Below are positions 1 to 64,000 of a stretch of DNA of 64,000 nt, in pieces. The notes below the pieces were generated by a model. It worked only from the letters and a program-made list of their open reading frames with translations. It was not told the origin of the DNA and did not search any database. The first letter of the stretch is position 1, and the number at the start of each line of letters is the position of its first letter. A program made the position numbers and the translations under genes. Source of the DNA: a virus. Its lineage: Duplodnaviria > Caudoviricetes. Location of the stretch: the IMG/VR virus record IMGVR_UViG_3300027884_000039, positions 15,113 to 79,112 of that record; one strand, written 5' to 3'.

Positions 1-48
1 TCTTAACGGCCCTACCATCCGGGACGCGGGGGACATCTGGGCGATAAT

Positions 49-327
49 ATGATGATCCATGAATTTATCAATCGAATCGATGTTGTTACTCCTGAAGGGC
101 CTGGCGCTATCTGGTTCGTTACTCAGTTTGGCCACGAAACCTCGCTGGTATTCTGCGTGATCCAGGACAATGGCACGCTTTGGGAATGGCAACCCCGAGA
201 CATTCGTATTAAGGACAATCGAACATTTAATAGACAAAAACAAGACAATGGCACGACCAGTAAAAAAAACACCCCGACCAAGAAAATTAAAAAACGACGC
301 GCCCGTCAGCGACGCCCAGGACAATGA
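49..327 (+). CDS. hypothetical protein
   Basis: 92-aa ORF at the start of the + strand cluster; its 3' end overlaps the next gene. Confidence 0.45.
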   Translation: MMIHEFINRIDVVTPEGPGAIWFVTQFGHETSLVFCVIQDNGTLWEWQPRDIRIKDNRTFNRQKQDNGTTSKKNTPTKKIKKRRARQRRPGQ

Positions 328-550
328 ATTGCGTAGGTATTGCATTGACACCGTGATTAGACTCGGGCCGGATGCCGATATGGGGGTAATACTTAGGAGC
401 GTGGATACACTCCGTTGTTATTTAAAAGGGGAGCCATGGCCCAATCCTCCCGTGGTTACGTACACTTACAATCCGCCAATCAACGTTGTTACTGATCCGG
501 TAGGTGAATCCAAGATGTACAGCAAATTCCCCGATGCGCACGTCCTGTAA
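248..550 (+). CDS. hypothetical protein (basic N-terminus)
   Basis: ATG at 248 (MARPVKK) after the A-rich leader caagaca, within track ORF 170..550. Confidence 0.5.
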   Translation: MARPVKKTPRPRKLKNDAPVSDAQDNELRRYCIDTVIRLGPDADMGVILRSVDTLRCYLKGEPWPNPPVVTYTYNPPINVVTDPVGESKMYSKFPDAHVL

Positions 551-1286
551 ACATATCCTGATTAAGTACGCCTCCAGGTCGAGGCCTCGTAAGTTTTTTG
601 ATGGTCTGCTCAACATTATTGATATGGCTGCCAATAAGGAGGATTACACGGTATTATGCTGCTTGGATACCGATGACCTTACTATGTTTTGGGAGGGCGC
701 GCTGCTGCCGGCTTGGTTCGTAGAGATTCATAGCCATGACCATCTTTACCGGCACGTGAGGTTCGATTTCGGCCAATCCTCTTCTAAAATTAATGCCATC
801 AATCGGCCAATTCCTGCCGATCTCCAGTGGGACATCCTAATCAATTTCTCCGATGACATGCGTTTCACGGTCTTTGGCTACGATGACCTGATTCGAGATG
901 GCTTTCGTTGCAATGGGGATGATCTGTTTTTGCACTATCCTGACAGCACGGCTAAGAACATGCTTTCTACCATGTCCATTATGGATCGCAAGTATTACGA
1001 GCGGGATGGATATATATACCATCCATCGTATCAATCATTGTGGTGTGATAACGAGGCGCAGGACGTTGCTAAAATACGGGGGCGCTATCGCTACATGGGT
1101 ATACAGATATTTGATCACTATCATCCCGCCTATGGCCAGGTCCCCTGGGACGCGCAGTACCAGCATCAGCAAAACTTTTGGAATGAAGATGAGGCTAATT
1201 ATAATTACCGTAAATCACATAACTTTTTCCTAGATGCAACTGAGCATACTGATCCCAACCGTTCTGGAACGCCGCAAGCAGTTTGA
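534..1286 (+). CDS. glycosyltransferase, GT-A/GT2-like
   Basis: ILIKYASRSRP N-terminal strand, LDTDD, ILINFSDDM DxD-like motif, WCDNE, HYHP; pattern typical of phage GT2-like proteins. Confidence 0.75.
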   Translation: MRTSCKHILIKYASRSRPRKFFDGLLNIIDMAANKEDYTVLCCLDTDDLTMFWEGALLPAWFVEIHSHDHLYRHVRFDFGQSSSKINAINRPIPADLQWDILINFSDDMRFTVFGYDDLIRDGFRCNGDDLFLHYPDSTAKNMLSTMSIMDRKYYERDGYIYHPSYQSLWCDNEAQDVAKIRGRYRYMGIQIFDHYHPAYGQVPWDAQYQHQQNFWNEDEANYNYRKSHNFFLDATEHTDPNRSGTPQAV

Positions 1287-1821
1287 TGACCTGGTGGCCT
1301 TCATCCGCAATATCATCGACCTGGAGGGGCTGCACGAAGAGGTGGAAATTCTATCGATCTGCGATGATAAAGAGATGACCATTGGCGAGAAACGTGAAGC
1401 GCTCTATCAGGGCGCTAAAGGGGAGTACGCCTGGCAAATTGATGATGATGATTGTATTAACGCACAAGCGCTGCGTCTGATCCTGGAAGCCATGGAACAG
1501 AAGCCGGATTGCATCACATTCTACGAAGCCTGTATCATTGACGGCAAGGAATTCCGTTCCAACTTCAGCCTCACTTATCCTGATTGGGGCGAGCATATTG
1601 ACGGGTGGGATTTTGTGCGGACTCCCTTTTTTAAGACGCCGATCAAGACGGAAATTTGCCGCATGGTGCCCATCCCGCATGTTCGCTTTGGGGAAGATCA
1701 TCTATTCGCTAGAGCGATTAAGCCCCTGCTGAAGACGCAGGTGCATATCCCCAAGGTGCTCTATTACTACATTCATAACTCTAGCCCACATAACGAACGC
1801 TATGGAATTAAAACAGACTAA
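1234..1821 (+). CDS. glycosyltransferase family 2
   Basis: LSILIPT start, IGEKR..L, EYAWQIDDDD, FGEDHLF. Confidence 0.85.
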   Translation: MQLSILIPTVLERRKQFDDLVAFIRNIIDLEGLHEEVEILSICDDKEMTIGEKREALYQGAKGEYAWQIDDDDCINAQALRLILEAMEQKPDCITFYEACIIDGKEFRSNFSLTYPDWGEHIDGWDFVRTPFFKTPIKTEICRMVPIPHVRFGEDHLFARAIKPLLKTQVHIPKVLYYYIHNSSPHNERYGIKTD

Positions 1822-2482
1822 GGCGGCTATTATCAGCGCGGGCATCGGCGGATGGTATAGTGCTGGCATCGACCGCCTGGAACGATCACTGTCCTATCAT
1901 GGCTGGGCGGGCGATGTGCTCACCTGGAAAGACCGCTATCCCCCTGCTAGTCATAAACATGAGGAGATTCCTTACTACTTTAAAATCGCCGCTTTCGAAT
2001 GGGCGCTATACCGGCAATACACCCATGTCTTATGGGTGGACGCGTCATTCTGGGCCATCCAAAATCCGATACCATTATTTGATTTGTTTAATTCGAAGGG
2101 ATTTTATATGTTTAGGTCGGGATACAATTGCGCTCAAACGATTAGTGATGCCGCATTGAGCGCCCTGGACTGTAACCGGGACGATATGGAAGGACAGCCT
2201 GAGTACGCTTCGGGCGCGGTCGGCGTCAACTTCGAAAATCCAGATGGCAGGAGACTCTACGCATACTGGAAACACCTTATGGACATGGGACTATCGAAAG
2301 GTTCCCGTAATCACGACAATCAAAGTCAAGACAGCCGGTTCCTGTTTCATCGACAGGATCAAAGCTGTTTATCGCTAGCTATGTATAAATTAGGCCTATC
2401 TATTGATGAGCCAGATTATGTAGCTTATTATGGTACCGGTTATAATCCGGGCAAATGCTTATTCTTTATCAATGGGATATAA
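1802..2482 (+). CDS. nucleotide-diphospho-sugar transferase-like protein
   Basis: YYFKIAAF, VLWVDAS DxS motif, HRQDQSCLS acceptor-side motif. Confidence 0.65.
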   Translation: MELKQTKAAIISAGIGGWYSAGIDRLERSLSYHGWAGDVLTWKDRYPPASHKHEEIPYYFKIAAFEWALYRQYTHVLWVDASFWAIQNPIPLFDLFNSKGFYMFRSGYNCAQTISDAALSALDCNRDDMEGQPEYASGAVGVNFENPDGRRLYAYWKHLMDMGLSKGSRNHDNQSQDSRFLFHRQDQSCLSLAMYKLGLSIDEPDYVAYYGTGYNPGKCLFFINGI

Positions 2483-2789
2483 GGATTCATATCGCCTATT
2501 ATCCCAGCGCATCCAAGGGATGGAGCAAGCCCGCAAGCTACAGGCTAAGGAATATAAGCGAAGGCTGAAGATACTTAATGGAGAGGCAGAGCGGTTAAGG
2601 GGTATCCAGGCCACGTACGTGCCGCGTGAGGTATACGGTAAGGATATGCAGGATTTGCTAGATAAGATACAGATTCTGACGGATTATAAGAATGGACAGC
2701 AAGGGAAGTCGCAATTGTTGCAGTATATACCCTGGCTACTTACTGGCGTATCGATCTTGTTTATGCTGCTCACGTACTATAAGAAGTAA
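2472..2789 (+). CDS. coiled-coil protein with C-terminal TM helix (possibly holin/XhlA-like)
   Basis: heptad-rich N-part, hydrophobic YIPWLLTGVSILFMLLTYY followed by KK. Confidence 0.5.
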   Translation: MGYKDSYRLLSQRIQGMEQARKLQAKEYKRRLKILNGEAERLRGIQATYVPREVYGKDMQDLLDKIQILTDYKNGQQGKSQLLQYIPWLLTGVSILFMLLTYYKK

Positions 2790-2799
2790 ACTATAACCA

Positions 2800-3006
2800 A
2801 TGAATCAAGCGATCCTGAAAGAGAATGAATTCATCATCGGGATGAAGAACGATGATGAGGTATGCGCATTTTATTTGCGCAACCCACATATAGAGCCGGG
2901 AAATACTGGCGATGGGTATGATAAATTTGCTTTGGTGGCCGTTGAAAGTATGTTGCTAGCTGCGAAACAACACATTGAAGATAGCTATAAAACAAACCAA
3001 CAATGA
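2800..3006 (+). CDS. hypothetical protein
   Basis: 68-aa ORF, aactataacc leader, stop/start overlap with the next gene. Confidence 0.6.
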   Translation: MNQAILKENEFIIGMKNDDEVCAFYLRNPHIEPGNTGDGYDKFALVAVESMLLAAKQHIEDSYKTNQQ

Positions 3007-3806
3007 CCGCCATTCTTAGCTGCACCGGAGACGATTTGTATCTCTTCAACCTGCCGTTTGCTATTTACTCCTGGCACCAAATCGGGTGCGACTGTGCGGT
3101 ATTCATTCCTAGAGCATTAGCCTTCGACAGAAGATTCAGTGAGGTGATGCGTACTACTAAAAATGCGCGCAGTTGCCATTGTTTTATCTTCAAAGCCAAC
3201 CTGGATAAGCAAGCTACGTATGCCCAGTGCGCTAGGTTATACGCCGCCGCTACGGGACGGCAATTCTATGGCTCGGAAATGTTGATTACTTCGGATGCAG
3301 ACATGTGTGTATTCAATGAAGCGTGGTGGGAAGAACTTACCAGGGACACCCGGATAAAAGTTGTAGGCGCTGACCTGGTGCCGGCCGGACAGTTTCCTAT
3401 GTGCTATATCGCGATGCAATGCGCAAGATGGAAGACCGTGATGGGTATTGGCCCGAAGGATCGCTACCAGGATTGCCTGGACAGGCTACTCAAGCACCTG
3501 GAGGCCGAACACTTCCGGGGTAACTACTGGAGCAAAGATCAGGAGACGATCTACAATGCCATTAGCACCACAGATTATAATATTGAGTTGATCAACCGTG
3601 CTAAGCCGGGTACGCAGTTCGCTACGCGCCGCGCTGATCGGGATGGCTGGGAGGTCACTGCGGATATTATTGATGCCCACTTGCCACGTCCAGGATGGAC
3701 AGATGAGAACTTTAGCAAAATATATATGCTCTTTGCGCAGATGTATCCAGATGCTGACCTCGGATGGATGGATGATTACAGGGCGGAATATCTAAAATTC
3801 ATGTGA
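3003..3806 (+). CDS. putative glycosyltransferase (GT-A-like)
   Basis: LITSDADM DxD motif, YWSKDQ, IDAHLPRP; cluster context. Confidence 0.6.
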   Translation: MTAILSCTGDDLYLFNLPFAIYSWHQIGCDCAVFIPRALAFDRRFSEVMRTTKNARSCHCFIFKANLDKQATYAQCARLYAAATGRQFYGSEMLITSDADMCVFNEAWWEELTRDTRIKVVGADLVPAGQFPMCYIAMQCARWKTVMGIGPKDRYQDCLDRLLKHLEAEHFRGNYWSKDQETIYNAISTTDYNIELINRAKPGTQFATRRADRDGWEVTADIIDAHLPRPGWTDENFSKIYMLFAQMYPDADLGWMDDYRAEYLKFM

Positions 3807-3994
3807 TGTTTGAATTCGTGTTTGGGCCGAAGCTTCCCGGAGCGCATTGCATGGCCTATATTCAGTACAGGCGTACTGGAGAACGCTGGTATTTTGATCT
3901 GTGGTTCGATGAGTTAATGAGAATGACCATTCTATTCACGTATAAATGTAAGCGACCATGCCAGTATCCAAGGAAAAAGTCCGTCTCCAACTAA
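3803..3994 (+). CDS. hypothetical protein
   Basis: 63-aa ORF with ATGA overlap. Confidence 0.4.
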   Translation: MMFEFVFGPKLPGAHCMAYIQYRRTGERWYFDLWFDELMRMTILFTYKCKRPCQYPRKKSVSN

Positions 3995-4143
3995 TTCGAG
4001 CCCACGAGCAAGAGAATACACTTAATAAAGAGATGGGCAAGATCGACAAACAGTTAAGGGTTCTACAACTACGAAAAGATAAGTTGGCCCGTTTGGTGTC
4101 CAAGAACGTGCGCTATCGCAATAGGATGATTAAAATGCTTTAA
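3958..4143 (+). CDS. small coiled-coil hypothetical protein
   Basis: 61-aa basic heptad ORF abutting the next start. Confidence 0.5.
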   Translation: MPVSKEKVRLQLIRAHEQENTLNKEMGKIDKQLRVLQLRKDKLARLVSKNVRYRNRMIKML

Positions 4144-4144
4144 T

Positions 4145-5275
4145 ATGCCACTACCTCCCATTAATGATACCCAATACATCGATGCGCGATCAGGGCTGAT
4201 CGCCCCCTGGTTTACCAAGCCATTCCTAGAGGAATTATACACCTGGGACTTGCGTACGAAGCGCGTCTTTGAATATGGGTGTGGGCATAGCACCATTTGG
4301 TGGACTACCCAGGTAATGGAACTCATTGCCGTGGACTGCGACGAGCGATGGACGGAGGATATATACAGAGAACTAGCCTTCAACGTGATTCAGGGTGCCA
4401 ATGTGGTGACCTTAAAATGCAGACCAGTCATTGCTGGTGAAGTGGAGTTGAAGAGCCGGTACGTTAATGCAATCTATGAGGAGGAAGGCCAGTTCGATAT
4501 CATTGTGATCGATGGCTCCTATCGCGACGAATGTATTGCGGCTGCGCTCACCAAGATCAAAGATGGGGGGATTATCATCTGTGATAACTGGGACCAGGAA
4601 GGTGTATGGGATAGTATCATGGGGGGCAGGTTGCTTGATCCCTGGGAAGCTCATCTGTATATAGAGCCGAGTAGGACTAACGATGTGCGTCCGTGGAAAA
4701 CGGGATACTGGATTATTCAAAAAATGCGGTGTTGGGGCATGGGAAATTATTTTCCGACAGACTATCTATTGAATGTCACTGATTCATTCAACTCCCACCG
4801 CCCGATGCTCTGGATGGCACTAGAGCATATCAAACCTGGACGCGTGGTTGAATTCGGCTGCGGCTGGGGCAGCACCCCGCTCCTCCACCGGTATTGCATG
4901 CTCCAGGGCCGCGACTTCGCTAGCTGGGAGACGGATCGGGATTGGTCGGTGAAGATGGATAACCTTACCCGGCATGTCAGGTCCTACTTTGATTGGAATC
5001 CGGAGATGTCGATTTCCCTCCTGTTCATCGACTCGGCCCCAGGAGAAGAACGCGCCAAATTGGTCGAATACTACCGCAATAGAGCCGTCGTGCTTGTCAT
5101 ACATGACACCGAACCCGAGGCTGAGTACGTATATCACCTCCAGGAGACGCTGGCAAGCTTCCCCTACCGCTGCGATCTGGTGATCGAGGGCTATCCACAA
5201 ACGACAGCGGTGAGCATGACCTATGACTTTGCACGCTGGAAGGGCGTGACATTGGGTAAATACAAGTTCGTATGA
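4145..5275 (+). CDS. tandem two-domain class I SAM-dependent methyltransferase
   Basis: motif I twice (VFEYGCGHST; VVEFGCGWGST) with matching FDIIVIDG..IICDN and LLFIDS..VIHDT motifs. Confidence 0.8.
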   Translation: MPLPPINDTQYIDARSGLIAPWFTKPFLEELYTWDLRTKRVFEYGCGHSTIWWTTQVMELIAVDCDERWTEDIYRELAFNVIQGANVVTLKCRPVIAGEVELKSRYVNAIYEEEGQFDIIVIDGSYRDECIAAALTKIKDGGIIICDNWDQEGVWDSIMGGRLLDPWEAHLYIEPSRTNDVRPWKTGYWIIQKMRCWGMGNYFPTDYLLNVTDSFNSHRPMLWMALEHIKPGRVVEFGCGWGSTPLLHRYCMLQGRDFASWETDRDWSVKMDNLTRHVRSYFDWNPEMSISLLFIDSAPGEERAKLVEYYRNRAVVLVIHDTEPEAEYVYHLQETLASFPYRCDLVIEGYPQTTAVSMTYDFARWKGVTLGKYKFV

Positions 5276-5451
5276 GCGAGCAGCTATCCTTCATATGGCG
5301 TCACCTTGATCTGTTCACCTACGCCGCAGGATTCTGCTTCGGCGCATCGATAGGCTTCAACCTTGGTCGGACCCTTGAAGCACGCGATCATAGGCGCCGA
5401 GAGCTAGACAATTTTTTGAAGAGCGATCGAAACAAACTAGACGAATTGTGA
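5272..5451 (+). CDS. small membrane protein (59 aa, below track cut-off)
   Basis: hand-translated MSEQLSFIWRHLDLFTYAAGFCFGASIGFNLG...DEL*; ATGA overlap. Confidence 0.55.
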   Translation: MSEQLSFIWRHLDLFTYAAGFCFGASIGFNLGRTLEARDHRRRELDNFLKSDRNKLDEL

Positions 5452-5486
5452 AATAACCCGCTGCGCGGTCAAGCGCATTCGCCATC

Positions 5487-6041
5487 TTGCAGCGCATGGA
5501 CGGCATTACAGAATCATTGCTTTCAAAGGCCCTGCATATCATTGCAGAACTCACCTCGATGGTCAATCGATTACTGCCCCGTCAACATATTCCCACAGCA
5601 GCCGCCCTTCGGGCTTGCTATATAACCCAAGGAAATAGGGAAGCCCATAAAAACAAACTTATGGCATCCCAGACAATTACCGTACTCAGTACGCAGAACA
5701 CCGTACCCGGACAAATCGTTCCCGTAGCTATCGATGGGGTCACCGTCGAACCCATTACGACCATTAACGCCGGTAGTGAACTTTACACCGTTGTCGATCA
5801 GTCCACCGGTACCACAAGCACCGTTGCTACCGTGGCACCCGTTTCTGGAGGCGCAGAAGGACAGTTCGCTGTTGTCCGGATCACTGGGCAGAGTGGTACG
5901 GTCATCGTCACCTATACCGCTGTCAATACAGCCGGTACGACCATTACCAACTTTGGTGGGGTCGGTGACACCATCATCTTCCAGGGACAGCCCACCGGCG
6001 TCGCCTCGGCCCTCACGGCCACCTACGGGACGCCCGTATAG
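5487..6041 (+). CDS. Thr/Val/Gly-rich beta protein, Ig-like (possible virion accessory protein)
   Basis: beta-rich C-terminal 126 aa from MASQTITV (alternative start 5661); amphipathic N-terminal helix. Confidence 0.55.
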   Translation: MQRMDGITESLLSKALHIIAELTSMVNRLLPRQHIPTAAALRACYITQGNREAHKNKLMASQTITVLSTQNTVPGQIVPVAIDGVTVEPITTINAGSELYTVVDQSTGTTSTVATVAPVSGGAEGQFAVVRITGQSGTVIVTYTAVNTAGTTITNFGGVGDTIIFQGQPTGVASALTATYGTPV

Positions 6042-6380
6042 ATGATTCGGATCGTGAATAAACATATGCACGAAGCCACTCCTGATTGCATTGACGTGTA
6101 TATCGGGCGTGGCTCTCCGTTGGGTAACCAGTGGACTCATTTACCTGGACGCATGCACCTGGCTAAATACCGGTCTGCGTCCAGACAGGAAGCTATTGAA
6201 AAATACGCTGAGTGGTTGCAGCAGGAACTGACAGATGAGACTAGCTACGCCTCCAAGGCGATTGCCCGGATCGCGGGACTAGCCCGCAAGTACGATGTGA
6301 ACCTGGTTTGCTACTGTGCCCCCCAGGCTTGTCATGGGGAAGTGATTAAGCGGGTCATTGAGGATATGAATAAGATATAG
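6042..6380 (+). CDS. DUF4326 family protein
   Basis: VYIGRGSPLGN, R.EAIEKY..WL, LVCYCAPQACHGEVI signature. Confidence 0.85.
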   Translation: MIRIVNKHMHEATPDCIDVYIGRGSPLGNQWTHLPGRMHLAKYRSASRQEAIEKYAEWLQQELTDETSYASKAIARIAGLARKYDVNLVCYCAPQACHGEVIKRVIEDMNKI

Positions 6381-6403
6381 TATCTTAGGCGGAAACTATA
6401 ACC

Positions 6404-6979
6404 ATGAAAGTATATGTCTTGTATGATCAACGCAGGCCGGAGCAAGAGATCGATGCGATGCACGCAGAATTAGCTAGACAGGGCATCGAATATGAAGCCA
6501 TTTGGTCGCTCCATTTCTTTTCGTCCACAGCAATGAATATCAACCTCGCCCACAAGCTCTTTGTTCGCCTGGCTCAGGAGAAGGGCCTCCCAGAGGTCTG
6601 TATCCTGGAAGCAGATGCGATGTTCCCCTCCCTTGGTGGGTGGCGATTATTCCTAGAACACAAGCCTAAAGACTTTGACATCTATCTCGCAGGTACTTAC
6701 GGGCTTCAGATGGATTATATGCGCCAGCATGAGCATGGGGTATACCCCATCACTTCCATCAATGGTCTGCATTGTTACATCATTCGAGCGCAATTCTATG
6801 ATACCTTTCTCTCTCTGCCTGCCGATCAGCATATCGATGTAGCGCTTGATGGCCTGGGAAAGTACTTTGTATGCTATCCCTTCGCAGCTATCCAACGTCC
6901 AGGTTGGTCAGCGAATGCGAGGGGGAACGTCAACTACAATGCGAATCTGCTGCCCTGTGATGTATTGGGTTGGGAATAG
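6404..6979 (+). CDS. glycosyltransferase family 25-like protein
   Basis: INLAHK, CILEADA, DFDIYLAG, GLHCYII, HID, AIQRPGWS match the GT25 (LgtB-like) pattern. Confidence 0.75.
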   Translation: MKVYVLYDQRRPEQEIDAMHAELARQGIEYEAIWSLHFFSSTAMNINLAHKLFVRLAQEKGLPEVCILEADAMFPSLGGWRLFLEHKPKDFDIYLAGTYGLQMDYMRQHEHGVYPITSINGLHCYIIRAQFYDTFLSLPADQHIDVALDGLGKYFVCYPFAAIQRPGWSANARGNVNYNANLLPCDVLGWE

Positions 6980-6996
6980 ACATTCCCACTAACGAC

Positions 6997-7029
6997 GAAG
7001 GCCAGCCACCCACTGGATGACTGGCCTTC
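6997..7029. terminator. hairpin between convergent gene blocks
   Basis: 9-bp stem GAAGGCCAG/CTGGCCTTC. Confidence 0.55.
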
Positions 7030-7031
7030 CT

Positions 7032-7355
7032 TCATACGACTATTGTTCCGGCTAACACCTGCACCCCTACTTGCAGTTCAATGAGCCGTTCATAATCTAA
7101 CTTATAGAACATACTGCGGCCCTGCTTACGCTTTTGCACCAGCTTGGCATTTAACATGTCCTTTAGCCAGGCCTCTACCTCCCAATCTTGCTTACACATC
7201 CTGGTGGCTAAATCCAGTGGCCGCAGTTCGGTAATCTTATCGTCCCCCTCCTCCCCGTCTAACCACTTAATAATAATCAGTTGATTGGGGTTCTCAATAG
7301 CTCTCAACGCCGTCTGTGCGCTGGTGATCTGCGCCTCATCAAATCTCTTTTTCAT
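7032..7355 (-). CDS. ArsR-like winged-HTH protein
   Basis: ALRAIENPNQLIII, LVQKRKQGRSMFYKL wing. Confidence 0.7.
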   Translation of the reverse strand: MKKRFDEAQITSAQTALRAIENPNQLIIIKWLDGEEGDDKITELRPLDLATRMCKQDWEVEAWLKDMLNAKLVQKRKQGRSMFYKLDYERLIELQVGVQVLAGTIVV

Positions 7356-7390
7356 TATCGATTTTTTTTACGTGATTGTGAATGGTACTT

Positions 7391-8335
7391 CTATATATGC
7401 CCCTCATCCCGCCACTCTTGAGCGCGATCTGATTGAAATTTATTACTGTATTCGCCTTTTACTCTGGTTTTCCGCTGTTTAAAGGTAATCCCCCTTTCTT
7501 GCGCAAACTCAATAATCTTACCCCGCTTGATCCCGCTTAATACCCAATTGATCTGATCTATTGTTTTGATCGGCGCATATTTTATGATGTAATATTGCCA
7601 ATCCGGAATTGGCTGTGCCCCGCTGTCTCCACAATAACGATCTATGGTACCGATGCTGCAACTAAGCGCCTCTGCCATGGCCTTCCTACTCATTGTATAT
7701 TGATGGCGATGGATAAAATCAAGCTTACGCTGCTTGTCTGGCACCGGCTGTACTCCCAACGCGTTACACCATTCAATAATTTCGCCCTTGGTGACTTCCA
7801 GACTATTTGCAAGTTCTCCACAGGTCATTGAAGTATGCAAATGCAGTATAGCTTTTTTGGTGATCTCCTCCATACTCAATGGTTGGATGCCTAATTTATT
7901 GCACCGTTTCGTTATTTGATAGGTCGTAACTTTTAATTTGTTAGCCAACGCTTGTTTACTCATCGACTTATGATATAGTAATAGCTCCTGATCTATCGCG
8001 TCTATCACCTCTTCAATAGGGACTATTACCGGCATCACTTTTACTTCAATAGGTTTATTAACCAGACCTAATTTATTGCACCGCTTGTTTATCGAATGTA
8101 AAGACATTTTTAACTCCTCGGCCATCTGTTCCCGGCTCATGCTTTCATAATGAGAAAGGAGGAACGCATTAGATCGTTCGTCCAGGGTTATCGGTTTTAC
8201 GCCAAGCTCTTTACAGACCCGGATCACAATGTACTTGAACTGATTGCTTTGCTCAGATAGCTCTTGAGTAGTCTTGTCCCTGTAATTCTCTAATATAAAC
8301 CGCTTTAGGTGCGCCTCGTCGGTAATTTTAAACAT
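7391..8335 (-). CDS. protein with ~6 tandem HTH-like repeats
   Basis: repeats of the type Y..MS...LA..L.......RC..LG. Confidence 0.7.
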   Translation of the reverse strand: MFKITDEAHLKRFILENYRDKTTQELSEQSNQFKYIVIRVCKELGVKPITLDERSNAFLLSHYESMSREQMAEELKMSLHSINKRCNKLGLVNKPIEVKVMPVIVPIEEVIDAIDQELLLYHKSMSKQALANKLKVTTYQITKRCNKLGIQPLSMEEITKKAILHLHTSMTCGELANSLEVTKGEIIEWCNALGVQPVPDKQRKLDFIHRHQYTMSRKAMAEALSCSIGTIDRYCGDSGAQPIPDWQYYIIKYAPIKTIDQINWVLSGIKRGKIIEFAQERGITFKQRKTRVKGEYSNKFQSDRAQEWRDEGHI

Positions 8336-8339
8336 GACT

Positions 8340-8537
8340 TCACTTTTTAGGGTTATCTAATAATTGACTGACGATCTCTTCGGCCTTCGGGTCCTCGAAT
8401 ATCTTTCGCAGCAATGCATCTGCAAGGGTCTTGCGCTTTAATAGCCTGCTTAGCCCAATGCGATCCATCGCGCCCAATGCTTTAGGTGATAACGATACAT
8501 TAATCTTCTGTTTCTTTGTATTCATTGTGCATGTCAT
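8340..8537 (-). CDS. ribbon-helix-helix-like small DNA-binding protein
   Basis: KINVSLS beta-ribbon followed by two helices. Confidence 0.45.
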   Translation of the reverse strand: MTCTMNTKKQKINVSLSPKALGAMDRIGLSRLLKRKTLADALLRKIFEDPKAEEIVSQLLDNPKK

Positions 8538-8624
8538 TTAACTGGTTAAGAAATACATCGCTCGCAATAGCGATGAGGTGTGGAAAGCCATAGGCTAGGG
8601 TGATCATGAGGATGGTTATCATAG

Positions 8625-11600
8625 CTAATGTAATTTATTAGTTGCCATGAAATTAATGAGTGTCGCATGTTTAATTACTTGCTCCGCATGGTATGCCTGC
8701 CCCTCACTCACATAGTTCCAAAATAAGGGTCGTTGCTCTTTGGATAGTAAACCTACCATTGTCTTGGCGATTTCCTTATTACCCGCTTTGTCAGACCCCC
8801 ACAATTCAATAATTTTTTGGAAGTGATCATAGTTGTTATTCATATACGTTTAGTTTATTTACTCTTTAATTCATAATTCCATTCGCCATCGATGGTTCTG
8901 AACGGACGCACTATAGTTGGATGCCCCTGTCTATATAGATCGATTGAAACAATGGTGCGCACATCAACTCCTTGCTGCTCCAGGTGATCAAAGATCAGCG
9001 ATAACCAGGGCTTGCAATCGATCCCCTCTATTACTTTGCCGTTTTCATCAAAACAGCTATAGTGCCCATTATCAGCGATTAACATGGAATGTACTTTCAT
9101 ATACGTTTAGTTTATTTACAGCCCCGTTACGAAGACCTCCAAAGGGAAGAGGCGGGGGCTGCTATCATAATTTTCCCGACTTTAGACGGGTAAACGCCGA
9201 AGTTGAAAAGACATGTATAGGCATTCACATAATAGAAATACGGCCCAATACGGAGGGGATTCATGAAACACATATTTTCCTATCAGGAATAGCGCTACCA
9301 TAAATCCCAATATCTGTAGCCACATATAAAACTCTCTATATACGCGCTTTCTCTTGGTATCTGTAATCGGTACCTGCGGTTGTTCTTCCACTGGCTCCCA
9401 TATAATGAACCGAAAGCCATTGAATGTTCTCTTGGCACCATTGATTAGCACCACTACACATGGATAACCTTCGATGTCCTCATAAATCTCCGTCACCCCC
9501 TCGTGCCCTACTTCAAAATAGTCAATATCGTCGGGGTTTTCATTACTGTTAAAGATTCTAACATTGGTATTCATATTGTTGTTTTGTGGCCGTGAAGCCG
9601 GTTAAAAATTCTTGTGGTAGAATTCGATGAACTTATTATTGATGGCAACGTACTCATTCGCCTGGGCAATTATCCCAATTTGCTTTGCCGTAAAAGAAGT
9701 GATCCATCGTAATAATTCCTTCCTTTGGGGCTGATCCATACCAGCTATTTTTTCTCTGACTCTTTTATAATCCCCAGTAATCCACCACGATAGGAATGTC
9801 TTTAAATCTGAGTCTGATAATCCTATCGGTGTTTTCTTTTGTTTCATTGGTGAAATTGTTTAGTGATTTAATCGGGGTTTTTATCGCGGCCAATGACGAT
9901 GGCATTCACATAGCCCATAACTGGACCCCCTTCCTGCTTGAAGTTTTGAAACTGACCATCGTAATAGCGTTTCTTGCCTACCTCTATTACCATTTCCATC
10001 GTGATCTCCGGATGGTCATAGCCATTCTCATAGCCATCGACCAGGACTAGCATGTCGCGAGGTAGCTTACTCAGGCGGTCCAATAGTTCGCCTACTGTTG
10101 TTTGTTCTGCCATTGTTATGCGGGATCGTTGCCCGCTACGTTTATTCAGTGATTCCAATCGGTGGACAACCACAGGTGATCGCGGCTATCATTGCATGCA
10201 AAAGCTCTTCTGTATTACAAGAACCCATCGGTTCAGGATCAAAACCGAAGGATGGTCCAGGGTCATGCTCTTGCCATGGAATTTCATTGCCATCCTTATC
10301 TACTTCTACCCGCTCGGCTTCTAGCCAGAGCTTGTACTTGTACTTCTTTTCCATTGTTGTTGGTTTTATGGTGATTAAATTAAAACTTTGGACTGAAACT
10401 CCTGCTGATTTATAAATGTCAAGGTGTCGCCAATATAGTAATGGTTGCTTACCAAATAGACCTCTTCCAATTTTCCATACTCACACACTTCTAATATCTT
10501 GATGGCTTCGGGGATGTCATCGGCAACGAATATTGTTTTGAATTTACCATTCGTTGCCTTGTAATAAAGTACAAATAGCTTCATGTTGATTGGTTTATAG
10601 GGGGCTCCTGTTACGGGAGCCCCCTGGTGAATTAATGATTCCACGGATGATGGACGAGCGGCAGAGCCGCCTTCGCCATTTCTTCATCATCTAAATAATT
10701 AGCCACATTGGCTAACGTAAGTGGCAGTTCGATGTCTACGGCCATAAATGGCTGACCGAATCCATAGGGTTGGTCATGCGGCATGTCATACGCTATTACA
10801 TCATATTCAGCGGGCTTGTCGCAAAATACTTCGGTTACCAAGCCATTGTGGATAAGAACAATAATGCGGGCTTTGTCGCTCATTTTAGTGTTTTATGGGA
10901 TGTCGTGTTATACGACATCCCTGGTGAATGATTAAGGATTGATAATGGTGCCATCCGGCAGCTTATTGGTATTGATTATGGATACCTGTTCATTGCGTGA
11001 CAGCATATACGCTTCCGGCTTTGAGATACGCACGTAATAGTTTGCGTTGGTCGAAGCTACTTTCAATAGGACATAATACTCGCCGTTGCTATTGATAATA
11101 GCCATTGACGTGGTTATCACTCGTTGCCTTGTTGGTTTGTTTGACATCGGATGGATTTTTAAAGTGCGTTAATACAAAGGATAGCACGGGTATAAGCATT
11201 ATTGCTATCCTCTTGGAATGCTTGTTTAAGCATATGCCTTAATGCCGCCTTGCGCTTGTCTTTGTTCAGCGATAAAAATAACTCTACCGCCTTGTCTGGA
11301 TCATCTATTGATGTGCGAATGATCGTGTCATAATAGACCGGGTTGAGGGTTTTACACATGGCTGTACGGTTTAGTGTGACCAAAATAATGCCCACTGCTT
11401 CGCTCCACCGCGCTTGTGTCCATCGCCTGTGGTCTGGTAATGCGCACCTTCCGGTTCACTACCTTACTCACGACCTCGCCTAACTCCGCGAGGTTGTCCA
11501 TCGTAATGTAGGCATAGACCGGTTCTTCGAACGCTGTCCTTGGTCCCTCCGCTGCCACCTGGACAGCAATTAACTGGGGGATTGTTTTTTTCTTGTTCAT

Positions 11601-13230
11601 GTGATTGTGTTTTAATGAGGTCACTACTCCGCCTTCCAGACGGTAGGGCACGATCCTGTAGTGACGGGTGATTATTTAATCTCAACCGGCTTATCCACTT
11701 CGAAGGACTCGCTACATACAACGGTCGCGGTCTTTGTTACCTTCACCACTTCCGTTTTGATGCGCCGCCAATAGCCATCGTAGCCGTCCTTCTTGTTCCG
11801 CATGCGATACTCCTCGCTATTGATCATATCGATAGCCTCCTGCATCGTATCGAATGTCTTGCCGTGAAACATATAGCCGTCTGCTAACTGGATTTCGTAA
11901 TAGGTGATCGTTGTTGTCTTCATGATTGCTTGTTTTTAGTTATCGAAACTTTTGATGCGCCGCTATCCCCCGTTCGACGGTAGGATCGTGTTACACCAGG
12001 ATAGCGGAGGTTAATAGATGGCACTAATACACACTTTCAATACCTGATAGTCATCAGAGTTAAAGGTAAAGTCTGCTAGTTCCGTGAGGTACTTCACTCG
12101 CTGTTCATTACTCATAGCGCGGAACTGATCCGAAGCTTGCTTCAATTGGCCGTTCACAACGCTTTCAAAGATCATATCCTGATACTCTTTAATGGTTGTG
12201 AAGCCGTGGTCCGCTAAATCTTTCTTGGTGATCATGGTTGTGTGTTTATAATGATTGAATAATGTTCACATTAGGTCCCAGGGTAGACACCCCAGGACCA
12301 GGCCAGCTTTGGCCCTCTCAATTAAACGAGGTCATTGAAGAATGTTATGAACTCCTGCGTGAACTTCCCCTGTTCATCGAATACCAAGTACTCGCAGTAG
12401 TCATGCTCGCAATACAATGGATAGTTCGCCTTGCTGTTGTATTGACTCTTGAATACCAACTGCGTTTCGCCAATGGCAAAATCAATATTGCGGACGGCTA
12501 AATATCCATCGTCTAATAATGTTATGTCAAATGGATCGCCTTCATGATACATTGTCATGCCTTTTAAAGGAAATCCATCGTGTATGGATAAGGCTAATTG
12601 GCCTATACACTTGAGCAGCTTCGCTTCATTGAATAGGTCACGCGGTAGTACGCGGAGATAGTATATATTCATGCTTGTTGTTTTAGTGGTATCAATAAAT
12701 CAGGTTTTCTTTATCACAAATGGCTTTTACTTGATCTTTCAACGCCTGTGGGATGTATGTTTGGGCCATAAAGTAGCTAATGGCCATATACCCCTGATAG
12801 CCGCCTCCTTTATCGATCCCTATCGCAATTTCATACTTGCGATTGGCGTGATTGGCTGGTTCACCAACACAACCCATTGTACCCGTAATAAGGGTATACC
12901 GATTAGTATGTATCAGCGTTTTGTTTAATATCAATTTCATGATTTTGTATTTTAGTTCGAACCCCTCCCGGTATCGATCCGGGATGCTAGTTCCAAACGG
13001 GGTTAAGACATCTCTTGAATGATATAGAGGTAATCTACTGAGCCGCTATCTTGATATGCTTCCCATACAGAAAAGCTATCGTCTTCAAAAAGCTTATCCA
13101 TATATACCACGTCCCTATTATTGCCCCGCTCCCAAAACCATTGATTAGCTTCAGCCTGAATATCCGCTTCCACAGGTAGATGTAGGCAATTTGGTTGTAA
13201 TTCTGCATCCGTTACATTCTTAATTCGCAT
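8625..13230 (-). other. array of ~17 small hypothetical early-type genes (8625-8843, 8855-9100, 9182-9574, 9602-9847, 9868-10113, 10142-10354, 10375-10584, 10632-10883, 10932-11147, 11159-11359, 11352-11600, 11672-11923, 12011-12235, 12322-12672, 12692-12940, 13003-13230)
   Basis: tightly tiled minus-strand ORFs of 60-130 aa, most preceded by A-rich ...CAATCATG/AAACGTATATG leaders. Confidence 0.7.
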
Positions 13231-13262
13231 AGTTTATGTTTTAGTTATTGAAACAAACGGGG

Positions 13263-13859
13263 TTAATAACGTTTACCGTCACGGGTGAATTCATCTTCCA
13301 TATTGGCAAGTTCCTCGCTAATGCATTCGTCACTGTCCTGGTATTCATGGTCTGCTTCTACCGCCCGTTCCCATGCATGATAACATGCATGCAGCAATTC
13401 TTCGAAGTCCTGATCGGTTGGCTTCTTTAGATAATCATATATGGGTCGCAAGATATCCTCATCCATACAATATCCGGTTAATGTACAGCAATATGGCGAT
13501 AATACACACTTACTTTCCCATGTCTTAAAGGTATTTTCGCCGACCCTCTTGTGATACTGCTTGCCGCCGAATAGATGTGTACGGTAATTATTCCATAGAT
13601 ACGCCATTAGGCGCGGGCCGGATAGCTCGGCTATATCTTCCGCTATCTGCCTGTTTTTTACAAAAGTGATTCCATCCCCTCGCCGATTCTGTTCGATAGG
13701 GAATAGGTCAATGAATGCCTTTAACGTGTGCAGGTTTTCGGCGTCCCACGCATAGCCATAGTCACTGCGCTTATTGCGATACGCTTCAATAGCTTTCTCC
13801 TTGGCTGCTTCACTCAGTTCGTTGAACTTGTACAGCTTAATTCTTATGGTCCTACTCAT
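13263..13859 (-). CDS. conserved phage/ICE acidic protein (family often annotated antitoxin-like or anti-restriction-like)
   Basis: KLYKFNELSEAAKEKA N-terminus and EYQDSDECISEELANMEDEFTRDG C-terminus; recognised from memory. Confidence 0.55.
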   Translation of the reverse strand: MSRTIRIKLYKFNELSEAAKEKAIEAYRNKRSDYGYAWDAENLHTLKAFIDLFPIEQNRRGDGITFVKNRQIAEDIAELSGPRLMAYLWNNYRTHLFGGKQYHKRVGENTFKTWESKCVLSPYCCTLTGYCMDEDILRPIYDYLKKPTDQDFEELLHACYHAWERAVEADHEYQDSDECISEELANMEDEFTRDGKRY

Positions 13860-13901
13860 AACATTAATGCGTCTTTTATACTCTGCGCCTGAGCGGTTTG
13901 G

Positions 13902-16047
13902 TTAATCTTCGAAATGCAAATACTTTTCTACCTTATCCATAACCGCTAAAAAATGAGTGTGGTGAAAAATAGGGTTGCTGAAGGATTCTGGATTCTTTGC
14001 AATGGCCTGCCTATTGAGTGCTACCATGTTCATCATGCGTTCACGCAATAGCGCTGCTTCCATTGGCCTCAAGTCCTTTAGGAGCTTACGAAATAACTGT
14101 TCATTGGTTGGCGGTTTTGGTGTCCGCTTTTTGCGCGTTATGCGCCTCGCGGTCTTTTCGTCAACATTGAATAGCATCATGTCAGTAAAGTTTAAAGCAT
14201 GAGGGCATAACCCTCATGCTTAGTGATTAAAAATGATACATACCAAGAACGGAATGGGAATAGAGCAGGTAGGCTGATCCCAGTAGGATCGCTACCGTGC
14301 CCAGGCTAATCGCTGTAGTAAGAGCGATCCGCTGTAGTTTGTGTTTCATGTGTATTGTTTTAATGAGTAACGTAAGACGGTCACGAACCGCCTTGTCAGG
14401 CTTTAACCTGGATACGTTTAGGCTGTACGCTCCTGTTCATGGAGGATAATGCCTTGACCATATATGCACTCTATTAATGGTAACAGCACATCCCTATCGA
14501 TTATATCTACCGGGATGGAACATTCACCACAATCATAGGTTATATACAGCCTATTGCTGTATATAGATATGGTTACCTGCTTGACTGATTCCGTAATAAC
14601 GATAATCCCATTCAGCAATGTGTGATAATCACGCGCCACATGCTCGCAATCTGTGACTTTCACAATGTGACTCCCAGGGTAGGGCTTAGTAGGCCGCGTA
14701 AAGACTTTTGCAAAACCTTTACTAAATCGGTGGTTGCTATCCTCATACTGATAGCTAATAGCTGGATGGCGCCATATGCTGGACGCCATATCCTTAATAG
14801 ATGGTAGTTTCATGATTGAGTGATTTAATGAGAACCACGCAAGGAGTCGAACCTTGCTTATGTTCCAATGTGGTTAAGATAGCGTCCGAAGCACTTTTGT
14901 TAGTTGGCTAATCGCATACTGAATGTCTGCTTTCATCCCTTCGGTATCATAGCCTGATTCATTCTTTGTAAAGGCGTTGATAATAATAGCAGAGATTGGA
15001 TCGCTGTTAGCATCGAATGTATCTTCTAATACTTGGTCACATAGATTGGCAGCATGGGGAATACCCATATCCTGGCCGACGAATAATTCTTGTAATGTTG
15101 GCATTGTTGAATAATTTAGCACCACTATCCGGGATCGAACCGGTTGACATGCCATGATCATGTAGTGGTTGGTGTTATATGGGTACAGCCCACAGATCAC
15201 CATCCTGTTCCAAGGTGTATTGGTGGCCGTCAATGGTTATCATTGCATGCTGTAGCACATCCTCCCATGCTTCCCAATAATCAACGTGGTCAATATCCAA
15301 TTTCTGTAGGATGGAGAGATCAATACCCGTTACATCCTTGTAGTACATACGTGCAAACTGCTGCGGGATGTAGACCCCTTTGTTTTCGTCTAGCAATAAA
15401 ATGCGGTCCATAGTGTTATGATTTAGCGGATGAACAAATAATGAATCCTTGTGCATGTAACAGGTCAATGCGCTTTAATTCGATGGCATCCATGTCAACG
15501 CCTTCACTAAGTAATAAACGGATAACAGCACTGGTGGCAAAACTATCATAAGTTGTCGGCCAAGGAAGAAAAAGACTACGGCGATTAGTGGATAGTGAGG
15601 TATAGGATAATTCGCGCTTACGCAAGGCTGTGAATACTTGTTTCATATCAGGGGTGTTTTAGAATGTGAAATCAATTTCTACCATCGTCCCTTTCTTGCG
15701 TTCTCCGAAGGCATTGACATCGTCGAATGCATAGTAGCTGTACTTGCGCGTAAAACGATTATAACCGTCATACACATATACTTTCTGTTTGCCTGGAAAG
15801 CGGAAGTATATGCCTTTCGGTAGTTTATTTATTTCTTGTGTCATGTGCATGTGATTTATGATTTAAGAATATCCGCACATTGTAGTAATAGAATGAGCTT
15901 GCGTGCCCAATCGTTTGCTTCATTGTGCTTGCCACACATTTTGTATGCGATTGCTTTAGCGAGTGCAGTTGCAATCTCTTTACGGTCTAGCATGATTGTA
16001 TGTTTTAATGAGTCACTACTTACAGTCACGAACTGATTGTCGGCCAT
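13902..16047 (-). other. array of small hypothetical genes (13902-14180, 14418-14813, 14874-15233, 15175-15432, 15416-15646, 15659-15850, 15856-16047)
   Basis: tiled minus-strand ORFs with A-rich leaders. Confidence 0.6.
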
Positions 16048-16351
16048 ACAGTTACGTTAGTATTGCCAATGTAGTGGTCCGCTTTATTTCACAATGAACT
16101 GCCTGCAATATACAACGATAGTTATATAAAGTATAACAAAGTATAACTTTTATTTTTGAAATTACATGGAAACACCTATTGTATGATGCTACAATGTGCT
16201 TGCAGAAGTGGGAAATATTGCGTAGTATTGTAATAGGATAAGAGGACGGCAATATGGCGCTGTCCTCGGTTTAATGGTCTATAGGCAAGCTGGTTGGTAG
16301 CATTTTAAAGCGAGGTCAATCCCCTGGACATTGCAAGGTTCGGGGGATTTT

Positions 16352-16702
16352 TTATTTAGCAGCGCAGATATCTGTCATGCATTGATTCAATTCATCCACA
16401 ATTCTCCGCCCTTTCAGTGTGATTGAGTAATAGCCCCAACGCTTATAGTGAGTACATATAATGTATTCCAGGTCAAGCAATCGAGTAATAGATGCTGAAT
16501 ACCTGGGCATCCAAATGCGATTGCGAATAGCGAGCATTATTTCTTTTGTTCGCAATCCTTTCTTAGCCTCTTTTAAGGCATTTAAGACCATGACATCTAA
16601 ATCGTTAAGAATTGTATGGTGAGTTGCGTTCGTCTTGTCTATTGCCATTGGAAGGCTGCAAGCGTACGTTATTGGTGTGATAATGGTAATTACCGGGTGC
16701 AT
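16352..16702 (-). CDS. winged-HTH (MarR/PadR-like) protein
   Basis: LRTKEIM..SASITRLLDLEYI..WGYYSITLKGR. Confidence 0.65.
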   Translation of the reverse strand: MHPVITIITPITYACSLPMAIDKTNATHHTILNDLDVMVLNALKEAKKGLRTKEIMLAIRNRIWMPRYSASITRLLDLEYIICTHYKRWGYYSITLKGRRIVDELNQCMTDICAAK

Positions 16703-17012
16703 GAACCGTACAACGAATTGTAATTATGAAATAATACCTCATTGTGTCATACTGACGCAATGAGCGTCCAGACATAAAAAAACCCTACGATAGGGTAGGG
16801 GAGCGGGTTGTATCGCTTTGTGTCATGACATAATTGCTAGTTAACATAACAATAATTATCAGCCAACATATAAGCATACACGAAATTGCTTTTGCTCGCA
16901 TGATAATCACCGTTATAAGCCAGGAATTCTTTTCAGGCTGAAATCCTTCGACCCCACCCGGTCGAAAGGAACGCGTTTTCCCCCTGGACGCGGCCCCCGG
17001 CTTGCTGCCATA

Positions 17013-17357
17013 TTATCCCAACCCTTCATCCCGCCACAATTTATCAACTTCCCGTCTTTCTGTTTGTCCATACTCGATAATCAACCTAATGAATTCCTTT
17101 AATAGTTCATGATGGCTACCAAAGCCTTTCCCGGCGCATTCGTCGATCATCTTAGCCACTCCTGAGGCGACGGCATTGAAAAATATTGTGAGCCCCTTTT
17201 CATTTACATTTCCTTTCTCGTCTCGGAATAGGGCAAGTAACCGTTTTGGCTCCATTGCAATATCGCCGATGTATGTAATATTTCCAAAGGCGCCACTCTC
17301 GTCGTTATACAACCCCTCCATTATACATGATACCGTGAATCTTGCTTTCACTTCCAT
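17013..17357 (-). CDS. hypothetical protein (paralog of the next ORF)
   Basis: 114-aa ORF. Confidence 0.6.
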   Translation of the reverse strand: MEVKARFTVSCIMEGLYNDESGAFGNITYIGDIAMEPKRLLALFRDEKGNVNEKGLTIFFNAVASGVAKMIDECAGKGFGSHHELLKEFIRLIIEYGQTERREVDKLWRDEGLG

Positions 17358-17361
17358 GGTC

Positions 17362-17715
17362 TTAATTTTGCGATGGTTTATCCCCCTTGGTCCTCACTTC
17401 CCGATAAGTACACTTCTCGTCAAGCGCTTGGCGCACCTCAGTCATAAATCTTTCCATAATAGTCTCTCGATCATTCCAGCCCGCTAATTCACTTTGTTGT
17501 ATCGCTGCTGCGAGTCCATTAGCGATAACATGCAAGTAGGTGGCAACGGACCCCTGCGTTATGCGCGGATGAAGTGGATCACCTTGAATTTCCTTCATGA
17601 CGTCCGGATCATCTGCGACAACCGTAAATCCCTTGGTCAACACCATCTCTTCGTCAGTAGTCGGATCGAAATTGATGATCAGTACTGTTTTAGCAAGTAA
17701 CTCTATTTTAATCAT
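17362..17715 (-). CDS. hypothetical protein
   Basis: start MIKIELLAK at 17715 within track ORF 17362..17853. Confidence 0.6.
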   Translation of the reverse strand: MIKIELLAKTVLIINFDPTTDEEMVLTKGFTVVADDPDVMKEIQGDPLHPRITQGSVATYLHVIANGLAAAIQQSELAGWNDRETIMERFMTEVRQALDEKCTYREVRTKGDKPSQN

Positions 17716-17749
17716 GGCTATTATAAAGGTAATAAAAAAATCAATACGA

Positions 17750-18196
17750 TCACTCCTCCGGATAAGTCGGCCCATCCGGCTTCGGGTCTTCCTCGTCGGA
17801 CTCTTGGGGGCGCTTCTCCTCAAACAGTCGGTACCCCTCACTATGCAGATCACACACTGTGCGGAGCCTTTGTTCTCCCTTCACACGCCGTTTACCAGGT
17901 GCGCCGCATACTTCACAGGTTTGGAGCGAGCGGCGTTCGGCTCTACGCAAAGCTTCCCACATGGGTTCAGTCATACCATTGGTATAGAACCGCAGCAACC
18001 CAAACTTCTCTTTGATCTGGCAAATTTCCTTATTCCAGCCCAGGGCGATCAACTCTTCGATGAGATCATGGATAAGCTGTAGCCAGCCGCCCCCACATTC
18101 ACATATATTAGTAGTGATTGGAGGCCGATCGGCATAATGGCCATTGACCAGGCCGCCGATAGAGACCAGCCAGGCTTCGAACTGTTCAGTAGTCAT
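17750..18196 (-). CDS. conserved phage protein with Zn-finger (QIKEKFG.LRFY family)
   Basis: GWLQLIHDL, QIKEKFGLLRFY, TCEVCG..G, RTVCDLH. Confidence 0.75.
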   Translation of the reverse strand: MTTEQFEAWLVSIGGLVNGHYADRPPITTNICECGGGWLQLIHDLIEELIALGWNKEICQIKEKFGLLRFYTNGMTEPMWEALRRAERRSLQTCEVCGAPGKRRVKGEQRLRTVCDLHSEGYRLFEEKRPQESDEEDPKPDGPTYPEE

Positions 18197-18539
18197 ATGT
18201 TGCAGGGTGTTGATTATCGTCTTCTGGATCGAGATATGGTGTCGGTTTTTCGCTCGCAAATTTAGCACGAATATGATTCCAAAATGCTATGTCAATTTGG
18301 CTGGACATGGGGATCGGGGGGTCCGACCAGGTACCAGTAAGGATTTTTAGGCAGCGCTTGCAGCAAAAGAGATCGGCTGTTCGTGCTCCCTCTCGGGTAT
18401 ACTCTCGACATTGGGTTGTCTCCCGCAAAGGCCCCTTCCAGCCACATTCACAGGTCAGGTTGGTGCCCTCTGAGGGTGTTTTGTATTCCTTATAGGTGCT
18501 AGACTTTGTTAAGGGACTAGGGGTTTTCTGGAAAGGCAT
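18186..18539 (-). CDS. hypothetical Zn-ribbon protein
   Basis: LTCECGWKG and FCCKRC cysteine pairs. Confidence 0.6.
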   Translation of the reverse strand: MPFQKTPSPLTKSSTYKEYKTPSEGTNLTCECGWKGPLRETTQCREYTREGARTADLFCCKRCLKILTGTWSDPPIPMSSQIDIAFWNHIRAKFASEKPTPYLDPEDDNQHPATYDY

Positions 18540-18579
18540 GCTGATTTGTTTTTGCGAAGATACGATTAAATTGCTTTTT

Positions 18580-19150
18580 TCATGTGTGTAACAAAAACTA
18601 CACACATAATGTTACAAAATACGCAGTGTTTAATCTGAAACGCCCTATTCTTTGATTTAGAAGCTATTACTTTTTTTTTTCTAATATGCTATATGTTTAG
18701 TTTGTAACAGTTAAATAAGTAATAATTAATGAGTTATATTAATTGTTTCAAAGTATACAGATGAAATAGTGTATATATCGCAGGAGAGAAGAAAGAAGAA
18801 GAGAGGAAAAGAGTAAAAAATAGGTATAATTAAGTAGTATGTAATCTATAGTAGTATATATAAATAAATGTAATATAAAAGTAAAAAAAAATAAGTAGTA
18901 AATAAAAAAATAAGTAGGTTGCCGGCTTTTTTATCTGTGTAGTTTGTAACAGGGCCAAAAAAAACACGTAACTAATTGATTATCAACCACTATAATGTTA
19001 CAAACTACACGAAAATTCATGTGTATAGTTTGTAATTTCATGTGTGTAGTTGAGTGTGTAGTTTGTAACACCATGTGTGGAGTTTGTAACACGGGGTGTT
19101 TCAGGATCAATCGGTTACCTATGGCGGCTTTAGACCATACAATGAATTTT
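18580..19150. repeat. AT-rich divergent intergenic region with iteron-like 15-mers (candidate replication origin)
   Basis: GTGTAGTTTGTAACA exact at 18937 and 19056, inverted at 18996, 1 mismatch at 19077, partial at ~18696 and ~19021; no ORF; very A/T-rich 18660-18920. Confidence 0.6.
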
Positions 19151-19252
19151 TTAAAAAACCTTGGTATAAATTGATTATCATTAAAATATATCCTGTAAAT
19201 TTATTGGGTAATTCGGGTCGTCCGATTTTCGCATAACCATCACCTTCATTCT

Positions 19253-19612
19253 ATGAATCATTGCAAACTCACGGCTGTCGTGCATCACATGGTCCCAATG
19301 GTCGAAGGCAAGCGGATTTCTATTCTAAAATTCACGGTCTGTAATACCGAAAAAGTACCCAATCCGATCACAGAAGACCTGGATGTTTTCGAAACCTGGG
19401 TATCTTGTACCTGGTATAATCCTCCAGAGGCCATTTTAAGCCAATTCAAGCCCCGATCGGTGGTTCACCTGGAGGGAAGGGTCTACGTGGACTTCTTTGG
19501 GCGTAGAAATGACTCTATAGGGCGAGGGTTGTGTATGGTGGTCGAACGGGGTCACTGGAGGAGTGATCGCCCCGTTAGATCAGACCCCTCGACCAATGAA
19601 CAGACAGATTGA
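19253..19612 (+). CDS. divergent single-stranded DNA-binding (OB-fold) protein
   Basis: SSB-like pattern ILKFTVC..ETWVSCTWY..QFKPRSVVHLEGRV; lacks the acidic tail. Confidence 0.6.
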   Translation: MNHCKLTAVVHHMVPMVEGKRISILKFTVCNTEKVPNPITEDLDVFETWVSCTWYNPPEAILSQFKPRSVVHLEGRVYVDFFGRRNDSIGRGLCMVVERGHWRSDRPVRSDPSTNEQTD

Positions 19613-19737
19613 CAGGTTTCCCTCGTTTGACAAGGCAAAACCATACAATGAAAACTACAACGAATAGCACAACAAACCATACAATATAACCATACAATGA
19701 AAAATTTGCTTGTTTTACCCATAATTTATATTATTGT

Positions 19738-19959
19738 ATGATGACTGAAGAGCCTACCCACTACGACGACCTAGTGATTGATGAGGTGCATTTCTCCGAA
19801 GGGGGAATGAAGATTTTATGGCAGGGCAAGGTGGGGTTCGGCGAACTCTGCTTGATGGCCCAACCAGGAGGCCGGGTGTATATTGATCATGAATTCATGG
19901 GGGAGGAGTTCTGTAAGGCGGTCCTAGCCAAGGTCATTGATAAATATTATACCATATGA
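19738..19959 (+). CDS. hypothetical protein
   Basis: 73-aa ORF. Confidence 0.6.
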   Translation: MMTEEPTHYDDLVIDEVHFSEGGMKILWQGKVGFGELCLMAQPGGRVYIDHEFMGEEFCKAVLAKVIDKYYTI

Positions 19960-20318
19960 TGGCTCCTGATCAACTCATCCGGTTTCGTGAATTGCTGACC
20001 AGCCTAGAGGCGGATTGTCCCTTGAATGACGACGAATTGGAGGCTGTCAGTAACCCGCTCTTTTGCGAGGAGTGGGTAGAAGCGATCGGCGGGGGTACGA
20101 TGAAAAAGACCTGTACTGCGCTCAATTACTTGCGGGACATCATTGTCAGGTATCAATTCACTACGGTTGAGGAGTTGCTGGCTTATTTTAGGCTCAAGCG
20201 CGAAGAGATGATAGCCTTATTCCGGAAGTGGGAGATCATGACACCTAAGGAACTGGAAGCTGAGCGTAAAGCCCGTTGGGCTCGACTAGACAAGTTTAGG
20301 CAATCACTATTCAACTAA
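19956..20318 (+). CDS. hypothetical protein
   Basis: 120-aa ORF, ATGA overlap. Confidence 0.6.
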   Translation: MMAPDQLIRFRELLTSLEADCPLNDDELEAVSNPLFCEEWVEAIGGGTMKKTCTALNYLRDIIVRYQFTTVEELLAYFRLKREEMIALFRKWEIMTPKELEAERKARWARLDKFRQSLFN

Positions 20319-20322
20319 GGAT

Positions 20323-20799
20323 ATGACTGAAGAACTAATCACCTGGCCAACAGCGAAGCTGGCGAAGGAAAAGGGCTTTGACCTGGAAACGAGGGATTGT
20401 TTTGAATGGTATATATATGAAGGAAAAGAATACGGACCCTACGTCGTCGATCCGATTACGCCTGAATGGTTGGCCCACCTGCCTAAGGAATCACGAGAAG
20501 CGATAGTCAATCGGCCCGGTTTATTTTTGAACTCACGAAAAGAGGGTTTTTTAGCACAGTGGCTCTGGCGCCGACCCACCCAGGACCTGCTCGCGCGATG
20601 GCTGCGGGAGGTGCATGGATTGAGTGTCGGTGTTTATGAATATGAGGACCAGACATGGCAGTGGATTATTCAGAAGATGCATACACAAATAGAACATAGT
20701 GTATTACCAGAGGATATTACCGGAAAACCAGGTAGTAGTCCGACCCATGAACTCGCCCGCGAAGCCGCCCTTTATCACGCTTTAACATTACTATCATGA
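20323..20799 (+). CDS. conserved Bacteroidota-phage protein (TAKLAKEKGF family)
   Basis: ELITWPTAKLAKEKGFD, RPTQDLLARWLREVHGL, AREAALYHAL. Confidence 0.75.
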   Translation: MTEELITWPTAKLAKEKGFDLETRDCFEWYIYEGKEYGPYVVDPITPEWLAHLPKESREAIVNRPGLFLNSRKEGFLAQWLWRRPTQDLLARWLREVHGLSVGVYEYEDQTWQWIIQKMHTQIEHSVLPEDITGKPGSSPTHELAREAALYHALTLLS

Positions 20800-21185
20800 C
20801 ATTCCTGTATTGGTTTATAGCTATCTATTTCATGTCCGTCATTACGGTACTCAGTATTATCGACGAATTGTTAAAAACGTCAAAACTTTCTGACGGGGAG
20901 AAAGAGGTAGGTAGATGGGCAGCGCCATGGGTCCCCGTCATCAATTTCATGATCACCGTAATCTGGGGCTTTCACAAATTGATGTGCATCTATGAACGGT
21001 GGGAGGAAAGGAAACATCAACGAAAAGAAGCTAGGCGACTAAAAAAACATGAAGAGCGGTCACACCGATTCATGCTAATGTCAGATGAAGAAAGGGAAGC
21101 TGAAATAGTGAAAATCAATGCCAAAGAGCCCGGCACCATTATTAAAGAATTAGACTGGGATAAAGTCGATGAAACCGAAGAATAG
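20796..21185 (+). CDS. membrane protein (paralog A)
   Basis: two hydrophobic segments, then charged tail with MSDEERE. Confidence 0.65.
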   Translation: MTFLYWFIAIYFMSVITVLSIIDELLKTSKLSDGEKEVGRWAAPWVPVINFMITVIWGFHKLMCIYERWEERKHQRKEARRLKKHEERSHRFMLMSDEEREAEIVKINAKEPGTIIKELDWDKVDETEE

Positions 21186-21189
21186 CATC

Positions 21190-21283
21190 TGCCACATCTA
21201 TGTATCCGGGGCCGATGTTTTATAAATCTTATGACGTGGCAGCGGAAGCTGCCATCAATCACGCTTTAACAATATTACCATGA
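21190..21283 (+). pseudogene. remnant copy of the 3' end of gene 20323-20799
   Basis: encodes ..YDVAAEAAINHALTILP* versus THELAREAALYHALTLLS*; 14-bp identity ATCACGCTTTAACA at 20774 and 21258. Confidence 0.6.
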
Positions 21284-21663
21284 CTATATTCCTGTGGTGT
21301 ACGGCGATCTACTTCATTAGTCTACTGGTCATGCGTAGCGTGATGGAAGAGGCCTTGGATATGCTCCAGTACGATGAGGAATGGAAAAGAAATATCCTGC
21401 GGTCCTTGGTTCCTTTGTTGCCCATCGTTAACACGATCTCTTGCCTTTTTTGGTGTGAGCAGCGTATCAGGCGCTGGTGGCGCAACCGCAAAGAGCGCAG
21501 ACTCGTTAAGAAGATCAACAAGATCAATGCGAAAAATGGAGTATGCTCATTAGAAGAGTTCGCGGCGATGAGCGATGAAGAGCGCGAGCAGTATGCGGCA
21601 TGGGTGAACGAGCATACGGACGGGCGAGTTAAGATATGGAAGGAGGGGACCAAGAAACCATGA
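21280..21663 (+). CDS. membrane protein (paralog B)
   Basis: AIYF, P..N, KINAK, MSDEERE shared with 20796-21185. Confidence 0.65.
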   Translation: MTIFLWCTAIYFISLLVMRSVMEEALDMLQYDEEWKRNILRSLVPLLPIVNTISCLFWCEQRIRRWWRNRKERRLVKKINKINAKNGVCSLEEFAAMSDEEREQYAAWVNEHTDGRVKIWKEGTKKP

Positions 21664-21687
21664 TGCTTATCTATCATTTAGATTGGA

Positions 21688-22065
21688 ATGCAAATTAATC
21701 GCCACATATATGTAGTAGGCACCAACACTGAAGGTCGTCATGGGATGGGAACCGCACGCGTTGCCCAACTCAAGCACGGCTTAATGTATGGTTTTAGTCG
21801 GGGATTGTGCGGCGATACCTACGCGATCTGTACCAAGGATTTACGAATCGGGAAGCGGAGTATTCCATTAATTGATATCGAGGCGCAATTAGCCCGAATG
21901 TTCAGCGGCTATGTCCTGGTATATCCTCGTTGGATATACCACGTGCCCGCGATCGGATGTGGGCTAGCGGGGTACAGGCCCGAAGAGATCGCGCCGATGT
22001 TCAAGGAGGTATGGGACTTGCCGAACCTGGACTTATGTGCTGAATTTAAAGCCATCTTAATATGA
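21688..22065 (+). CDS. macro-domain-like phage protein (A1S_2505-like)
   Basis: IYVVGTNTEGRHGMGTA, GLCGDTYAI, IGCGLAGY..EEIAPMF. Confidence 0.8.
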   Translation: MQINRHIYVVGTNTEGRHGMGTARVAQLKHGLMYGFSRGLCGDTYAICTKDLRIGKRSIPLIDIEAQLARMFSGYVLVYPRWIYHVPAIGCGLAGYRPEEIAPMFKEVWDLPNLDLCAEFKAILI

Positions 22066-22349
22066 CCAAGTGGAAGATGATCACAATGGCTGACGTAGCG
22101 GAGCGAGCGCAATCCAGTGTCTCAGCGGTATCCTATGTGATCAATAAGAAAGCGGTGGGCCGCACCAGGGTAGCGACAGCGACACAGGAAAGAATCTATA
22201 AGGCGATCGCGGAGTTGGGGTATACCAAGGAGCATAAAGGCGACAATGACTTTATGGAGCGTGCGTTCCTGGATTTTGCGGAGTTTTTAGGGATTCCAGG
22301 GCGGGAGGAGAAAGTCAAGACGTATATACGGTACAAATATGATAAATAG
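22062..22349 (+). CDS. LacI-type HTH protein (DNA-binding domain only)
   Basis: TMADVAERAQSSVSAVSYVINKK..VATATQERIYKAIAELGY. Confidence 0.85.
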   Translation: MTKWKMITMADVAERAQSSVSAVSYVINKKAVGRTRVATATQERIYKAIAELGYTKEHKGDNDFMERAFLDFAEFLGIPGREEKVKTYIRYKYDK

Positions 22350-22581
22350 ACCAAGAAAGATCAACTACCCAGCGGCAGCTAAGCGGTCCATTCCGACGCT
22401 CCTGGAACATTACATGAACAAGGAAGGCGTTAGCCAGGTGATCATGGCTACCATGATTGAGATGACGCCAGCGCAACTCAACAACATATTGCAGGGCCGG
22501 CAAAACCCGAGCCGTCGCCTGTTAAAGGTACTGCATAGTAAGTTCAAGATTGATGGTAATCTGTTAATATCATTACTATGA
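22339..22581 (+). CDS. XRE-family HTH protein
   Basis: SQVIMATMIEMTPAQLNNILQGRQNPS. Confidence 0.75.
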   Translation: MINRPRKINYPAAAKRSIPTLLEHYMNKEGVSQVIMATMIEMTPAQLNNILQGRQNPSRRLLKVLHSKFKIDGNLLISLL

Positions 22582-22892
22582 ATCCCCTTGAATATACCAT
22601 TGCCCCAGGTAAGTTCCTGGCCATCTGGATCACGGGTTCAGCCCAGGGCTATATTGCTGAAGTGATCCAGGTAGAGCCCACGATCCTAAAGGTGATGGAA
22701 TCCGGGCCCCTCGCCAAGCTGAAGGAAGAGGATTATATCATCCAGCGTATTGAATCAGCTACCTTGCAGCGTAATGACAAGTACGCCGAGCGCATGCTAC
22801 GTAACAGGAAGAAACAGGGATTGCCCTTTATGTCCGGGCTGAAGAGCCTCGGAGTGACAGATAATTGTTTACATGAAATCTATCCACAATGA
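22578..22892 (+). CDS. hypothetical protein
   Basis: 104-aa ORF with overlapping start/stop. Confidence 0.55.
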   Translation: MNPLEYTIAPGKFLAIWITGSAQGYIAEVIQVEPTILKVMESGPLAKLKEEDYIIQRIESATLQRNDKYAERMLRNRKKQGLPFMSGLKSLGVTDNCLHEIYPQ

Positions 22893-23221
22893 AGAATTCA
22901 CCTACACTGTCCAATGAAACCGTTCAACGTCTCAAGCAGCTTGCCGCGCGGATACAGCAGGCGATGGAGGAGAGGGGGATGGTGCCAGCCGAACTAGCCC
23001 GAAGAATGGGTGTGACGGATGCTTATGTCCGTCGGATTTTAAAGCATGGATTAAATATAAGCTTGGATATTTTGTGGCGATTCGAACAAGTGCTGGAGAC
23101 GCCCTTGTTGACGCAAGGAACCTTTATTAGCATGACGCCTGAGCAGAACCGCCAAGCGGCCATCGGCCGCGTAATCGAAGAGCTCGTTAAATATATTGTC
23201 GATGATTCGCAAGGAAATTAA
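22889..23221 (+). CDS. XRE-family HTH protein
   Basis: MVPAELARRMGVTDAYVRRILK..NISLDIL. Confidence 0.8.
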   Translation: MKNSPTLSNETVQRLKQLAARIQQAMEERGMVPAELARRMGVTDAYVRRILKHGLNISLDILWRFEQVLETPLLTQGTFISMTPEQNRQAAIGRVIEELVKYIVDDSQGN

Positions 23222-23753
23222 GCCGATTGATTTTCCACCACAGGTACTGGCAAGTTATAGCGAAATCTTAGATTATTATTGCTATATGAATAAATGTAAG
23301 GTGGTCCATCTCAGCAGTAGCGCTAAGATTGCCCCATCGTCCATATCGGCTATGCGCAACGGGCACCATCCGTCCCCGCGTCTTGCTGATTTTATGGTAG
23401 AACAAATGGGCGTGCCCAGGGAAGCATTGGACAAATTGGCTAGTATTGAAAAGCTGGCGTTGAGTCACCGAGAAATTAAATTGCATCCTATTGAATGGCC
23501 AGCGGAAAAGCTCACAGATTTCACCACTATCATCAGGCATTATTGCCATGTGATGGAGATAACACAATGGGAATTAGCTTATATGCATGATTTTTCAAAA
23601 TCATATATTTCGCAGTTGAATTCAGGGGTCATCGAAATCCCGAACATGCGTTTTCTCAAGATCATGCGCGATGTGATGGGAGTAGATGCAAATGTAATAT
23701 TTGATCTGATAGAGTTTACGCCAAGCGATCCAGACAATAAAGAGCCTACTTAA
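23196..23753 (+). CDS. tandem double XRE-like HTH protein
   Basis: internal duplication: PIDFP..IL..YC..HLSS..ISAMRNG and PIEWP..II..YC..ELAY..YISQLNSG. Confidence 0.7.
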   Translation: MSMIRKEIKPIDFPPQVLASYSEILDYYCYMNKCKVVHLSSSAKIAPSSISAMRNGHHPSPRLADFMVEQMGVPREALDKLASIEKLALSHREIKLHPIEWPAEKLTDFTTIIRHYCHVMEITQWELAYMHDFSKSYISQLNSGVIEIPNMRFLKIMRDVMGVDANVIFDLIEFTPSDPDNKEPT

Positions 23754-23764
23754 AACCTAACCAT

Positions 23765-24124
23765 ATGCGCGCTTTAACTCGTAGACAAATCCTGCATAAA
23801 TATGGCAGCTTCGATGAGAAGCAGACTGACGCGATCTTTCGAGCCATGGACGAGTGGCGTGATCAGTTCGCAGCCAGATATATCGGAGATAGAACGCTGC
23901 CTACCTATAGCGACCCGATCGACCTGATTAAGAAAGTGATGCAAGAGGAAGGCATAAGAACATCGGAGCTTAGCCGCACGATAGAGATCGATCAAGCGTA
24001 CGTGTATAGAATAATCGAGTATAAGAAAATGATCTCACGCCCAATGATCCACAAGGTAGCGGCCTTATTTAGGATATCAGTAGACGTGCTCAGCGAACCA
24101 TATGAACTAAAACCAAAGCCATGA
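23765..24124 (+). CDS. XRE-family HTH protein (HigA-like C-terminus)
   Basis: DPIDLIKKVMQEEGIRTSELSRTIEIDQAYVYRIIEYKKMISRPMIHKV. Confidence 0.7.
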   Translation: MRALTRRQILHKYGSFDEKQTDAIFRAMDEWRDQFAARYIGDRTLPTYSDPIDLIKKVMQEEGIRTSELSRTIEIDQAYVYRIIEYKKMISRPMIHKVAALFRISVDVLSEPYELKPKP

Positions 24125-24318
24125 ATAATAAAAAACTGTACCTTGTACTCGCGGTGAGTATGGTTTTATTGGCGATCACCAATGCGATCCTAGCCTACCA
24201 GGTCTCCAAAGATCGGCAGGAACGCCATGCAGGCGGATCGTTGAAGTCACTGCAAGAGTTGTTATCGCAGGACTCTTCCATACAGATGACGCCCATCATG
24301 CCCATGATCACCATGTAG
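24121..24318 (+). CDS. small membrane-anchored protein
   Basis: N-terminal hydrophobic helix. Confidence 0.55.
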   Translation: MNNKKLYLVLAVSMVLLAITNAILAYQVSKDRQERHAGGSLKSLQELLSQDSSIQMTPIMPMITM

Positions 24319-24339
24319 ACAAAAACTAAACTATACAAG

Positions 24340-24546
24340 ATGAAGAAAGCACTTTTTATTTGGGGAGCACTATGGTTCTTAGCTGTAGTCATTGCGATTA
24401 TGATATTAGCCGCTAAGATGGGTGATCTGGCTACGGTTATTGATCATCACGACAAGCAGCTTCACGATATGCTGTACTTCGATTCGCTCACCGCGATGAA
24501 GCCAGGTACCGGTGATACGACTACTTTCATCATAAAGAAACACTAA
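24340..24546 (+). CDS. small membrane-anchored protein
   Basis: N-terminal hydrophobic helix. Confidence 0.55.
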   Translation: MKKALFIWGALWFLAVVIAIMILAAKMGDLATVIDHHDKQLHDMLYFDSLTAMKPGTGDTTTFIIKKH

Positions 24547-24662
24547 AAAAAGGTGAATGAATTCTTTGCATCGTATTATTTTTATTGTATCATTGTAGTC
24601 TCTCACTAGTGGTTTAGTGCGAGGTAAGCAACCAGTCAGCCCCGTATCGATCGGGGCTGTAT

Positions 24663-24733
24663 GCCAGGGTGGCCGAGCGGTTAGGTCCAGGTCTGCAAAA
24701 CCTGGTACATCGGTTCGAATCCGATCCCTGGTT
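24663..24733 (+). tRNA. tRNA-Cys(GCA)
   Basis: acceptor GCCAGGG/CCCTGGT, anticodon loop CTGCAAA, T-arm ATCGG TTCGAAT CCGAT, U discriminator; CCA not encoded. Confidence 0.9.
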
Positions 24734-24735
24734 CG

Positions 24736-25218
24736 ATGAGAATTATTAAGCCTGAACGTAAACTTCGCCTGTTGCGTGATTACATGAATGAGTGGATAGA
24801 TGCATGGCCAACGAAGTTTAGGCCATTTGATCGTTGGCTGGAATCAACATTTGACAAAGCGCTATACAAAGGCAAGATGAAGGCAGTTGCTATGTACAAA
24901 GCAAGGTGCCGTTATTGCCGTCGAGAGTTTGACGAGACCCTGGAGAAAACGAAGGATCACGTTGTCCCCCTCTCCAGGGGAGGATTGGATCATAAGGAAA
25001 ATAGAGTACCCTGTTGTTTTGAATGCAATCAATGGAAAGCAGACCGAACATTAATTGCATGGTTAAAGGAGATCAGACGAAGAATCAAAAAAGATCAGCC
25101 TTATAAATCGCATTATGGCGTATCACAGATGGGAAGAATAGCAGCCGCTATTGAAACAGTGCTGGCAGAAGTAAAGGCGAATGAAACGAAAGCATCTATC
25201 TATAAAGTTAAGAAGTAA
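24736..25218 (+). CDS. HNH endonuclease (Zn-binding)
   Basis: CRYC..KTKDHVVPLSRGGLDHKENRVPCCFECNQWK. Confidence 0.9.
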   Translation: MRIIKPERKLRLLRDYMNEWIDAWPTKFRPFDRWLESTFDKALYKGKMKAVAMYKARCRYCRREFDETLEKTKDHVVPLSRGGLDHKENRVPCCFECNQWKADRTLIAWLKEIRRRIKKDQPYKSHYGVSQMGRIAAAIETVLAEVKANETKASIYKVKK

Positions 25219-25238
25219 TATGGAGCATCCAACTCCAA

Positions 25239-25444
25239 GCGCGAGAGTAACAGGGAAACCAGTGAGCGCAAACGATGGACTGATACAGTCACCGTTGGTT
25301 ACAACGGCAGTCTAAGCTCAAAGACACTGTAGGCAGGCGAATGAGAGGACCTGTGTAGGTCGGACAGGCAACTGGATAGAACGACACTGTGCAATCGTTT
25401 AGCCCTTCCCGTGAGGTGCTGGCTGTAATCGGGGCCTCTCGCGT
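25239..25444 (+). ncRNA. candidate ~205-nt structured ncRNA
   Basis: closing stem GCGCGAGAG/CTCTCGCGT, many internal helices, GNRA loops (GAAA, GCAA, GTGA), followed by a T-run. Confidence 0.55.
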
Positions 25445-25512
25445 TTTTAAAAGTTTTGTTTTCTCATGTGAAGGTTAAGGCCTGGTAGTTTCGATGATTA
25501 CGTTTTAATGAA

Positions 25513-25548
25513 AAAGGGCGGCCTGTAGTAGGCCGCTCTTTTGTTTTG
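25513..25548 (+). terminator. intrinsic terminator
   Basis: GGGCGGCCT/AGGCCGCTC stem followed by TTTTGTTTT. Confidence 0.7.
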
Positions 25549-25608
25549 GCAATATTAAATTCCAATTGTATATTTGTAGCCAATTAGTTATTGAAGATGA
25601 AAAAATTC

Positions 25609-25636
25609 GCCTCCTGTTTCTACAGGAGGCTTTTTA
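25609..25636 (+). terminator. intrinsic terminator with GTTTCTAC loop
   Basis: GCCTCCTGT TTCT ACAGGAGGC TTTTT. Confidence 0.7.
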
Positions 25637-25774
25637 ATGTACCAACTTTATTATATATTGCATCGTCGCACCGCCCGAAAGGGGGTTAAGCGACTTCTAT
25701 TTTTTGGTTCTGAACGAGAACCTAATATGGATAGCAAAAGAAACGCGGCCTCCATTTCCATGGGGGCCTTTTAT

Positions 25775-28201
25775 TTAGAACGGCGCCACTTCCTTGCTAA
25801 ACACTCTGCCTCTAACGGTGTCATATAGTTCTCGACGTATCTGCTCTTGTAGCAGGACAATGCTATGTCGCTCCGCCCAGTCGTCAAGGGCTTCAGCCAT
25901 CCGCGCGGGTGACAACCGGTAGCGGGAATCAAGGTCTTCTTTAATCAGATAGTGCTGGTAGTGTTGATTGAACTGGTCGTTGGTGACAAAGGACAAGCGC
26001 AGCCACGCTTCAATATGGGCTTCAATAAACTGTCGCGTATAGGGGTTATAATGCTGATCGAACTGTTTCTGCCATCCGGTGTCACTCAGACGCCCTGGTT
26101 GCAGTTTACCCCCTCCAGCAAGGTAATGCTGAATCGATCCGATGATAATATTATCATATTGTTGCCACTGGTGGGCGTCCCAATCGTAGGGGAATAGCTT
26201 ACCGAAGTGCGTATCTACGCCTTTAGCTAAAGTAAAGAATGGCGTGAACTCCAGTGGAATGATACGACGTAGCAATCCTCCATCTGCTATATCATAAGAG
26301 TAGTTCGTTGAGACGACGAACTTGCACATTTGATCGGAGGAAATGACAAGGTCATCCTTGTACAGTTTCTTTTGGATCGCCGCGCCAGAGGAGGGTTCTT
26401 TTAAGAATAAGAAGTTGAAGTTCTTCGGGACATCATTGAGGGCCAGCACCCGCTCAAAATTCCAGGCCTGGAGGAACTTTTCATTGAACTGTGCCTGCAC
26501 CCCGGCGATGTTCTTGAGCGTAGTAGAGTGGCCGAGCAAGTTCGTAAAGATATTCTTGCCCGTGCCGCCTCCATCCCTGGGATTGGCAGCCTGATCGACA
26601 AGCAGGATGATATAAGCCATGCTCTCGTCTTTATAATCGTGCGTGAGGTAGCCGATGATCCGCCAGAGATAGGTAGAGATGCCAATGGCCAGCGAGAGGA
26701 ATTGATAATAGAGTCCCTGCTGATCTAGCTCAGCCGCCTGGTAATCGCGCGGGATAATATCGGTAGCCCATACCAGCCAGTGATTACTCAGCAGGGAATA
26801 GGGATAGAAATTGACACTATCGGCAGTAATGCCCAGGTAACCGTTGCGGAAGTATTTATAGGATAGTGTCTTGGTAGACTTCATTAGGCGATTTTCATCA
26901 AAGAGTTCAATCCGGGTGATGGAGAATTCACCAGCCGATTGGAAGAACGCTTCGGCGACGTTGATCACTTCTTCCACCTCGCCAATATAGGTCTTCAGAC
27001 TATCGTAGAAGGCGCGCGGACTGGTGCGCGTAACTGTATAACCTTCTATCAGGACAAGCTGTCCTTGATAATTGCGGTATCCCAGCGCGCTGGCTACCGA
27101 GTATAACTTCTCTCGGTTGATGATTGTCTTTCCGGCCTTACTCGTATTCCAGTAAATGCCATGTGGAAACTTCGTCTGCTGTTCCACGTGAAATGCCTTG
27201 GCGGCCGCTGAAGCATTGGCCGGAAGCGGTTCGCCGCGTTTGATTATTCCTTGTTCGATATGTGGTCGGAGTCTACCGTATCCTTGTTGAACCAGAAATG
27301 AATAGGTTGCTCTTTTGTCTCCGCCAAATCGTAGGATTGCCAGTAGGGTTGCAGGGTGGTATCCCCGCTCGGCATCGAGTCCAGTGGATGTTGTAAATAT
27401 ATAGTATATTCTGGTTTGTCTATTGAAGCTGGCGCTGATACCAGCACTTTTACCGGGTCGCCAGTAATATTGATAAGCTTGATTGTGATCTCCTGCGGTC
27501 CACCCGAAGTCAAGCAAAACTGTTTCAGCGCAATGTGAATGATTATACGCTTCGAACGGGTTTTCTTCATAATAATCCATTTCTGGTTTACTGATCGTGA
27601 CCGGCGTCGCGATCTTGATCTTCTCGTTGAAACTTCTAGCCAGGTTGACCAGGCTCTCGCGTTGCTCGATAGTAATCACCGGTATCGGCTGATCCCGATA
27701 CACCTGGTAACCCAAGGAGGGAGGAGCGACGATATAGCCGCCCTCCCCTCTTGTTTCGATTCCGGCAAGACTGCTACCCACAGCCGTTGCCAGTTTCAGG
27801 TTACCCACACCAGACGGCTGATCCGTCCGGTACAGTATATGAAAGCCACCGGAGGGCGTAGAATGAATGCGCAGCCTTGTCCAGAGCAAGGGATAAATCT
27901 CGCGGATCGCTTCGAACAGGCGTGCATCGATCCCCGGCCAGTTCTTCACATCAATATCGATCGCCTCCAGGTTGCCGCTCACCGCGCCGCAGATGATGGC
28001 TACAGCGCAGGTTCCATGTTCTTCCATCCCATGCCATAACTCTTCCTCGCTCACCCTTCGCTGCTGAAATTGCTTCCACTGCCCATACGGCGTCTTCGCT
28101 GGTTTTCCATCTTGCTCCCGGTCGCGTACAGGGATCAGCGATACCCCTGCTGCGAGTAGGTCCGTCACCTGTTGCCATACGGCGCTGAGCGATTCGGGCA
28201 T
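25775..28201 (-). CDS. bifunctional primase-polymerase (Prim-Pol) fused to a P-loop helicase-like domain
   Basis: LEAIDIDVK, HSTPSGGFHILY, ETRGEGGYIVAPPS (AEP Prim-Pol); C-terminal GGTGKNIF Walker A and LNDV. Confidence 0.85.
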   Translation of the reverse strand: MPESLSAVWQQVTDLLAAGVSLIPVRDREQDGKPAKTPYGQWKQFQQRRVSEEELWHGMEEHGTCAVAIICGAVSGNLEAIDIDVKNWPGIDARLFEAIREIYPLLWTRLRIHSTPSGGFHILYRTDQPSGVGNLKLATAVGSSLAGIETRGEGGYIVAPPSLGYQVYRDQPIPVITIEQRESLVNLARSFNEKIKIATPVTISKPEMDYYEENPFEAYNHSHCAETVLLDFGWTAGDHNQAYQYYWRPGKSAGISASFNRQTRIYYIFTTSTGLDAERGYHPATLLAILRFGGDKRATYSFLVQQGYGRLRPHIEQGIIKRGEPLPANASAAAKAFHVEQQTKFPHGIYWNTSKAGKTIINREKLYSVASALGYRNYQGQLVLIEGYTVTRTSPRAFYDSLKTYIGEVEEVINVAEAFFQSAGEFSITRIELFDENRLMKSTKTLSYKYFRNGYLGITADSVNFYPYSLLSNHWLVWATDIIPRDYQAAELDQQGLYYQFLSLAIGISTYLWRIIGYLTHDYKDESMAYIILLVDQAANPRDGGGTGKNIFTNLLGHSTTLKNIAGVQAQFNEKFLQAWNFERVLALNDVPKNFNFLFLKEPSSGAAIQKKLYKDDLVISSDQMCKFVVSTNYSYDIADGGLLRRIIPLEFTPFFTLAKGVDTHFGKLFPYDWDAHQWQQYDNIIIGSIQHYLAGGGKLQPGRLSDTGWQKQFDQHYNPYTRQFIEAHIEAWLRLSFVTNDQFNQHYQHYLIKEDLDSRYRLSPARMAEALDDWAERHSIVLLQEQIRRELYDTVRGRVFSKEVAPF

Positions 28202-28223
28202 GGTTCATATATGGGTTGATTGG

Positions 28224-28715
28224 TTAGTCAAGCGTTGTATACAAGTCCGGATCATCCAATAATTTTTTGTCCGTCACAATAAACCAATAGTACCACTGGT
28301 AAAACGATTGCATGTCCCGAGCCACATAATAAATCCCACCAGCCTCCTGAATATCGCTCTGCTGCTTTACCTGGGCATCACTCAGATGGTCCTTGCCTAC
28401 CTTCACTTCTATCCATACTGAACGCCCGCTAATAATCGCTGTAATATCCGGGGTCCCTCGCTTGGTATGGCTGGTCGTCCATTTGATGCGGCCCCCATCT
28501 GCTCTCGCCTGCCCCTGCGTGCTGATCCGGTTCGCATAATGACCCTTCCACGCGAGGAATTTAATAATCAACTGCGTCAGCCCGTTAGCCGTTCGATCGG
28601 TAGGGATTTTGGGCTCGATTGGGGGGAAGCTGGGGTATTTCCGGGTGATATGCTCTTTGTACAATCGCTTGTATTCTTCTCTCCAGGTTGGTTTTGGGTT
28701 CATAATGGCTATCAT
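28224..28715 (-). CDS. VRR-NUC / PD-(D/E)XK nuclease (resolvase-like)
   Basis: GTPDI..WIEVKVGKDHLSDAQ..GGIYYVARD. Confidence 0.85.
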   Translation of the reverse strand: MIAIMNPKPTWREEYKRLYKEHITRKYPSFPPIEPKIPTDRTANGLTQLIIKFLAWKGHYANRISTQGQARADGGRIKWTTSHTKRGTPDITAIISGRSVWIEVKVGKDHLSDAQVKQQSDIQEAGGIYYVARDMQSFYQWYYWFIVTDKKLLDDPDLYTTLD

Positions 28716-28948
28716 TGGTCACCCGAATGGGCGGCAGATTCATTTTACTTTGCTTGATCACATAGATGTCCGCTTTCGGTTCAAGGCTATCGCGCACCCA
28801 AAGGATGTAGGCGAAGGAGCCCCGGAAGTGGATGCCCGCGATGTCCAATTCATATTCTTCCATTAGCAAAAGATTATGTAGAGTAAAAAAATAAGAATGA
28901 CCAGGTAAAGGATCGGTACTAAGCAGCCAGGCGGTGGTGGTTTATCTT

Positions 28949-29611
28949 TCATACGGGTACCTGGTTAAGGTCTTCCAGTTGCAATAATACCTGGGCCTGT
29001 TCGTCGCTCAGGTGGAAGGATTCCCGGAGCTTACCGATCACGTCCTGTTCACCCGCCTTGATGCGCTCGATCGCCGCGCCGAATGCCTTTTCGCTAATCT
29101 TGCGCTTATCGGGCTCCAAGGGGACGGAGACAACCGTTGCGTGCGCGTCCACGGTTTCGATCTCCGATTCATCGAGCATCCCCAGGCCGCAGATCGATAG
29201 CGTAGCCCTGCGCTTCGCCTTGGTCTCCGCCTTCATCATCGCGTTAGCCAAGGCTTCGCCCTTGAGCCCTTCAATGGATACGACGCCCGTGGCCACATCG
29301 GTCTTCCCATCTTTATCCTTCACTTTACAGGTAACCATATAGGTCACCTGGGGCTGGAAGTCCGAACCTAGTTCGATCACGCTTACCCCATGGAGCTTGC
29401 GCAACTGTTCGGTGCAATCCTTGGTCGCATAGAGCACTTCCTTGCCCTGGAACTTGAGGATTTTGAAGGGCTGGGTTAGGGGATTGAGCCCCAAGCTATC
29501 GCAGAAGCGCCGGTAGTAGTCCACCTTCATCCCGTCATTCATCTTGGCCAGGTCCCCGCCGAGTACCAAGGAGGCGAGCATCCCATCATTATGTACAGCT
29601 AGATTAGACAT
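28949..29611 (-). CDS. putative ssDNA-annealing recombinase (RecT/Red-beta-like)
   Basis: GDLAKM..DYYRRFCDSLGLNPLTQPF..LYATKDCTEQLRK..NAMMKAETKAKRRATLSICGLG. Confidence 0.65.
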   Translation of the reverse strand: MSNLAVHNDGMLASLVLGGDLAKMNDGMKVDYYRRFCDSLGLNPLTQPFKILKFQGKEVLYATKDCTEQLRKLHGVSVIELGSDFQPQVTYMVTCKVKDKDGKTDVATGVVSIEGLKGEALANAMMKAETKAKRRATLSICGLGMLDESEIETVDAHATVVSVPLEPDKRKISEKAFGAAIERIKAGEQDVIGKLRESFHLSDEQAQVLLQLEDLNQVPV

Positions 29612-29617
29612 ATATAT

Positions 29618-29911
29618 TTAATTTAAGTGATCGTCCAGGTGAGTGACAGCGCATTGCTGAATGTCATGGATACGCTTCATCGCTTCCCGTTTGTAGCGCA
29701 CGAGCATCATTTCTACGAGCGGCGCGATCAATTCACGAAGTTCGCTTTCATGATGGCTGAGCAGATGCTGGTAATCGGCGAGCATATCCTGGCCCATGAA
29801 CCAGACGGCTTCGATATCGACGTTGCCAACGGTCCCGTCGTCATAAAGCTGCGCTACGGCGTTCACAGTACTGTTACCGGAGGGGAAGGAAAAATGTTTG
29901 GTCAGGATCAT
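29618..29911 (-). CDS. hypothetical protein
   Basis: 97-aa ORF in the replication operon. Confidence 0.55.
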   Translation of the reverse strand: MILTKHFSFPSGNSTVNAVAQLYDDGTVGNVDIEAVWFMGQDMLADYQHLLSHHESELRELIAPLVEMMLVRYKREAMKRIHDIQQCAVTHLDDHLN

Positions 29912-30085
29912 ATAGTATTGTATTATTGCGTTCGGCTTTATGCGAAAGGCTATGATTTAGTACGCTGTCTCTCAAGCAGAGCAGCGTACTTTTTTTGTGC
30001 CCTTCGCCTGATCCGGTCTTCCATTTTGGCGCGAAGCAAGTCGGCAAAGACTTTACGGTCATTATCACGCCTGATCACCTCGCGG

Positions 30086-30325
30086 TTAATGTGGACTATC
30101 TTCATATACCAGGAGTTTTTTTCGTATCTTTTCTACGTTTTCTTTCGTACCATAACCCCGATCCAGTATATACCGGTAAGTATTGTGATGCATCTTGAGT
30201 TGGCGGGCATTGCGCACGAAGCAACCATAGCCCAAATTCATACGCCGCAACACCTGGATTTCCTCTTCTGACAACTTTTCTTGTCTTTTTTTATTTTTTT
30301 TTCTCCGAAAATTTGTCTTTTTCAT
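30086..30325 (-). CDS. Cro-like small basic HTH protein
   Basis: RNARQLKMHHNTYRYILDRG; divergent from 30462. Confidence 0.5.
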   Translation of the reverse strand: MKKTNFRRKKNKKRQEKLSEEEIQVLRRMNLGYGCFVRNARQLKMHHNTYRYILDRGYGTKENVEKIRKKLLVYEDSPH

Positions 30326-30461
30326 TGTATCATTCTATATTGCGTATGCTTTAGACAAATATAATTGTAAAACGACAAAAAATACTGTCAAATGACAGAT
30401 TTATTTTTCCACCCTGTATATTGTCCACCTTCATAATCACGTAAAAAAAATCGACACGAAC

Positions 30462-30875
30462 ATGGTAAAACAAAAAATCGGCCCGCTGGCAACGCTGGTG
30501 GCCGAAATTCGCGCCAAAGCGGCGGGAGGCAAGCGCCTTCAAGATATAGAAATGGAGACGGGTATCGGAGCCGGTAACCTAAGCAGACGGTTGAAAGCAG
30601 AGGAGAATGGTAAGCCTCCGGCCCCGAAGTTTATTAAGCGACTGGAAATACATTACGAAGTTCTTTTACATGGCAGGAAGACCATTGAGCGGGAGGAAGC
30701 TGGTTTATGGGAAGATTTTTCGAACCAACTTATTCGGATGACGGCGCTTGGGAATGTTGTACTTCGGCGGTTGGCCGAGTTAGAGAGTCCATCAGACCCT
30801 CAGACAAGGTTGAGGGAAATAGTGAAAGATGTCTCGGCGGAAGAAGATAAGTTGAAAGGCGCAGTACAATCTTAA
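30462..30875 (+). CDS. CI-like repressor (N-terminal HTH)
   Basis: LQDIEMETGIGAGNLSRRL HTH; divergent arrangement. Confidence 0.55.
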   Translation: MVKQKIGPLATLVAEIRAKAAGGKRLQDIEMETGIGAGNLSRRLKAEENGKPPAPKFIKRLEIHYEVLLHGRKTIEREEAGLWEDFSNQLIRMTALGNVVLRRLAELESPSDPQTRLREIVKDVSAEEDKLKGAVQS

Positions 30876-30971
30876 TTTTCTTCTTGGTCAGTTTCTTAGC
30901 CATGTAATAGGATTTAAGCACGAAGGGTATTAAAAATAATACTCTTCCATAAAAAATCCAAATTATATTTC

Positions 30972-31736
30972 ATGGCAAAGAAGATCACCTACCAAAAACA
31001 AGTCCGCAGAAGTTTACCTACCATCGGGGATTTGGGGTTGCCTCCGAAAGGAGCCCCCGATCCCCTTCCCGCTCCCCCCTCCCTTCCTACGGAGCGTTTT
31101 ACCCGCATGGAATTCCTGCCACGTGAAGACAAGCCTGCTGCTGCCTCCCCCGCCCAAAAGCGGGAAGTTATATTCGATGATGAAGACGGAGACAAAGATG
31201 ATTTGCCTGGCATGGCTGACTTTTTGAAAGCCTTTCCAGGTTGGGATTTTGGAAGTCGCGTCCTCAAGGGCCGGCAATTGGACATCGATTACGATATTCG
31301 TATTACGGCTTACAATGCATCTGCCGATTCGCTCGATAAAAAAAGGAAGTATAAAATAAGTTTTGGTACTTATTTTATACAAAATAATTTACTCTATCGC
31401 TCCGTTTTGGTTGGGCTGGGTCCGGAAATTCCTGGAAAAAACCAAAGGGTGCTCCTCGCTTTATTTGATAATATCCACATGCGTGATTATCAAGACAACT
31501 ATACCATCACCATCAATAAAGCGGGCCGAATGGCCGATTTTTCACAGGCCACCATTGGCATCAAAGTGGTAGAAGCGTTTAATCTTGAAAAAGAACTCGC
31601 CAAACAGCCGGGTGGAATAACGTATATAAAGTGCTGCGTAAAGCCATGGAAGGAACCTATCAAATACGACACCAAAAATAACTTTCAAATCGAATTACTG
31701 GGTATCGAGAAGCCTGATTCTAAACCAAAACAATAA
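30972..31736 (+). CDS. hypothetical protein (Pro-rich N-terminus, beta-rich core)
   Basis: 254-aa ORF. Confidence 0.7.
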   Translation: MAKKITYQKQVRRSLPTIGDLGLPPKGAPDPLPAPPSLPTERFTRMEFLPREDKPAAASPAQKREVIFDDEDGDKDDLPGMADFLKAFPGWDFGSRVLKGRQLDIDYDIRITAYNASADSLDKKRKYKISFGTYFIQNNLLYRSVLVGLGPEIPGKNQRVLLALFDNIHMRDYQDNYTITINKAGRMADFSQATIGIKVVEAFNLEKELAKQPGGITYIKCCVKPWKEPIKYDTKNNFQIELLGIEKPDSKPKQ

Positions 31737-31738
31737 TA

Positions 31739-32689
31739 ATGAGTAGTCACCGCCACGTTGCCGATTTACGCCCCCATCCTGATTATGTCCTCCAAACAGA
31801 CATAGTCGAACGGGTAAATAAAGCCAATAAGGCCGCGAAATTGGAAGATACACTGATCCCTTTCATACGCATCAATAGACTTATGGCCAGGGATTTATTG
31901 ACGCTTAATGTAGGCAATAGGGACGTTGCTCGCTATGATCTGAAAAGATATGCCATGTTAATGCGCAGAGGCAAATGGTTCTGGATTGGCGCGGTTATTA
32001 AAATTGATTTGACAGGGCGCTTGATCGACGGTCAAAAGGAGCTTGCGGCGGTGGACATGAGCGACACGGAGCAGATATTCCATATACAATGTGGTATAGA
32101 CCCCGAAGCACATGCAGCTATTGATGTTGGTCGGTTAAAATCACTGAAGGACGCCCTAACGACAGCCGGCTTTGTTAACGTCAATCAACTGGCTTCCACA
32201 GCTAAAACAATAATATACCTGACTACGCAGCGGAAAGTTTCGGTGAATGTTGAAGTCGGTCATACGATCGAGCACCAGACAGTAATAGATTGGTGTAAGG
32301 TTAAAGCTAACAAGACGCTAGCCGATGACGCAATCAGTCATGCGATGGTTTATTATGGGCGCAAGGAATATGATGCCAAGTTCATCAATCAGACTTTTTG
32401 GAGTGTGATTTATTTTTTATTTTACAAGATCGATCAGACAAAAGCCGTTTATTTTCTTGATAAACTTGCCTCTGGCGAAGACATGACTAGAGAGGGGAAG
32501 GACTGGCAAATTTTAAAGCTGTACAAAGTGCTCAATGATTTTGCGCGGAAGGGAATTGGCAATGGGGAGAGAGCGAGGGATATTCGTTGGCGGTGGATAT
32601 TCAGGGCCTGGAATCACTGGCACAACAAAGAAAAAAATGACAAGTTAGAGCCTGAGCTTTTGAGTCCGCAAATCGAAATGCCTAGATGA
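31739..32689 (+). CDS. ParB/Srx-like N-terminal domain phage protein
   Basis: NRDV..LKRYAMLMRRGKW..IKID..GRLIDGQ; canonical HRL replaced by KEL. Confidence 0.65.
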   Translation: MSSHRHVADLRPHPDYVLQTDIVERVNKANKAAKLEDTLIPFIRINRLMARDLLTLNVGNRDVARYDLKRYAMLMRRGKWFWIGAVIKIDLTGRLIDGQKELAAVDMSDTEQIFHIQCGIDPEAHAAIDVGRLKSLKDALTTAGFVNVNQLASTAKTIIYLTTQRKVSVNVEVGHTIEHQTVIDWCKVKANKTLADDAISHAMVYYGRKEYDAKFINQTFWSVIYFLFYKIDQTKAVYFLDKLASGEDMTREGKDWQILKLYKVLNDFARKGIGNGERARDIRWRWIFRAWNHWHNKEKNDKLEPELLSPQIEMPR

Positions 32690-32772
32690 GATGTATAAAT
32701 AATTATAACATGATCCTTAATCCAGCCGCCCGATTTTATTAGGTGCAGCTATTGCACTAATAAACTCAGCGT

Positions 32773-33051
32773 ATGTCCAGAAGTAGAAAAAAGCATCCCT
32801 GGCTCAAAGATCATAGTCCAGGAATGAAGCAAGTTTGTAGTAGATCGTTCAGACACAGGTGTCGGCAGATAAGCGGACAGTATGCCAAAAAGTGGTATAC
32901 ATATATTTGGCTCCGCGACGAATTGCATGATTATCCGGGGCAAGAGCCGGTATATCCAGATCGACTACGATCGATCGTTAACCAATATGATCTTTGTGAC
33001 TGGAAGTACAGGGACTGGGAAGGTAACAATCCAAAATATTACAGGAAATGA
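32773..33051 (+). CDS. small basic hypothetical protein (MSRSRKK family)
   Basis: 92 aa, MSRSRKKHP..YDLCDWK. Confidence 0.6.
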   Translation: MSRSRKKHPWLKDHSPGMKQVCSRSFRHRCRQISGQYAKKWYTYIWLRDELHDYPGQEPVYPDRLRSIVNQYDLCDWKYRDWEGNNPKYYRK

Positions 33052-33461
33052 ATACCGCGCAGTGGATTTCAACAACTATGGGTTTTAGTACGCTAGTCAC
33101 CGCCATTTTAACGTATGTGCATTGGCGTCGGGCCATAGTCATAAAGGCCTTAACAGACGACCTGCAACGCTGGATGATGGAGCGCCACCGGGAGACTTAT
33201 AATAAGATGGAAGATCGGATCACTATGGACACGGAGAAAGTGTTGCGCCTGTATTATCCAATGGAGAGCAAGGATCGTGTGACGATACCGCAGCTAAGAG
33301 AGCAACTGCCAAAGGCCAACAACATGGCGCATATTCTGTTTGCCATTCATAAGCATGCGGAGCGATGTGCCGAAGACAATCCTGATCAGGTTGTATACAA
33401 GAAAGATGACATTGTTTTACTGTTGGAAAGATTGGGTTACACCGTTCAATGGGGAGGTTAA
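33048..33461 (+). CDS. hypothetical protein with N-terminal TM helix
   Basis: 137-aa ORF. Confidence 0.55.
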   Translation: MNTAQWISTTMGFSTLVTAILTYVHWRRAIVIKALTDDLQRWMMERHRETYNKMEDRITMDTEKVLRLYYPMESKDRVTIPQLREQLPKANNMAHILFAIHKHAERCAEDNPDQVVYKKDDIVLLLERLGYTVQWGG

Positions 33462-33462
33462 T

Positions 33463-33711
33463 ATGGGATTAGTAATGACAAGTATAACGGCTATTGTAGG
33501 AATCGACCCAGTGACGGGAGATGAAGGCCTTTGGGCTTTTTTAGATGATTTGGGAAAGTGCACGCCGATGGTATGTGCGGATGAAGAGCGCGTACAAATG
33601 ATGTTTCATGTGGCTGAACAAATGAGGAAGGCGAGCGGAATCGAATATAAGGTATTACAATTTTCCACGCGTGAGGATATCACAGCAGCAACTAAAAACA
33701 AGTACAGATGA
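33463..33711 (+). CDS. hypothetical protein
   Basis: ATG at 33463, abutting both neighbours. Confidence 0.6.
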   Translation: MGLVMTSITAIVGIDPVTGDEGLWAFLDDLGKCTPMVCADEERVQMMFHVAEQMRKASGIEYKVLQFSTREDITAATKNKYR

Positions 33712-34538
33712 GAACACTAGTCATGGGTGATATTCACGGAGCGGCCAAAGCGATTACACAATGCCTAGAAAGGAGTGGCTTCGACCGGGAGAATGATCGC
33801 CTCATCTTCATCGGGGATATGTGCGACGGCTGGCCCTACGTCTATGAAGCTGTGGAAGTGATTTTACAGGTAAAGAATCGGATCGATATCCTGGGTAACC
33901 ACGATGTATGGTTTCGGGATTGGCTCGTCAGCGGTTTCCATGGTGACCCGATTGGCCCCTGGATGCAAGGGGGAAGTGCCACGGCCAGGTCCTACCTGCG
34001 CCAGATCGGGAAGGAAGACATGATTGAAGAGGGATATCATGGCTATCGTACGTCACTTAATCCTGGCGATATACCGGTATCGCATAAGCAGTTTTTCAAT
34101 GATATGGTATTATATTATGTAGATGAGCATCACCGGCTCTACGTGCATGGCGGATATACCCGGACTATGTTGATTGAAGATATGAAGCGGATCAATCCGG
34201 TTGAATTGTATTGGAACCGTGAACTATGGAATCAGGCGATGTGTTGTAAGGGAAATGTACGGTTGAAGACCAAGGATAAGTTCAACGAAATATTCATTGG
34301 CCATACGCAAACGACGATCTGGACAACGAAGGAAACCAAGACGCTTAATGGATTCATCTTGCCGGCCGGTGAACCCATCACGAACCCGATGTATCATGGT
34401 GGCGTATACAACATCGATACTGGCGCTGGCGGCAGGGGTAAGCTCACGATCATGGACGTAGATACCAAGGAGTGTTGGCAGAGCGACCTGGTGATGGAGC
34501 TATATCCCAATGACAAAGGAAGACATGTAAATTATTAA
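33708..34538 (+). CDS. metallophosphoesterase (lambda NinI-like Ser/Thr phosphatase family)
   Basis: GDIHG, GDMCDG, GNHD, VHGG, GHT, DTGAG motifs. Confidence 0.92.
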   Translation: MRTLVMGDIHGAAKAITQCLERSGFDRENDRLIFIGDMCDGWPYVYEAVEVILQVKNRIDILGNHDVWFRDWLVSGFHGDPIGPWMQGGSATARSYLRQIGKEDMIEEGYHGYRTSLNPGDIPVSHKQFFNDMVLYYVDEHHRLYVHGGYTRTMLIEDMKRINPVELYWNRELWNQAMCCKGNVRLKTKDKFNEIFIGHTQTTIWTTKETKTLNGFILPAGEPITNPMYHGGVYNIDTGAGGRGKLTIMDVDTKECWQSDLVMELYPNDKGRHVNY

Positions 34539-34548
34539 AAACAATCAT

Positions 34549-34884
34549 ATGGCATTCAAGATCGACAAACATCACCCGCTTCCAGAAGATTTCCGCCCAT
34601 CAAAACCAATGGCGAAATATCCGCTATATAAAATGGTAGATGGAGACTCGTTTTTTGCGCCGGACAAAACAGAACAAAAGTTAAAGTCATCTGTTGCGGG
34701 AATAAAAAGGCAATGGATCGCTGACGAAATTAAGACCAGGGAGCAAATAGCAGAAGATCGATGGGTTTACCTGGAATGCGTAGAGGAATATGAAGGTGAA
34801 CTGGTTAAAGGTTGCCGCGTTTGGCTAAATCCGCCGACCACTAAAAAAAAAATAAACCAGACGGAAGCGGACCCCGAACCGTAG
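34549..34884 (+). CDS. conserved phage hypothetical protein
   Basis: FKIDKHHPLP..KYPLYKMVDGDSFF..GCRVW. Confidence 0.65.
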   Translation: MAFKIDKHHPLPEDFRPSKPMAKYPLYKMVDGDSFFAPDKTEQKLKSSVAGIKRQWIADEIKTREQIAEDRWVYLECVEEYEGELVKGCRVWLNPPTTKKKINQTEADPEP

Positions 34885-34933
34885 GCCAAATGCTAAGGGA
34901 TCTAAAAGCGCCGCCAGAAAAAAAGGGGAAACA

Positions 34934-35317
34934 ATGAGCGCCGACTACATGAAATTCAAGCAATGGTTCGACCACAAGTTGGAGGTGGGCGCATATCCTA
35001 ACCCTGAGATGGCTGAATGGCGAGCGGAGGATTACGCCTATGTAATCAATGTATCTGGCGCCTGGTACGCAGGTGAAGCGCCGATGTATCACCAGACCCG
35101 CTATTTTTGGTTTCCGATGAGTGAAGGCAAGAAGGACATGGGTATGAATAGTATTTACGGCGCCCTGGTGATCTTATGGGAGGCCGAGCGTCGTAATGAT
35201 CGAGTATACTTGCATTGCCATAGTGGGAGTAACCGCAGTTGGACAGTAGCCGCAGCGTATCATTACCTGCGTACCGGCACGCATTGGACCGACCGGTTAA
35301 GAGCGGGCCACACTTGA
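34934..35317 (+). CDS. dual-specificity/tyrosine phosphatase-like protein
   Basis: CX5R active loop VYLHCHSGSNRS. Confidence 0.8.
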   Translation: MSADYMKFKQWFDHKLEVGAYPNPEMAEWRAEDYAYVINVSGAWYAGEAPMYHQTRYFWFPMSEGKKDMGMNSIYGALVILWEAERRNDRVYLHCHSGSNRSWTVAAAYHYLRTGTHWTDRLRAGHT

Positions 35318-35466
35318 ATAAACTGCTGGCCAATTGTGATCGGCATTATTTGCCGCATCAATCCGAAATGGAAGCGTGGCTTGCTCACTTGCGCAAGGAA
35401 CTGGAAACTGGTATGACCCCGTCTTTGCTCACGATGAGTAAGATTGAATGCATAAATAATTTTTAA

Positions 35467-35679
35467 ATGAAATACCTGTCCGCCCCGCAGACGCATAAAG
35501 ATTGGATTGTCTATTGTAGTTTAGGCATTTTAATTTGGATATCTTTTTATTTAAGTGAACGCTGGCGTAATGGTAGTAGCGGCTTTGCCATATTTTCGCT
35601 GGTCATGATATGCTTTAACATTGTGGCATTGGTGGCACATTTAATTAGATATTACCGCGAGAAAAAACACCCAAAATAA
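35467..35679 (+). CDS. small 2-TM membrane protein
   Basis: two hydrophobic helices. Confidence 0.6.
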   Translation: MKYLSAPQTHKDWIVYCSLGILIWISFYLSERWRNGSSGFAIFSLVMICFNIVALVAHLIRYYREKKHPK

Positions 35680-35682
35680 TTT

Positions 35683-35898
35683 TTGATGGAAAAAGAGTTC
35701 GAGCCAGACTCAATAGTTCTGGCTATTATTGGACGCTTCGTAGTACGAGCCAAGGATGGCGAGCAAAAGTACGGTACAAATTTGGATCGCGAAGACCTAG
35801 CTATGCAGGATTGGATTCAGCATGCACAAGATGAGTTAATGGACGGTATTTTATATTTGGAAAAATTGAAGCGAACACTTAAAAAACACCCAGAATAA
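35683..35898 (+). CDS. MazG-like all-alpha NTP pyrophosphohydrolase-like protein
   Basis: GEQKYGTNLDREDL..WIQHAQDELMDGILYLEKL. Confidence 0.65.
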   Translation: MMEKEFEPDSIVLAIIGRFVVRAKDGEQKYGTNLDREDLAMQDWIQHAQDELMDGILYLEKLKRTLKKHPE

Positions 35899-36200
35899 TT
35901 TGCGTATTTCCAAAAACCTTATTATCTTGAACCCACGTTCCAACTCCCCAGGAGTATGTAGTTGGGGGGACTTTTTTTAATTAATGAAATCCATTTCGAA
36001 CAGAAAGCAAGAGTACAGTTACAATCAGCAACCAACAGTTCTTTTTAAGTTTTAGCAAGGACATTTTTTGATTGAGGATGAAGATTGACTTTTGGCAGCA
36101 GTTTTGAATGAAGAGTAAACTATTAAAAGAGGGGCATTAAGTTCCTACTTGGCAGTAGCCAGGTATAGAAGGTTAGACTTGGTATTTAACAGACATTATC

Positions 36201-36228
36201 GTCCCCTGTTTCTACAGGGGACTCTTTT
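36201..36228 (+). terminator. hairpin with GTTTCTAC loop
   Basis: GTCCCCTGT TTCT ACAGGGGAC TCTTTT. Confidence 0.6.
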
Positions 36229-36250
36229 AACCAAAAAAACTACCCGCTAT

Positions 36251-36766
36251 ATGACCAAAATTAATGGGCATCTTATTCGCGAAGTGCTCAAAGAAAAAAT
36301 GTTGGAGTTGACGACCATCAATTCTACTTTTGAAGAAAGCTTATACAAATTTGAAAGTGAAGAAAAGCCATCCCCTGCCGCGTTGATGGCACGCATCATG
36401 GAACTGGAAACTGCGGTTGCCAAATTGCAAACTCTGCAATCGCAATATAACTTAACCGTAATGGTGCAGATTAATGAAGTAGCGATGCCCCTGGAAGAGG
36501 CGATCAAGCTGGTGGGGGGTGCTGGCCGCTCTTCGAAAAGATGGCGCGAAGCCGCCAAAGGAGAAAAGGTTGACCGGTATGAACGTCGTGCAAATAGGCA
36601 GCGAGAGAAAGACAAGGAATATACCGTCCCCACGATCTCAAAAGAAAAGGCGTTGGAATATGCCAAGAAGGCTGAACAATACGCAGGTAGTCTTCGCAAG
36701 GCCATCGCCTTAGGAATTTTAACAGATATTGAATTTGATGATAGTGTGGCGGCGCTCCTGGAGTAA
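36251..36766 (+). CDS. all-helical coiled-coil protein (DUF6847/DIP1984-like by recollection)
   Basis: LETAVAKLQTLQSQYNLTV..LEEAIKLVGG; start MTKING at 36251. Confidence 0.6.
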   Translation: MTKINGHLIREVLKEKMLELTTINSTFEESLYKFESEEKPSPAALMARIMELETAVAKLQTLQSQYNLTVMVQINEVAMPLEEAIKLVGGAGRSSKRWREAAKGEKVDRYERRANRQREKDKEYTVPTISKEKALEYAKKAEQYAGSLRKAIALGILTDIEFDDSVAALLE

Positions 36767-36965
36767 TCCCGGACACCAGTCACTTGGTTGGTATGCGAAC
36801 TCTACAAGCTACTACTTAACAGTAGTGACTTGCCCATCACTGGGATTATGCGCCTTCTTATCTAAATAGCCGTTATGTGTGTCTTGCTAAAGAACGGTTG
36901 ATAACAAGCAGTAGTAACCACAAATGGGAGTTGGACGGTACTCGTTGCTATCAAATACCAACCAA
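36763..36965 (+). ncRNA. candidate structured RNA directly after gene 36251-36766
   Basis: 11-bp TTGGTTGGTAT/ATACCAACCAA stem plus competing 10-bp and 7-bp helices. Confidence 0.55.
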
Positions 36966-36968
36966 CAT

Positions 36969-37039
36969 CGCGAGGTCATCTAACGGTAGGATACCGGGCT
37001 CATAACCCGAGAATTCGGGTTCGATTCCCGACTTCGCAA
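36969..37039 (+). tRNA. initiator tRNA-fMet(CAT)
   Basis: C1:A72 mismatch, GGG/CCC in the anticodon stem, loop CTCATAA, T-arm TCGGG TTCGATT CCCGA. Confidence 0.85.
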
Positions 37040-37053
37040 CAAAACTATAACCA

Positions 37054-37842
37054 ATGAAATTAAATGTACTCCTTGCGCGAGCCGAACATACTGGTGCGCA
37101 GTTCAAAATGATGATTCAAACATATGCACATACTTTCACGCATAAACAGGAGATATTCAGGGGCACTAAGAAGACTTATACGAAGGCACCGGGTTCGGAT
37201 GATTTCCCCAACATGAGCGGCAACGAAAAAGTGCAATCGTCGGTCGATGAATATTTGCAATGGTTTGAAGACACAGCCGACGAGTTTATTACTCACCGTT
37301 TTAACATTGAGGCTACGAATGCCTCCGGGCCAAAAGCTGAGCTTATCGTCGGTGGGCAGAAATTTGGCAGTTATAGCACCTGCGAGCTAATGCGGCTCAA
37401 TGATTTTTTAAATAGTCCTGAATTACTGAAGATGTATTCTATCCTGCCTGTGCGTAGTGATACAGAGAACTGGAAGGAGACTACCGATCCGGAAGGCATA
37501 AAAAAGAAGTTGTGGGAAACCGACATCAAGAAACTACCCCATAACACGACGATTAAAGGTTGGATTATCCTCCCCGATCCGAATGTGGAGAAACTGAAGG
37601 CCGGTAGTCCGTATACACCTATTAAGGAGTCCAGTGATACGAAAGTGTATTTAGGGGAACAGACCATGCAGAAGTTTAGCGGGGAATGGAGTCATGCTGA
37701 TCGGGCCAGTCTGCTGCGCAGGCTCACGATGCTAAAAGCGTCCGTGAAGGAAGCGCTAGTCACAGCCAATGAAACGCCAATGGTGGAATCGGAATTAACG
37801 GCGAAAAAAATATTCGGGTATTTGCATCGTGGAACAATTTGA
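37054..37842 (+). CDS. conserved helical protein of unknown function (DUF7873-like by recollection)
   Basis: MKLNVLLA..GTKKTY..KVQSSV..TNASG.KAELIV..LMRL..KFSGEW..L..SVKEALVTAN. Confidence 0.7.
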   Translation: MKLNVLLARAEHTGAQFKMMIQTYAHTFTHKQEIFRGTKKTYTKAPGSDDFPNMSGNEKVQSSVDEYLQWFEDTADEFITHRFNIEATNASGPKAELIVGGQKFGSYSTCELMRLNDFLNSPELLKMYSILPVRSDTENWKETTDPEGIKKKLWETDIKKLPHNTTIKGWIILPDPNVEKLKAGSPYTPIKESSDTKVYLGEQTMQKFSGEWSHADRASLLRRLTMLKASVKEALVTANETPMVESELTAKKIFGYLHRGTI

Positions 37843-37931
37843 CAAAGCCTTAGCTTTAGCCTTAGCTTAACACGATTCTAGTTAAATCAACTTTAGCTTC
37901 GCGTCAAAAGCCTCAGCTTTGTATGTTAGAT

Positions 37932-38071
37932 CGTGGTGTCAAGCTGACCAGAGCGGAAGGGCACAGGTTCGAATCCTGTCTCGGCCTCCAGATCATTCGA
38001 TCCGGAGGCCGAGTAGATACAGCGGCTAGATCATTCTGCATTTTAGCCTCAGTAAGCTTGAAAACATTGCG
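37932..38071 (+). ncRNA. circularly permuted tRNA-like RNA with YrlA (Y RNA-like) topology
   Basis: order: long stem 5' strand, T-arm ACAGG TTCGAAT CCTGT, closed acceptor stem CTCGGCCTCC/GGAGGCCGAG, D-arm TAGATACAGCGGCTAGATCA, long stem 3' strand. Confidence 0.75.
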
Positions 38072-38137
38072 AACGTCACGCTGACTTGAAAATCAGCAGC
38101 AGACTGAAAATCTGCCCGTGATTTGGGATCACGTTTG

Positions 38138-38169
38138 GGGCCAGGCAGGATACGACCTGGCCCTTTTTT
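38138..38169 (+). terminator. intrinsic terminator
   Basis: GGGCCAGG/CCTGGCCC followed by TTTTTT. Confidence 0.8.
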
Positions 38170-38188
38170 ACGGTTGAAATGCACAATC

Positions 38189-38599
38189 ATGAAAGATAAA
38201 ATCGACTCACTTAGCAAAATCCAACTGGATATGAAAATTGAAGTAGAACATGAAGAAGGAATTCCAATGGCGCGGCGAAAGGCGCCGAGTCTCTATGACC
38301 AATTATTTCCGGACCTCATTATGTTGACAGACAAGAAGAGTTTATTTTTCAAGACGGAAAAGGCAAAAGAAACCCTTACTCAATTTCGCTATTGGCTTAA
38401 AGCATATGAGCAAACACAAAAGGCATTTAATTATTTCGCACAGGTAGGATTTAGTACCCATGATAGGAAGATCGGTATCCGGATTTGGTGTTATGCAAAA
38501 ACGGTGGAACAAAAGAAGCCCCTTAGTACGGCGCAGCAAACGCTTAAAAAACGAGTGAAGAAAAATGCTGCTAAGAAAAAAGCCATAAAACATGAATGA
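38189..38599 (+). CDS. hypothetical basic protein
   Basis: ATG at 38189 after the caatc leader. Confidence 0.55.
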   Translation: MKDKIDSLSKIQLDMKIEVEHEEGIPMARRKAPSLYDQLFPDLIMLTDKKSLFFKTEKAKETLTQFRYWLKAYEQTQKAFNYFAQVGFSTHDRKIGIRIWCYAKTVEQKKPLSTAQQTLKKRVKKNAAKKKAIKHE

Positions 38600-38755
38600 T
38601 CAAGATATTAAAATATTACGAACAGCAGGTGATGGGCAACTCAAATCCGTAACTATTAAATTGGATAATGGGGATGTGTTGCACTTTAACGATCCTTTAA
38701 CATTAATCATATGGAAGGATATATTAAAGCTTGCTGCGGAAAAGGCAGAGAATAT

Positions 38756-38828
38756 GCTGCGGTAGCTCATCGGTTAGAGTAACAGACTGATAGCCTGTTG
38801 GGGGGTGGTTCGATTCCACCTCGCAGCA
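38756..38828 (+). tRNA. tRNA-Ile(GAT)
   Basis: acceptor GCTGCGG/TCGCAGC, D-arm GCTC/GAGT, loop CTGATAG, T-arm GGTGG TTCGATT CCACC; one A.C mismatch in the anticodon stem. Confidence 0.8.
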
Positions 38829-38918
38829 CGATGGTGAGGGAATAAGCGTGGGGGCTGCGATTGCCCGGTCTAACGTCCGAAAGCAGGACGATGCGAATAG
38901 CTCCTCATTAATACTTAA

Positions 38919-39137
38919 ATGATGAAAGAAAAGCAACTCGAATACTTGAACTTCAAAGGGTCTGTTCGGTACCAGTTGGAAGATCAAAAATGGTTTGGGG
39001 AAATCCTGAATATTACAGACTTGGTGTACTACGAAGCCGAATCGATTAAAGGACTGGAAGATGTGTTCAAGGAGGCGGTGGATGATTATCTGGATACCTG
39101 CAAAGAACTTAATAGGGAAATACCCTGGAAAAAATAA
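38919..39137 (+). CDS. HicB-family antitoxin-like protein (no HicA seen)
   Basis: LEYLNFKGSVRY..KWFGEILNITDLVYYEAESIKGLEDVFKEAVDDYL. Confidence 0.8.
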   Translation: MMKEKQLEYLNFKGSVRYQLEDQKWFGEILNITDLVYYEAESIKGLEDVFKEAVDDYLDTCKELNREIPWKK

Positions 39138-39140
39138 TAA

Positions 39141-39231
39141 GCCGAAGTGCCGGAATTGGTAGACGGCATCGATGATATCGATGGAGCTTATACTAGATTA
39201 GCTCGTGGGGGCTCGTATCCTCCCTTCGGCT
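39141..39231 (+). tRNA. atypical tRNA-like gene: tRNA-Leu-type body with GAT in the anticodon position
   Basis: acceptor GCCGAAG/CTTCGGC, Leu-type D-loop GAATTGGTAGAC, long variable arm GAGCT/AGCTC, stem CATCG ATGATAT CGATG, T-loop CTCGTAT. Confidence 0.6.
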
Positions 39232-39235
39232 CAAT

Positions 39236-39577
39236 ATGGCCTACTCATTCTTAACCAATATTCCCGATGAGGTGGTACCCCTGCTGATTCGGGCACAGAC
39301 CAATGCAGGGTTTGAGGCATATAGTTTCAAGCGCTATATTGACGGAAGAGGTTTATGCGGATTGATGCCAATGACTTTTACAATAGGACTGTTTTATGGT
39401 CTTGATGCGGATGGTAACTATACTGGTCGATATTGTTTTGCTGATTTGGCTCCCGCTAAGTTAGCAATAGAGACCTGGGACGGTATAGGTGATCCGCCAG
39501 GACCCTGGATTAAGCACAATGGCATACCCACATACTACAATCCCGAGTGGGTGAGGGAAAATAACTATATTCAATAA
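39236..39577 (+). CDS. conserved phage hypothetical protein
   Basis: GLCGLM.M.FTIGLFYGLD..YTGRYCF..WDGIGDPPGPWIKH. Confidence 0.7.
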   Translation: MAYSFLTNIPDEVVPLLIRAQTNAGFEAYSFKRYIDGRGLCGLMPMTFTIGLFYGLDADGNYTGRYCFADLAPAKLAIETWDGIGDPPGPWIKHNGIPTYYNPEWVRENNYIQ

Positions 39578-39581
39578 TAAT

Positions 39582-39998
39582 ATGTCCAATCAATTCTTCC
39601 GTAAACGCCCATTAACCAAGGATTGCCGCCCCTTCCGGGCTGGGCATTACTTTGTCTACTATCATGATCCACGGCCCCCCTTCCTGGAAGCCAGGGGATG
39701 TATAGAATATGATGGAGAGCGGTTCGAAGACCCGATTTTTAGCGATCCAAAGGAGCGCGCCAAATGGAAAGGGATTCAGCCGACCCATTGGCTGGACAAT
39801 TATGAGCCTCCAAGGCCACCAAAAGAATTACCCACGGCGATCAGAAATATGGTTACCGACAGCATTAAGAAGCTGCCGGTAGAGGAATTATTAGACTTGA
39901 TTCCCGATGCGGAGGAAACGACCGAATTGCCAGCAGCGGAGGAAGAGATCGACACCTTGTTCGAATTTCCCGCCAGCTATGAAAAAAGAAAGCGGTAA
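39582..39998 (+). CDS. hypothetical protein
   Basis: 138-aa ORF, PTHWL motif, acidic tail. Confidence 0.6.
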   Translation: MSNQFFRKRPLTKDCRPFRAGHYFVYYHDPRPPFLEARGCIEYDGERFEDPIFSDPKERAKWKGIQPTHWLDNYEPPRPPKELPTAIRNMVTDSIKKLPVEELLDLIPDAEETTELPAAEEEIDTLFEFPASYEKRKR

Positions 39999-40277
39999 AT
40001 GAAACAGTGCACCTTAAAAGCGTTTTTTGAGGAAAGCGGATTGTCGCAGCGAGCTGTGGCGCAGGAGGCCCAAATAGATTATGCACTTATGCGACAATAC
40101 GTATCTGGTGTTAAAGAGCCTTCAGCACAGCGGTTGGAGTCCATTGAGTCAGCAATACATCGAATTGCACAGAAGCTGTCGCAGATCGAATTGGTAACGA
40201 TCTATTACGATATTGGTTTTGAGAAGGCTATGATGATACTAGCCAGGAGTAAGCCGATTAAAAAGAAGAAACGATGA
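39999..40277 (+). CDS. XRE-family HTH protein
   Basis: LSQRAVAQEAQIDYALMRQYVSGVKEPSAQRL. Confidence 0.85.
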   Translation: MKQCTLKAFFEESGLSQRAVAQEAQIDYALMRQYVSGVKEPSAQRLESIESAIHRIAQKLSQIELVTIYYDIGFEKAMMILARSKPIKKKKR

Positions 40278-41569
40278 AATACATAGCCTCCCTCATCTGT
40301 TGTCTTGCTGCACTGAACCTGCATGCCCAAATCCCTCCGGGGCCAACGGTCTATGCACGCCTGGATAAATACACCTGCCTTCCGCTAGATACCGTTCACT
40401 TCGAAGTGCATCCTATTCGCGACAAAGAGACTAATTTGTACGTCGAAGTTTATACCGATACCTTTCTATTGTCGCGCAAGACTTTTCCGATGCCACAGAC
40501 CGCTATTAAAGGTTACTTGGTGGCACCAGCCATACCTGGCGAATACTGGGTGCGGATATATACCTATACCTCTAATTTCTATGTCACGCTCCTGTCTGTG
40601 GGCGCTCCAGGCAGTAGGCCAAAATTACGCCACTTGCAGGGGCCACTTATTATCGATGATAGCCTGAAAAAGCTACTTGCCCAATTCCCGGATACCTGCG
40701 CCATCAATTCCGGCTATTTATTCCTGCCTAACAACGATCCTAGTAACCATCATGAAACCGACTGGCTAGAATTTAACGGAGTGATCCGTTACAATAACCG
40801 AAAACACCAGCTTGCCAAAGGAGAAGAGTTGGTCATCTTGGTTGACAAGGATAGTACCTACAGACGGTTGCTAGTCCCTATTGACAGCAATGGAGAGTTT
40901 CATCTGACAGGTTTCTACTTTTATGATACGGCGTTCTTCAACTTTGAGATCAATACGCTCTCGGACGACAAGCCGGATATCACGGTAACTCCCATAGAAA
41001 AACAATACCCCTCATTTATTCCACCAGATATGTATGTCGTGGATACGACGACCTATGTGGCGAATAGCAGGATGCCAATCGATACCGTGTTCGCCGATTC
41101 GCTGCATTATATGGCACCGGCTTATGTAACGCCCAGATGGACAATGCGCAATGCGGTTTTAGATCATAGGTATGCCACCGGCTATTTCGCCGGGTTCTCC
41201 AGGTATAACTATGATCTTAGGGATACCAGTGCTACGAAATATTCGTCCAGTTTAGCCGACTTTCTTCGGCAACAGTTGGGGGGTAGTCCTCGGGGCGGAG
41301 TTCCGGTCGGCCCTCGCCAGTTCCCATTTGGGGAATATAGGGTCTACATTGATCAGCAGGAACTGCGAGACGTGAAACTATTGGATGACTTAGACATCCA
41401 TGAAGACTTGGCATACGTGAAGATCATCGAAGATATGAACCCTGGCATCATGGGTCGGATGATGGACGAGCGGCCTATAATGGCTATCTACAAACGCAAG
41501 GATAAAGACTGCTGGTCGATCCCTGGGAAGCTCAAGCGGATTGGGGTAGTCGGGTATGCGAAAATATAA
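40274..41569 (+). CDS. secreted protein resembling a shortened Bacteroidota MG2-domain/TonB-plug outer-membrane family protein
   Basis: signal peptide (..LNLHAQ), VYARLDKY..P.DTVHF, GEFHLTGFYFYDTA, YIDQQ..LAYVKI..MAIYKRK, GVVGYAK. Confidence 0.6.
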   Translation: MKYIASLICCLAALNLHAQIPPGPTVYARLDKYTCLPLDTVHFEVHPIRDKETNLYVEVYTDTFLLSRKTFPMPQTAIKGYLVAPAIPGEYWVRIYTYTSNFYVTLLSVGAPGSRPKLRHLQGPLIIDDSLKKLLAQFPDTCAINSGYLFLPNNDPSNHHETDWLEFNGVIRYNNRKHQLAKGEELVILVDKDSTYRRLLVPIDSNGEFHLTGFYFYDTAFFNFEINTLSDDKPDITVTPIEKQYPSFIPPDMYVVDTTTYVANSRMPIDTVFADSLHYMAPAYVTPRWTMRNAVLDHRYATGYFAGFSRYNYDLRDTSATKYSSSLADFLRQQLGGSPRGGVPVGPRQFPFGEYRVYIDQQELRDVKLLDDLDIHEDLAYVKIIEDMNPGIMGRMMDERPIMAIYKRKDKDCWSIPGKLKRIGVVGYAKI

Positions 41570-41858
41570 TCAATTCGATATGACAGCAGACGAACTATAC
41601 GACCATATCACTAAACAAATAACGCCTGAACGCGCGCTAAGGATGTTGCTGCGTTCGACTGTAGATAAGACTTATGCGCTGGAAAAGCAGTACAAGGAGA
41701 TTGTCTTGGAACAAGGCGATTGCCCATTGTTAATCATGGTCGCCTGCGGACTGCTTATGGACTGGCATTTGGCTGTTGAGAAAGGAAAAGACGATGACCC
41801 CGTTCGTGGGATTACAATGGGGACGGAAGAATATTTGAAAAGCATTTTCGGACATTAA
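41556..41858 (+). CDS. hypothetical protein
   Basis: 100-aa ORF (possible start 41580). Confidence 0.55.
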   Translation: MRKYNQFDMTADELYDHITKQITPERALRMLLRSTVDKTYALEKQYKEIVLEQGDCPLLIMVACGLLMDWHLAVEKGKDDDPVRGITMGTEEYLKSIFGH

Positions 41859-41954
41859 AAAAGGGTATGCCCTGAGGTGAGCAGGGTGGACTGGAAGGTC
41901 CCCCTTTTTTATTTCAAATTTTCGTTGTATCATTGTACAACGAAAATCATTACC

Positions 41955-42167
41955 ATGTTTTATTTAAATCACCGCATAGAGCAGTTCTTCCAATACTTAC
42001 CCATCGCTTATTTTATCGCAGCGAGCCTTATTTATGCAGGTTATATCTTCCTGCTGCTATTTGTCAAAAAGAGCGAGGAAGCTAAGTGGATATATAGAAG
42101 TTCTCTTCGGGAAATCTTGCAGGCTACCCTTTATTTTCTCTCCATTTTTCTCACTTTCTTGCCCTAA
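41955..42167 (+). CDS. small 2-TM membrane protein
   Basis: ATG at 41955, two hydrophobic helices; lies downstream of a palindromic operator-like site. Confidence 0.55.
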   Translation: MFYLNHRIEQFFQYLPIAYFIAASLIYAGYIFLLLFVKKSEEAKWIYRSSLREILQATLYFLSIFLTFLP

Positions 42168-42169
42168 AC

Positions 42170-42372
42170 GGTGCCAAGGCAGTGCCAGCACAGTGCCAAA
42201 ATCAGTCAAAAACTACCCACATGTATACAGCCAACACGTTGAAAATCAATGATGCCATATCGCCGGACCACCGTCCGTTGATACAGGCGATCAATCGTAG
42301 AAATTTTAAGCCGCTGAAAATCAGAAAGTTCGTATTTTTAGAGAACAAAAATGCCAACGCAGTGCCAAAACG
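42170..42372. other. putative attP site
   Basis: TGCCA arm-type repeats with 11-bp period (3 copies in 42171-42199, 2 copies in 42351-42369) flanking ~150 bp that contains AATCAA/AATCAG IHF-like boxes, directly before int. Confidence 0.5.
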
Positions 42373-43615
42373 AGAATTCGTTTATTTCCAGAAGGTTAGG
42401 CTCGTCCAGGGCAAACGGATGTACGTAGAATATTACTTCCGCATTCCCCGTGACCTCACCGAAAAGCTTCCCGCCTCCCTCATTAAAAAGGAGTGGGTAG
42501 ACGCTACTGGTCGGCTCAATCAATGGGCTCGTTTTCGGGTTTTTGAGAACATCAATAAGATCAAGGACCCCGACTATCCCCAGGTGCTCCTCCAGGGAGT
42601 CAAGGATGCCCTGAGCAATCGTGAACAACCCTTGGACCCCTTCCAGGAATTAATCAGGGAATATAACCGTATCAAGGTAGAAGAACAAGCTGTCCAACAA
42701 GCCCAGGTCCAGATTGTCACGGTGGCGAGTGCCATGGAAAAATTCCTGAAGAATTATCCCAAGGGTACCGATACCTGGAAAAGTCATTGCGTAACCAAGA
42801 GTATTTTGATCGAAGGCTTGCAGGACCGGTTCGACGGCTCTATTGCCTCCCTGACAACTACAGACCTACGGGAGATGCTGAACCTCATGTACGAAGCCAA
42901 GGAATGGACGAAAAGTACCTTTAATGATAAGGTTGGCAAACTCAAAACCTTCTTTGAATTTTGCAAAGAGACCGGCATCTTGCCGGTTAATACTGCCGAA
43001 CTGCTGAAGAAAAAACCCAAGGTTGGCAAGAGTCGCCACATGTATTACGACAAGGAGATGGGGGAGAAAGTAGTAACCCTGCTGTTAAAACACCCGTCGG
43101 CCTTCGGCAAGCAAACTCACGAGTTCTGCCAGGTCATTTATTATACCTGTACGCGGCCTGACAAGGAAACCCGAGCGCTACGGTGTAAGGATATCCTATG
43201 GGATCGTCATCAGATATATATTCCGGCTGACCGGGCCAAGGGAGGCGCAGCCGGGTATATCGATATGGTGCCAGAACTGGAGACTATGCTACGTGCAATG
43301 AAGATCGACACGATGCCGGGGGAATGGTTTCTATTTGGCTCGGAAGGCAAGCCGGGTCCGGTCTGCCACCGGGAATCATATCTCAGCGAATTTTTCCGCA
43401 AAGAAATCCGGGAACCGAACGGCATTTCGGAGGAGTACACCCTTTATGGATGGAAACATACCCGGATCACCCACCTCTTCCAGGATGGGGCCAGCATCCA
43501 GGAAATTATGCACCAATGCAGGCATACCACCCCCAGCGAAACGGAGAAATATTTATATAAAGACTTGGGCCTCAAGCCGCGCGTGGATACCAATAAAAAA
43601 ACTAGGGAATTTTAA
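42362..43615 (+). CDS. int: tyrosine recombinase (phage integrase)
   Basis: SAM-like core-binding domain, YTCTRPDKETRALR, YGWKHTRITH, CRHT..TEKY; start uncertain (in-frame GTG 42362, ATG 42221, GTG 42182). Confidence 0.9.
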   Translation: MPKREFVYFQKVRLVQGKRMYVEYYFRIPRDLTEKLPASLIKKEWVDATGRLNQWARFRVFENINKIKDPDYPQVLLQGVKDALSNREQPLDPFQELIREYNRIKVEEQAVQQAQVQIVTVASAMEKFLKNYPKGTDTWKSHCVTKSILIEGLQDRFDGSIASLTTTDLREMLNLMYEAKEWTKSTFNDKVGKLKTFFEFCKETGILPVNTAELLKKKPKVGKSRHMYYDKEMGEKVVTLLLKHPSAFGKQTHEFCQVIYYTCTRPDKETRALRCKDILWDRHQIYIPADRAKGGAAGYIDMVPELETMLRAMKIDTMPGEWFLFGSEGKPGPVCHRESYLSEFFRKEIREPNGISEEYTLYGWKHTRITHLFQDGASIQEIMHQCRHTTPSETEKYLYKDLGLKPRVDTNKKTREF

Positions 43616-43812
43616 TTCGTTGTATTATCTTAGCTGCTCTTTTAGTAGCTGGTGACTCGGCTTCGTGTGATTTCCTCTCAAGAGCCCCCTTTATCCCAGG
43701 GGGCTTTTTTTATTCGGTGTATTATTGTATATTTATTTGTCGGGCCAGAAAAACCCGATGATAGTTTTGATCTGGCAGAGATGCCCTCGAAACATAGGAT
43801 AAGTTTAATACC

Positions 43813-43834
43813 GGCCCCGGTTTCTACTGGGGCC
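43813..43834. terminator. hairpin with GTTTCTAC loop between convergent blocks
   Basis: GGCCCCGGT TTCT ACTGGGGCC. Confidence 0.5.
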
Positions 43835-43840
43835 TCACCA

Positions 43841-44089
43841 TTATAAAGACGTTGGTGTAATACTGCAAGCCGCATCCAGCGAAGTCACGAGCGCCTGTAG
43901 CACCGTCGCCCAACTCGGCTTAAAGAATCCCAACAAACTCTCCAAAAAGACCATGGCCGGCCTTGCTACGCTATAAATGCCACATAGGTTAACGGTTTTA
44001 TCCGCTCCGGGGACGGCAGCCAGCAGGTGCTGGTGATCGGCAATGTGACTATCGATCTGCTCCATCGTCATTCCTTTAATAGGTTGCAT
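43841..44089 (-). CDS. hypothetical protein
   Basis: 82-aa ORF ending the virion operon. Confidence 0.6.
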   Translation of the reverse strand: MQPIKGMTMEQIDSHIADHQHLLAAVPGADKTVNLCGIYSVARPAMVFLESLLGFFKPSWATVLQALVTSLDAACSITPTSL

Positions 44090-44106
44090 AACTATAATTT
44101 TAGTGG

Positions 44107-45795
44107 TTAAAATATAAGTGTCGATCCGTTGGAAAGGGTTACCGTTGTCCCTTGTCCGGCAGGAATCGTGAGTTTCGTTCCATAAAGCGTTATCTGTACA
44201 CCGGTCACGGTAAGTGGAGGAGGTATAGGGATCGCGGGGCTACAAGTAACCTGCGTTGTCGTGGTGGCCGTATTCCAATTGTTATCGGTTACCGTCAGTT
44301 GAAAACTATAGGTTCCGGGAATCAGTCCAGTTACAGTTGGCGATACAAGAGAGGCCAGGTTAATCTGCACCGTGTTTGGTCCTGAGACCTGGGTCCATAA
44401 GTAGGAAACGATCGTCCCTCCCTTGTCGGTACTTCCTGCACCGGATAGGATGACTGTCGAAATGGGGGCAACAATGGTTTGATTCGCTCCTGCACTGGCA
44501 ACTGGCGTGGATTCGCTTCCCGTATATCCCACGCAGGGCGCCGTCCCAGCATTGGCTGGGAGCAAGCAATAGGGTGAGGGTGACAAAATAATTGGCGCAC
44601 TGAAAGGATTGATCATGGTCAGCAGCGGCAGGTCCCAGGAGTTGGGAAGCAGCGATCCCTGCGCGCCCAGGACATAGTCGGTTGCGACCACTCCGTTACC
44701 AGCAACATTACCTTTATTCCGTCCCGCATAATACAAGTTATCTGTTGTGTCCAAGGCAAAGAAACCGAAGACATCCGCGCTTCCTGTAAAGACAGCGGTA
44801 AACTTAATCCCTGGCGCAATCTGCGAAGGGATCGCTTGCACCAGTTCGCCATTAGCACCCGGATTAGGCCATATGGCCCAGGCGACCGTGGACTGATCAG
44901 CTTGCTTGCCATTGCCGAGTTCCCCCACGCTATAGTCTCCCCAAGACCATAAGCTGCCATCCGTTAGGATGCAATAGCTGGCCACAGAGGAAGTATAGAT
45001 GGACGCAATGGGCAGCGGGAAGCCCATATACTTATTGAGCGCCGCAGGCAGCAACGTACTCCCGGTATAGGTTCCAAAAAAAATCCCTCCATACCATCCC
45101 CAGCCATATAACTGACCGGATGCGCCGAGCGCATAGGACCAGTAGTTGCCGCCTGCAATATCGATAGCTGCTTCAGGCAGGACAACCTCCTGCGGATGGG
45201 TGAGGTCACTCGTATTTGTGCCCACGATCTGGTTACTGGTGCCTCCCCAGGTCCAAACTGTACCATCGGAACAAAGTAGTTCTACGCAGCCAGCGGCCTG
45301 CACTTTGACCGCCTTTCGATTACCAGGGATCACGATCTGCAATGGCTTCAAGGGCACGACGGTCGCTGTTCCATTTCCCGCAAAATTGGTCGGCAACGTT
45401 CCCCAGGTCCAAAGTGTCCCGTCTGCCTTCACGGCCATCACCCACCCGAATCCCACTTGCGCCTGGATGACGCCAGTGAAAGCGTTCCCATTGGAATCAG
45501 TTAGCAACTGCGCTGGAGCGGAAGTTCCAGAAAGGCTCCCATTTCCTGCTGCGCCACCTGAATTATCTCCAAAGGTCCAGACGTTACCCTTACTATCAAC
45601 AGCTAGACCCATATGTCCGCCGCCGTTACAATAGGTAAACGTTAGTCCAGCCGGGACGTTAGCCGGTTGGACGGAGCCCGAGCCGCCGGGTGCAACCTGC
45701 GAAGTACCGATATAGCTGGAATAAAGCTTACCTGTATTATCAATATAGAGGGTCAAGTATTCGGCAGGGCCGACCTGCTTGGACAATGTTGACAT
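44107..45795 (-). CDS. RCC1-repeat beta-propeller plus PKD/Ig domain protein
   Basis: about 6 RCC1 repeats (e.g. LAVDSKGNVWTFGDN, CILTDGSLWSWG); PKD motif PVASAGANQTI..SYLWTQVSGP..YSFQLTVTDN. Confidence 0.85.
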   Translation of the reverse strand: MSTLSKQVGPAEYLTLYIDNTGKLYSSYIGTSQVAPGGSGSVQPANVPAGLTFTYCNGGGHMGLAVDSKGNVWTFGDNSGGAAGNGSLSGTSAPAQLLTDSNGNAFTGVIQAQVGFGWVMAVKADGTLWTWGTLPTNFAGNGTATVVPLKPLQIVIPGNRKAVKVQAAGCVELLCSDGTVWTWGGTSNQIVGTNTSDLTHPQEVVLPEAAIDIAGGNYWSYALGASGQLYGWGWYGGIFFGTYTGSTLLPAALNKYMGFPLPIASIYTSSVASYCILTDGSLWSWGDYSVGELGNGKQADQSTVAWAIWPNPGANGELVQAIPSQIAPGIKFTAVFTGSADVFGFFALDTTDNLYYAGRNKGNVAGNGVVATDYVLGAQGSLLPNSWDLPLLTMINPFSAPIILSPSPYCLLPANAGTAPCVGYTGSESTPVASAGANQTIVAPISTVILSGAGSTDKGGTIVSYLWTQVSGPNTVQINLASLVSPTVTGLIPGTYSFQLTVTDNNWNTATTTTQVTCSPAIPIPPPLTVTGVQITLYGTKLTIPAGQGTTVTLSNGSTLIF

Positions 45796-45804
45796 AAATA
45801 TATT

Positions 45805-48800
45805 TTAAAGTGTGTAGTCAAAACTGATATTTGAAACGCTGCTACCAACGGAAACCCCCGGTAAAAACGTCAAGGTTCCTGTCGTGGTGGAGTTAATAGA
45901 CACAATCCCGCTTGAATATGAGGTACCGTTGACGTTGACTGCGCCTTGCCCCGCCCCCGTTTGGGTACCATTGGAAGACGTGATCGGCAACGTGAACGTT
46001 AGGACCGTAGACAAGCTTCCTGTCGTTGGCGTTAGCAAACAACCAATGGACACGTGAACTATATTGCCGTTTCTCGAATAATAAGCTTGGTAAAGAGAAC
46101 TTGATGTTAAATTCGTGGTATTGGTGAGGGTCGGCGTATAGGTTCCTGAAGTGGTTGTCTGTGGCGTCGCCCATCCTCCTTGTCCACCTGTACCGCTAGC
46201 TGTCCAGACTTGACCGACCGTGGATGAAGTAGTCAGAACCGGGGCATTTGTCAATGTGATCGTTGCGCCTAAAGTTTGGGAGCCCGATGCTTTTACCATA
46301 CCCGGATTGGTGCCATCTGCTGGGCCGAACGTGATCGTATTGCCGGAAATAGAAGCGCCATTAGCGATTGAAGAGGAATTGAATGATCCTACAGTGGTGA
46401 CTCCGCTAACAGCAGGAAAGTTTAATGGATAGAGCGTACCAGACATCCCTACCCACCATATCGTATCTCCACTAGGACCAGCCGCCCAATGGTCAGCACT
46501 GTTGGGCTTTCCGGTAGGGATGATCGTGCCCGCCACCGTTTGCGCACCGGTTCCTGCACTTAAATAAGTCACAGAGGTCAGTGTACAAGCAGTGACGACG
46601 GCCGTACCGTTATACCCCGAAGGACTTACTCCCGCAACAACAATCGTTTGCCCAATAGCGAAGGGGATAAAGGTCTGTGCCGCAAAAGTAACGGTTGCCG
46701 TCGTACCAGTTCCCGAAGCGGCGGTCGTTGGGATGGAGGGAGCATAAAATTGGAAGCCAGCATGCCCAGCCGTTCCAAGGCCAGATGGGATAGTGACATA
46801 GGCTGTCGCAGTAGGCACATCGAACATTATTTTTTTCTGCGCAGTATACGAACCACCGAATACATAGCATCCAGCACACAGCACCTGTGCGCTATCTCCA
46901 AAAGCTGCTGAGTTACTTAATCCTGTACCGGTTGTTATTGTTCCATCAGTATAGCCAGCATTGAGTCCAACATAAATACTATTACTGCCGGTTGTGTTAC
47001 TTCTGCCCGCCCCCTCGCCCACGCCGACATTGGCCGCGCCAGTAGTTCCATATAGGGCAGTCTGACCCAACGCCACGTTGAAGTTGCCAGTGACGTCGTT
47101 AGCTAACGCATTGCTGCCGATGGCTACATTATAGCTAACACCCGATCCAAGCAATCCACCGGCCGAGCCGCCCATAATAATATTGGCGGTAGATGCGCCA
47201 GTCAAAGATGTGTTGGACGCTCCAAGAAAAATATTGCTATTGCCCGTTAGCCCCGCTGCGAAGTTTTTTGAAGTCCAGATTGTTATATTTCCATTAGGTA
47301 TAGATGTTGAATTGCTTTGGTTGAATACCCAGGTATTTATTGTCCCCGTAGTCATATTTGCCATCTCAGCGGCATAGCCATTCATTTGCAAAGCATTGGC
47401 TGACCCGTCCGGGGTGCCGTTGAACACGAGCTGGCCAGGATGCGCGGTGCTGCCTAATTGTAAAATATTATAGGTGCCGTTATTGCTCATCACCCCCATG
47501 GCTATCGGTTGAGCTATTAACCTAGCGCCAGACGGAGCATAATTGAAGGTTAGGCCGGAAGTATTGCCTGTTACTGTATATCCCACCTGGGTGGAATCGT
47601 ACAATTGCCACCCTTCAGTGGTAGAATGGAAAAGATTGTTTCCAAAGTTTGCTTCAGAAACCAAGTTGTCAGCCCCCATGAAGTTTTCTGCTTCAATCAC
47701 GGAGGACCCTTTGTGGCCGTTTATAAACAATCCTGGGTTTTCGCCCACTTGTAGGGGAAATTTTGAGGCGTATCTTCCTATCGATAGATTGCCTTGATTA
47801 TAAGTCATCGAGCCATCGCCGTTATTATTCCACACCCCTCTTAGCGGCGCATTTTGAAACGTGCTTACCAAGGTAGGCATAGTGCCGTTATAAACTGCCA
47901 CCGCAGGAAGGGCACCTCCGCTTGAATTACCATTGGTCGTTTCGGTATAAAATAGATATACGTTGCTTAACCGAGGCACAAGACATAAATCGCCTACCTG
48001 ACCAACGGTCGTATTCACTCCCTCAGCCGTTGTTGTCCGTGGAAGGGCCGAGCCCAAAAAAGTCCAATTGGTTAGGTTGGATGAACTCCACCAATATCCA
48101 TCGGTCGGTAATATTTCGGCTCCGTTCATCGTCGAATGTCCCCAACAATACCAGGTCGAACCGAGTTTGGTAAACCAAGGGCCCGAACAGCGTGGCAATA
48201 CCGGGTTAGTCGCGTTAGCTGTCCACACTGCTCCAGCGCCATCGGTCGAACTGAGCAAGTAATCGGCAAAGCCGTAGGTAGTTGAGCCTACATCCAGGAG
48301 CATATACCAGGTATTGCTGGCTGGATCAATGGCCACCCAACTATTATATACATTGGACGATCCTAAACTAGAAGCCGTGATGACGGCGGAGTGCAGCAAC
48401 GACCAGGTACTCGGACCGCCAGTGGAGGAATAATATTCATCGACCTGCGTTTCAGCGACATTCACGCCCCAATAGTAGTATCCCAGGGTTCCAAAGGCAC
48501 TATTCGTATTATGTAAAATAGACCCCCGGTAATGCCCGGAGATTACGCTGTCCAGGTTATATTTCACCCAGGTCCCCGGAAGACCAGTCAAGGATTCGGC
48601 GTATGCCACATGTGGATAGCCAGATGCATTCGTTTCGGTATACCAATCTTTGAAAACCGTATCGGATGAAGAAAGTCCAAGTAAAAAATTATTCACGTCT
48701 GCGATGACGGATGGCTCTGCCGTTTGTGGCTTGGCAGTAGAATCGGGGAAAATCGCACCCTTTCTGTTCCAAACCGTATCGATAATCTCTACCGTATCCG

Positions 48801-50883
48801 TACCACCAATGCCAAGCTGACCAATCGCGTATATTGATCCCCCGCCGCCGCTTCCATTTGTGGCAGCAGTGATCTGCCCGGCGGCGTTGTAGGTCACGTT
48901 ACAATTCGTGCAAGACCCGGAGGCAATGACTCCCGCCAAACCCGGATTGGGATAAGTGCCAGCCAACGCTCCTCCTGCTGTGATGCCGGATATCGTGCTT
49001 AGGAACGGGCCGCCCCAAGCAATGGGACTTCCCGAGCCCGCCGAGGTAGGCACCTGTCCACTGGTTCCGCTGACCCCGTTAATTTGCAACTCTCCGGTGT
49101 TAAGGAGCGAGAGCCAATTCGTGCCATTAGTTTGTAAATTTATTTGTCCACTAGCGCCCGTTCCCTCGACGGTCGTTGTGGGGCCGACTAAGGCGGTGGC
49201 TCCCCCATTAGAGGTAAAGGTTGCCGTGCCCGTGGCTCCCCCCAGTCCCACGATGCCATTACTTCCAGAAGTATTGCAGCCAATACAGAGCTTATTTTGC
49301 GTACTATCGAAAATCATCAGGGTGCTGCTTGTTTGCACATTACTTGGATTGCCATATGGTACTTGTTCATAGGGGAGGGTCGTCGTAGCCTTGGCATCCC
49401 ATATCGCTTTCTGTGCGGGAGTTACCAATCCGGTATCCGAACTGTTCAAAAGAGGTATATTAAAAGTATGGACAGTGCCCGTAGAAACGATATTAAAGTT
49501 AGTGCCGCTCGATCCAGTAGCAAAGGTTTGTGTGCCCCCCGTCAGGCCGTTCAAAGACGTGATGCCCGATCCTACAATGCTTGCCGCTGTAACGACGCCT
49601 TGTGCATTTACGGTAACACTATTATAGGTTCCGGCGCTGACTCCGCTGGTGGGCAAATCGGCGTTAACGATTGCTCGGAAAGTAGGTGCGGCGGCTGATC
49701 CACTAGTCGGACCGAAGAACCCAAAATTGGCCGTCTGGTTTACCAGACTTACAGCAAAGGTTCCACTAGTTGTAATCGGGGTGCCGGCAACGCTTAAAAA
49801 GCTGGGTACGGTCATCGCGGCGCTGGTCATCGTTCCTCCTCCGGTTCCCCCTGGTGGCGTCAGGTTCCATTTATGTGCCGAACTATCAAAAGTCAGCACA
49901 TATCCCTGCCGATCCGCCGAGGTATCGATCGGCAATTTCTTCAAAGAATCGGCACTTAGCGTTATGACTGCACCTAACTGACCATTGACGCTTGTTACGG
50001 GCGGATTCACTGCACTATTAAAATTCGTCCAATCCGTGCTTGATAGGATACCGCTGGTCGTACTGGAGGCAAATGGCAAGTTAAGAACGGCCGTATTACC
50101 CAAGGCAACCGGTGTCGCCGCCCAGCTAGGCGCAGTCCCTGAGTTGGCAATCGTAAATCCAATACTAGAATTAGCCAGCGTTGAATTTGGGATGCCGGAT
50201 GGAATATCGGCCAGCACCAGCGTTCGAAAAGTAGGTTGAGCCGCAGCGCCGATCGTTGGGCCAGCGAGCACAGTATTAGATAGCTGACTATTCAAGATCA
50301 TCGAACCGCTCCATGCCCCTCCACTATTGGAAAATGTTACTGGCGTAGCATAGAGCACTGCTGGGACATTCAACACCAAGGAATTGATCCCCCCTGCTGC
50401 CGTTCCTCGAACAAGCACCGTATGCAGGACGCCATTGATCGTATAAGATATCGTCGAGTCATTGGTTCGGTACATGGTATCGACTTTACGGACATGCGCC
50501 GAATCAAAAGAGAGCGTATTGCTGACTTCCTTGATGCCGTACCCTGGAGTAATCAGCGGTTGATATAGGTTGAAAAGATTGATCAAGTCCGTTTGCGCAC
50601 TGATCGATCCGGTAAGCTGTCCCCAGGCCGTTGTGCCGACGGGAACGTTCTGCCAACGTGATCCGTTCCAAATATATAGGCCCTGATTAGAAGACTTAAT
50701 GATCACGGCTCCTACCTGGCTCGGTGTAAATGTCGTGTCTCGCAAGGGCAAGTAGACGCAGGAGTCTACTCTGATCTGCCCTTTGAAATAGACCTGAACG
50801 GTAGGCGCTCCGCCAATCTGTATGGTCTGCGCTCGCGAAGCCAGCGCGACCAGGCAGGCGAGTATGGTCAGCAATCTTTTCAT
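45805..50883 (-). CDS. 1692-aa tail-fibre/adhesin-like protein with a glycoside-hydrolase-like propeller
   Basis: Gly/Thr/Ser-rich repeats, GH43/GH32-like blade motifs (EPSV, HVAYAES, NPVLP, GPWF), YadA-head-like N.A.G..AL repeats, Sec-like N-terminus. Confidence 0.7.
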   Translation of the reverse strand: MKRLLTILACLVALASRAQTIQIGGAPTVQVYFKGQIRVDSCVYLPLRDTTFTPSQVGAVIIKSSNQGLYIWNGSRWQNVPVGTTAWGQLTGSISAQTDLINLFNLYQPLITPGYGIKEVSNTLSFDSAHVRKVDTMYRTNDSTISYTINGVLHTVLVRGTAAGGINSLVLNVPAVLYATPVTFSNSGGAWSGSMILNSQLSNTVLAGPTIGAAAQPTFRTLVLADIPSGIPNSTLANSSIGFTIANSGTAPSWAATPVALGNTAVLNLPFASSTTSGILSSTDWTNFNSAVNPPVTSVNGQLGAVITLSADSLKKLPIDTSADRQGYVLTFDSSAHKWNLTPPGGTGGGTMTSAAMTVPSFLSVAGTPITTSGTFAVSLVNQTANFGFFGPTSGSAAAPTFRAIVNADLPTSGVSAGTYNSVTVNAQGVVTAASIVGSGITSLNGLTGGTQTFATGSSGTNFNIVSTGTVHTFNIPLLNSSDTGLVTPAQKAIWDAKATTTLPYEQVPYGNPSNVQTSSTLMIFDSTQNKLCIGCNTSGSNGIVGLGGATGTATFTSNGGATALVGPTTTVEGTGASGQINLQTNGTNWLSLLNTGELQINGVSGTSGQVPTSAGSGSPIAWGGPFLSTISGITAGGALAGTYPNPGLAGVIASGSCTNCNVTYNAAGQITAATNGSGGGGSIYAIGQLGIGGTDTVEIIDTVWNRKGAIFPDSTAKPQTAEPSVIADVNNFLLGLSSSDTVFKDWYTETNASGYPHVAYAESLTGLPGTWVKYNLDSVISGHYRGSILHNTNSAFGTLGYYYWGVNVAETQVDEYYSSTGGPSTWSLLHSAVITASSLGSSNVYNSWVAIDPASNTWYMLLDVGSTTYGFADYLLSSTDGAGAVWTANATNPVLPRCSGPWFTKLGSTWYCWGHSTMNGAEILPTDGYWWSSSNLTNWTFLGSALPRTTTAEGVNTTVGQVGDLCLVPRLSNVYLFYTETTNGNSSGGALPAVAVYNGTMPTLVSTFQNAPLRGVWNNNGDGSMTYNQGNLSIGRYASKFPLQVGENPGLFINGHKGSSVIEAENFMGADNLVSEANFGNNLFHSTTEGWQLYDSTQVGYTVTGNTSGLTFNYAPSGARLIAQPIAMGVMSNNGTYNILQLGSTAHPGQLVFNGTPDGSANALQMNGYAAEMANMTTGTINTWVFNQSNSTSIPNGNITIWTSKNFAAGLTGNSNIFLGASNTSLTGASTANIIMGGSAGGLLGSGVSYNVAIGSNALANDVTGNFNVALGQTALYGTTGAANVGVGEGAGRSNTTGSNSIYVGLNAGYTDGTITTGTGLSNSAAFGDSAQVLCAGCYVFGGSYTAQKKIMFDVPTATAYVTIPSGLGTAGHAGFQFYAPSIPTTAASGTGTTATVTFAAQTFIPFAIGQTIVVAGVSPSGYNGTAVVTACTLTSVTYLSAGTGAQTVAGTIIPTGKPNSADHWAAGPSGDTIWWVGMSGTLYPLNFPAVSGVTTVGSFNSSSIANGASISGNTITFGPADGTNPGMVKASGSQTLGATITLTNAPVLTTSSTVGQVWTASGTGGQGGWATPQTTTSGTYTPTLTNTTNLTSSSLYQAYYSRNGNIVHVSIGCLLTPTTGSLSTVLTFTLPITSSNGTQTGAGQGAVNVNGTSYSSGIVSINSTTTGTLTFLPGVSVGSSVSNISFDYTL

Positions 50884-50884
50884 A

Positions 50885-52126
50885 CTATAATGGGAGTATT
50901 AAGATGATGATTTCTTCGCTGAGTCCCAAGGCGGCGGAGAATGTTAAAAAATTATCGCTCAAATTTTTCGTGATATAGGTATTCCCGTCTCCTGGATTAG
51001 CCGTAAACTGCGGCTGGCCGTTGCGGAATACATAGACCTGCGTAGCCGGAATCCCTGCCAATCGCGTATCAGTATACGTTGTTGCTCCAGCGCCTGGAAA
51101 TCCTCCAGCGCCAACTACCCACTGAACCGTAATCGTTGAGGGCTTTCCCGTGATGGCCGACCAGGCGACCGATCCAGCCCCACCACCCCAATCATATGGC
51201 GGAATGATCTGGTTCGTATTGACGTAAGTCGGATTGACGTTGTTGTTGAAGATTTTCTCTAGCTGAAATACATAGGTGGACAATCCCGCCAGGGAACCGC
51301 TTTGGCCCCGATAGATCAGTTGAGAATAGATATTGCTCGCCAGATTATAGCGAGCAAGCAGGGTCTGATAGGTATTGCAATCACATATTGCCGCGTAACC
51401 TGAGACTTCAGCGTTGGTAAGAGAAGCTAATAAAGCCGTTAGCGTAGGCGGAATCTGCGCGTAATAGGTTGCGGCCGTTACCAGTTCATCGATGAGGGTG
51501 ACAAAACCGGAAGCGCCAGGCAGCGTATACTGCGGGATAACGGTCAGGCCAATGTTGTATAAAGAATCATAGTAGCTCCCGAGGTAATTTAAATCAAAGT
51601 TCTGGCCTGAGCCGGTGGTATTCTGCGTAGTCCCATTGACTGAAATGATCGCTGCCGTCCATGCGCGTACCACGGAGGTAAAATTGACATTCGGCTGCGT
51701 ATAGGTAGTCGAGTCCTGGACAGACAGATCAGGGGTGAAGATGTCGAAGTTGTTAGTGATTACCAGTGTCGGCGGCGTATACTGGATGGAGAACGTTTTC
51801 GTCAGCACGGTATTTGTGTATCCAGGCGCTTGTACGGTATAGATGACAATGTAACCGCTGCCACCGCGCTGGAAACTGTTACTCGTATCGAGCCTGAGTT
51901 CCAGGTTAGCGGGAACAAGCGCCCCCCCACTCCAGTAGATATTCGGCGCCCCAAAATTGCTATTGGCGATGGTGATTCCATCGGGTTGCGTAACAGTCAA
52001 GATACCTGCAATAGTTTGGGCAACGCCAGACGGGTAGTTGCTATTATCAATTATTTTGAATACAGGGCTGACCTGGCTCTTGTCCAGAACAACAGCGATA
52101 GATATGTACTGTGAAAGGTCCGCCAT
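50885..52126 (-). CDS. virion structural protein (putative)
   Basis: beta-rich 413-aa ORF between the capsid block and the fibre gene. Confidence 0.6.
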   Translation of the reverse strand: MADLSQYISIAVVLDKSQVSPVFKIIDNSNYPSGVAQTIAGILTVTQPDGITIANSNFGAPNIYWSGGALVPANLELRLDTSNSFQRGGSGYIVIYTVQAPGYTNTVLTKTFSIQYTPPTLVITNNFDIFTPDLSVQDSTTYTQPNVNFTSVVRAWTAAIISVNGTTQNTTGSGQNFDLNYLGSYYDSLYNIGLTVIPQYTLPGASGFVTLIDELVTAATYYAQIPPTLTALLASLTNAEVSGYAAICDCNTYQTLLARYNLASNIYSQLIYRGQSGSLAGLSTYVFQLEKIFNNNVNPTYVNTNQIIPPYDWGGGAGSVAWSAITGKPSTITVQWVVGAGGFPGAGATTYTDTRLAGIPATQVYVFRNGQPQFTANPGDGNTYITKNLSDNFLTFSAALGLSEEIIILILPL

Positions 52127-52208
52127 AGAATCATTTAAAAAATACCTCGCACGGCGTGAAGACAAGGGCGAGGACTATAACCAAAAAAATAGAAAAACCG
52201 CGTTACTG

Positions 52209-53087
52209 CTATTGTTTGCCACTTAAAAGAGACTTGATTTTCTTGAACGTGTCCTGGCCGTTCTTGTGCGTAATGAACCAGTCTGACATCCGATCGAAAT
52301 ATTTATCGCCCTCCGTCTTGTCCAGCAAGGCGATCGTCGTCCCATTGGAGGTCCAGATAAATTTATTTTCGACCGGCACCCAGGAGATCACGTTCGCATC
52401 GATTGCTCGACGGATAATCGCCTTATATTCGACACTGGGATCGTCCACAAACTTTCGGAAGAATTCAGGGTCCTTGTCTGCGATATCAGTCAGGCGGTCT
52501 TTTAGGATATCCAGGTCCTCCAGTTCATTCCAATTCATGGCTGCGGCAAAATCCCGGACATCTTTTTCTGCCATCCTAGTTGCATACATCAAGGCCGCGC
52601 TCCTCAGTTCCTTCCGCTGGTTCTTAGTCTTGGCTTCCTTCAATTCATCCAAGCGAACAAACATGGCGGGCGAATTTTTATCCCTAAACATGCCCCCTTC
52701 CATCTTGGGATGCATTTCCAGGAACTCGAACATTTCAATATGCTCGCGGCTATTTAAATCCAGCCACAAAAACCCCTGTAGTCGTTCTGGGAGCGAAATG
52801 CGCCCAAACCTAATCTCCTCTACCTCCCCATAGCGCTCCATTCCCCTAGCCATCCCGACCGGCTTGTAAACCTTATCTCCAGGATCAAGTACCTCGTAAG
52901 TAACTGGCGTCAGCGTGTACACGGCAGGATAGATATATTCTCCATCTGCCAGGTGCTGACCATCGGGGTTTTTATGGGCGATATAAAATTTATACTTTGC
53001 CGTCTTGCCAACCAATTCCCGGTTCTCATTGAGGCGCTTGCGAAGCTCCGGAGACAGATTATTGTAGTCCTTAAATGCTTTTAACAT
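52209..53087 (-). CDS. conserved protein downstream of the capsid gene
   Basis: 292 aa; position analogous to crAss-like capsid-module genes. Confidence 0.6.
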   Translation of the reverse strand: MLKAFKDYNNLSPELRKRLNENRELVGKTAKYKFYIAHKNPDGQHLADGEYIYPAVYTLTPVTYEVLDPGDKVYKPVGMARGMERYGEVEEIRFGRISLPERLQGFLWLDLNSREHIEMFEFLEMHPKMEGGMFRDKNSPAMFVRLDELKEAKTKNQRKELRSAALMYATRMAEKDVRDFAAAMNWNELEDLDILKDRLTDIADKDPEFFRKFVDDPSVEYKAIIRRAIDANVISWVPVENKFIWTSNGTTIALLDKTEGDKYFDRMSDWFITHKNGQDTFKKIKSLLSGKQ

Positions 53088-53151
53088 GGTAAACTTTTTT
53101 GGTTATAGTGAAGGCAGCCCACCTTAATGCGGGACTGCCTTCTATGATGAC

Positions 53152-54501
53152 CTATGCGACCCTGAACTTTTGCATGTGTTTCACACCGAGCATTTCCAGG
53201 CCCTGATACGTAATCCAGTCTGTATGCCAGACTGCAATACTATTGGTGGGGATGGGAGCGAGCGCACCAGTATGCCATTCGGTAATGATCCCGTTACTCA
53301 TGCTATTGCCTCCCGCCATGGCCTTGGGCGCGTAGCGAATCTGCAACCTGGCTTCCATCCCACCGCCTTCCACCTGCACTTTATCCTTTGGAATCCAGTA
53401 GATCGATCCGTTAATATCGGGTGTGATCGTAGGTCCGAAGAGCTGGGGATGATCAAAAATGGGCAGGTAGATGAAATCAAAAGTGAAGTTGCCATAGCTG
53501 AACTGATCCACTTCCATATCGACCGACTTGCCGTCAATGATCATTCGAACTGAATTCACACCAGACGAACCGAGGTTCTTCAGCCACACATCGAAGGGGC
53601 GCTTTGAACGGCTTCCGCCAAAACCCATTTGGTTATGCGGCGCCTTGTTGGCTAGAAAACTGTCGATCATCGCATTGACATCGGTGAATCCCACGGTTCC
53701 GAGCGTAGCCACGGTATTGGAAATCCCGTAGGTTGTGATATATTGGTCCATCCCCATCATGGTCTGGACGGGGTTACCAAAAGGATCGGTTAGATAGGGC
53801 GCTGCATCTGAAAACAGGGTGCTGGACTGCACGCCCACGATCATTTGCGAACTAATGAAGCCATTAAGCGAAGTGATCTTATAAATGTGATTCAGCGGCG
53901 TATAATACGGCTGCCCATTGACGACCACTTCGATCTTGGAGACCTTTTGTACGTCCGTGATCTCATCGACTTCCCGGAAAATCTGGTATTGATTGATATA
54001 CCGGGTGACGCCATACTTTCGGTTGGGCGGCGCATCGGATTTTTCACCGAAGGCGTTCGAAGAGAACGATAGCGTGTCGCCGGGTACCGCATAGAGCGGC
54101 ATATTGTTTACCGATTGGAGCTTCAGGGTATCAACGCCTGAGACGCTAGTCACTTGCGTAACCAGCGCTTGCTCTCCCACCATATTTAAGTTAGAGGAGC
54201 GCACCAGGTCGTTGTACCGGGCGTACCCGGAAGTGGCTGCGGTGAGCACGACCGTCATGATGGCCGTGCCATATCCAGAGGAAACCGTAGCCACCACGGC
54301 ATCGGCGAAAACATCATTGTTAACGAAATAGTTATAAATAGGGACCTTCGTTTCTTTGTAGCGCCCTACTAGCCTCATAATATCAGTGAATGCCTTATCC
54401 CTAGACTGATCAATCAGGTTCGGGTTGATATCACGCTGATCCAGAAAGCTAATGGCGCTCACGAACGCTTTATTTAACGTCCCTTGCTGACCTGCTGCCA
54501 T
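53152..54501 (-). CDS. major capsid protein (putative)
   Basis: 449 aa, follows portal and an acidic scaffold; NQYQIFRE, MMGMDQYI pattern. Confidence 0.7.
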   Translation of the reverse strand: MAAGQQGTLNKAFVSAISFLDQRDINPNLIDQSRDKAFTDIMRLVGRYKETKVPIYNYFVNNDVFADAVVATVSSGYGTAIMTVVLTAATSGYARYNDLVRSSNLNMVGEQALVTQVTSVSGVDTLKLQSVNNMPLYAVPGDTLSFSSNAFGEKSDAPPNRKYGVTRYINQYQIFREVDEITDVQKVSKIEVVVNGQPYYTPLNHIYKITSLNGFISSQMIVGVQSSTLFSDAAPYLTDPFGNPVQTMMGMDQYITTYGISNTVATLGTVGFTDVNAMIDSFLANKAPHNQMGFGGSRSKRPFDVWLKNLGSSGVNSVRMIIDGKSVDMEVDQFSYGNFTFDFIYLPIFDHPQLFGPTITPDINGSIYWIPKDKVQVEGGGMEARLQIRYAPKAMAGGNSMSNGIITEWHTGALAPIPTNSIAVWHTDWITYQGLEMLGVKHMQKFRVA

Positions 54502-54551
54502 TGCATGGATATTTTGGGTAAGTAATATTGTTTACTTAGCCCGACATGGCA

Positions 54552-55667
54552 TTAACTGCCGTAGGTGAGGACTCCTGATCTGGCGAGCGCTTCTTCCGGC
54601 GTGGAAGGTGCGTCGTTTGCCTTGGAAGTCTGCGCTTCTGGCTTCTTGGCGTTTTCGATTTGTTCGACGGTTTGCTTGGCGCCCAGGGATTTGCCATACT
54701 TTATCAATTCATTGATCATGCCCACGTGATCGATCGCTGCGGCTGAAATGAACAACTGCTTGTCCACTACCGGCGAGCCGTCCGCATTGAATACGTGCTT
54801 TACGTACTCTTGCGGATTCTGCAACACGGTAAGCAGGCCTTGAGGATCAGCCACCTCATAATTAAAGGTGGTATCTCCGCTGCCGAGCACTAATTTCTTG
54901 GAACTCAGCAGGTCCTTGGTTACCTGGTTATCGTTGATCGCCTTGGTATATTTATCAATGAATGCTCTTTGTTCAGCCTCCTGTTGCTCTGCCTGCAAAT
55001 CTGGTTGAGGGGCCGGAGGTTTCGCAGACATGATATATTGCTGTTGCTTAGTAACCATATCTGCCCTGATCCCTTTGGCTTCGGCGGTGAGTAATAGCTT
55101 TCCCCGTTTAACTTCCGATTCGGAATAGACATCCGGATTCAGCTTATACTTATCGACCACCAATCCCTGGTATAATTCCTCCAGGTCCTCGCTGGAAAAT
55201 TCCGGATAATCCTCCTGCAACTTCTGTCTCATTAGTTGCTCTGGCGTCATCTTGGAATAATCTACAGAAACGGCCCTGATATAGGCAGTGATGTCGCCGT
55301 CCGTTCTCCATTTGTTGAAGAACCCCACCATTTTGTCATCGAATCCTAACTCTTTTAGGACCTCGGCCATGTCGGCCTTTTTTAATTCTTGTTTCCAGTC
55401 AAGGACCGGAGCCTGCGCCTGCTCCGGCTGTTGACTGGCAGATTGAGGAGCATCAACCCTAGCTTCAGCCACCACCGGCTTGGTCACTGTTTCAGTAACC
55501 GCTGCGGGTGCGACTTCGGCCACATTGGGTTTTGGCTTTTCCTCCTCTATATTGATTTCCGGAACTGCTCCCGGATTGTCACCTTCTGTTTTAGCACCGT
55601 TCTTGGCCATGATGGCTGCAATATCGACTGGCGCCGTGAGCGCCGTACCGGTCATTTCTTCACTCAT
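54552..55667 (-). CDS. capsid scaffolding protein (putative)
   Basis: acidic/low-complexity N-terminus, helical core, directly upstream of the capsid gene. Confidence 0.6.
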   Translation of the reverse strand: MSEEMTGTALTAPVDIAAIMAKNGAKTEGDNPGAVPEINIEEEKPKPNVAEVAPAAVTETVTKPVVAEARVDAPQSASQQPEQAQAPVLDWKQELKKADMAEVLKELGFDDKMVGFFNKWRTDGDITAYIRAVSVDYSKMTPEQLMRQKLQEDYPEFSSEDLEELYQGLVVDKYKLNPDVYSESEVKRGKLLLTAEAKGIRADMVTKQQQYIMSAKPPAPQPDLQAEQQEAEQRAFIDKYTKAINDNQVTKDLLSSKKLVLGSGDTTFNYEVADPQGLLTVLQNPQEYVKHVFNADGSPVVDKQLFISAAAIDHVGMINELIKYGKSLGAKQTVEQIENAKKPEAQTSKANDAPSTPEEALARSGVLTYGS

Positions 55668-55939
55668 TTAGATTGGTTGGGCGGGGTGATGAATTTTGCA
55701 CGGAATTCCAGATCGCTATAGACCTGTGGAGCGGGCTCGCGGACTAGCCATTGTCCTTCATATATCGGCTTCAGTAATTCGCCCATCGAAAAAAGTGCAT
55801 GGAACTTGCCGTTGCCGCCGTGTTTAACCGTGCAGCCTTCGAAGTCAACGCGCTCCCCTTTGAGGACAGCCGCTTTCTGTTCGTCAGTCAAGATAAATTG
55901 CTGAGCGGTTGCCCGCTGGTAAAATTCCGGCATCATCAA
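55664..55939 (-). CDS. hypothetical protein
   Basis: 91-aa ORF. Confidence 0.55.
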   Translation of the reverse strand: MMMPEFYQRATAQQFILTDEQKAAVLKGERVDFEGCTVKHGGNGKFHALFSMGELLKPIYEGQWLVREPAPQVYSDLEFRAKFITPPNQSK

Positions 55940-55995
55940 AATTACTTGGATGGTTCAGCGCGCGCTAGGACTATTTCACTTTTCGTCTAGTTTGT

Positions 55996-58401
55996 CTATG
56001 TCATTGCCTCTTCAGGAATGTTCTGCTCCATCCCCGGCGAGGGCGCTTGACCAGGGTCAGGCGTTTGCTGCTGGGGCATGATCGGCGGTATCTGTTCTTC
56101 CGGCATTCCTTTTTCCCGCTTCTGGATATTCTCCTTGGATTGCGCCGCGATCACATGCCCCGCCATCTTGACCTGGTTGGTCTGATCGGCAATCGCCGCC
56201 TGCATACCATTGTTGATCTTGGCGACGGCAATGTCGAATTCCCCTTTGAGTTGAATCTGCGCCATGGTGAACTGTTGTTTCATCTGCTCCATTTGCTGTT
56301 CCATTTGCGCAGACTGTTGAGCACTCTGCTGCTGACCTTGGATGGTCTGCTGTTGATTCTGGAGGGCTTCCTGTTGCTTCTGCTGTTTGTTGCGCTTCAC
56401 CCGGTAGGCAAGGATCATCTGCGCTTGCTTAATATTATAAACGTTCATGACATAGAAGGCATCACTCGTATCCAGCATCCCGTTCTGCACATCAAACTGC
56501 AATTGTTGCATGAGCATCTGCTTCTGGTCGTCGGTCGGTTTCTCTTCCAGCATGATTCCGTAATCGCGCAGGCAAAGGGCGTCCGATACCTGGATGAACT
56601 TCAGGGTATTGGTATTGAGCGCTGGCGCATAGCCTGATACGCCACCCTTCTTTAACCCCTGCTGTATTCTCAGCAGGACGTCATTCGCCAAGTGCGTCAT
56701 CAGGTGTTTCTTAGCCGCGATCATGGGGTAGAGCGAGTTATTGGTCCCCTGGTCCATCATGGTAGCCACACCATTCAAGAGCTTCGGATTGGGGGTCGAA
56801 GCGTCCGTCACGTCGTTCAGGCCAATCATCGCTTGAATCTGGTTCATCGTAATTTCCATCTTCTGGTACAAGGCCTGTAGCTCTGTCGCAATGCTATTCT
56901 GGATGGGGATGATCGGCTTATAATTCACGTTGTCTCCCATCACGCCCTGGGACCTGCCGACGAGGACGCCTGTTTCCATGAACATCTGGAGCAAGTCCAG
57001 CGGTTTCATGTTCTCGCCACCCTTGTTGAGCGCTACATTCTCCAGGGCGTCGAGATCAATCCACCAGCCATTGGGCACGATCCGGTTGGAGATATTCTGT
57101 ATCTTGTAGATGTCTAGTTGGTAGTCATCGATCAATGGCATGAGCCTTTCCATCATCCCCAGCGCCCGCATTTCATAGAAACTCTGCGCGATGAACCGAA
57201 AGCTCATCCGGGTGTATCCTTTTTTCTTGTTGTTCACGGGCCGCTTCATATCCTGAACCAGGCCGAAATCGTAGGCATATTCGGTGCCGATGATCCACTT
57301 GATCTTGTACAGGACTTCGATCCGCCTGCTGACATACTTGCGCTTATCGGTATTTGGCTTATCGATCTTATCCCATGCCGCCATGTTGAACCGCTCATTA
57401 CCACGCTTATCGATCCGGTTCTCATAATTATAATCATTGTAGTTCTTAAACTCGATATCCAGGACCTTGACCTTAAACTTATCATACCCCTTGAAGTAAT
57501 TGGTACTCCGTCCTACCATCGCCGGGTTGCTCCACTTGCCCGCTACATTATTCATTAGGTCCTGTAACTGATCCTGATTGAACAGCGCGTTGCCATTACT
57601 ATCGGTGAGTGCGGCAATGTCATTGATCGATACATCAATTACTTCCCCCGCATGGATCAGGTCCCGGAAGTCGGCAAACCGGCAATAGTTCGTGACCACC
57701 GCTTCCGGGTTAATGTTGCGAAACTTCGGCTTATTGTCATCTCCCAGCCATTCTTTGTAGCCCGCAATACCACAATCAAATAAGTCTTCGTATAACTTCT
57801 TTTCAAATTGATCCAAGTTATTTTCGTAGAATCCCAACTGGATTGCCTCCTCTGCGTCCTTGGCCCGATTGAATTGTTCGCCGAAGTCAATGCGCATCTG
57901 CATTTCCTCAAAATCTTCCGGCTCCCCAGGATTGGATTGCAGTGCGGGATGCTGGGCTAATTGGGGATTCTGTTGCTGCAAGAGTTGCTTTACGGCGATC
58001 TTGGCCTTTGCCTGCGCATAATATTTATCGAGTTCTGCCTTAGCAGTCGGATCAATGGGAGTGCAAATAATGCTATGCCCCTGTTGCAACATCTTGCTGA
58101 TTGCGATATCTCGTTTCTGTGCAATGAAGGGTCTTACGGTCCAATCCAGGTTGAGATAGGTAAGATTGGTTTGCTCATCGACGCCCATGAGCTTCTTGTA
58201 CTTGTTTATTGGCTGTTTCCCCAACGCGTAAAGCCGCAGTTCTTCGTACTTGTCTGCGGCGTTATAAAATACAGTTCTAGGTATAGTATAACAAAAGTCA
58301 TACCAAGCGGCCTGCGCATATTTCTTTCCCCATAGAATATCTTTATCACGTGGATCGATATTTGATTTTGGGTAGGTTTGGAAAAATTGTTCTTCAGCCA
58401 T
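55996..58401 (-). CDS. portal protein (crAss-like, podovirus type)
   Basis: 801 aa after TerL; LRLYALGKQPINKYK, NLDW, MIGLNDVTDAS, Gln-rich barrel tail. Confidence 0.8.
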   Translation of the reverse strand: MAEEQFFQTYPKSNIDPRDKDILWGKKYAQAAWYDFCYTIPRTVFYNAADKYEELRLYALGKQPINKYKKLMGVDEQTNLTYLNLDWTVRPFIAQKRDIAISKMLQQGHSIICTPIDPTAKAELDKYYAQAKAKIAVKQLLQQQNPQLAQHPALQSNPGEPEDFEEMQMRIDFGEQFNRAKDAEEAIQLGFYENNLDQFEKKLYEDLFDCGIAGYKEWLGDDNKPKFRNINPEAVVTNYCRFADFRDLIHAGEVIDVSINDIAALTDSNGNALFNQDQLQDLMNNVAGKWSNPAMVGRSTNYFKGYDKFKVKVLDIEFKNYNDYNYENRIDKRGNERFNMAAWDKIDKPNTDKRKYVSRRIEVLYKIKWIIGTEYAYDFGLVQDMKRPVNNKKKGYTRMSFRFIAQSFYEMRALGMMERLMPLIDDYQLDIYKIQNISNRIVPNGWWIDLDALENVALNKGGENMKPLDLLQMFMETGVLVGRSQGVMGDNVNYKPIIPIQNSIATELQALYQKMEITMNQIQAMIGLNDVTDASTPNPKLLNGVATMMDQGTNNSLYPMIAAKKHLMTHLANDVLLRIQQGLKKGGVSGYAPALNTNTLKFIQVSDALCLRDYGIMLEEKPTDDQKQMLMQQLQFDVQNGMLDTSDAFYVMNVYNIKQAQMILAYRVKRNKQQKQQEALQNQQQTIQGQQQSAQQSAQMEQQMEQMKQQFTMAQIQLKGEFDIAVAKINNGMQAAIADQTNQVKMAGHVIAAQSKENIQKREKGMPEEQIPPIMPQQQTPDPGQAPSPGMEQNIPEEAMT

Positions 58402-58942
58402 TTCTTAATAATTTTAAATGTTTCCATGTCTTCCCCCTCACTATTCCTGAGACATGGCCATCGTTCAAATTGAATTTTCGTCCGAGTTCGGCGTATGTAA
58501 AAACGCCGGTTCTATGTAACATGATAATTTCAATTGCGTCTTCTTCTTTAATTTTGGCTTGAGCATGATTTTGGCCCCGCTGATTCTTACCCAGCACATT
58601 TATGGAATGATGCGCATTTTCGAGTCTGGTAAACCACTCCAAATTCCAGTCACTATTATTTTGTTTATTGCCATCCTTATGATTAACTTCTGGCTTATTC
58701 TCTGGATTTGGAATGAAGTGTTGTGCTACCAACCGATGTACGATTAGCCGATTTTTCAAATTGCCCTTCGAAAGCAGCACAAGCAGGTAACCGCGATGAT
58801 TGGGATATAAGCCAAGCATCATCTCTTTTAACAGCCCCCTTCTCCCATGCACTTTTCTTTCTAGCGACTTAATTCTTCCCATATTACTCACCTGATAATA
58901 CCCTTCGTATCCGGCGATGTCTTTCCAGATTTCTTGTTCCAT
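58394..58942 (-). CDS. NUMOD4-HNH homing endonuclease (free-standing)
   Basis: EIWKDIAGYEGYYQVSNMGRIKS, VHRLVAQHFIPNPENKPEVNHKDGNKQNN..NLEW. Confidence 0.92.
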   Translation of the reverse strand: MEQEIWKDIAGYEGYYQVSNMGRIKSLERKVHGRRGLLKEMMLGLYPNHRGYLLVLLSKGNLKNRLIVHRLVAQHFIPNPENKPEVNHKDGNKQNNSDWNLEWFTRLENAHHSINVLGKNQRGQNHAQAKIKEEDAIEIIMLHRTGVFTYAELGRKFNLNDGHVSGIVRGKTWKHLKLLRNG

Positions 58943-58960
58943 TTGGTTATAGTTTTTTGG

Positions 58961-60991
58961 TTATGAAGCTTTATAAATTTTGAAATACTCAGTCACGTCG
59001 CGGTTGCTATCGCTTTGGTTCCTTGGCTTATGCTTTTTTGAGGCGATCAAGGTCATCCCGGCGCCGATGGATCGGTCGAACTTGGTGGTGTCGCCTGGAT
59101 CAAACTCCAACCATTCCTCAATCAGGTCAGAAAAAAATACCTTGTGAATGAATTCATTGATATATGCCTCTGTGTAATCTGAGAGCAATTGTATCATTTT
59201 GCCCCGACCATCCGAATACAGCCCGTAATCATCTTCTCCGGGTAGCTTCATGAGAAAATGCTGACATCGATTGTTGATGAAATAATCCCGCCAATTGTCA
59301 ATGTTTCGTTCGAATAATATTTGGCATCCGAAGTACCAGGCCATCTTTAGTAAGTCTTCATATTGAAATCCGGTCGTTGCTGCCCTATAGGTGTACTTGC
59401 ACACGAAGGCGTCATTGAATGGATTGCCAGGATCGGCCAGGTCGAATTTTTGATAGACGAATGCGGCACAATCCGACCTTCGGTTGTCCTTTACCTTGTC
59501 ATATTTGAACGGGTCACAGCCCATGGAAAACGCAAAGTTGTTATTGGGTATATAGGAATCCCCCTGTTTGAGCACTCGATTGGCATCATCTGCTTTTTTA
59601 AAATTGAACCCTGTGCAAATGGTGTAGCGGCCATTCCTGGATTTCTCCCAATCTACTTTCCCGAACTTTACCCCGTCGCGCCAAACAAAATTTCCCTTTT
59701 CCGTCAGGTTCTCTTTCCAGGAAATATTTTCTAACTGAATATTGAGCTTCATGGCGTCGTACAGACATTTTTCGGCGGCGTCATAAAACAACTCAGTTTC
59801 GGTGAATGGATTTTTAGATATTTCCCCAGCCAAAAGACGCGGGTTATGGGCGAGGCCTGCGCGCGTATTCAGATAGAAGGTCTTACCCTCTTCGATCAGC
59901 GGCATTCCGTAGATGTCGAATTCATACATCTCAAATGCCGGTGTAAAATATCTATATAGGCCGCTCATGGTATGGCCATTGGCATCCCTCTCTTCTGGAT
60001 CGCTGTCTTTCCATAAATGCTTGAATGCAGCCGTTTTCGTTGTCTTATCATCCTTCAGCTTTTCTACGGTCGTTGTATACAAGCACTTCCCGATCCATTT
60101 TTTTCCTACGCGCAAGCAATATTTCACCACCTGGTGCCGCTCGTACACATCTACGCTGTCGGTCTTTCCAATTTCATCTCCTAAATAGCGATGTAATTTC
60201 CATCCATCGTAAGCGTATTGTTCAGCAGAGAGGTAGTTGATAAAGGAGTTGAGACCCATCCCGCCGAAATCTTCCATCAATTTTTTCCCCTTGCGTGGCG
60301 TGAGCACGAACTTGAGTTCTTTATCGGGACTATTGCCCGCGTAGGCATCAATCTCGGGGCGAAAAAAGTCAGGTAATCTACGGAAGGGTGTAACGATTTT
60401 CCCCTTGAACAAATTCTTGGCATCATTATCTGTCTTGCTCTGCATCCCCCCATTGGCATCCAGGGTACGAGATACATATTCGTAAACGAATAGACCACCC
60501 CGGTAACTCTTGCCTGAGCGCCTATTGGCCGCTTCAATCATCCCTGCGCATAGCGGGTCTTCGATGCAATACTGCAAAAAATAATACCGACGCCGATCCG
60601 GCTCCCTATACTTTGGGTAGTCATCATCCAGGTGCCACCAGTTCAGGTACATGTAGTGCTCGCCAGTGATATAGGTAGGCTCGCCGTGGTTATAAAACCA
60701 GATGCCACACAATCTCCTTGTCCACTCCTGTTCTCGAAAGCGCTCAAGCGCTGGATCATAAAAATCGGGATCAGATGCTTGCTTAGCCTTCTCTGCCGTC
60801 CGCTTCTTATTCCAATTCTCAGGGAGTGGAGTTCGTTGCCAATACTGGTCTTCTTTCTTGGTAGCCCGCTTGATGACGTCCGTCTTCTGTACCTTACCGG
60901 TAATGGAGGAAATACCATAGCCTAATGAAGGTACATGACACTCCAGCCCATAAATCCGTTCTATATGTCCTTCTTTAATATTATGGTACAT
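58961..60991 (-). CDS. terL: terminase large subunit
   Basis: NRRSGKS Walker A, LGDEIGK Walker B, GCDPF and FDRSIGAG nuclease motifs; crAss-like. Confidence 0.9.
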   Translation of the reverse strand: MYHNIKEGHIERIYGLECHVPSLGYGISSITGKVQKTDVIKRATKKEDQYWQRTPLPENWNKKRTAEKAKQASDPDFYDPALERFREQEWTRRLCGIWFYNHGEPTYITGEHYMYLNWWHLDDDYPKYREPDRRRYYFLQYCIEDPLCAGMIEAANRRSGKSYRGGLFVYEYVSRTLDANGGMQSKTDNDAKNLFKGKIVTPFRRLPDFFRPEIDAYAGNSPDKELKFVLTPRKGKKLMEDFGGMGLNSFINYLSAEQYAYDGWKLHRYLGDEIGKTDSVDVYERHQVVKYCLRVGKKWIGKCLYTTTVEKLKDDKTTKTAAFKHLWKDSDPEERDANGHTMSGLYRYFTPAFEMYEFDIYGMPLIEEGKTFYLNTRAGLAHNPRLLAGEISKNPFTETELFYDAAEKCLYDAMKLNIQLENISWKENLTEKGNFVWRDGVKFGKVDWEKSRNGRYTICTGFNFKKADDANRVLKQGDSYIPNNNFAFSMGCDPFKYDKVKDNRRSDCAAFVYQKFDLADPGNPFNDAFVCKYTYRAATTGFQYEDLLKMAWYFGCQILFERNIDNWRDYFINNRCQHFLMKLPGEDDYGLYSDGRGKMIQLLSDYTEAYINEFIHKVFFSDLIEEWLEFDPGDTTKFDRSIGAGMTLIASKKHKPRNQSDSNRDVTEYFKIYKAS

Positions 60992-60993
60992 GG

Positions 60994-61593
60994 CTATTTA
61001 TTTGACAGCGCCATTGACTCAGGACTCACTCTTTTTTTGGCCGTTGTTTCCAGCTTATCATCACTTCCAAAGAAGGTCCGGTAATACACTTCAAGCCGGT
61101 TAATATCCAGATCGATCTCCTGGGCGATAACCGCTTTTTTTTGAACGGCCTCTAATTCTTCCTTACTACTCTTGCCGCTGATCGGGGTCATGGTCTGCTT
61201 TATTTCTTCCCACAGTTTGAATTCGATCGCGCAAATTGCTGCCCATTCCTTACTCCGCACGAATCGCATTAAGAACTTCACGGTATAATCCACTAGGATC
61301 GGATACGTGCAGTTATAGATCGACGCCATTAGCCGCTCATCTTCCAGTTCGAAGTCCGCCAGTTCAGCCGCCAGCCCCTTCCGGTAGCTCAGGTCCCGCT
61401 CTCCGGTCACCAATCCGCTCTTCGGATCATAGACCATGATCGTATAGCGAATGATCTGGTCGAGCAGCGGGTCCGCCATCCAATCAGGGGCGACAATCTC
61501 TGTCAGGATCGGATAGGCCGTTAGCATCTTTTGCTCGGTTAATGGATGAATAGAGCAGCCGTCGAATGATTTTCGGTTATAGTGATTATTCAT
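60994..61593 (-). CDS. conserved protein upstream of terL
   Basis: 199-aa helical ORF abutting terL. Confidence 0.6.
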   Translation of the reverse strand: MNNHYNRKSFDGCSIHPLTEQKMLTAYPILTEIVAPDWMADPLLDQIIRYTIMVYDPKSGLVTGERDLSYRKGLAAELADFELEDERLMASIYNCTYPILVDYTVKFLMRFVRSKEWAAICAIEFKLWEEIKQTMTPISGKSSKEELEAVQKKAVIAQEIDLDINRLEVYYRTFFGSDDKLETTAKKRVSPESMALSNK

Positions 61594-64000
61594 GGCTTCC
61601 AGGTTTGTATTTGATTAGTTGGCTCTACGGCCTCCTGCTTAGCGCCAGGGTCTTTATTCGTTAGTACCGTACTCCCGATACCATTGAGGATCGCGTTGGT
61701 CGCATCATTCTCGCCGTCTGCCCATTGCCAAAAACTTTGAATGGCATTTGGGGTCATGCCGCGCACTTGAGAAAGGATGAAGGATGTTAACTGCGGAGGG
61801 CCAATACCGGGATTGGAGCCTTGCGACCACTTAGTGAGTTCTCCCTTGAGCTTGCCGCCTTTCGGATCGCCTTCCTGGTAGCCTTTTTGATCTCGCTTAT
61901 AAGGATTGCCGGTAGTTGAGTTGATATCCCCCTTCGCGTGCGCTGTTTGCGTCTTCGAGTATGTTCCTTTATCGTCCAGCCCAGTGAGTTCATCAATAGT
62001 CGTGAATTGTCTGCCCTGCCAGTTCTCTCCCGTTAGCGCTTCCAAACCGACCTTAGGAAGAAAAGCCAGCTTAGCCTCCAGGAACTTGCCTGGTGTGTAT
62101 AGTTTAGCCGGGTCAGTATAGGCGCCGAACAAGGAAAAGTAAGCCCGCTTGCCGGGATCACCACCGAAGTAGTGGTAAAGGGGTGTAATGTCGATCATAC
62201 TCGATCGAAACTTACCTGCGTCCCACGCCTTGGAATATCGCCGTGACATCGCCTCCTGCCAACTAATCGGGTTGCCCTGATCGTCTTTTTCATCCCAATG
62301 GGCCATGATCGCGTTGGCCATGGTAGTTAGCACCGCCCCGCGCAAGACCACCCGTGCCCAGGTACGACGGTAGAGCCCCGCTTCGTCCCCCTTGCCGATA
62401 GCATTCTTAGCAAAGCGCAGATTGCTCGCTGTCCAATCGGGTGCCAAAAGCAAGAGACTACTGAGATGACGCATGGTCGGGTCCTGCATCTTGGTCCCTC
62501 GCATGCGCTCCCAATTAATACCACCATAGGTATCATTCATGAGCTTGGCTACCCGCTTAAAGATGGCGTCATGTTCCGTGAAATGTTTTCCTACCATCTC
62601 CGACTTCACCAGGTTAACCCCGTCAAACATTTTTAGGCCAGCACCATAGCTATCGAAGAGATATTTATGAAACTGTGTATTGAGGTCGATGATCTTATCT
62701 TTTGCCGCCTTGGTTGCAGACAACTTGTCGAGTTGCTTTCCGACCCATGTATTGTGTGATGCGACGCCTTCTGTCCAATCCTGGCGTCGATTGATTGTCA
62801 TGCCTGCTTTAATCAGTTCATGCACATAAGGATGCTCATCTGCGAGCATCTGGAGTCCGGTCTTGTATGCACTAATTGGATTGGCCGATTTAAAATCACT
62901 CATCTTAGCGCTCAACTCATGCGCTCGCGTGAATGCCACGAAGTGAAATCCTGAATAAGAGAGCATGGATTGCTTCACGGCAGCATTAAAATTGCTCAAG
63001 CCATCTATCAGCGGCTTGCCTTGCAGTGCTGACTTGCCTAATATATTATTCAAAGATTTGGCCACGTCCTCGGGTGCGTAGACGGGTGATTTCTTCATCA
63101 CTTCCCCCTTCTCCGTCACGAGCACGTCACGGCGCCTGCCGAAGGCCTGTGCTTCTTGCTGAGGATAGTCCTTCAATTTCCCGGCAAACTCCCATTTCTG
63201 AAAAGCGGGATTTTCTATCTTTTTATATCCAGTCTCCTGAGTGGTGCTGAATAAGGTCTTTTGAATGGGTTTTCCGTTCGCGTCATTCTCACCACTAAAA
63301 TATTTCAGCGCCAGGCCCTGCTCCAGGTGCCTGCGGTTTTCGATCACATTTCCGATCTCTTCCTTTAAAATTTGCAGGTTATTACTTGCGCCTTTTATCT
63401 TGAGGGTCATGCCTTCGGCCAGTCCTTGAAGCTTTGTATCTAGCGTACGTTGCAATTGGTGTCTGGAGGAGGTGCTGAACTTAAAGCTTTCTTCTGTTGC
63501 TGGTTTGCCATTTTTCATATCCCAGGCTCTTCCAACATAGTTCTCTAGCGCATCTTTAATAAGACCATAGAATTTTGATTCCTCGCCTAGTTCATCATAT
63601 TGCTTTTTGATGTCATCTGCGATTTCCTTCTGCTTATCAGTTAAGTTCTGTGACAGATCGGCGATCTTTTGATCGTGCGGGGTTAGTTTGTCGTAGAATT
63701 CTTTAAAGTGAGCCGGGTTTCGTTTGGTGTCCAGGTATATATCAATCGCCTCATCCACGTCCTGCCACCGGCTTCCTTTCGGCGTTGTTGCTTTAATTCT
63801 ATCCTGGAAGGTTCTGGCCTCCTGCCGGGACATGACACGATTAAGGTCTTTACGTCCCAGCCACTTGTCTTCTGTATCAAAGTACTTGCTCATGACCTCC
63901 TTTTGTGATGCTTGCTTCTGCGCTTCATCGATTGGATGCGCTTTCGCTTCACCCAGGACAGCTAATGCCTGGTCAGGATCAAGGCCCTTACGTTGAAGTA
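61590..64000 (-). CDS. 3' part of a very large virion (internal/ejected-type) protein, truncated by the window edge
   Basis: the track ORF 61590..63893 stays open for 35 more codons (LQRKGLDPDQ..QKEV) to the window edge; helical, K/A-rich. Confidence 0.7.
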   Translation of the reverse strand, partial: LQRKGLDPDQALAVLGEAKAHPIDEAQKQASQKEVMSKYFDTEDKWLGRKDLNRVMSRQEARTFQDRIKATTPKGSRWQDVDEAIDIYLDTKRNPAHFKEFYDKLTPHDQKIADLSQNLTDKQKEIADDIKKQYDELGEESKFYGLIKDALENYVGRAWDMKNGKPATEESFKFSTSSRHQLQRTLDTKLQGLAEGMTLKIKGASNNLQILKEEIGNVIENRRHLEQGLALKYFSGENDANGKPIQKTLFSTTQETGYKKIENPAFQKWEFAGKLKDYPQQEAQAFGRRRDVLVTEKGEVMKKSPVYAPEDVAKSLNNILGKSALQGKPLIDGLSNFNAAVKQSMLSYSGFHFVAFTRAHELSAKMSDFKSANPISAYKTGLQMLADEHPYVHELIKAGMTINRRQDWTEGVASHNTWVGKQLDKLSATKAAKDKIIDLNTQFHKYLFDSYGAGLKMFDGVNLVKSEMVGKHFTEHDAIFKRVAKLMNDTYGGINWERMRGTKMQDPTMRHLSSLLLLAPDWTASNLRFAKNAIGKGDEAGLYRRTWARVVLRGAVLTTMANAIMAHWDEKDDQGNPISWQEAMSRRYSKAWDAGKFRSSMIDITPLYHYFGGDPGKRAYFSLFGAYTDPAKLYTPGKFLEAKLAFLPKVGLEALTGENWQGRQFTTIDELTGLDDKGTYSKTQTAHAKGDINSTTGNPYKRDQKGYQEGDPKGGKLKGELTKWSQGSNPGIGPPQLTSFILSQVRGMTPNAIQSFWQWADGENDATNAILNGIGSTVLTNKDPGAKQEAVEPTNQIQTWKP

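What the first reader, a model, noticed from the sequence alone, without database searches (positions are those of the whole stretch)
36201..39240. Candidate undescribed phage RNA island: two uncharacterised helical proteins each followed by a structured ncRNA, among tRNAs and tRNA mimics
Seen in sequence: within 3 kb lie gene 36251-36766 with a structured RNA starting at its stop codon, then initiator tRNA, gene 37054-37842 with a permuted tRNA-like RNA and anticodon-stem-loop hairpins, a terminator, tRNA-Ile, an orphan HicB and a Leu-bodied GAT tRNA-like gene. No Ro60/TROVE, RtcB, Pnkp or RT gene is visible in the window. Established: many anti-phage systems and toxins (PrrC, RloC, PARIS/AriB, VapC, HicA) attack tRNA or mRNA, and phages counter with tRNAs and decoys. 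Inference: the protein+RNA pairs form ribonucleoprotein modules, or a tRNA-decoy and translation-protection kit.
Basis: partly seen in the sequence, partly recalled or inferred. Interest (0 to 1): 0.82.

Follow-up and report, generated by a model that had tools for sequence, protein, structure and literature searches.

The report
Two phage protein-plus-RNA cassettes among tRNAs
In a complete 79-kb phage, two unrelated genes of unknown function are each followed by their own conserved folded RNA (one a back-to-front tRNA look-alike of the Y-RNA type, but with no Ro60 protein), which points to two undescribed protein-RNA pairs that travel with phage tRNA genes.

Summary
Gene A (36251-36766) has the fold of PDB 3KDQ and belongs to no Pfam family. 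It is followed by a ~182-nt RNA (36784-36965) closed by an 11-bp stem. The same stem, enclosing 160-190 nt, follows 44 of 69 distinct gene A homologues, against 7 of 207 shuffles and 0 of 75 upstream controls, and 16 of 17 tested pairs show compensatory changes.

Gene B (37054-37842) is Pfam DUF7873. It is followed by a ~330-nt RNA whose core (37930-38070) is a circularly permuted tRNA mimic of YrlA architecture (23 of 45 pairs compensatory). This RNA follows DUF7873 in several distant phage clades. The complete phage has no Ro60/TROVE, RtcB or HicA gene, and the RNA lacks the Rsr-recognition motif.

The long-arm tRNA-like gene (39141-39232) is a conserved family with an unconstrained anticodon loop. 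The two cassettes are independent modules, not one system.

Protein-RNA binding and a tRNA-decoy or repair role are inference only.

This scan has noted both pairs before on other DNA: DUF7873 plus tRNA mimic in at least 113 genomes, and a 3KDQ-like gene plus RNA in at least 20. I found neither pair in the literature I could search.

The parts
36251..36766 (+). Gene A, 171 aa. Helical protein with the fold of PDB 3KDQ. No Pfam, NCBIfam or PHROG family.
   Evidence: ORF. 545 clusters of homologues. AlphaFold model pLDDT 88.7. 3KDQ match at Z 13.3 over 151 of 152 residues, TM 0.71-0.79. No DUF6847 match.
36784..36965 (+). RNA 1, ~182 nt. Closing stem P1 is 36784-36794 paired with 36955-36965. 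Hairpin P2 is 36805-36832. A CUAAAU word lies at 36862-36867 before an inner hairpin. A 3' word ACUCGUUGCUAUC lies at 36940-36952. The RNA ends 3 nt before tRNA-Met.
   Evidence: Conserved after gene A homologues. P1 and P2: 16 of 17 pairs with compensatory changes, 90% paired, 0 of 500 shuffles. Stem enclosing 160-190 nt: 44/69 downstream, 7/207 shuffled, 0/75 upstream, 7/82 coding. No Rfam match in 12 homologous loci.
36969..37040 (+). tRNA-Met(CAU) with initiator features
   Evidence: ARAGORN. Rfam tRNA 53.2 bits. The 1-72 pair is non-standard, and G29-31/C39-41 can be read from the alignment.
37054..37842 (+). Gene B, 262 aa, Pfam DUF7873
   Evidence: PF25283 at 101.5 bits against a cut-off of 27. 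94 homologues. Model pLDDT 86.3 with no fold match in PDB or BFVD.
37843..37929 (+). Nearly invariant leader with UAGC/CAGC words at 6-nt spacing. It could be RNA, a promoter, or both; this is unresolved.
   Evidence: Alignment of five relatives. Word positions and lag-6 signal of 0.41.
37930..38070 (+). Core of RNA 2: a circularly permuted tRNA mimic of YrlA architecture. End helices are 37934-37948 paired with 38053-38070. The anticodon-stem analogue is 37953-37958 paired with 38034-38039. T arm 37963-37979. Loop-closed acceptor stem 37980-38013. D arm 38014-38033.
   Evidence: 45 pairs, 23 with compensatory changes, 96.8% paired, 0 of 500 shuffles; slid controls 32-47%. Rfam YrlA only 19 bits. 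Model R1 also finds genuine Rsr-adjacent YrlA RNAs.
38080..38133 (+). Three hairpins: 38080-38097 (8-nt loop); 38099-38115 (anticodon-arm-like, loop C-U-GAA-A-A); 38117-38133 (T-arm-like). No acceptor stem.
   Evidence: Sequence. The anticodon-arm-like hairpin is kept in all five relatives, with loop triplets GAA, UAU, GUU, UAA and UGU.
38137..38169 (+). Intrinsic terminator closing the RNA 2 unit
   Evidence: G+C-rich stem plus a U run. Conserved in four of five relatives with a compensatory C/G exchange.
38756..38829 (+). tRNA-Ile(GAU)
   Evidence: ARAGORN. Rfam tRNA 56 bits.
38919..39137 (+). HicB-like ORF, 72 aa, with no HicA partner
   Evidence: phrog_9151, E 2.1e-15. No HicA_toxin match in the 79-kb genome.
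39141..39232 (+). Type-II (long variable arm) tRNA-like RNA. Its variable-arm loop is conserved and its anticodon loop is unconstrained.
   Evidence: ARAGORN only. A family is found near DUF7873 in 11 loci from clades with 36-58% protein identity. The cloverleaf covaries: 23 of 25 pairs compensatory, 0 of 500 shuffles.

Best explanation
The stretch is a mosaic phage RNA island. It holds two independent cassettes, each made of a protein gene followed by a non-coding RNA, set among real tRNAs.

Cassette 1: gene A (3KDQ fold) is read through into a ~182-nt RNA closed by a long stem. The 3' end of this RNA is probably set when RNase P cuts the abutting initiator tRNA.

Cassette 2: DUF7873 is followed by a ~330-nt RNA that ends at its own terminator. 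The core of this RNA is a tRNA turned inside out (T arm, loop-closed acceptor stem, D arm, no anticodon loop), as in the bacterial Y RNA YrlA.

I infer that each protein binds the RNA encoded behind it, forming a particle that works without Ro60. I also infer that both particles act on tRNA biology during infection, by engaging host enzymes or defence nucleases that recognise tRNA shape.

Shown here: the genes, the RNAs, their covariation, the gene-RNA linkage across distant phages, the tRNA-array setting, and the absence of Ro60, RtcB and HicA.

Inferred only: transcription and processing, protein-RNA binding, and the cellular role.
For: RNA 1
- The linkage and structure are supported.
- 18 of 77 loci have a tRNA starting 180-260 nt after the gene A stop.

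RNA 2
- The structure is supported.
- DUF7873 is followed by a match to my model R1 or to Rfam YrlA in:
  - the window, L024, L026-L028 and L030 (98-158 bits);
  - L006 (49 bits);
  - the Rhizobium-phage type L003, L127, L128 and L129 (30-43 bits);
  - the 100-190-kb clade, more weakly and at the same offset (14-26 bits).

Absence of Ro60
- Complete phages G000, G005, G006 and G008 carry the pair and lack TROVE.

Links to known RNA-repair islands
- Both families sit with Rsr-YrlA in other phages. G001 reads Rsr, YrlA x2, tRNAs, gene A, with DUF7873 12 kb further on. The Rhizobium phage has DUF7873, YrlA and Rsr within 6 kb.

Possible binding sites
- Conserved single-stranded words occur in both RNAs, as expected for protein-binding sites.
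Against: - There are no transcript, binding or phenotype data.
- DUF7873 in the Lak megaphages and in G001 is not followed by the RNA. The pairing is therefore frequent, not obligatory.
- An earlier check in this scan priced the partner reading for DUF7873 at about 22% (note e1-2703945; I did not verify it).
- Neither protein has a recognisable RNA-binding fold.
- RNA 1 alone does not fold better than shuffles.
- Genes and RNAs that merely share a tRNA-island operon would also stay adjacent.
Confidence: 0.55

Rival explanations
1. RNA 2 is a classical Y RNA that works with the host's Ro60/Rsr (and PNPase). DUF7873 is only a neighbour within the tRNA island.
For: The architecture is that of YrlA, and my model R1 finds genuine Rsr-adjacent YrlA RNAs. 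Some phages with DUF7873 also encode Rsr. Ro60 occurs in Bacteroidota: the Bacteroides thetaiotaomicron control genome gives a match.
Against: - The GNCGAAN0-1G word that Chen et al. 2014 propose for Rsr recognition is absent from the 5' arm (read).
- The conserved words here are different: AAGUCAR paired to YUGAAAAC, and an AGCYUUAGC loop.
- The RNA follows DUF7873 in four complete phages without Rsr.
- The Rfam YrlA score is 19 bits against a threshold of 69.
Confidence: 0.2
2. The RNAs act in cis rather than as partners. They would be 3' stabilisers or processing punctuation that lets host RNase P, RNase Z or RNase E cut the polycistronic island transcript and protect the upstream message.
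For: - RNA 1 abuts a tRNA in 18 of 77 loci.
- RNA 2 carries tRNA-shaped modules that tRNA-processing enzymes recognise in YrlA (Chen et al. 2014, abstract).
Against: - RNA 1 keeps a constant size of ~170-180 nt and conserved internal words while its stems change completely.
- RNA 2 has its own conserved terminator and a long conserved leader.
- Each RNA type is specific to one gene family, rather than generic to the island.
Confidence: 0.17
3. The tRNA-like pieces are decaying tandem tRNA genes (pseudogenes) with no function of their own.
For: Tandem tRNA junctions do score with YrlA-type models, for example L003 576-720 and L025 6367-6421. The island is full of tRNAs.
Against: The acceptor strands pair with each other across a small loop and covary. 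23 of 45 pairs are compensatory across relatives at 50-58% protein identity. The type-II tRNA-like gene keeps a nearly invariant variable-arm loop across clades.
Confidence: 0.03

Closest known systems
YrlA, the bacterial and phage Y RNA partner of Ro60/Rsr (Rfam RF02553; Chen et al. 2014, PMC4201824)
   Same: A permuted tRNA-like domain in the same order: stem strand, T arm, loop-closed acceptor stem, U8-A9, D arm with GG, stem strand. The 5' and 3' ends pair into a long helix. It occurs in phages near tRNAs.
   Different: No Ro60 gene in the complete phage. No GNCGAAN0-1G word. 19 bits against the 69-bit threshold. The acceptor stem is longer (7 bp plus an invariant U-C-C paired to GGA, plus a 4-bp cap). 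There is an extra conserved leader and extra 3' hairpins. It is linked to DUF7873.
PDB 3KDQ, an uncharacterised protein of Corynebacterium diphtheriae. Earlier notes of this scan file it under DIP1984 / Pfam DUF6847; I did not verify that naming.
   Same: Gene A's model superposes on almost the whole chain (Z 13.3, 151 of 152 residues; the next hit scores 8.7).
   Different: No sequence-level match to PF20935 or to NCBIfam for gene A or 11 homologues. The function of 3KDQ is unknown, so the match gives no mechanism.
Ro60-Y RNA RNA-repair platforms of jumbo phages (Iyer et al. 2021, PMC7824862, section 3.4.9)
   Same: A tRNA-like RNA together with a dedicated protein in phage RNA-conflict islands. 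In G001 and the Rhizobium phages the families seen here sit beside Rsr-YrlA.
   Different: This phage has neither the TROVE protein nor RtcB. The candidate partners are two unrelated proteins of unknown fold or function.

Membership tests
YrlA / bacterial Y RNA (RF02553) | Score at or above Rfam's gathering threshold (69 bits) | tested here: not met
   19 bits, model positions 23-86 only.
YrlA / bacterial Y RNA (RF02553) | tRNA-like domain with T arm, loop-closed acceptor stem and D arm, opened at the anticodon position and closed by a long stem formed by the RNA ends | tested here: met
   Model R1, built from this RNA, finds Rsr-adjacent YrlA RNAs at 35 bits.
YrlA / bacterial Y RNA (RF02553) | Encoded next to a Ro60/Rsr (TROVE) gene | tested here: not met
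   No TROVE match at E <= 1 in the whole 79-kb record, which is rated 100% complete. The same holds in G005, G006 and G008.
YrlA / bacterial Y RNA (RF02553) | 5' motif GNCGAAN0-1G, proposed for Rsr recognition | tested here: not met
   The motif is quoted from the paper. It is not present in 37900-37962 or in the four relatives.
YrlA / bacterial Y RNA (RF02553) | Bound by Rsr; carries tRNA-type modifications | not testable with these tools
   Needs immunoprecipitation and modification mapping.
Pfam DUF7873 (PF25283) | HMM score above the curated cut-off over the full length | tested here: met
   101.5 bits against 27; residues 2-258 on profile positions 3-242 of 244.
DIP1984 / Pfam DUF6847 (PF20935), structure 3KDQ | Sequence match to the family HMM | tested here: not met
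   No match for gene A or 11 homologues at E <= 1. No match in the genome at E <= 10. No NCBIfam match.
DIP1984 / Pfam DUF6847 (PF20935), structure 3KDQ | Same fold as 3KDQ | tested here: met
   Foldseek probability 1.00, TM 0.71/0.79. VIA Z 13.3, rmsd 4.0, 151 residues aligned.
HicAB toxin-antitoxin | HicB-like antitoxin paired with a HicA toxin gene | tested here: not met
The HicB-like match is good (phrog_9151, 2.1e-15), but there is no HicA_toxin match in the genome.
Canonical elongator tRNA (for 39141-39232) | Rfam tRNA threshold, and a 7-nt anticodon loop kept among relatives | tested here: not met
   Not listed by Rfam in the window. The loops of relatives are 3-9 nt with two- or four-base 'anticodons'. 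The cloverleaf itself covaries.
Bacterial initiator tRNA (for 36969-37040) | Unpaired 1-72 position and three consecutive G-C pairs at the base of the anticodon stem | tested here: met
   Read from the Rfam alignment: C1/A72 is flagged non-standard, and GGG/CCC flanks the CUCAUAA loop.

The most novel reading that the evidence does not exclude
DUF7873 and the 3KDQ-fold protein are dedicated binders of the RNAs encoded behind them. The two resulting particles would be Ro60-independent relatives of Y-RNA particles. Phages would use them to present tRNA-shaped bait to host tRNA-cutting defences, or to recruit host tRNA-processing and repair enzymes. The variable anticodon-arm hairpin and the long-arm tRNA-like RNA would serve as exchangeable bait.
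Probability: 0.25. Interest if true: 0.9.

Novelty: new variant of a known kind. Interest (0 to 1): 0.72.

Why it matters
Y RNAs are known only as partners of Ro60. A widespread tRNA-mimic RNA that instead travels with a different, phage-borne protein would extend that class, and so would a second uncatalogued gene-RNA pair. Together they would give a function to part of the unexplained content of phage tRNA islands.

This 79-kb phage is a minimal natural case. It carries both cassettes side by side and has no Ro60, RtcB or HicA. The cultured Rhizobium phages RHph_TM carry DUF7873, the RNA and Rsr together, so the question can be tested at the bench.

Tried and rejected
- Homology between gene A and DUF7873: rejected (hhalign probability 0.9%).
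- Function of DUF7873 from its fold: nothing found. Foldseek PDB best E 0.012, VIA best Z 6.8 on helical bundles, BFVD best E 0.002, PDB sequence profile best E 0.018, and the Atlas returns only DUF7873 clusters.
- Prophage copies of DUF7873 in 185,579 species genomes: none with this subfamily's peptide patterns. This is a narrow test.
- Y-like RNA after DUF7873 in the Lak megaphages: none. In G001 a tRNA follows instead.
- Gene A in named phage genomes: no tblastn match at 1e-3. I could not confirm the claim of earlier notes that the pair occurs in T5.
- The 'seven-base rail' that earlier notes report in RNAs behind 3KDQ-like genes: only a weak lag-7 excess here (0.271 against about 0.25).
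- An embedded CCA or two-piece tRNA reading of the acceptor stem: U73-C74-C75 is invariant, but position 76 is A, G, C, C, G in the five relatives.
- Permuted tmRNA: ARAGORN calls none here, and the RNA has a true D arm.
- Two tandem permuted modules, as earlier notes describe elsewhere: in this clade I find one full module plus acceptor-less hairpins.
- 38830-38918 (z -1.4) and 35899-36250 (z -2.2, two terminator-like hairpins) were not pursued.
Full report
**What is there**

The window is bases 15113-79112 of a 79,112-base virus record that CheckV rates 100% complete. Between 36.2 and 39.3 kb all genes lie on the + strand. In order they are:
- gene A (36251-36766, 171 aa);
- a 200-nt gap;
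- tRNA-Met(CAU) (36969-37040);
- gene B (37054-37842, 262 aa);
- a 346-nt gap;
- two small ORFs;
- tRNA-Ile(GAU) (38756-38829);
- a HicB-like ORF (38919-39137);
- a 92-nt long-arm tRNA-like gene (39141-39232).

The tRNA-Met has the initiator hallmarks, an unpaired 1-72 position and a GGG/CCC anticodon stem. No TROVE/Ro60, RtcB or HicA gene exists anywhere in the genome. I did not search for Pnkp or reverse transcriptase.

**Cassette 2: DUF7873 and a YrlA-type RNA**

Gene B is a clear member of Pfam DUF7873 (101.5 bits). This family is mainly viral, and no paper in the library mentions it. A confident model (pLDDT 86) matches no solved or predicted viral fold.

The 328 nt between its stop codon and a conserved terminator fold far better than shuffles (z -4.8). 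They are conserved in four relatives whose protein is 50-58% identical. The core, 37930-38070, reads as follows: two end helices, a 5-6-bp stem in the anticodon-stem position, a perfect T arm, a 7-bp acceptor stem extended by an invariant U-C-C paired to GGA and capped by a small hairpin, U8-A9, and a D arm with GG. There is no anticodon loop.

Of 45 pairs, 23 show compensatory changes and 96.8% of cells pair. No shuffle out of 500 reaches this, and slid registers pair only 32-47%. This is the architecture of YrlA. Rfam's YrlA model gives only 19 bits here. A model built from this RNA (R1) finds two genuine YrlA RNAs next to an Rsr gene in another phage at 35 bits.

**Linkage of the RNA to DUF7873**

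R1 or Rfam YrlA matches lie 90-500 nt downstream of DUF7873 in:
- the 76-79-kb clade (window, L024, L026-L028, L030; 98-158 bits);
- L006 (49 bits);
- the Rhizobium-phage type (L003, L127-L129; 30-43 bits);
- a 100-190-kb clade, where the acceptor loop carries a 68-131-nt insertion (14-26 bits; the T arm, acceptor stem and AGCUUUAGC word are visible in the alignments).

Exceptions are the Lak megaphages and phage G001, where a terminator or a tRNA follows instead. Tandem tRNA junctions give false matches of 23-24 bits with these models; I discounted them.

Four complete phages with the pair lack TROVE. The Rhizobium phage and G001 have it nearby. The word that Chen et al. propose for Rsr recognition is absent. 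The conserved words are instead AAGUCAR paired to YUGAAAAC, and an AGCYUUAGC loop. That loop word also recurs at 6-nt spacing in the invariant leader 37843-37929. I cannot tell whether the leader is RNA, a Bacteroidota-type promoter, or both.

Downstream of the core lie three hairpins. The middle one keeps a 7-nt loop with U33 and A37, but its triplet differs in every relative (GAA, UAU, GUU, UAA, UGU). The last is T-arm-like. There is no acceptor stem.

**Cassette 1: gene A and RNA 1**

Gene A has no Pfam, PHROG or NCBIfam family. It does have 545 clusters of homologues. Its model (pLDDT 88.7) superposes on nearly all of PDB 3KDQ, an uncharacterised Corynebacterium protein (Z 13.3; next hit 8.7). 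It is not detectably related to DUF7873.

The RNA after it looked unconvincing on its own (z -1.46). In 69 distinct loci carrying homologues at 33-55% identity, however, a perfect stem scoring at least 22 and enclosing 160-190 nt starts 0-40 nt after the stop codon in 44. The controls give 7 of 207 dinucleotide shuffles, 0 of 75 upstream regions and 7 of 82 coding regions. The stem sequences differ completely between loci. In a 12-sequence alignment, 16 of the 17 pairs of P1 and P2 have compensatory changes.

Shared inner features are a first hairpin with a GNRA-like loop, a CUAAAU word before an inner hairpin, and a 3' word such as ACUCGUUGCU. No Rfam family matches. In 18 of 77 loci a tRNA starts 180-260 nt after the stop, directly behind the RNA, as in the window. 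Gene A homologues sit in tRNA arrays of 120-500-kb phages, once beside a tmRNA and once three genes from Rsr-YrlA.

**The long-arm tRNA-like gene**

Copies lie 0.3-0.7 kb downstream of DUF7873 in 11 loci from two clades. The cloverleaf covaries (23 of 25 pairs). The variable-arm loop AUAUUCUAGGU is nearly invariant. The anticodon loop ranges from 3 to 9 nt. It is therefore a tRNA-shaped RNA whose constrained part is not the anticodon.

**How the parts relate**

The cassettes are separable. Gene A is missing from complete relatives that keep DUF7873 and its RNA (the same query found gene A in G001 and G003). Only L030 and G001 carry both. The island is thus a mosaic of modules that gather around phage tRNA genes. 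A conserved upstream pair of phosphoesterases, Metallophos and DSP-like, is also present.

**Interpretation**

The simplest reading of two gene-specific, covarying RNAs that stay behind their genes across very distant phages is that each protein works with its RNA. The tRNA mimicry, and the company of Rsr-YrlA in some phages, point to tRNA-directed conflict or repair. None of this is shown.

Three alternatives remain open:
- use of the host's Ro60;
- a cis role in transcript processing;
- mere co-location in an operon.

**Relation to earlier notes of this scan**

Both pairs have been reported before on other DNA. I confirmed the parts I could test: the DUF7873-RNA linkage and the 3KDQ fold. 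I could not confirm several others:
- the second permuted module;
- the heptad rail;
- occurrence in T5;
- DUF6847 membership;
- a conserved CCA.

Noticed in passing
window 9103-9197 (-): Type-P3 twister ribozyme, 53.2 bits against a gathering score of 39.9.
   Followed up: no
L008 824-921, L022 802-909, L025 874-973: RAGATH-34 RNA (RF03103) above threshold (72-78 bits), about 2.1 kb upstream of DUF7873 in the 100-190-kb phage clade.
   Followed up: no
window 33708-34538 and 34934-35317: A calcineurin-like phosphoesterase (NinI-like) and a dual-specificity-phosphatase-like gene stay in synteny upstream of DUF7873 in relatives L026, L027, L028 and L030. They may be RNA-end healing enzymes; this is untested.
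   Followed up: partly
L039 1-3200 (phage G001, 189.7 kb): One stretch holds an Rsr (TROVE) gene, two YrlA RNAs (56 and 49 bits), a 181-aa ORF, tRNA-Ile and tRNA-Ala, then a gene A homologue with its RNA. DUF7873 lies 12 kb further on.
   Followed up: partly
L038 2501-4018: A gene A homologue with its RNA is followed by two tRNA-Leu genes and a phage tmRNA (113 bits).
   Followed up: no
window 36201-36222 and 35940-35976: Two terminator-like hairpins lie upstream of gene A. The second ends 29 nt before its start codon.
   Followed up: no
window 24663-24734: A lone tRNA-Cys(GCA) lies 12 kb from the island.
   Followed up: no

What the first reader, a model, noticed from the sequence alone, without database searches (positions are those of the whole stretch)
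37932..38071. Circularly permuted tRNA mimic with YrlA (bacterial Y RNA) topology but no Ro60 gene nearby
Seen: a perfect T-arm (ACAGG TTCGAAT CCTGT, 37963-37979) runs directly into a 10-bp acceptor-like stem (37980-37989/38004-38013) capped by a small GATC/GATC hairpin. Next come T8-A9 and a D-arm-like segment with GG (38014-38033). Then TTCTGC (38034-39) pairs back to GCGGAA (37953-58) in the anticodon-stem position, and the helix extends via TCAAGCT/AGCTTGA and CGTGGTG/CATTGCG. Established: this T-acceptor-D order with a long stem replacing the anticodon arm is the YrlA architecture, normally encoded beside ro60/rsr. Inference: an Ro-independent Y-like RNA whose partner may be the upstream protein or a host Ro60.
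Basis: partly seen in the sequence, partly recalled or inferred. Interest (0 to 1): 0.8.

Follow-up and report, generated by a model that had tools for sequence, protein, structure and literature searches.

The report
Back-to-front tRNA mimic RNA with DUF7873
The phage stretch is a real, conserved RNA shaped like a tRNA with its halves swapped and no anticodon. It is the head of a roughly 300-base RNA that travels with an unstudied protein (DUF7873) and pairs with a second anticodon-less tRNA look-alike, so it is probably an undescribed relative of the Ro60/Y-RNA particles.

Summary
In 17 related loci the four helices of the permuted cloverleaf are 95% paired, and 18 of 21 pairs show compensatory changes.

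The topology is that of YrlA, but the Rfam YrlA model scores 19 bits against a threshold of 69. The RNA is about 300 nt, and the complete 79-kb phage has no TROVE, DUF2828/DUF7788 or RtcB gene.

The element always lies 120-150 nt downstream of a DUF7873 gene (PF25283), here 37054-37842. Earlier notes of this scan report the same gene-RNA pair in many other genomes.

- A 5' box of the RNA (TCTAGT, 37877-82) is complementary to the variable-arm loop (ACTAGA, 39192-97) of a second, Leu-type tRNA look-alike without an anticodon (39141-39232). The pairing is kept through 12 different sequence versions (0 of 7401 permutations reach the observed value).
- In three jumbo-phage contigs a DUF2828/DUF7788 protein sits directly upstream of DUF7873. 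For one of them I modelled the protein, and it folds like Ro60.

Best reading: a Y-RNA-like particle built on DUF7873, with the Ro60-like subunit optional. Its function is unknown and probably tRNA-related. I found no published description.

The parts
36969..37040 (+). tRNA-Met(CAT) gene 13 nt upstream of the DUF7873 start codon. A tRNA directly upstream recurs in relatives, which suggests co-transcription with the tRNA cluster.
   Evidence: ARAGORN and Rfam tRNA model at 53 bits. A tRNA lies just upstream of the gene in L005, L007, L008, L014 and L015.
37054..37842 (+). DUF7873 protein gene (262 aa), the candidate protein partner of the RNA.
   Evidence: Pfam PF25283, E = 8e-29. 94 homologues found. 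AF2 model has pLDDT 86 and no fold match in PDB or BFVD.
37838..37843 (+). TTGACA, a -35-like hexamer overlapping the stop codon. It is followed 17-18 nt later by TTAGCT/TAGCTT. Possibly the RNA's own promoter.
   Evidence: Read from the sequence. The same spacing is kept in L005, L006, L007, L012, L014 and L009. The simple consensus scan did not call it.
37850..37867 (+). Three tandem hexamer repeats (TAGCTT TAGCCT TAGCTT). Further copies lie at 37893, 37913 and 38043.
   Evidence: 6 of the 45 YYAGC[CTA]T sites in the 64-kb window fall within 37850-38050. The repeats are conserved in all relatives.
37877..37882 (+). 5' box TCTAGT, complementary to the variable-arm loop of the second tRNA look-alike (39192-39197).
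   Evidence: The box lies 4-10 nt upstream of the conserved TWAGYNTYG anchor in all loci. 12 co-varying versions were found, and 0 of 7401 partner permutations reach the observed complementarity.
37932..37945 (+). 5' strands of the outer helices P1 (CGTGGTG) and P2 (TCAAGCT).
   Evidence: They pair with 38055-38071. RNAalifold finds 16 pairs, most with compensatory changes.
37953..38039 (+). Circularly permuted tRNA-like core. In order: anticodon-stem 3' strand, variable region, T-arm, acceptor 3' strand plus T73 and CCA, cap hairpin, acceptor 5' strand, T8-A9, D-arm, anticodon-stem 5' strand.
   Evidence: Covariance model R1 scores 78.9 bits. Covariation counts. Rfam YrlA scores 19 bits over the same stretch.
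38040..38054 (+). 3' side of the internal loop that replaces the anticodon loop. It carries hexamer-repeat copies (TTTAGCCTCAG).
   Evidence: AGCYTN copies at this position are conserved in L005, L006, L007, L012 and L014.
38055..38071 (+). 3' strands of P2 (AGCTTGA) and P1 (CATTGCG), separated by a conserved AAA bulge.
   Evidence: The motif YTGAAAAC is conserved.
38080..38133 (+). Three hairpins. H1 is 38080-97 (loop CTTGAAAA), H2 is 38099-115 (5-bp stem, 7-nt loop CTGAAAA shaped like an anticodon loop), H3 is 38117-33.
   Evidence: Fold z-score -4.0. H2 is conserved with covariation. Relatives carry CUNNUAA loops.
38137..38169 (+). Terminal hairpin (9 bp) followed by T6. It looks like a terminator, but its loop CAGGATACG is conserved; its AGGATACGA stretch (38147-55) runs one base into the 3' strand of the stem.
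   Evidence: The loop motif RGGATAYNGA is kept in distant loci, and L012 lacks the T-run.
39141..39232 (+). Second tRNA look-alike, class II (Leu-type D-loop GGTAGAC). Its 7-bp 'anticodon' stem is closed by a 3-nt loop, so it has no anticodon. It has an 11-nt variable-arm loop holding ACTAGA (39192-97) and an unusual T-loop CTCGTAT.
   Evidence: ARAGORN calls it a 92-nt tRNA. It folds as a cloverleaf and has no Rfam match at E <= 1. Homologues follow the RNA in relatives.

Best explanation
The 37932-38071 element is the tRNA-shaped head of a structured non-coding RNA of about 300 nt, running from roughly 37870 to 38169. The RNA is built on the plan of bacterial YrlA Y RNAs.

Shown here:
- The permuted cloverleaf, the bulged outer stem and the terminal hairpin are under structural selection.
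- The RNA is genetically coupled to the DUF7873 gene directly upstream.
- Its 5' box is complementary, with covariation, to a loop of a second anticodon-less tRNA look-alike. That second RNA is encoded right after the first in relatives and about 1 kb downstream here.
- In three sampled jumbo-phage contigs a DUF2828/DUF7788 gene directly precedes DUF7873, and the protein I modelled has a Ro60 fold.

Inferred:
- DUF7873 binds the RNA, probably at the single-stranded YAGCYU hexamer copies in the leader and in the internal loop at the anticodon position, possibly as an oligomer.
- The 6-9 bp loop pairing docks the Leu-type mimic. The particle then displays two tRNA-shaped modules.
- It acts as Y RNAs do, as a scaffold or gate that brings tRNA-recognising enzymes (processing, modification, repair or decay) to the protein, or that titrates them during infection.
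- Where the Ro60-like ring is absent, as in this phage, DUF7873 alone or a host Ro60 would serve.
- The 7-bp acceptor with U73, C74 (and CCA here) is probably cut by RNase P and given a CCA end, as in M. smegmatis YrlA. That would leave two strands held together by the helices.
For: - Structure: covariation in all four cloverleaf helices and in P1/P2, H2 and the terminal hairpin.
- Linkage: the module lies 120-150 nt downstream of a DUF7873 stop codon on the same strand, in loci whose DUF7873 proteins are only 24-58% identical to the window's. Model R1 scores them at 42-92 bits. These include Rhizobium phage RHph_TM30.
- Repeats: the hexamers are about 40-fold enriched in the RNA, and copies lie inside the covarying structure.
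- Loop pairing: own-partner complementarity sums to 81, against 55.9 +/- 3.4 for swapped partners, with 0 of 7401 permutations as high. There are 12 sequence versions, and the partner site lies in a hairpin loop.
- Ro60 link: the DUF2828/DUF7788 protein of L009 gives Ro60/TROVE structures as its top 13 Foldseek hits (E = 1e-8 to 5e-6, about 500-610 aligned columns). In three of three sampled loci that gene is followed within 2-9 nt by DUF7873, and where DNA was available the module is present (L009 57.2 bits; L030 51.6 bits).
- Context: tRNA clusters; RNA ligase, phosphoesterase and a PNK-like kinase around DUF7873 in L028, and Band_7 in L027; phosphatases upstream in the window.
- Precedent: M. 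smegmatis YrlA, with a 7-bp acceptor, is cut by RNase P and receives CCA in vivo (PMC4201824).
Against: - There are no transcript, binding or processing data of any kind.
- The DUF7873 model has no recognisable RNA-binding fold and no structural relative.
- Some DUF7873 genes lack the RNA nearby. L013 and Lak phage L003 have none, and L027 has only a weak hit 1 kb away. An earlier check in this scan rated the protein-binds-RNA claim at only 22 in 100.
- The hexamer run overlaps a plausible promoter, so part of it may act at the DNA level.
- In this single genome the box-loop duplex is only 6 bp (-6.3 kcal/mol), which is not significant on its own (p about 0.15). The partner gene here is about 1 kb away rather than adjacent.
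- This genome encodes no RNA ligase, RtcB, PNK-like kinase or CCA-adding enzyme, so a repair role would depend on the host.
Confidence: 0.55

Rival explanations
1. Processed, chargeable two-piece tRNA mimic. RNase P and 3' trimming with CCA addition open the acceptor, as in permuted tmRNA genes and M. smegmatis YrlA. The open end is then aminoacylated or used by an aminoacyl-tRNA-dependent enzyme, and that, rather than scaffolding, is the point of the RNA. This overlaps with the best explanation up to the charging step.
For: - The acceptor is an exact 7 bp, with U73 and C74 invariant in 17 loci and CCA encoded in the window and in L004.
- The cap varies from 17 to about 150 nt with no conserved sequence, like an excised spacer.
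- The phages' ordinary tRNA genes also show N73-C74 without an encoded CA.
- A HisRS-like fragment lies downstream in L008.
Against: - No anticodon, no G3:U70, no long variable arm and no G-1 on this module, so none of the anticodon-independent identity sets (Ala, Ser, Leu, His) is present.
- In close relatives the acceptor continues as an 8-bp perfect extension (TCCGGATC with GATCCGGA in L006), which looks like a stable closed hairpin.
- ARAGORN finds no tmRNA and there is no tag reading frame.
Confidence: 0.2
2. Decoy or sponge for host tRNA-targeting weapons such as anticodon nucleases or tRNA-cleaving and tRNA-modifying toxins. The tRNA-shaped heads and the anticodon-loop-like hairpins soak up the enzymes, and DUF7873 only stabilises the RNA.
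For: - 3' hairpins with 5-bp stems and 7-nt loops of anticodon-loop form (CUNNUAA; CUGAAAA in the window), with the middle triplet varying between phages.
- Location among phage tRNA genes, and RNA-repair genes next to DUF7873 in L028.
- A HicB-like antitoxin gene nearby at 38919-39137.
Against: - Both tRNA look-alikes lack the anticodon loop that most such nucleases cut.
- The hairpins are the least conserved part of the RNA.
- A sponge does not explain the conserved loop pairing, the hexamer repeats or the Ro60-like partner in relatives.
Confidence: 0.15
3. Cis-acting leader or regulator. The RNA senses the second tRNA look-alike or a tRNA, T-box style, and controls the terminal hairpin and so read-through into downstream genes. 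Alternatively the hexamer repeats are a DNA operator for autoregulation of the locus.
For: - The RNA pairs with a tRNA-shaped RNA through a loop, and ends in a terminator-like hairpin with a conserved loop. That loop is 9-nt complementary to the T-loop of the partner in the window, L005 and L006.
- The repeats overlap a promoter-like TTGACA-N17-TTAGCT.
Against: - Downstream genes differ between loci (an ORF, a tRNA, or the tRNA look-alike itself), and L012 has no T-run.
- No alternative antiterminator pairing was seen.
- Rfam T-box models give no hit.
Confidence: 0.07
4. Not functional: a rearranged or decaying tRNA gene, or the chance junction of two tRNA halves.
For: The covariance model also gives weak hits (15-40 bits) at junctions of ordinary tandem tRNA genes. 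PMC4201824 warns of the same artefact.
Against: True modules score 42-92 bits. The acceptor 3' and 5' strands are complementary in every locus with compensatory changes, which tandem tRNA junctions are not. The flanking helices are conserved as well.
Confidence: 0.01

Closest known systems
YrlA (Y RNA-like A, Rfam RF02553) with Ro60/Rsr, especially the M. smegmatis form (Chen et al. 2014, PMC4201824)
   Same: Both have a tRNA-like domain in the order T-arm, acceptor-like stem, D-arm, with the RNA ends in a long stem where the anticodon arm would be. Both occur in phages and bacteria. The 7-bp acceptor matches the M. smegmatis form, which is cut by RNase P and receives CCA. In relatives a Ro60-fold protein is encoded in the same operon.
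   Different: - It fails the Rfam model (19 bits against 69), and I did not see the GNCGAAN0-1G Ro-binding motif.
- It is about 300 nt rather than 80-130 nt.
- It carries hexamer repeats, extra 3' hairpins and a conserved terminal loop.
- The constant neighbour is DUF7873, not Ro60, and this phage has no Ro60 of any detectable kind.
- It pairs with a second tRNA mimic.
DUF2828/DUF7788 Ro60-like proteins with 'handle' RNAs (ACAGCAA), known only from earlier unpublished notes of this scan
   Same: The same Ro60-fold protein family sits directly upstream of DUF7873 and the RNA in L009, L030 and the P0211 contig. L009 and L025 RNAs contain AACAGCAA next to the module.
   Different: The window's phage lacks that protein. 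Its RNA has CAGCAGC (38093-99) rather than ACAGCAA. The earlier notes I retrieved did not connect that system with DUF7873.
Two-piece (circularly permuted) tmRNA genes
   Same: The gene order is the same: T-arm and 3' acceptor strand first, then a variable spacer, then the 5' acceptor strand and D region. A long helix replaces the anticodon arm.
   Different: There is no G3:U70, no tag reading frame, no pseudoknots and no ARAGORN call.
Circularly permuted tRNA genes of Cyanidioschyzon merolae and some archaea
   Same: The 3' half is encoded upstream of the 5' half.
   Different: Those genes restore a normal anticodon loop after circularisation. Here the anticodon loop is replaced by an internal loop and 16 bp of helix, so no decoding tRNA can result.
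T-box leader with tRNA; kissing-loop complexes
   Same: A short loop-to-loop or loop-to-strand pairing with a tRNA-shaped partner (its anticodon loop in L020, L025 and L028) that co-varies between lineages.
   Different: There is no T-box sequence, no antiterminator and no link to an aminoacyl-tRNA synthetase gene. In the window's clade the contact is with the variable-arm loop.

Membership tests
YrlA (Rfam RF02553) | Scores at or above the family's gathering score (69 bits) with the Rfam covariance model | tested here: not met
   19.0 bits, E = 0.2, model positions 23-86 only. No hit at gathering threshold.
YrlA (Rfam RF02553) | tRNA-like domain in the order T-arm, acceptor-like stem, D-arm, closed by a long stem | tested here: met
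YrlA (Rfam RF02553) | Encoded next to a Ro60/Rsr (TROVE) gene | tested here: not met
   No TROVE, DUF2828 or DUF7788 match, and no match to the Ro60-like profile A9, in the complete 79-kb genome. The controls for TROVE worked. A Ro60-fold gene is adjacent only in distant relatives.
YrlA (Rfam RF02553) | Ro60-binding module with GNCGAAN0-1G in the 5' strand of the stem (PMC4201824) | tested here: not met
   Read by eye; I ran no pattern search. The 5' strand 37925-37962 does not show the motif. The conserved motif there is GTCARG opposite YTGAAAAC.
YrlA (Rfam RF02553) | Bound by Ro60; carries tRNA modifications (T54, pseudouridine 55, dihydrouridine) | not testable with these tools
   Needs immunoprecipitation and modification mapping.
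DUF7873-associated tRNA-mimic RNA (unpublished class seen repeatedly in this scan) | Lies just downstream of a PF25283 gene on the same strand | tested here: met
   The T-arm starts 121 nt after the stop codon of the DUF7873 gene.
DUF7873-associated tRNA-mimic RNA (unpublished class seen repeatedly in this scan) | Permuted core with 7-bp acceptor, U73-C74, hexamer repeats and an outer bulged stem | tested here: met
   This window has one module, not the two reported for some other members.
Two-piece tmRNA | G3:U70 alanine identity, tag reading frame, detection by ARAGORN | tested here: not met
   Position 3:70 is C:G here and never G:U in the 17 loci listed (reading its acceptor strands). No tmRNA call.
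Circularly permuted tRNA gene (functional tRNA) | A 7-nt anticodon loop restored across the RNA's termini | tested here: not met
   A 5-6 bp anticodon stem opens into a 7/15-nt internal loop and then 16 bp of P2/P1.
Ro60 (TROVE plus vWA) fold, for the DUF2828/DUF7788 neighbour in relatives | Full-length structural match to solved Ro60 structures | tested here: met
   AF2 model with pLDDT 80.6. 1yvp, 2i91, 9kop, 1yvr, 9l5y and 2nvo are among the top 13 hits, at E = 1e-8 to 5e-6 and TM 0.34-0.59. The Pfam TROVE HMM does not detect it.

The most novel reading that the evidence does not exclude
A three-part particle: DUF7873 protein, a Y-RNA-like RNA with a permuted tRNA head, and a separately encoded Leu-type tRNA mimic without an anticodon. 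The mimic docks on the first RNA through a co-evolving loop pairing, possibly with a second contact between the terminal loop and the mimic's T-loop. DUF7873 would be the constant core of a widespread, undescribed branch of Ro60/Y-RNA systems, in which the Ro60-like ring is an optional add-on. The particle would act on tRNAs during phage infection.
Probability: 0.35. Interest if true: 0.85.

Novelty: new variant of a known kind. Interest (0 to 1): 0.72.

Why it matters
Y RNAs and Ro60 are conserved from bacteria to humans, yet what the tRNA-like domain of bacterial Y RNAs does is still unknown.

This RNA class keeps that domain and swaps or supplements the Ro60 partner with an unstudied protein. 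It also recruits a second tRNA mimic by base pairing. That offers a compact, genetically tractable phage system in which to ask what such particles do.

The direct adjacency of a Ro60-fold protein that Pfam's TROVE model misses (DUF2828/DUF7788) to DUF7873 links two gene families of unknown function to Ro/Y-RNA biology. The co-varying loop pairing gives a ready-made genetic test by compensatory mutation.

The class also matters for annotation. These loci are currently read as odd tRNAs or as empty intergenic space.

Tried and rejected
- Close relatives by DNA: megablast of the locus against phage records, an exact-pattern scan of viral contigs, and a single-protein scan all found nothing.
- Distant blastn of the RNA found only T-arm matches to ordinary tRNAs. 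Two 'unannotated' hits were ordinary tRNAs in Escherichia phage 18-1-2 and an unrelated 1-kb non-coding region in a Vibrio phage.
- The 27-sequence alignment was too diverse for locus search. The genome-contig scan found no relative.
- The terminal-loop pattern scan gave one true locus and one spurious coding hit.
- Fold of DUF7873: Foldseek listed several Cascade Cas7 backbone chains at E = 0.01-0.16. That was tempting because Cas7 binds RNA in 6-nt steps. However TM was about 0.1, and the re-alignment by VIA-align listed none of them among its 50 best rows, Z 2.0 and above. I dropped the idea. No PDB sequence match either, and the protein atlas gave no lead.
- tmRNA, permuted functional tRNA and T-box readings were rejected (see the membership tests).
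- An unrestricted longest-complement search between leader and partner RNA was uninformative: a 6-7-nt noise floor and 52% of mismatched pairs at 6 nt or more. Only the anchored test was discriminating.

Full report
OBSERVATION.
- T-arm ACAGG TTCGAAT CCTGT at 37963-79.
- A 10-bp stem (37980-89 with 38004-13) capped by GATC ATTC GATC.
- T8-A9 and a D-arm with GG at 38014-33.
- TTCTGC (38034-39) pairing with GCGGAA (37953-58).
- An outer helix TCAAGCT/AGCTTGA and CGTGGTG/CATTGCG, with AAA bulged at 38062-64.

The inner 7 bp of the '10-bp stem' are a canonical acceptor stem, followed by T73 and CCA (37987-90). The remaining 3 bp are TCC pairing with GGA. The 156-nt stretch folds at -60.1 kcal/mol, z = -4.4. 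ARAGORN and Rfam at gathering thresholds see nothing here. In a permissive scan, one of the two best structured matches is Rfam YrlA. It scores 19.0 bits against a gathering score of 69 and covers only the tRNA-like part of the model.

THE ELEMENT IS CONSERVED AND TIED TO ONE GENE. The upstream ORF 37054-37842 is a DUF7873 protein (PF25283, E = 8e-29). I fetched DUF7873 loci from phage records, viral contigs, metagenomes and assemblies.

In 20 of 23 loci a permuted module starts 120-150 nt after the DUF7873 stop codon on the same strand (193 nt in RHph_TM30). This holds down to Rhizobium phage RHph_TM30, whose protein is 24% identical to the window's. A covariance model built from 11 of the modules scores true modules at 42-92 bits. 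It finds exactly one in the window, at 78.9 bits. Junctions of ordinary tandem tRNAs score 15-40 bits.

On 17 modules, 95% of cells pair and 18 of 21 pairs show compensatory changes. The acceptor is 100% paired with all seven pairs covarying. None of 500 shuffles reaches this, and slid controls pair 35-47%. The alignment was fitted to the model, which favours the structure. RNAalifold run de novo on a MAFFT alignment of seven close relatives gives the same helices plus the outer stem, with 33 of 56 pairs compensatory.

ANATOMY OF THE WHOLE RNA.
- A TTGACA overlapping the DUF7873 stop codon, then 17 nt, then TTAGCT. This could be a promoter, although the consensus scan did not call it.
- Three tandem hexamers TAGCYT (37850-67), with further copies at 37893, 37913 and 38043. 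Six of the 45 such sites in the 64-kb window lie in these 200 nt.
- A conserved box (GATTCTAGTT here, GATCCTAGAT in close relatives).
- A conserved stretch TTAGCTTCGCGTCAAAAGC.
- P1, an AAA bulge, and P2.
- An internal loop in place of the anticodon loop, with hexamer copies on its 3' side.
- The 5-6 bp anticodon stem and the tRNA-like core.
- Three hairpins. Two have 5-bp stems, and one of those has a 7-nt loop of anticodon-loop form.
- A terminal hairpin plus T6, whose loop (AGGATACGA here, GAAGGATATTGA in distant loci) is conserved. L012 lacks the T-run.

After the acceptor 3' strand, U73 and C74 are invariant. The cap between the two acceptor strands ranges from 17 to about 150 nt with no conserved sequence.

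A SECOND tRNA LOOK-ALIKE THAT PAIRS WITH THE RNA. ARAGORN reports odd 92-98-nt 'tRNAs' just after the terminal hairpin in relatives, and at 39141-39232 in the window. They align well and look like class II, Leu-type tRNAs with a GGTAGAC D-loop.

In the window, the 'anticodon arm' of this RNA is a 7-bp stem closed by three bases, so there is no anticodon. The variable arm carries an 11-nt loop. Rfam gives no match even at E <= 1.

That loop contains ACTAGA (39192-97), the exact complement of the box TCTAGT (37877-82). In relatives, box and loop change together:

| Loci | Box | Partner loop |
|---|---|---|
| window | TCTAGT | ACTAGA |
| L005, L006, L007, L012, L014, L009 | CCTAGA | TCTAGG |
| L018 | TTCTCGG | CCGAGAA |
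| L026 | TCTGGAT | ATCCAGA |
| L029 | ATCTGCGG | CCGCAGAT |
| L028 | TCCTAATTA | TAATTAGGA |
| L024 | ACTCGGT | ACCGAGT |
| L020 | CCATAGC | GCTATGG |
| L025 | CTCTGAC | GTCAGAG |
| L016, L017 | CTGCGT | ACGCAG |
| L019 | ACTGCG | CGCAGT |
| L008 | CCACA | TGTGG |

In the shorter, class I-sized partners (L020, L025, L028) the contact is the anticodon-arm loop. I restricted the test to the 19 nt upstream of a conserved anchor and to the inner part of the partner RNA. The own-partner sum of longest Watson-Crick runs over the 12 versions is then 81. Deranged partners give 55.9 +/- 3.4, with a maximum of 69 (0 of 7401). In the window alone the duplex is only 6 bp (-6.3 kcal/mol) and is not significant by itself. 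The evidence is the covariation. I did not find this pairing in the earlier notes of the scan that I retrieved.

Ro60 AFTER ALL, BUT NOT HERE. The complete 79-kb genome has no TROVE, DUF2828, DUF7788 or RtcB gene, and no RNA ligase, PNK-like kinase or CCA enzyme.

In L009, however, a 565-aa DUF2828(weak)/DUF7788 protein ends 4 nt before the DUF7873 start. Its AF2 model (pLDDT 80.6) matches solved Ro60 structures over its full length. The top 13 Foldseek hits are all Ro60/TROVE, including Xenopus and human Ro60, Deinococcus Rsr and a Thermus phage Ro60, at E = 1e-8 to 5e-6.

L030 carries the module at 51.6 bits. So an operon of Ro60-like gene, DUF7873 and RNA exists in three sampled large-phage contigs. 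It is absent from the window's phage, from its 76.6-kb relative, from RHph_TM30 and from Lak-B5. Three loci is a small sample.

THE PROTEIN. The DUF7873 model (pLDDT 86; three long helices and a long beta-hairpin) has no convincing match in PDB or BFVD by Foldseek or VIA-align. It also has no sequence match to any solved structure. No paper in the searched library mentions DUF7873.

Neighbours elsewhere point to RNA repair. In L028 an RNA ligase lies directly upstream, with a phosphoesterase and a PNK-like kinase downstream. L027 has Band_7. In the window a NinI-like phosphoesterase and a dual-specificity phosphatase lie upstream.

INTERPRETATION. Membership of YrlA fails on model score, motif, size and neighbour.

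I read the element as the head of a Y-RNA-like scaffold whose constant partner is DUF7873. A Ro60-fold ring is an optional third protein, and a docked Leu-type tRNA mimic is a second RNA.
- Shown: the structure, the linkage, the loop complementarity with covariation, and the Ro60 fold of the neighbour in relatives.
- Inferred: protein binding at the hexamers, processing at the acceptor (by analogy with M. smegmatis YrlA, PMC4201824), and a role in tRNA surveillance, repair or decoying.

Earlier notes of this scan describe the same DUF7873-RNA pair in many other genomes. One later check there put the claim that the protein binds the RNA at 22 in 100. I weigh it somewhat higher, because the Ro60-like/DUF7873 gene adjacency places DUF7873 inside an RNP-type operon. 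It remains untested.

Noticed in passing
window 9103-9197 (-): Type-P3 twister ribozyme, 53.2 bits against a gathering score of 39.9, with a 29-nt insertion in the P3 loop.
   Followed up: no
window 38147-38155 and 39213-39221: The terminal-hairpin loop AGGATACGA is the exact complement (9 nt) of TCGTATCCT, which spans the unusual T-loop of the second tRNA look-alike. L005 and L006 have the same pair. L007 and L014 keep it with one G-U, and L012 has a mismatch. L026, L024 and L016/17 have 7-12-nt complements at other sites of the partner, and eight loci have none. This is a possible second contact, or the hairpin may be a degenerate T-arm copy.
   Followed up: partly
window 38080-38133; L005 3537-3571; L006 3537-3571: Tandem hairpins with 5-bp stems and 7-nt loops of anticodon-loop form (CUNNUAA). 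The middle triplet differs between phages: GAA here, and CAU, UGU, UAU or CGU elsewhere. U36-A37 or A36-A37-A38 resemble the marks of t6A and i6A modification substrates.
   Followed up: partly
window 38919-39137 (+): A 72-aa ORF matching a HicB-like antitoxin family (phrog_9151, E = 2e-15). It lies between a tRNA-Ile gene and the second tRNA look-alike.
   Followed up: no
L028 1862-2980 and 4352-5886: An RNA ligase (PF09414 plus PHA02142) ends 20 nt before the DUF7873 start. A metallophosphoesterase and an AAA_33 kinase follow the RNA, giving a tRNA-repair-like gene set. L027 has a Band_7 gene upstream. L008 has a 227-aa HisRS-core fragment downstream.
   Followed up: no
L009 around 3400 and 5235-5600; L025 around 2405: AACAGCAA lies in the 5' strand next to the module in L009 and L025, and ACAGCAA follows several tRNA-like units further downstream in L009. 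Earlier notes of this scan call this motif the 'handle' of RNAs partnered with DUF2828 Ro60-like proteins. The window has CAGCAGC at 38093-99.
   Followed up: no
L002 1340-2350 (Vibrio phage 1.104.O, MG592476): A 1-kb gene-free stretch beside the capsid and neck genes. It contains a perfect T-arm enclosed by a 14-bp stem and looks like a large structured RNA unrelated to this class.
   Followed up: no
L008 2405-2477; L018 1251-1347: ARAGORN calls tRNAs with a CUA anticodon (amber-suppressor type). The one in L008 is directly upstream of DUF7873. The one in L018 is the second tRNA look-alike itself.
   Followed up: no
L001 1080-1720 (Escherichia phage 18-1-2, OK136180): Several ordinary tRNA genes are unannotated in the deposited record.
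   Followed up: no
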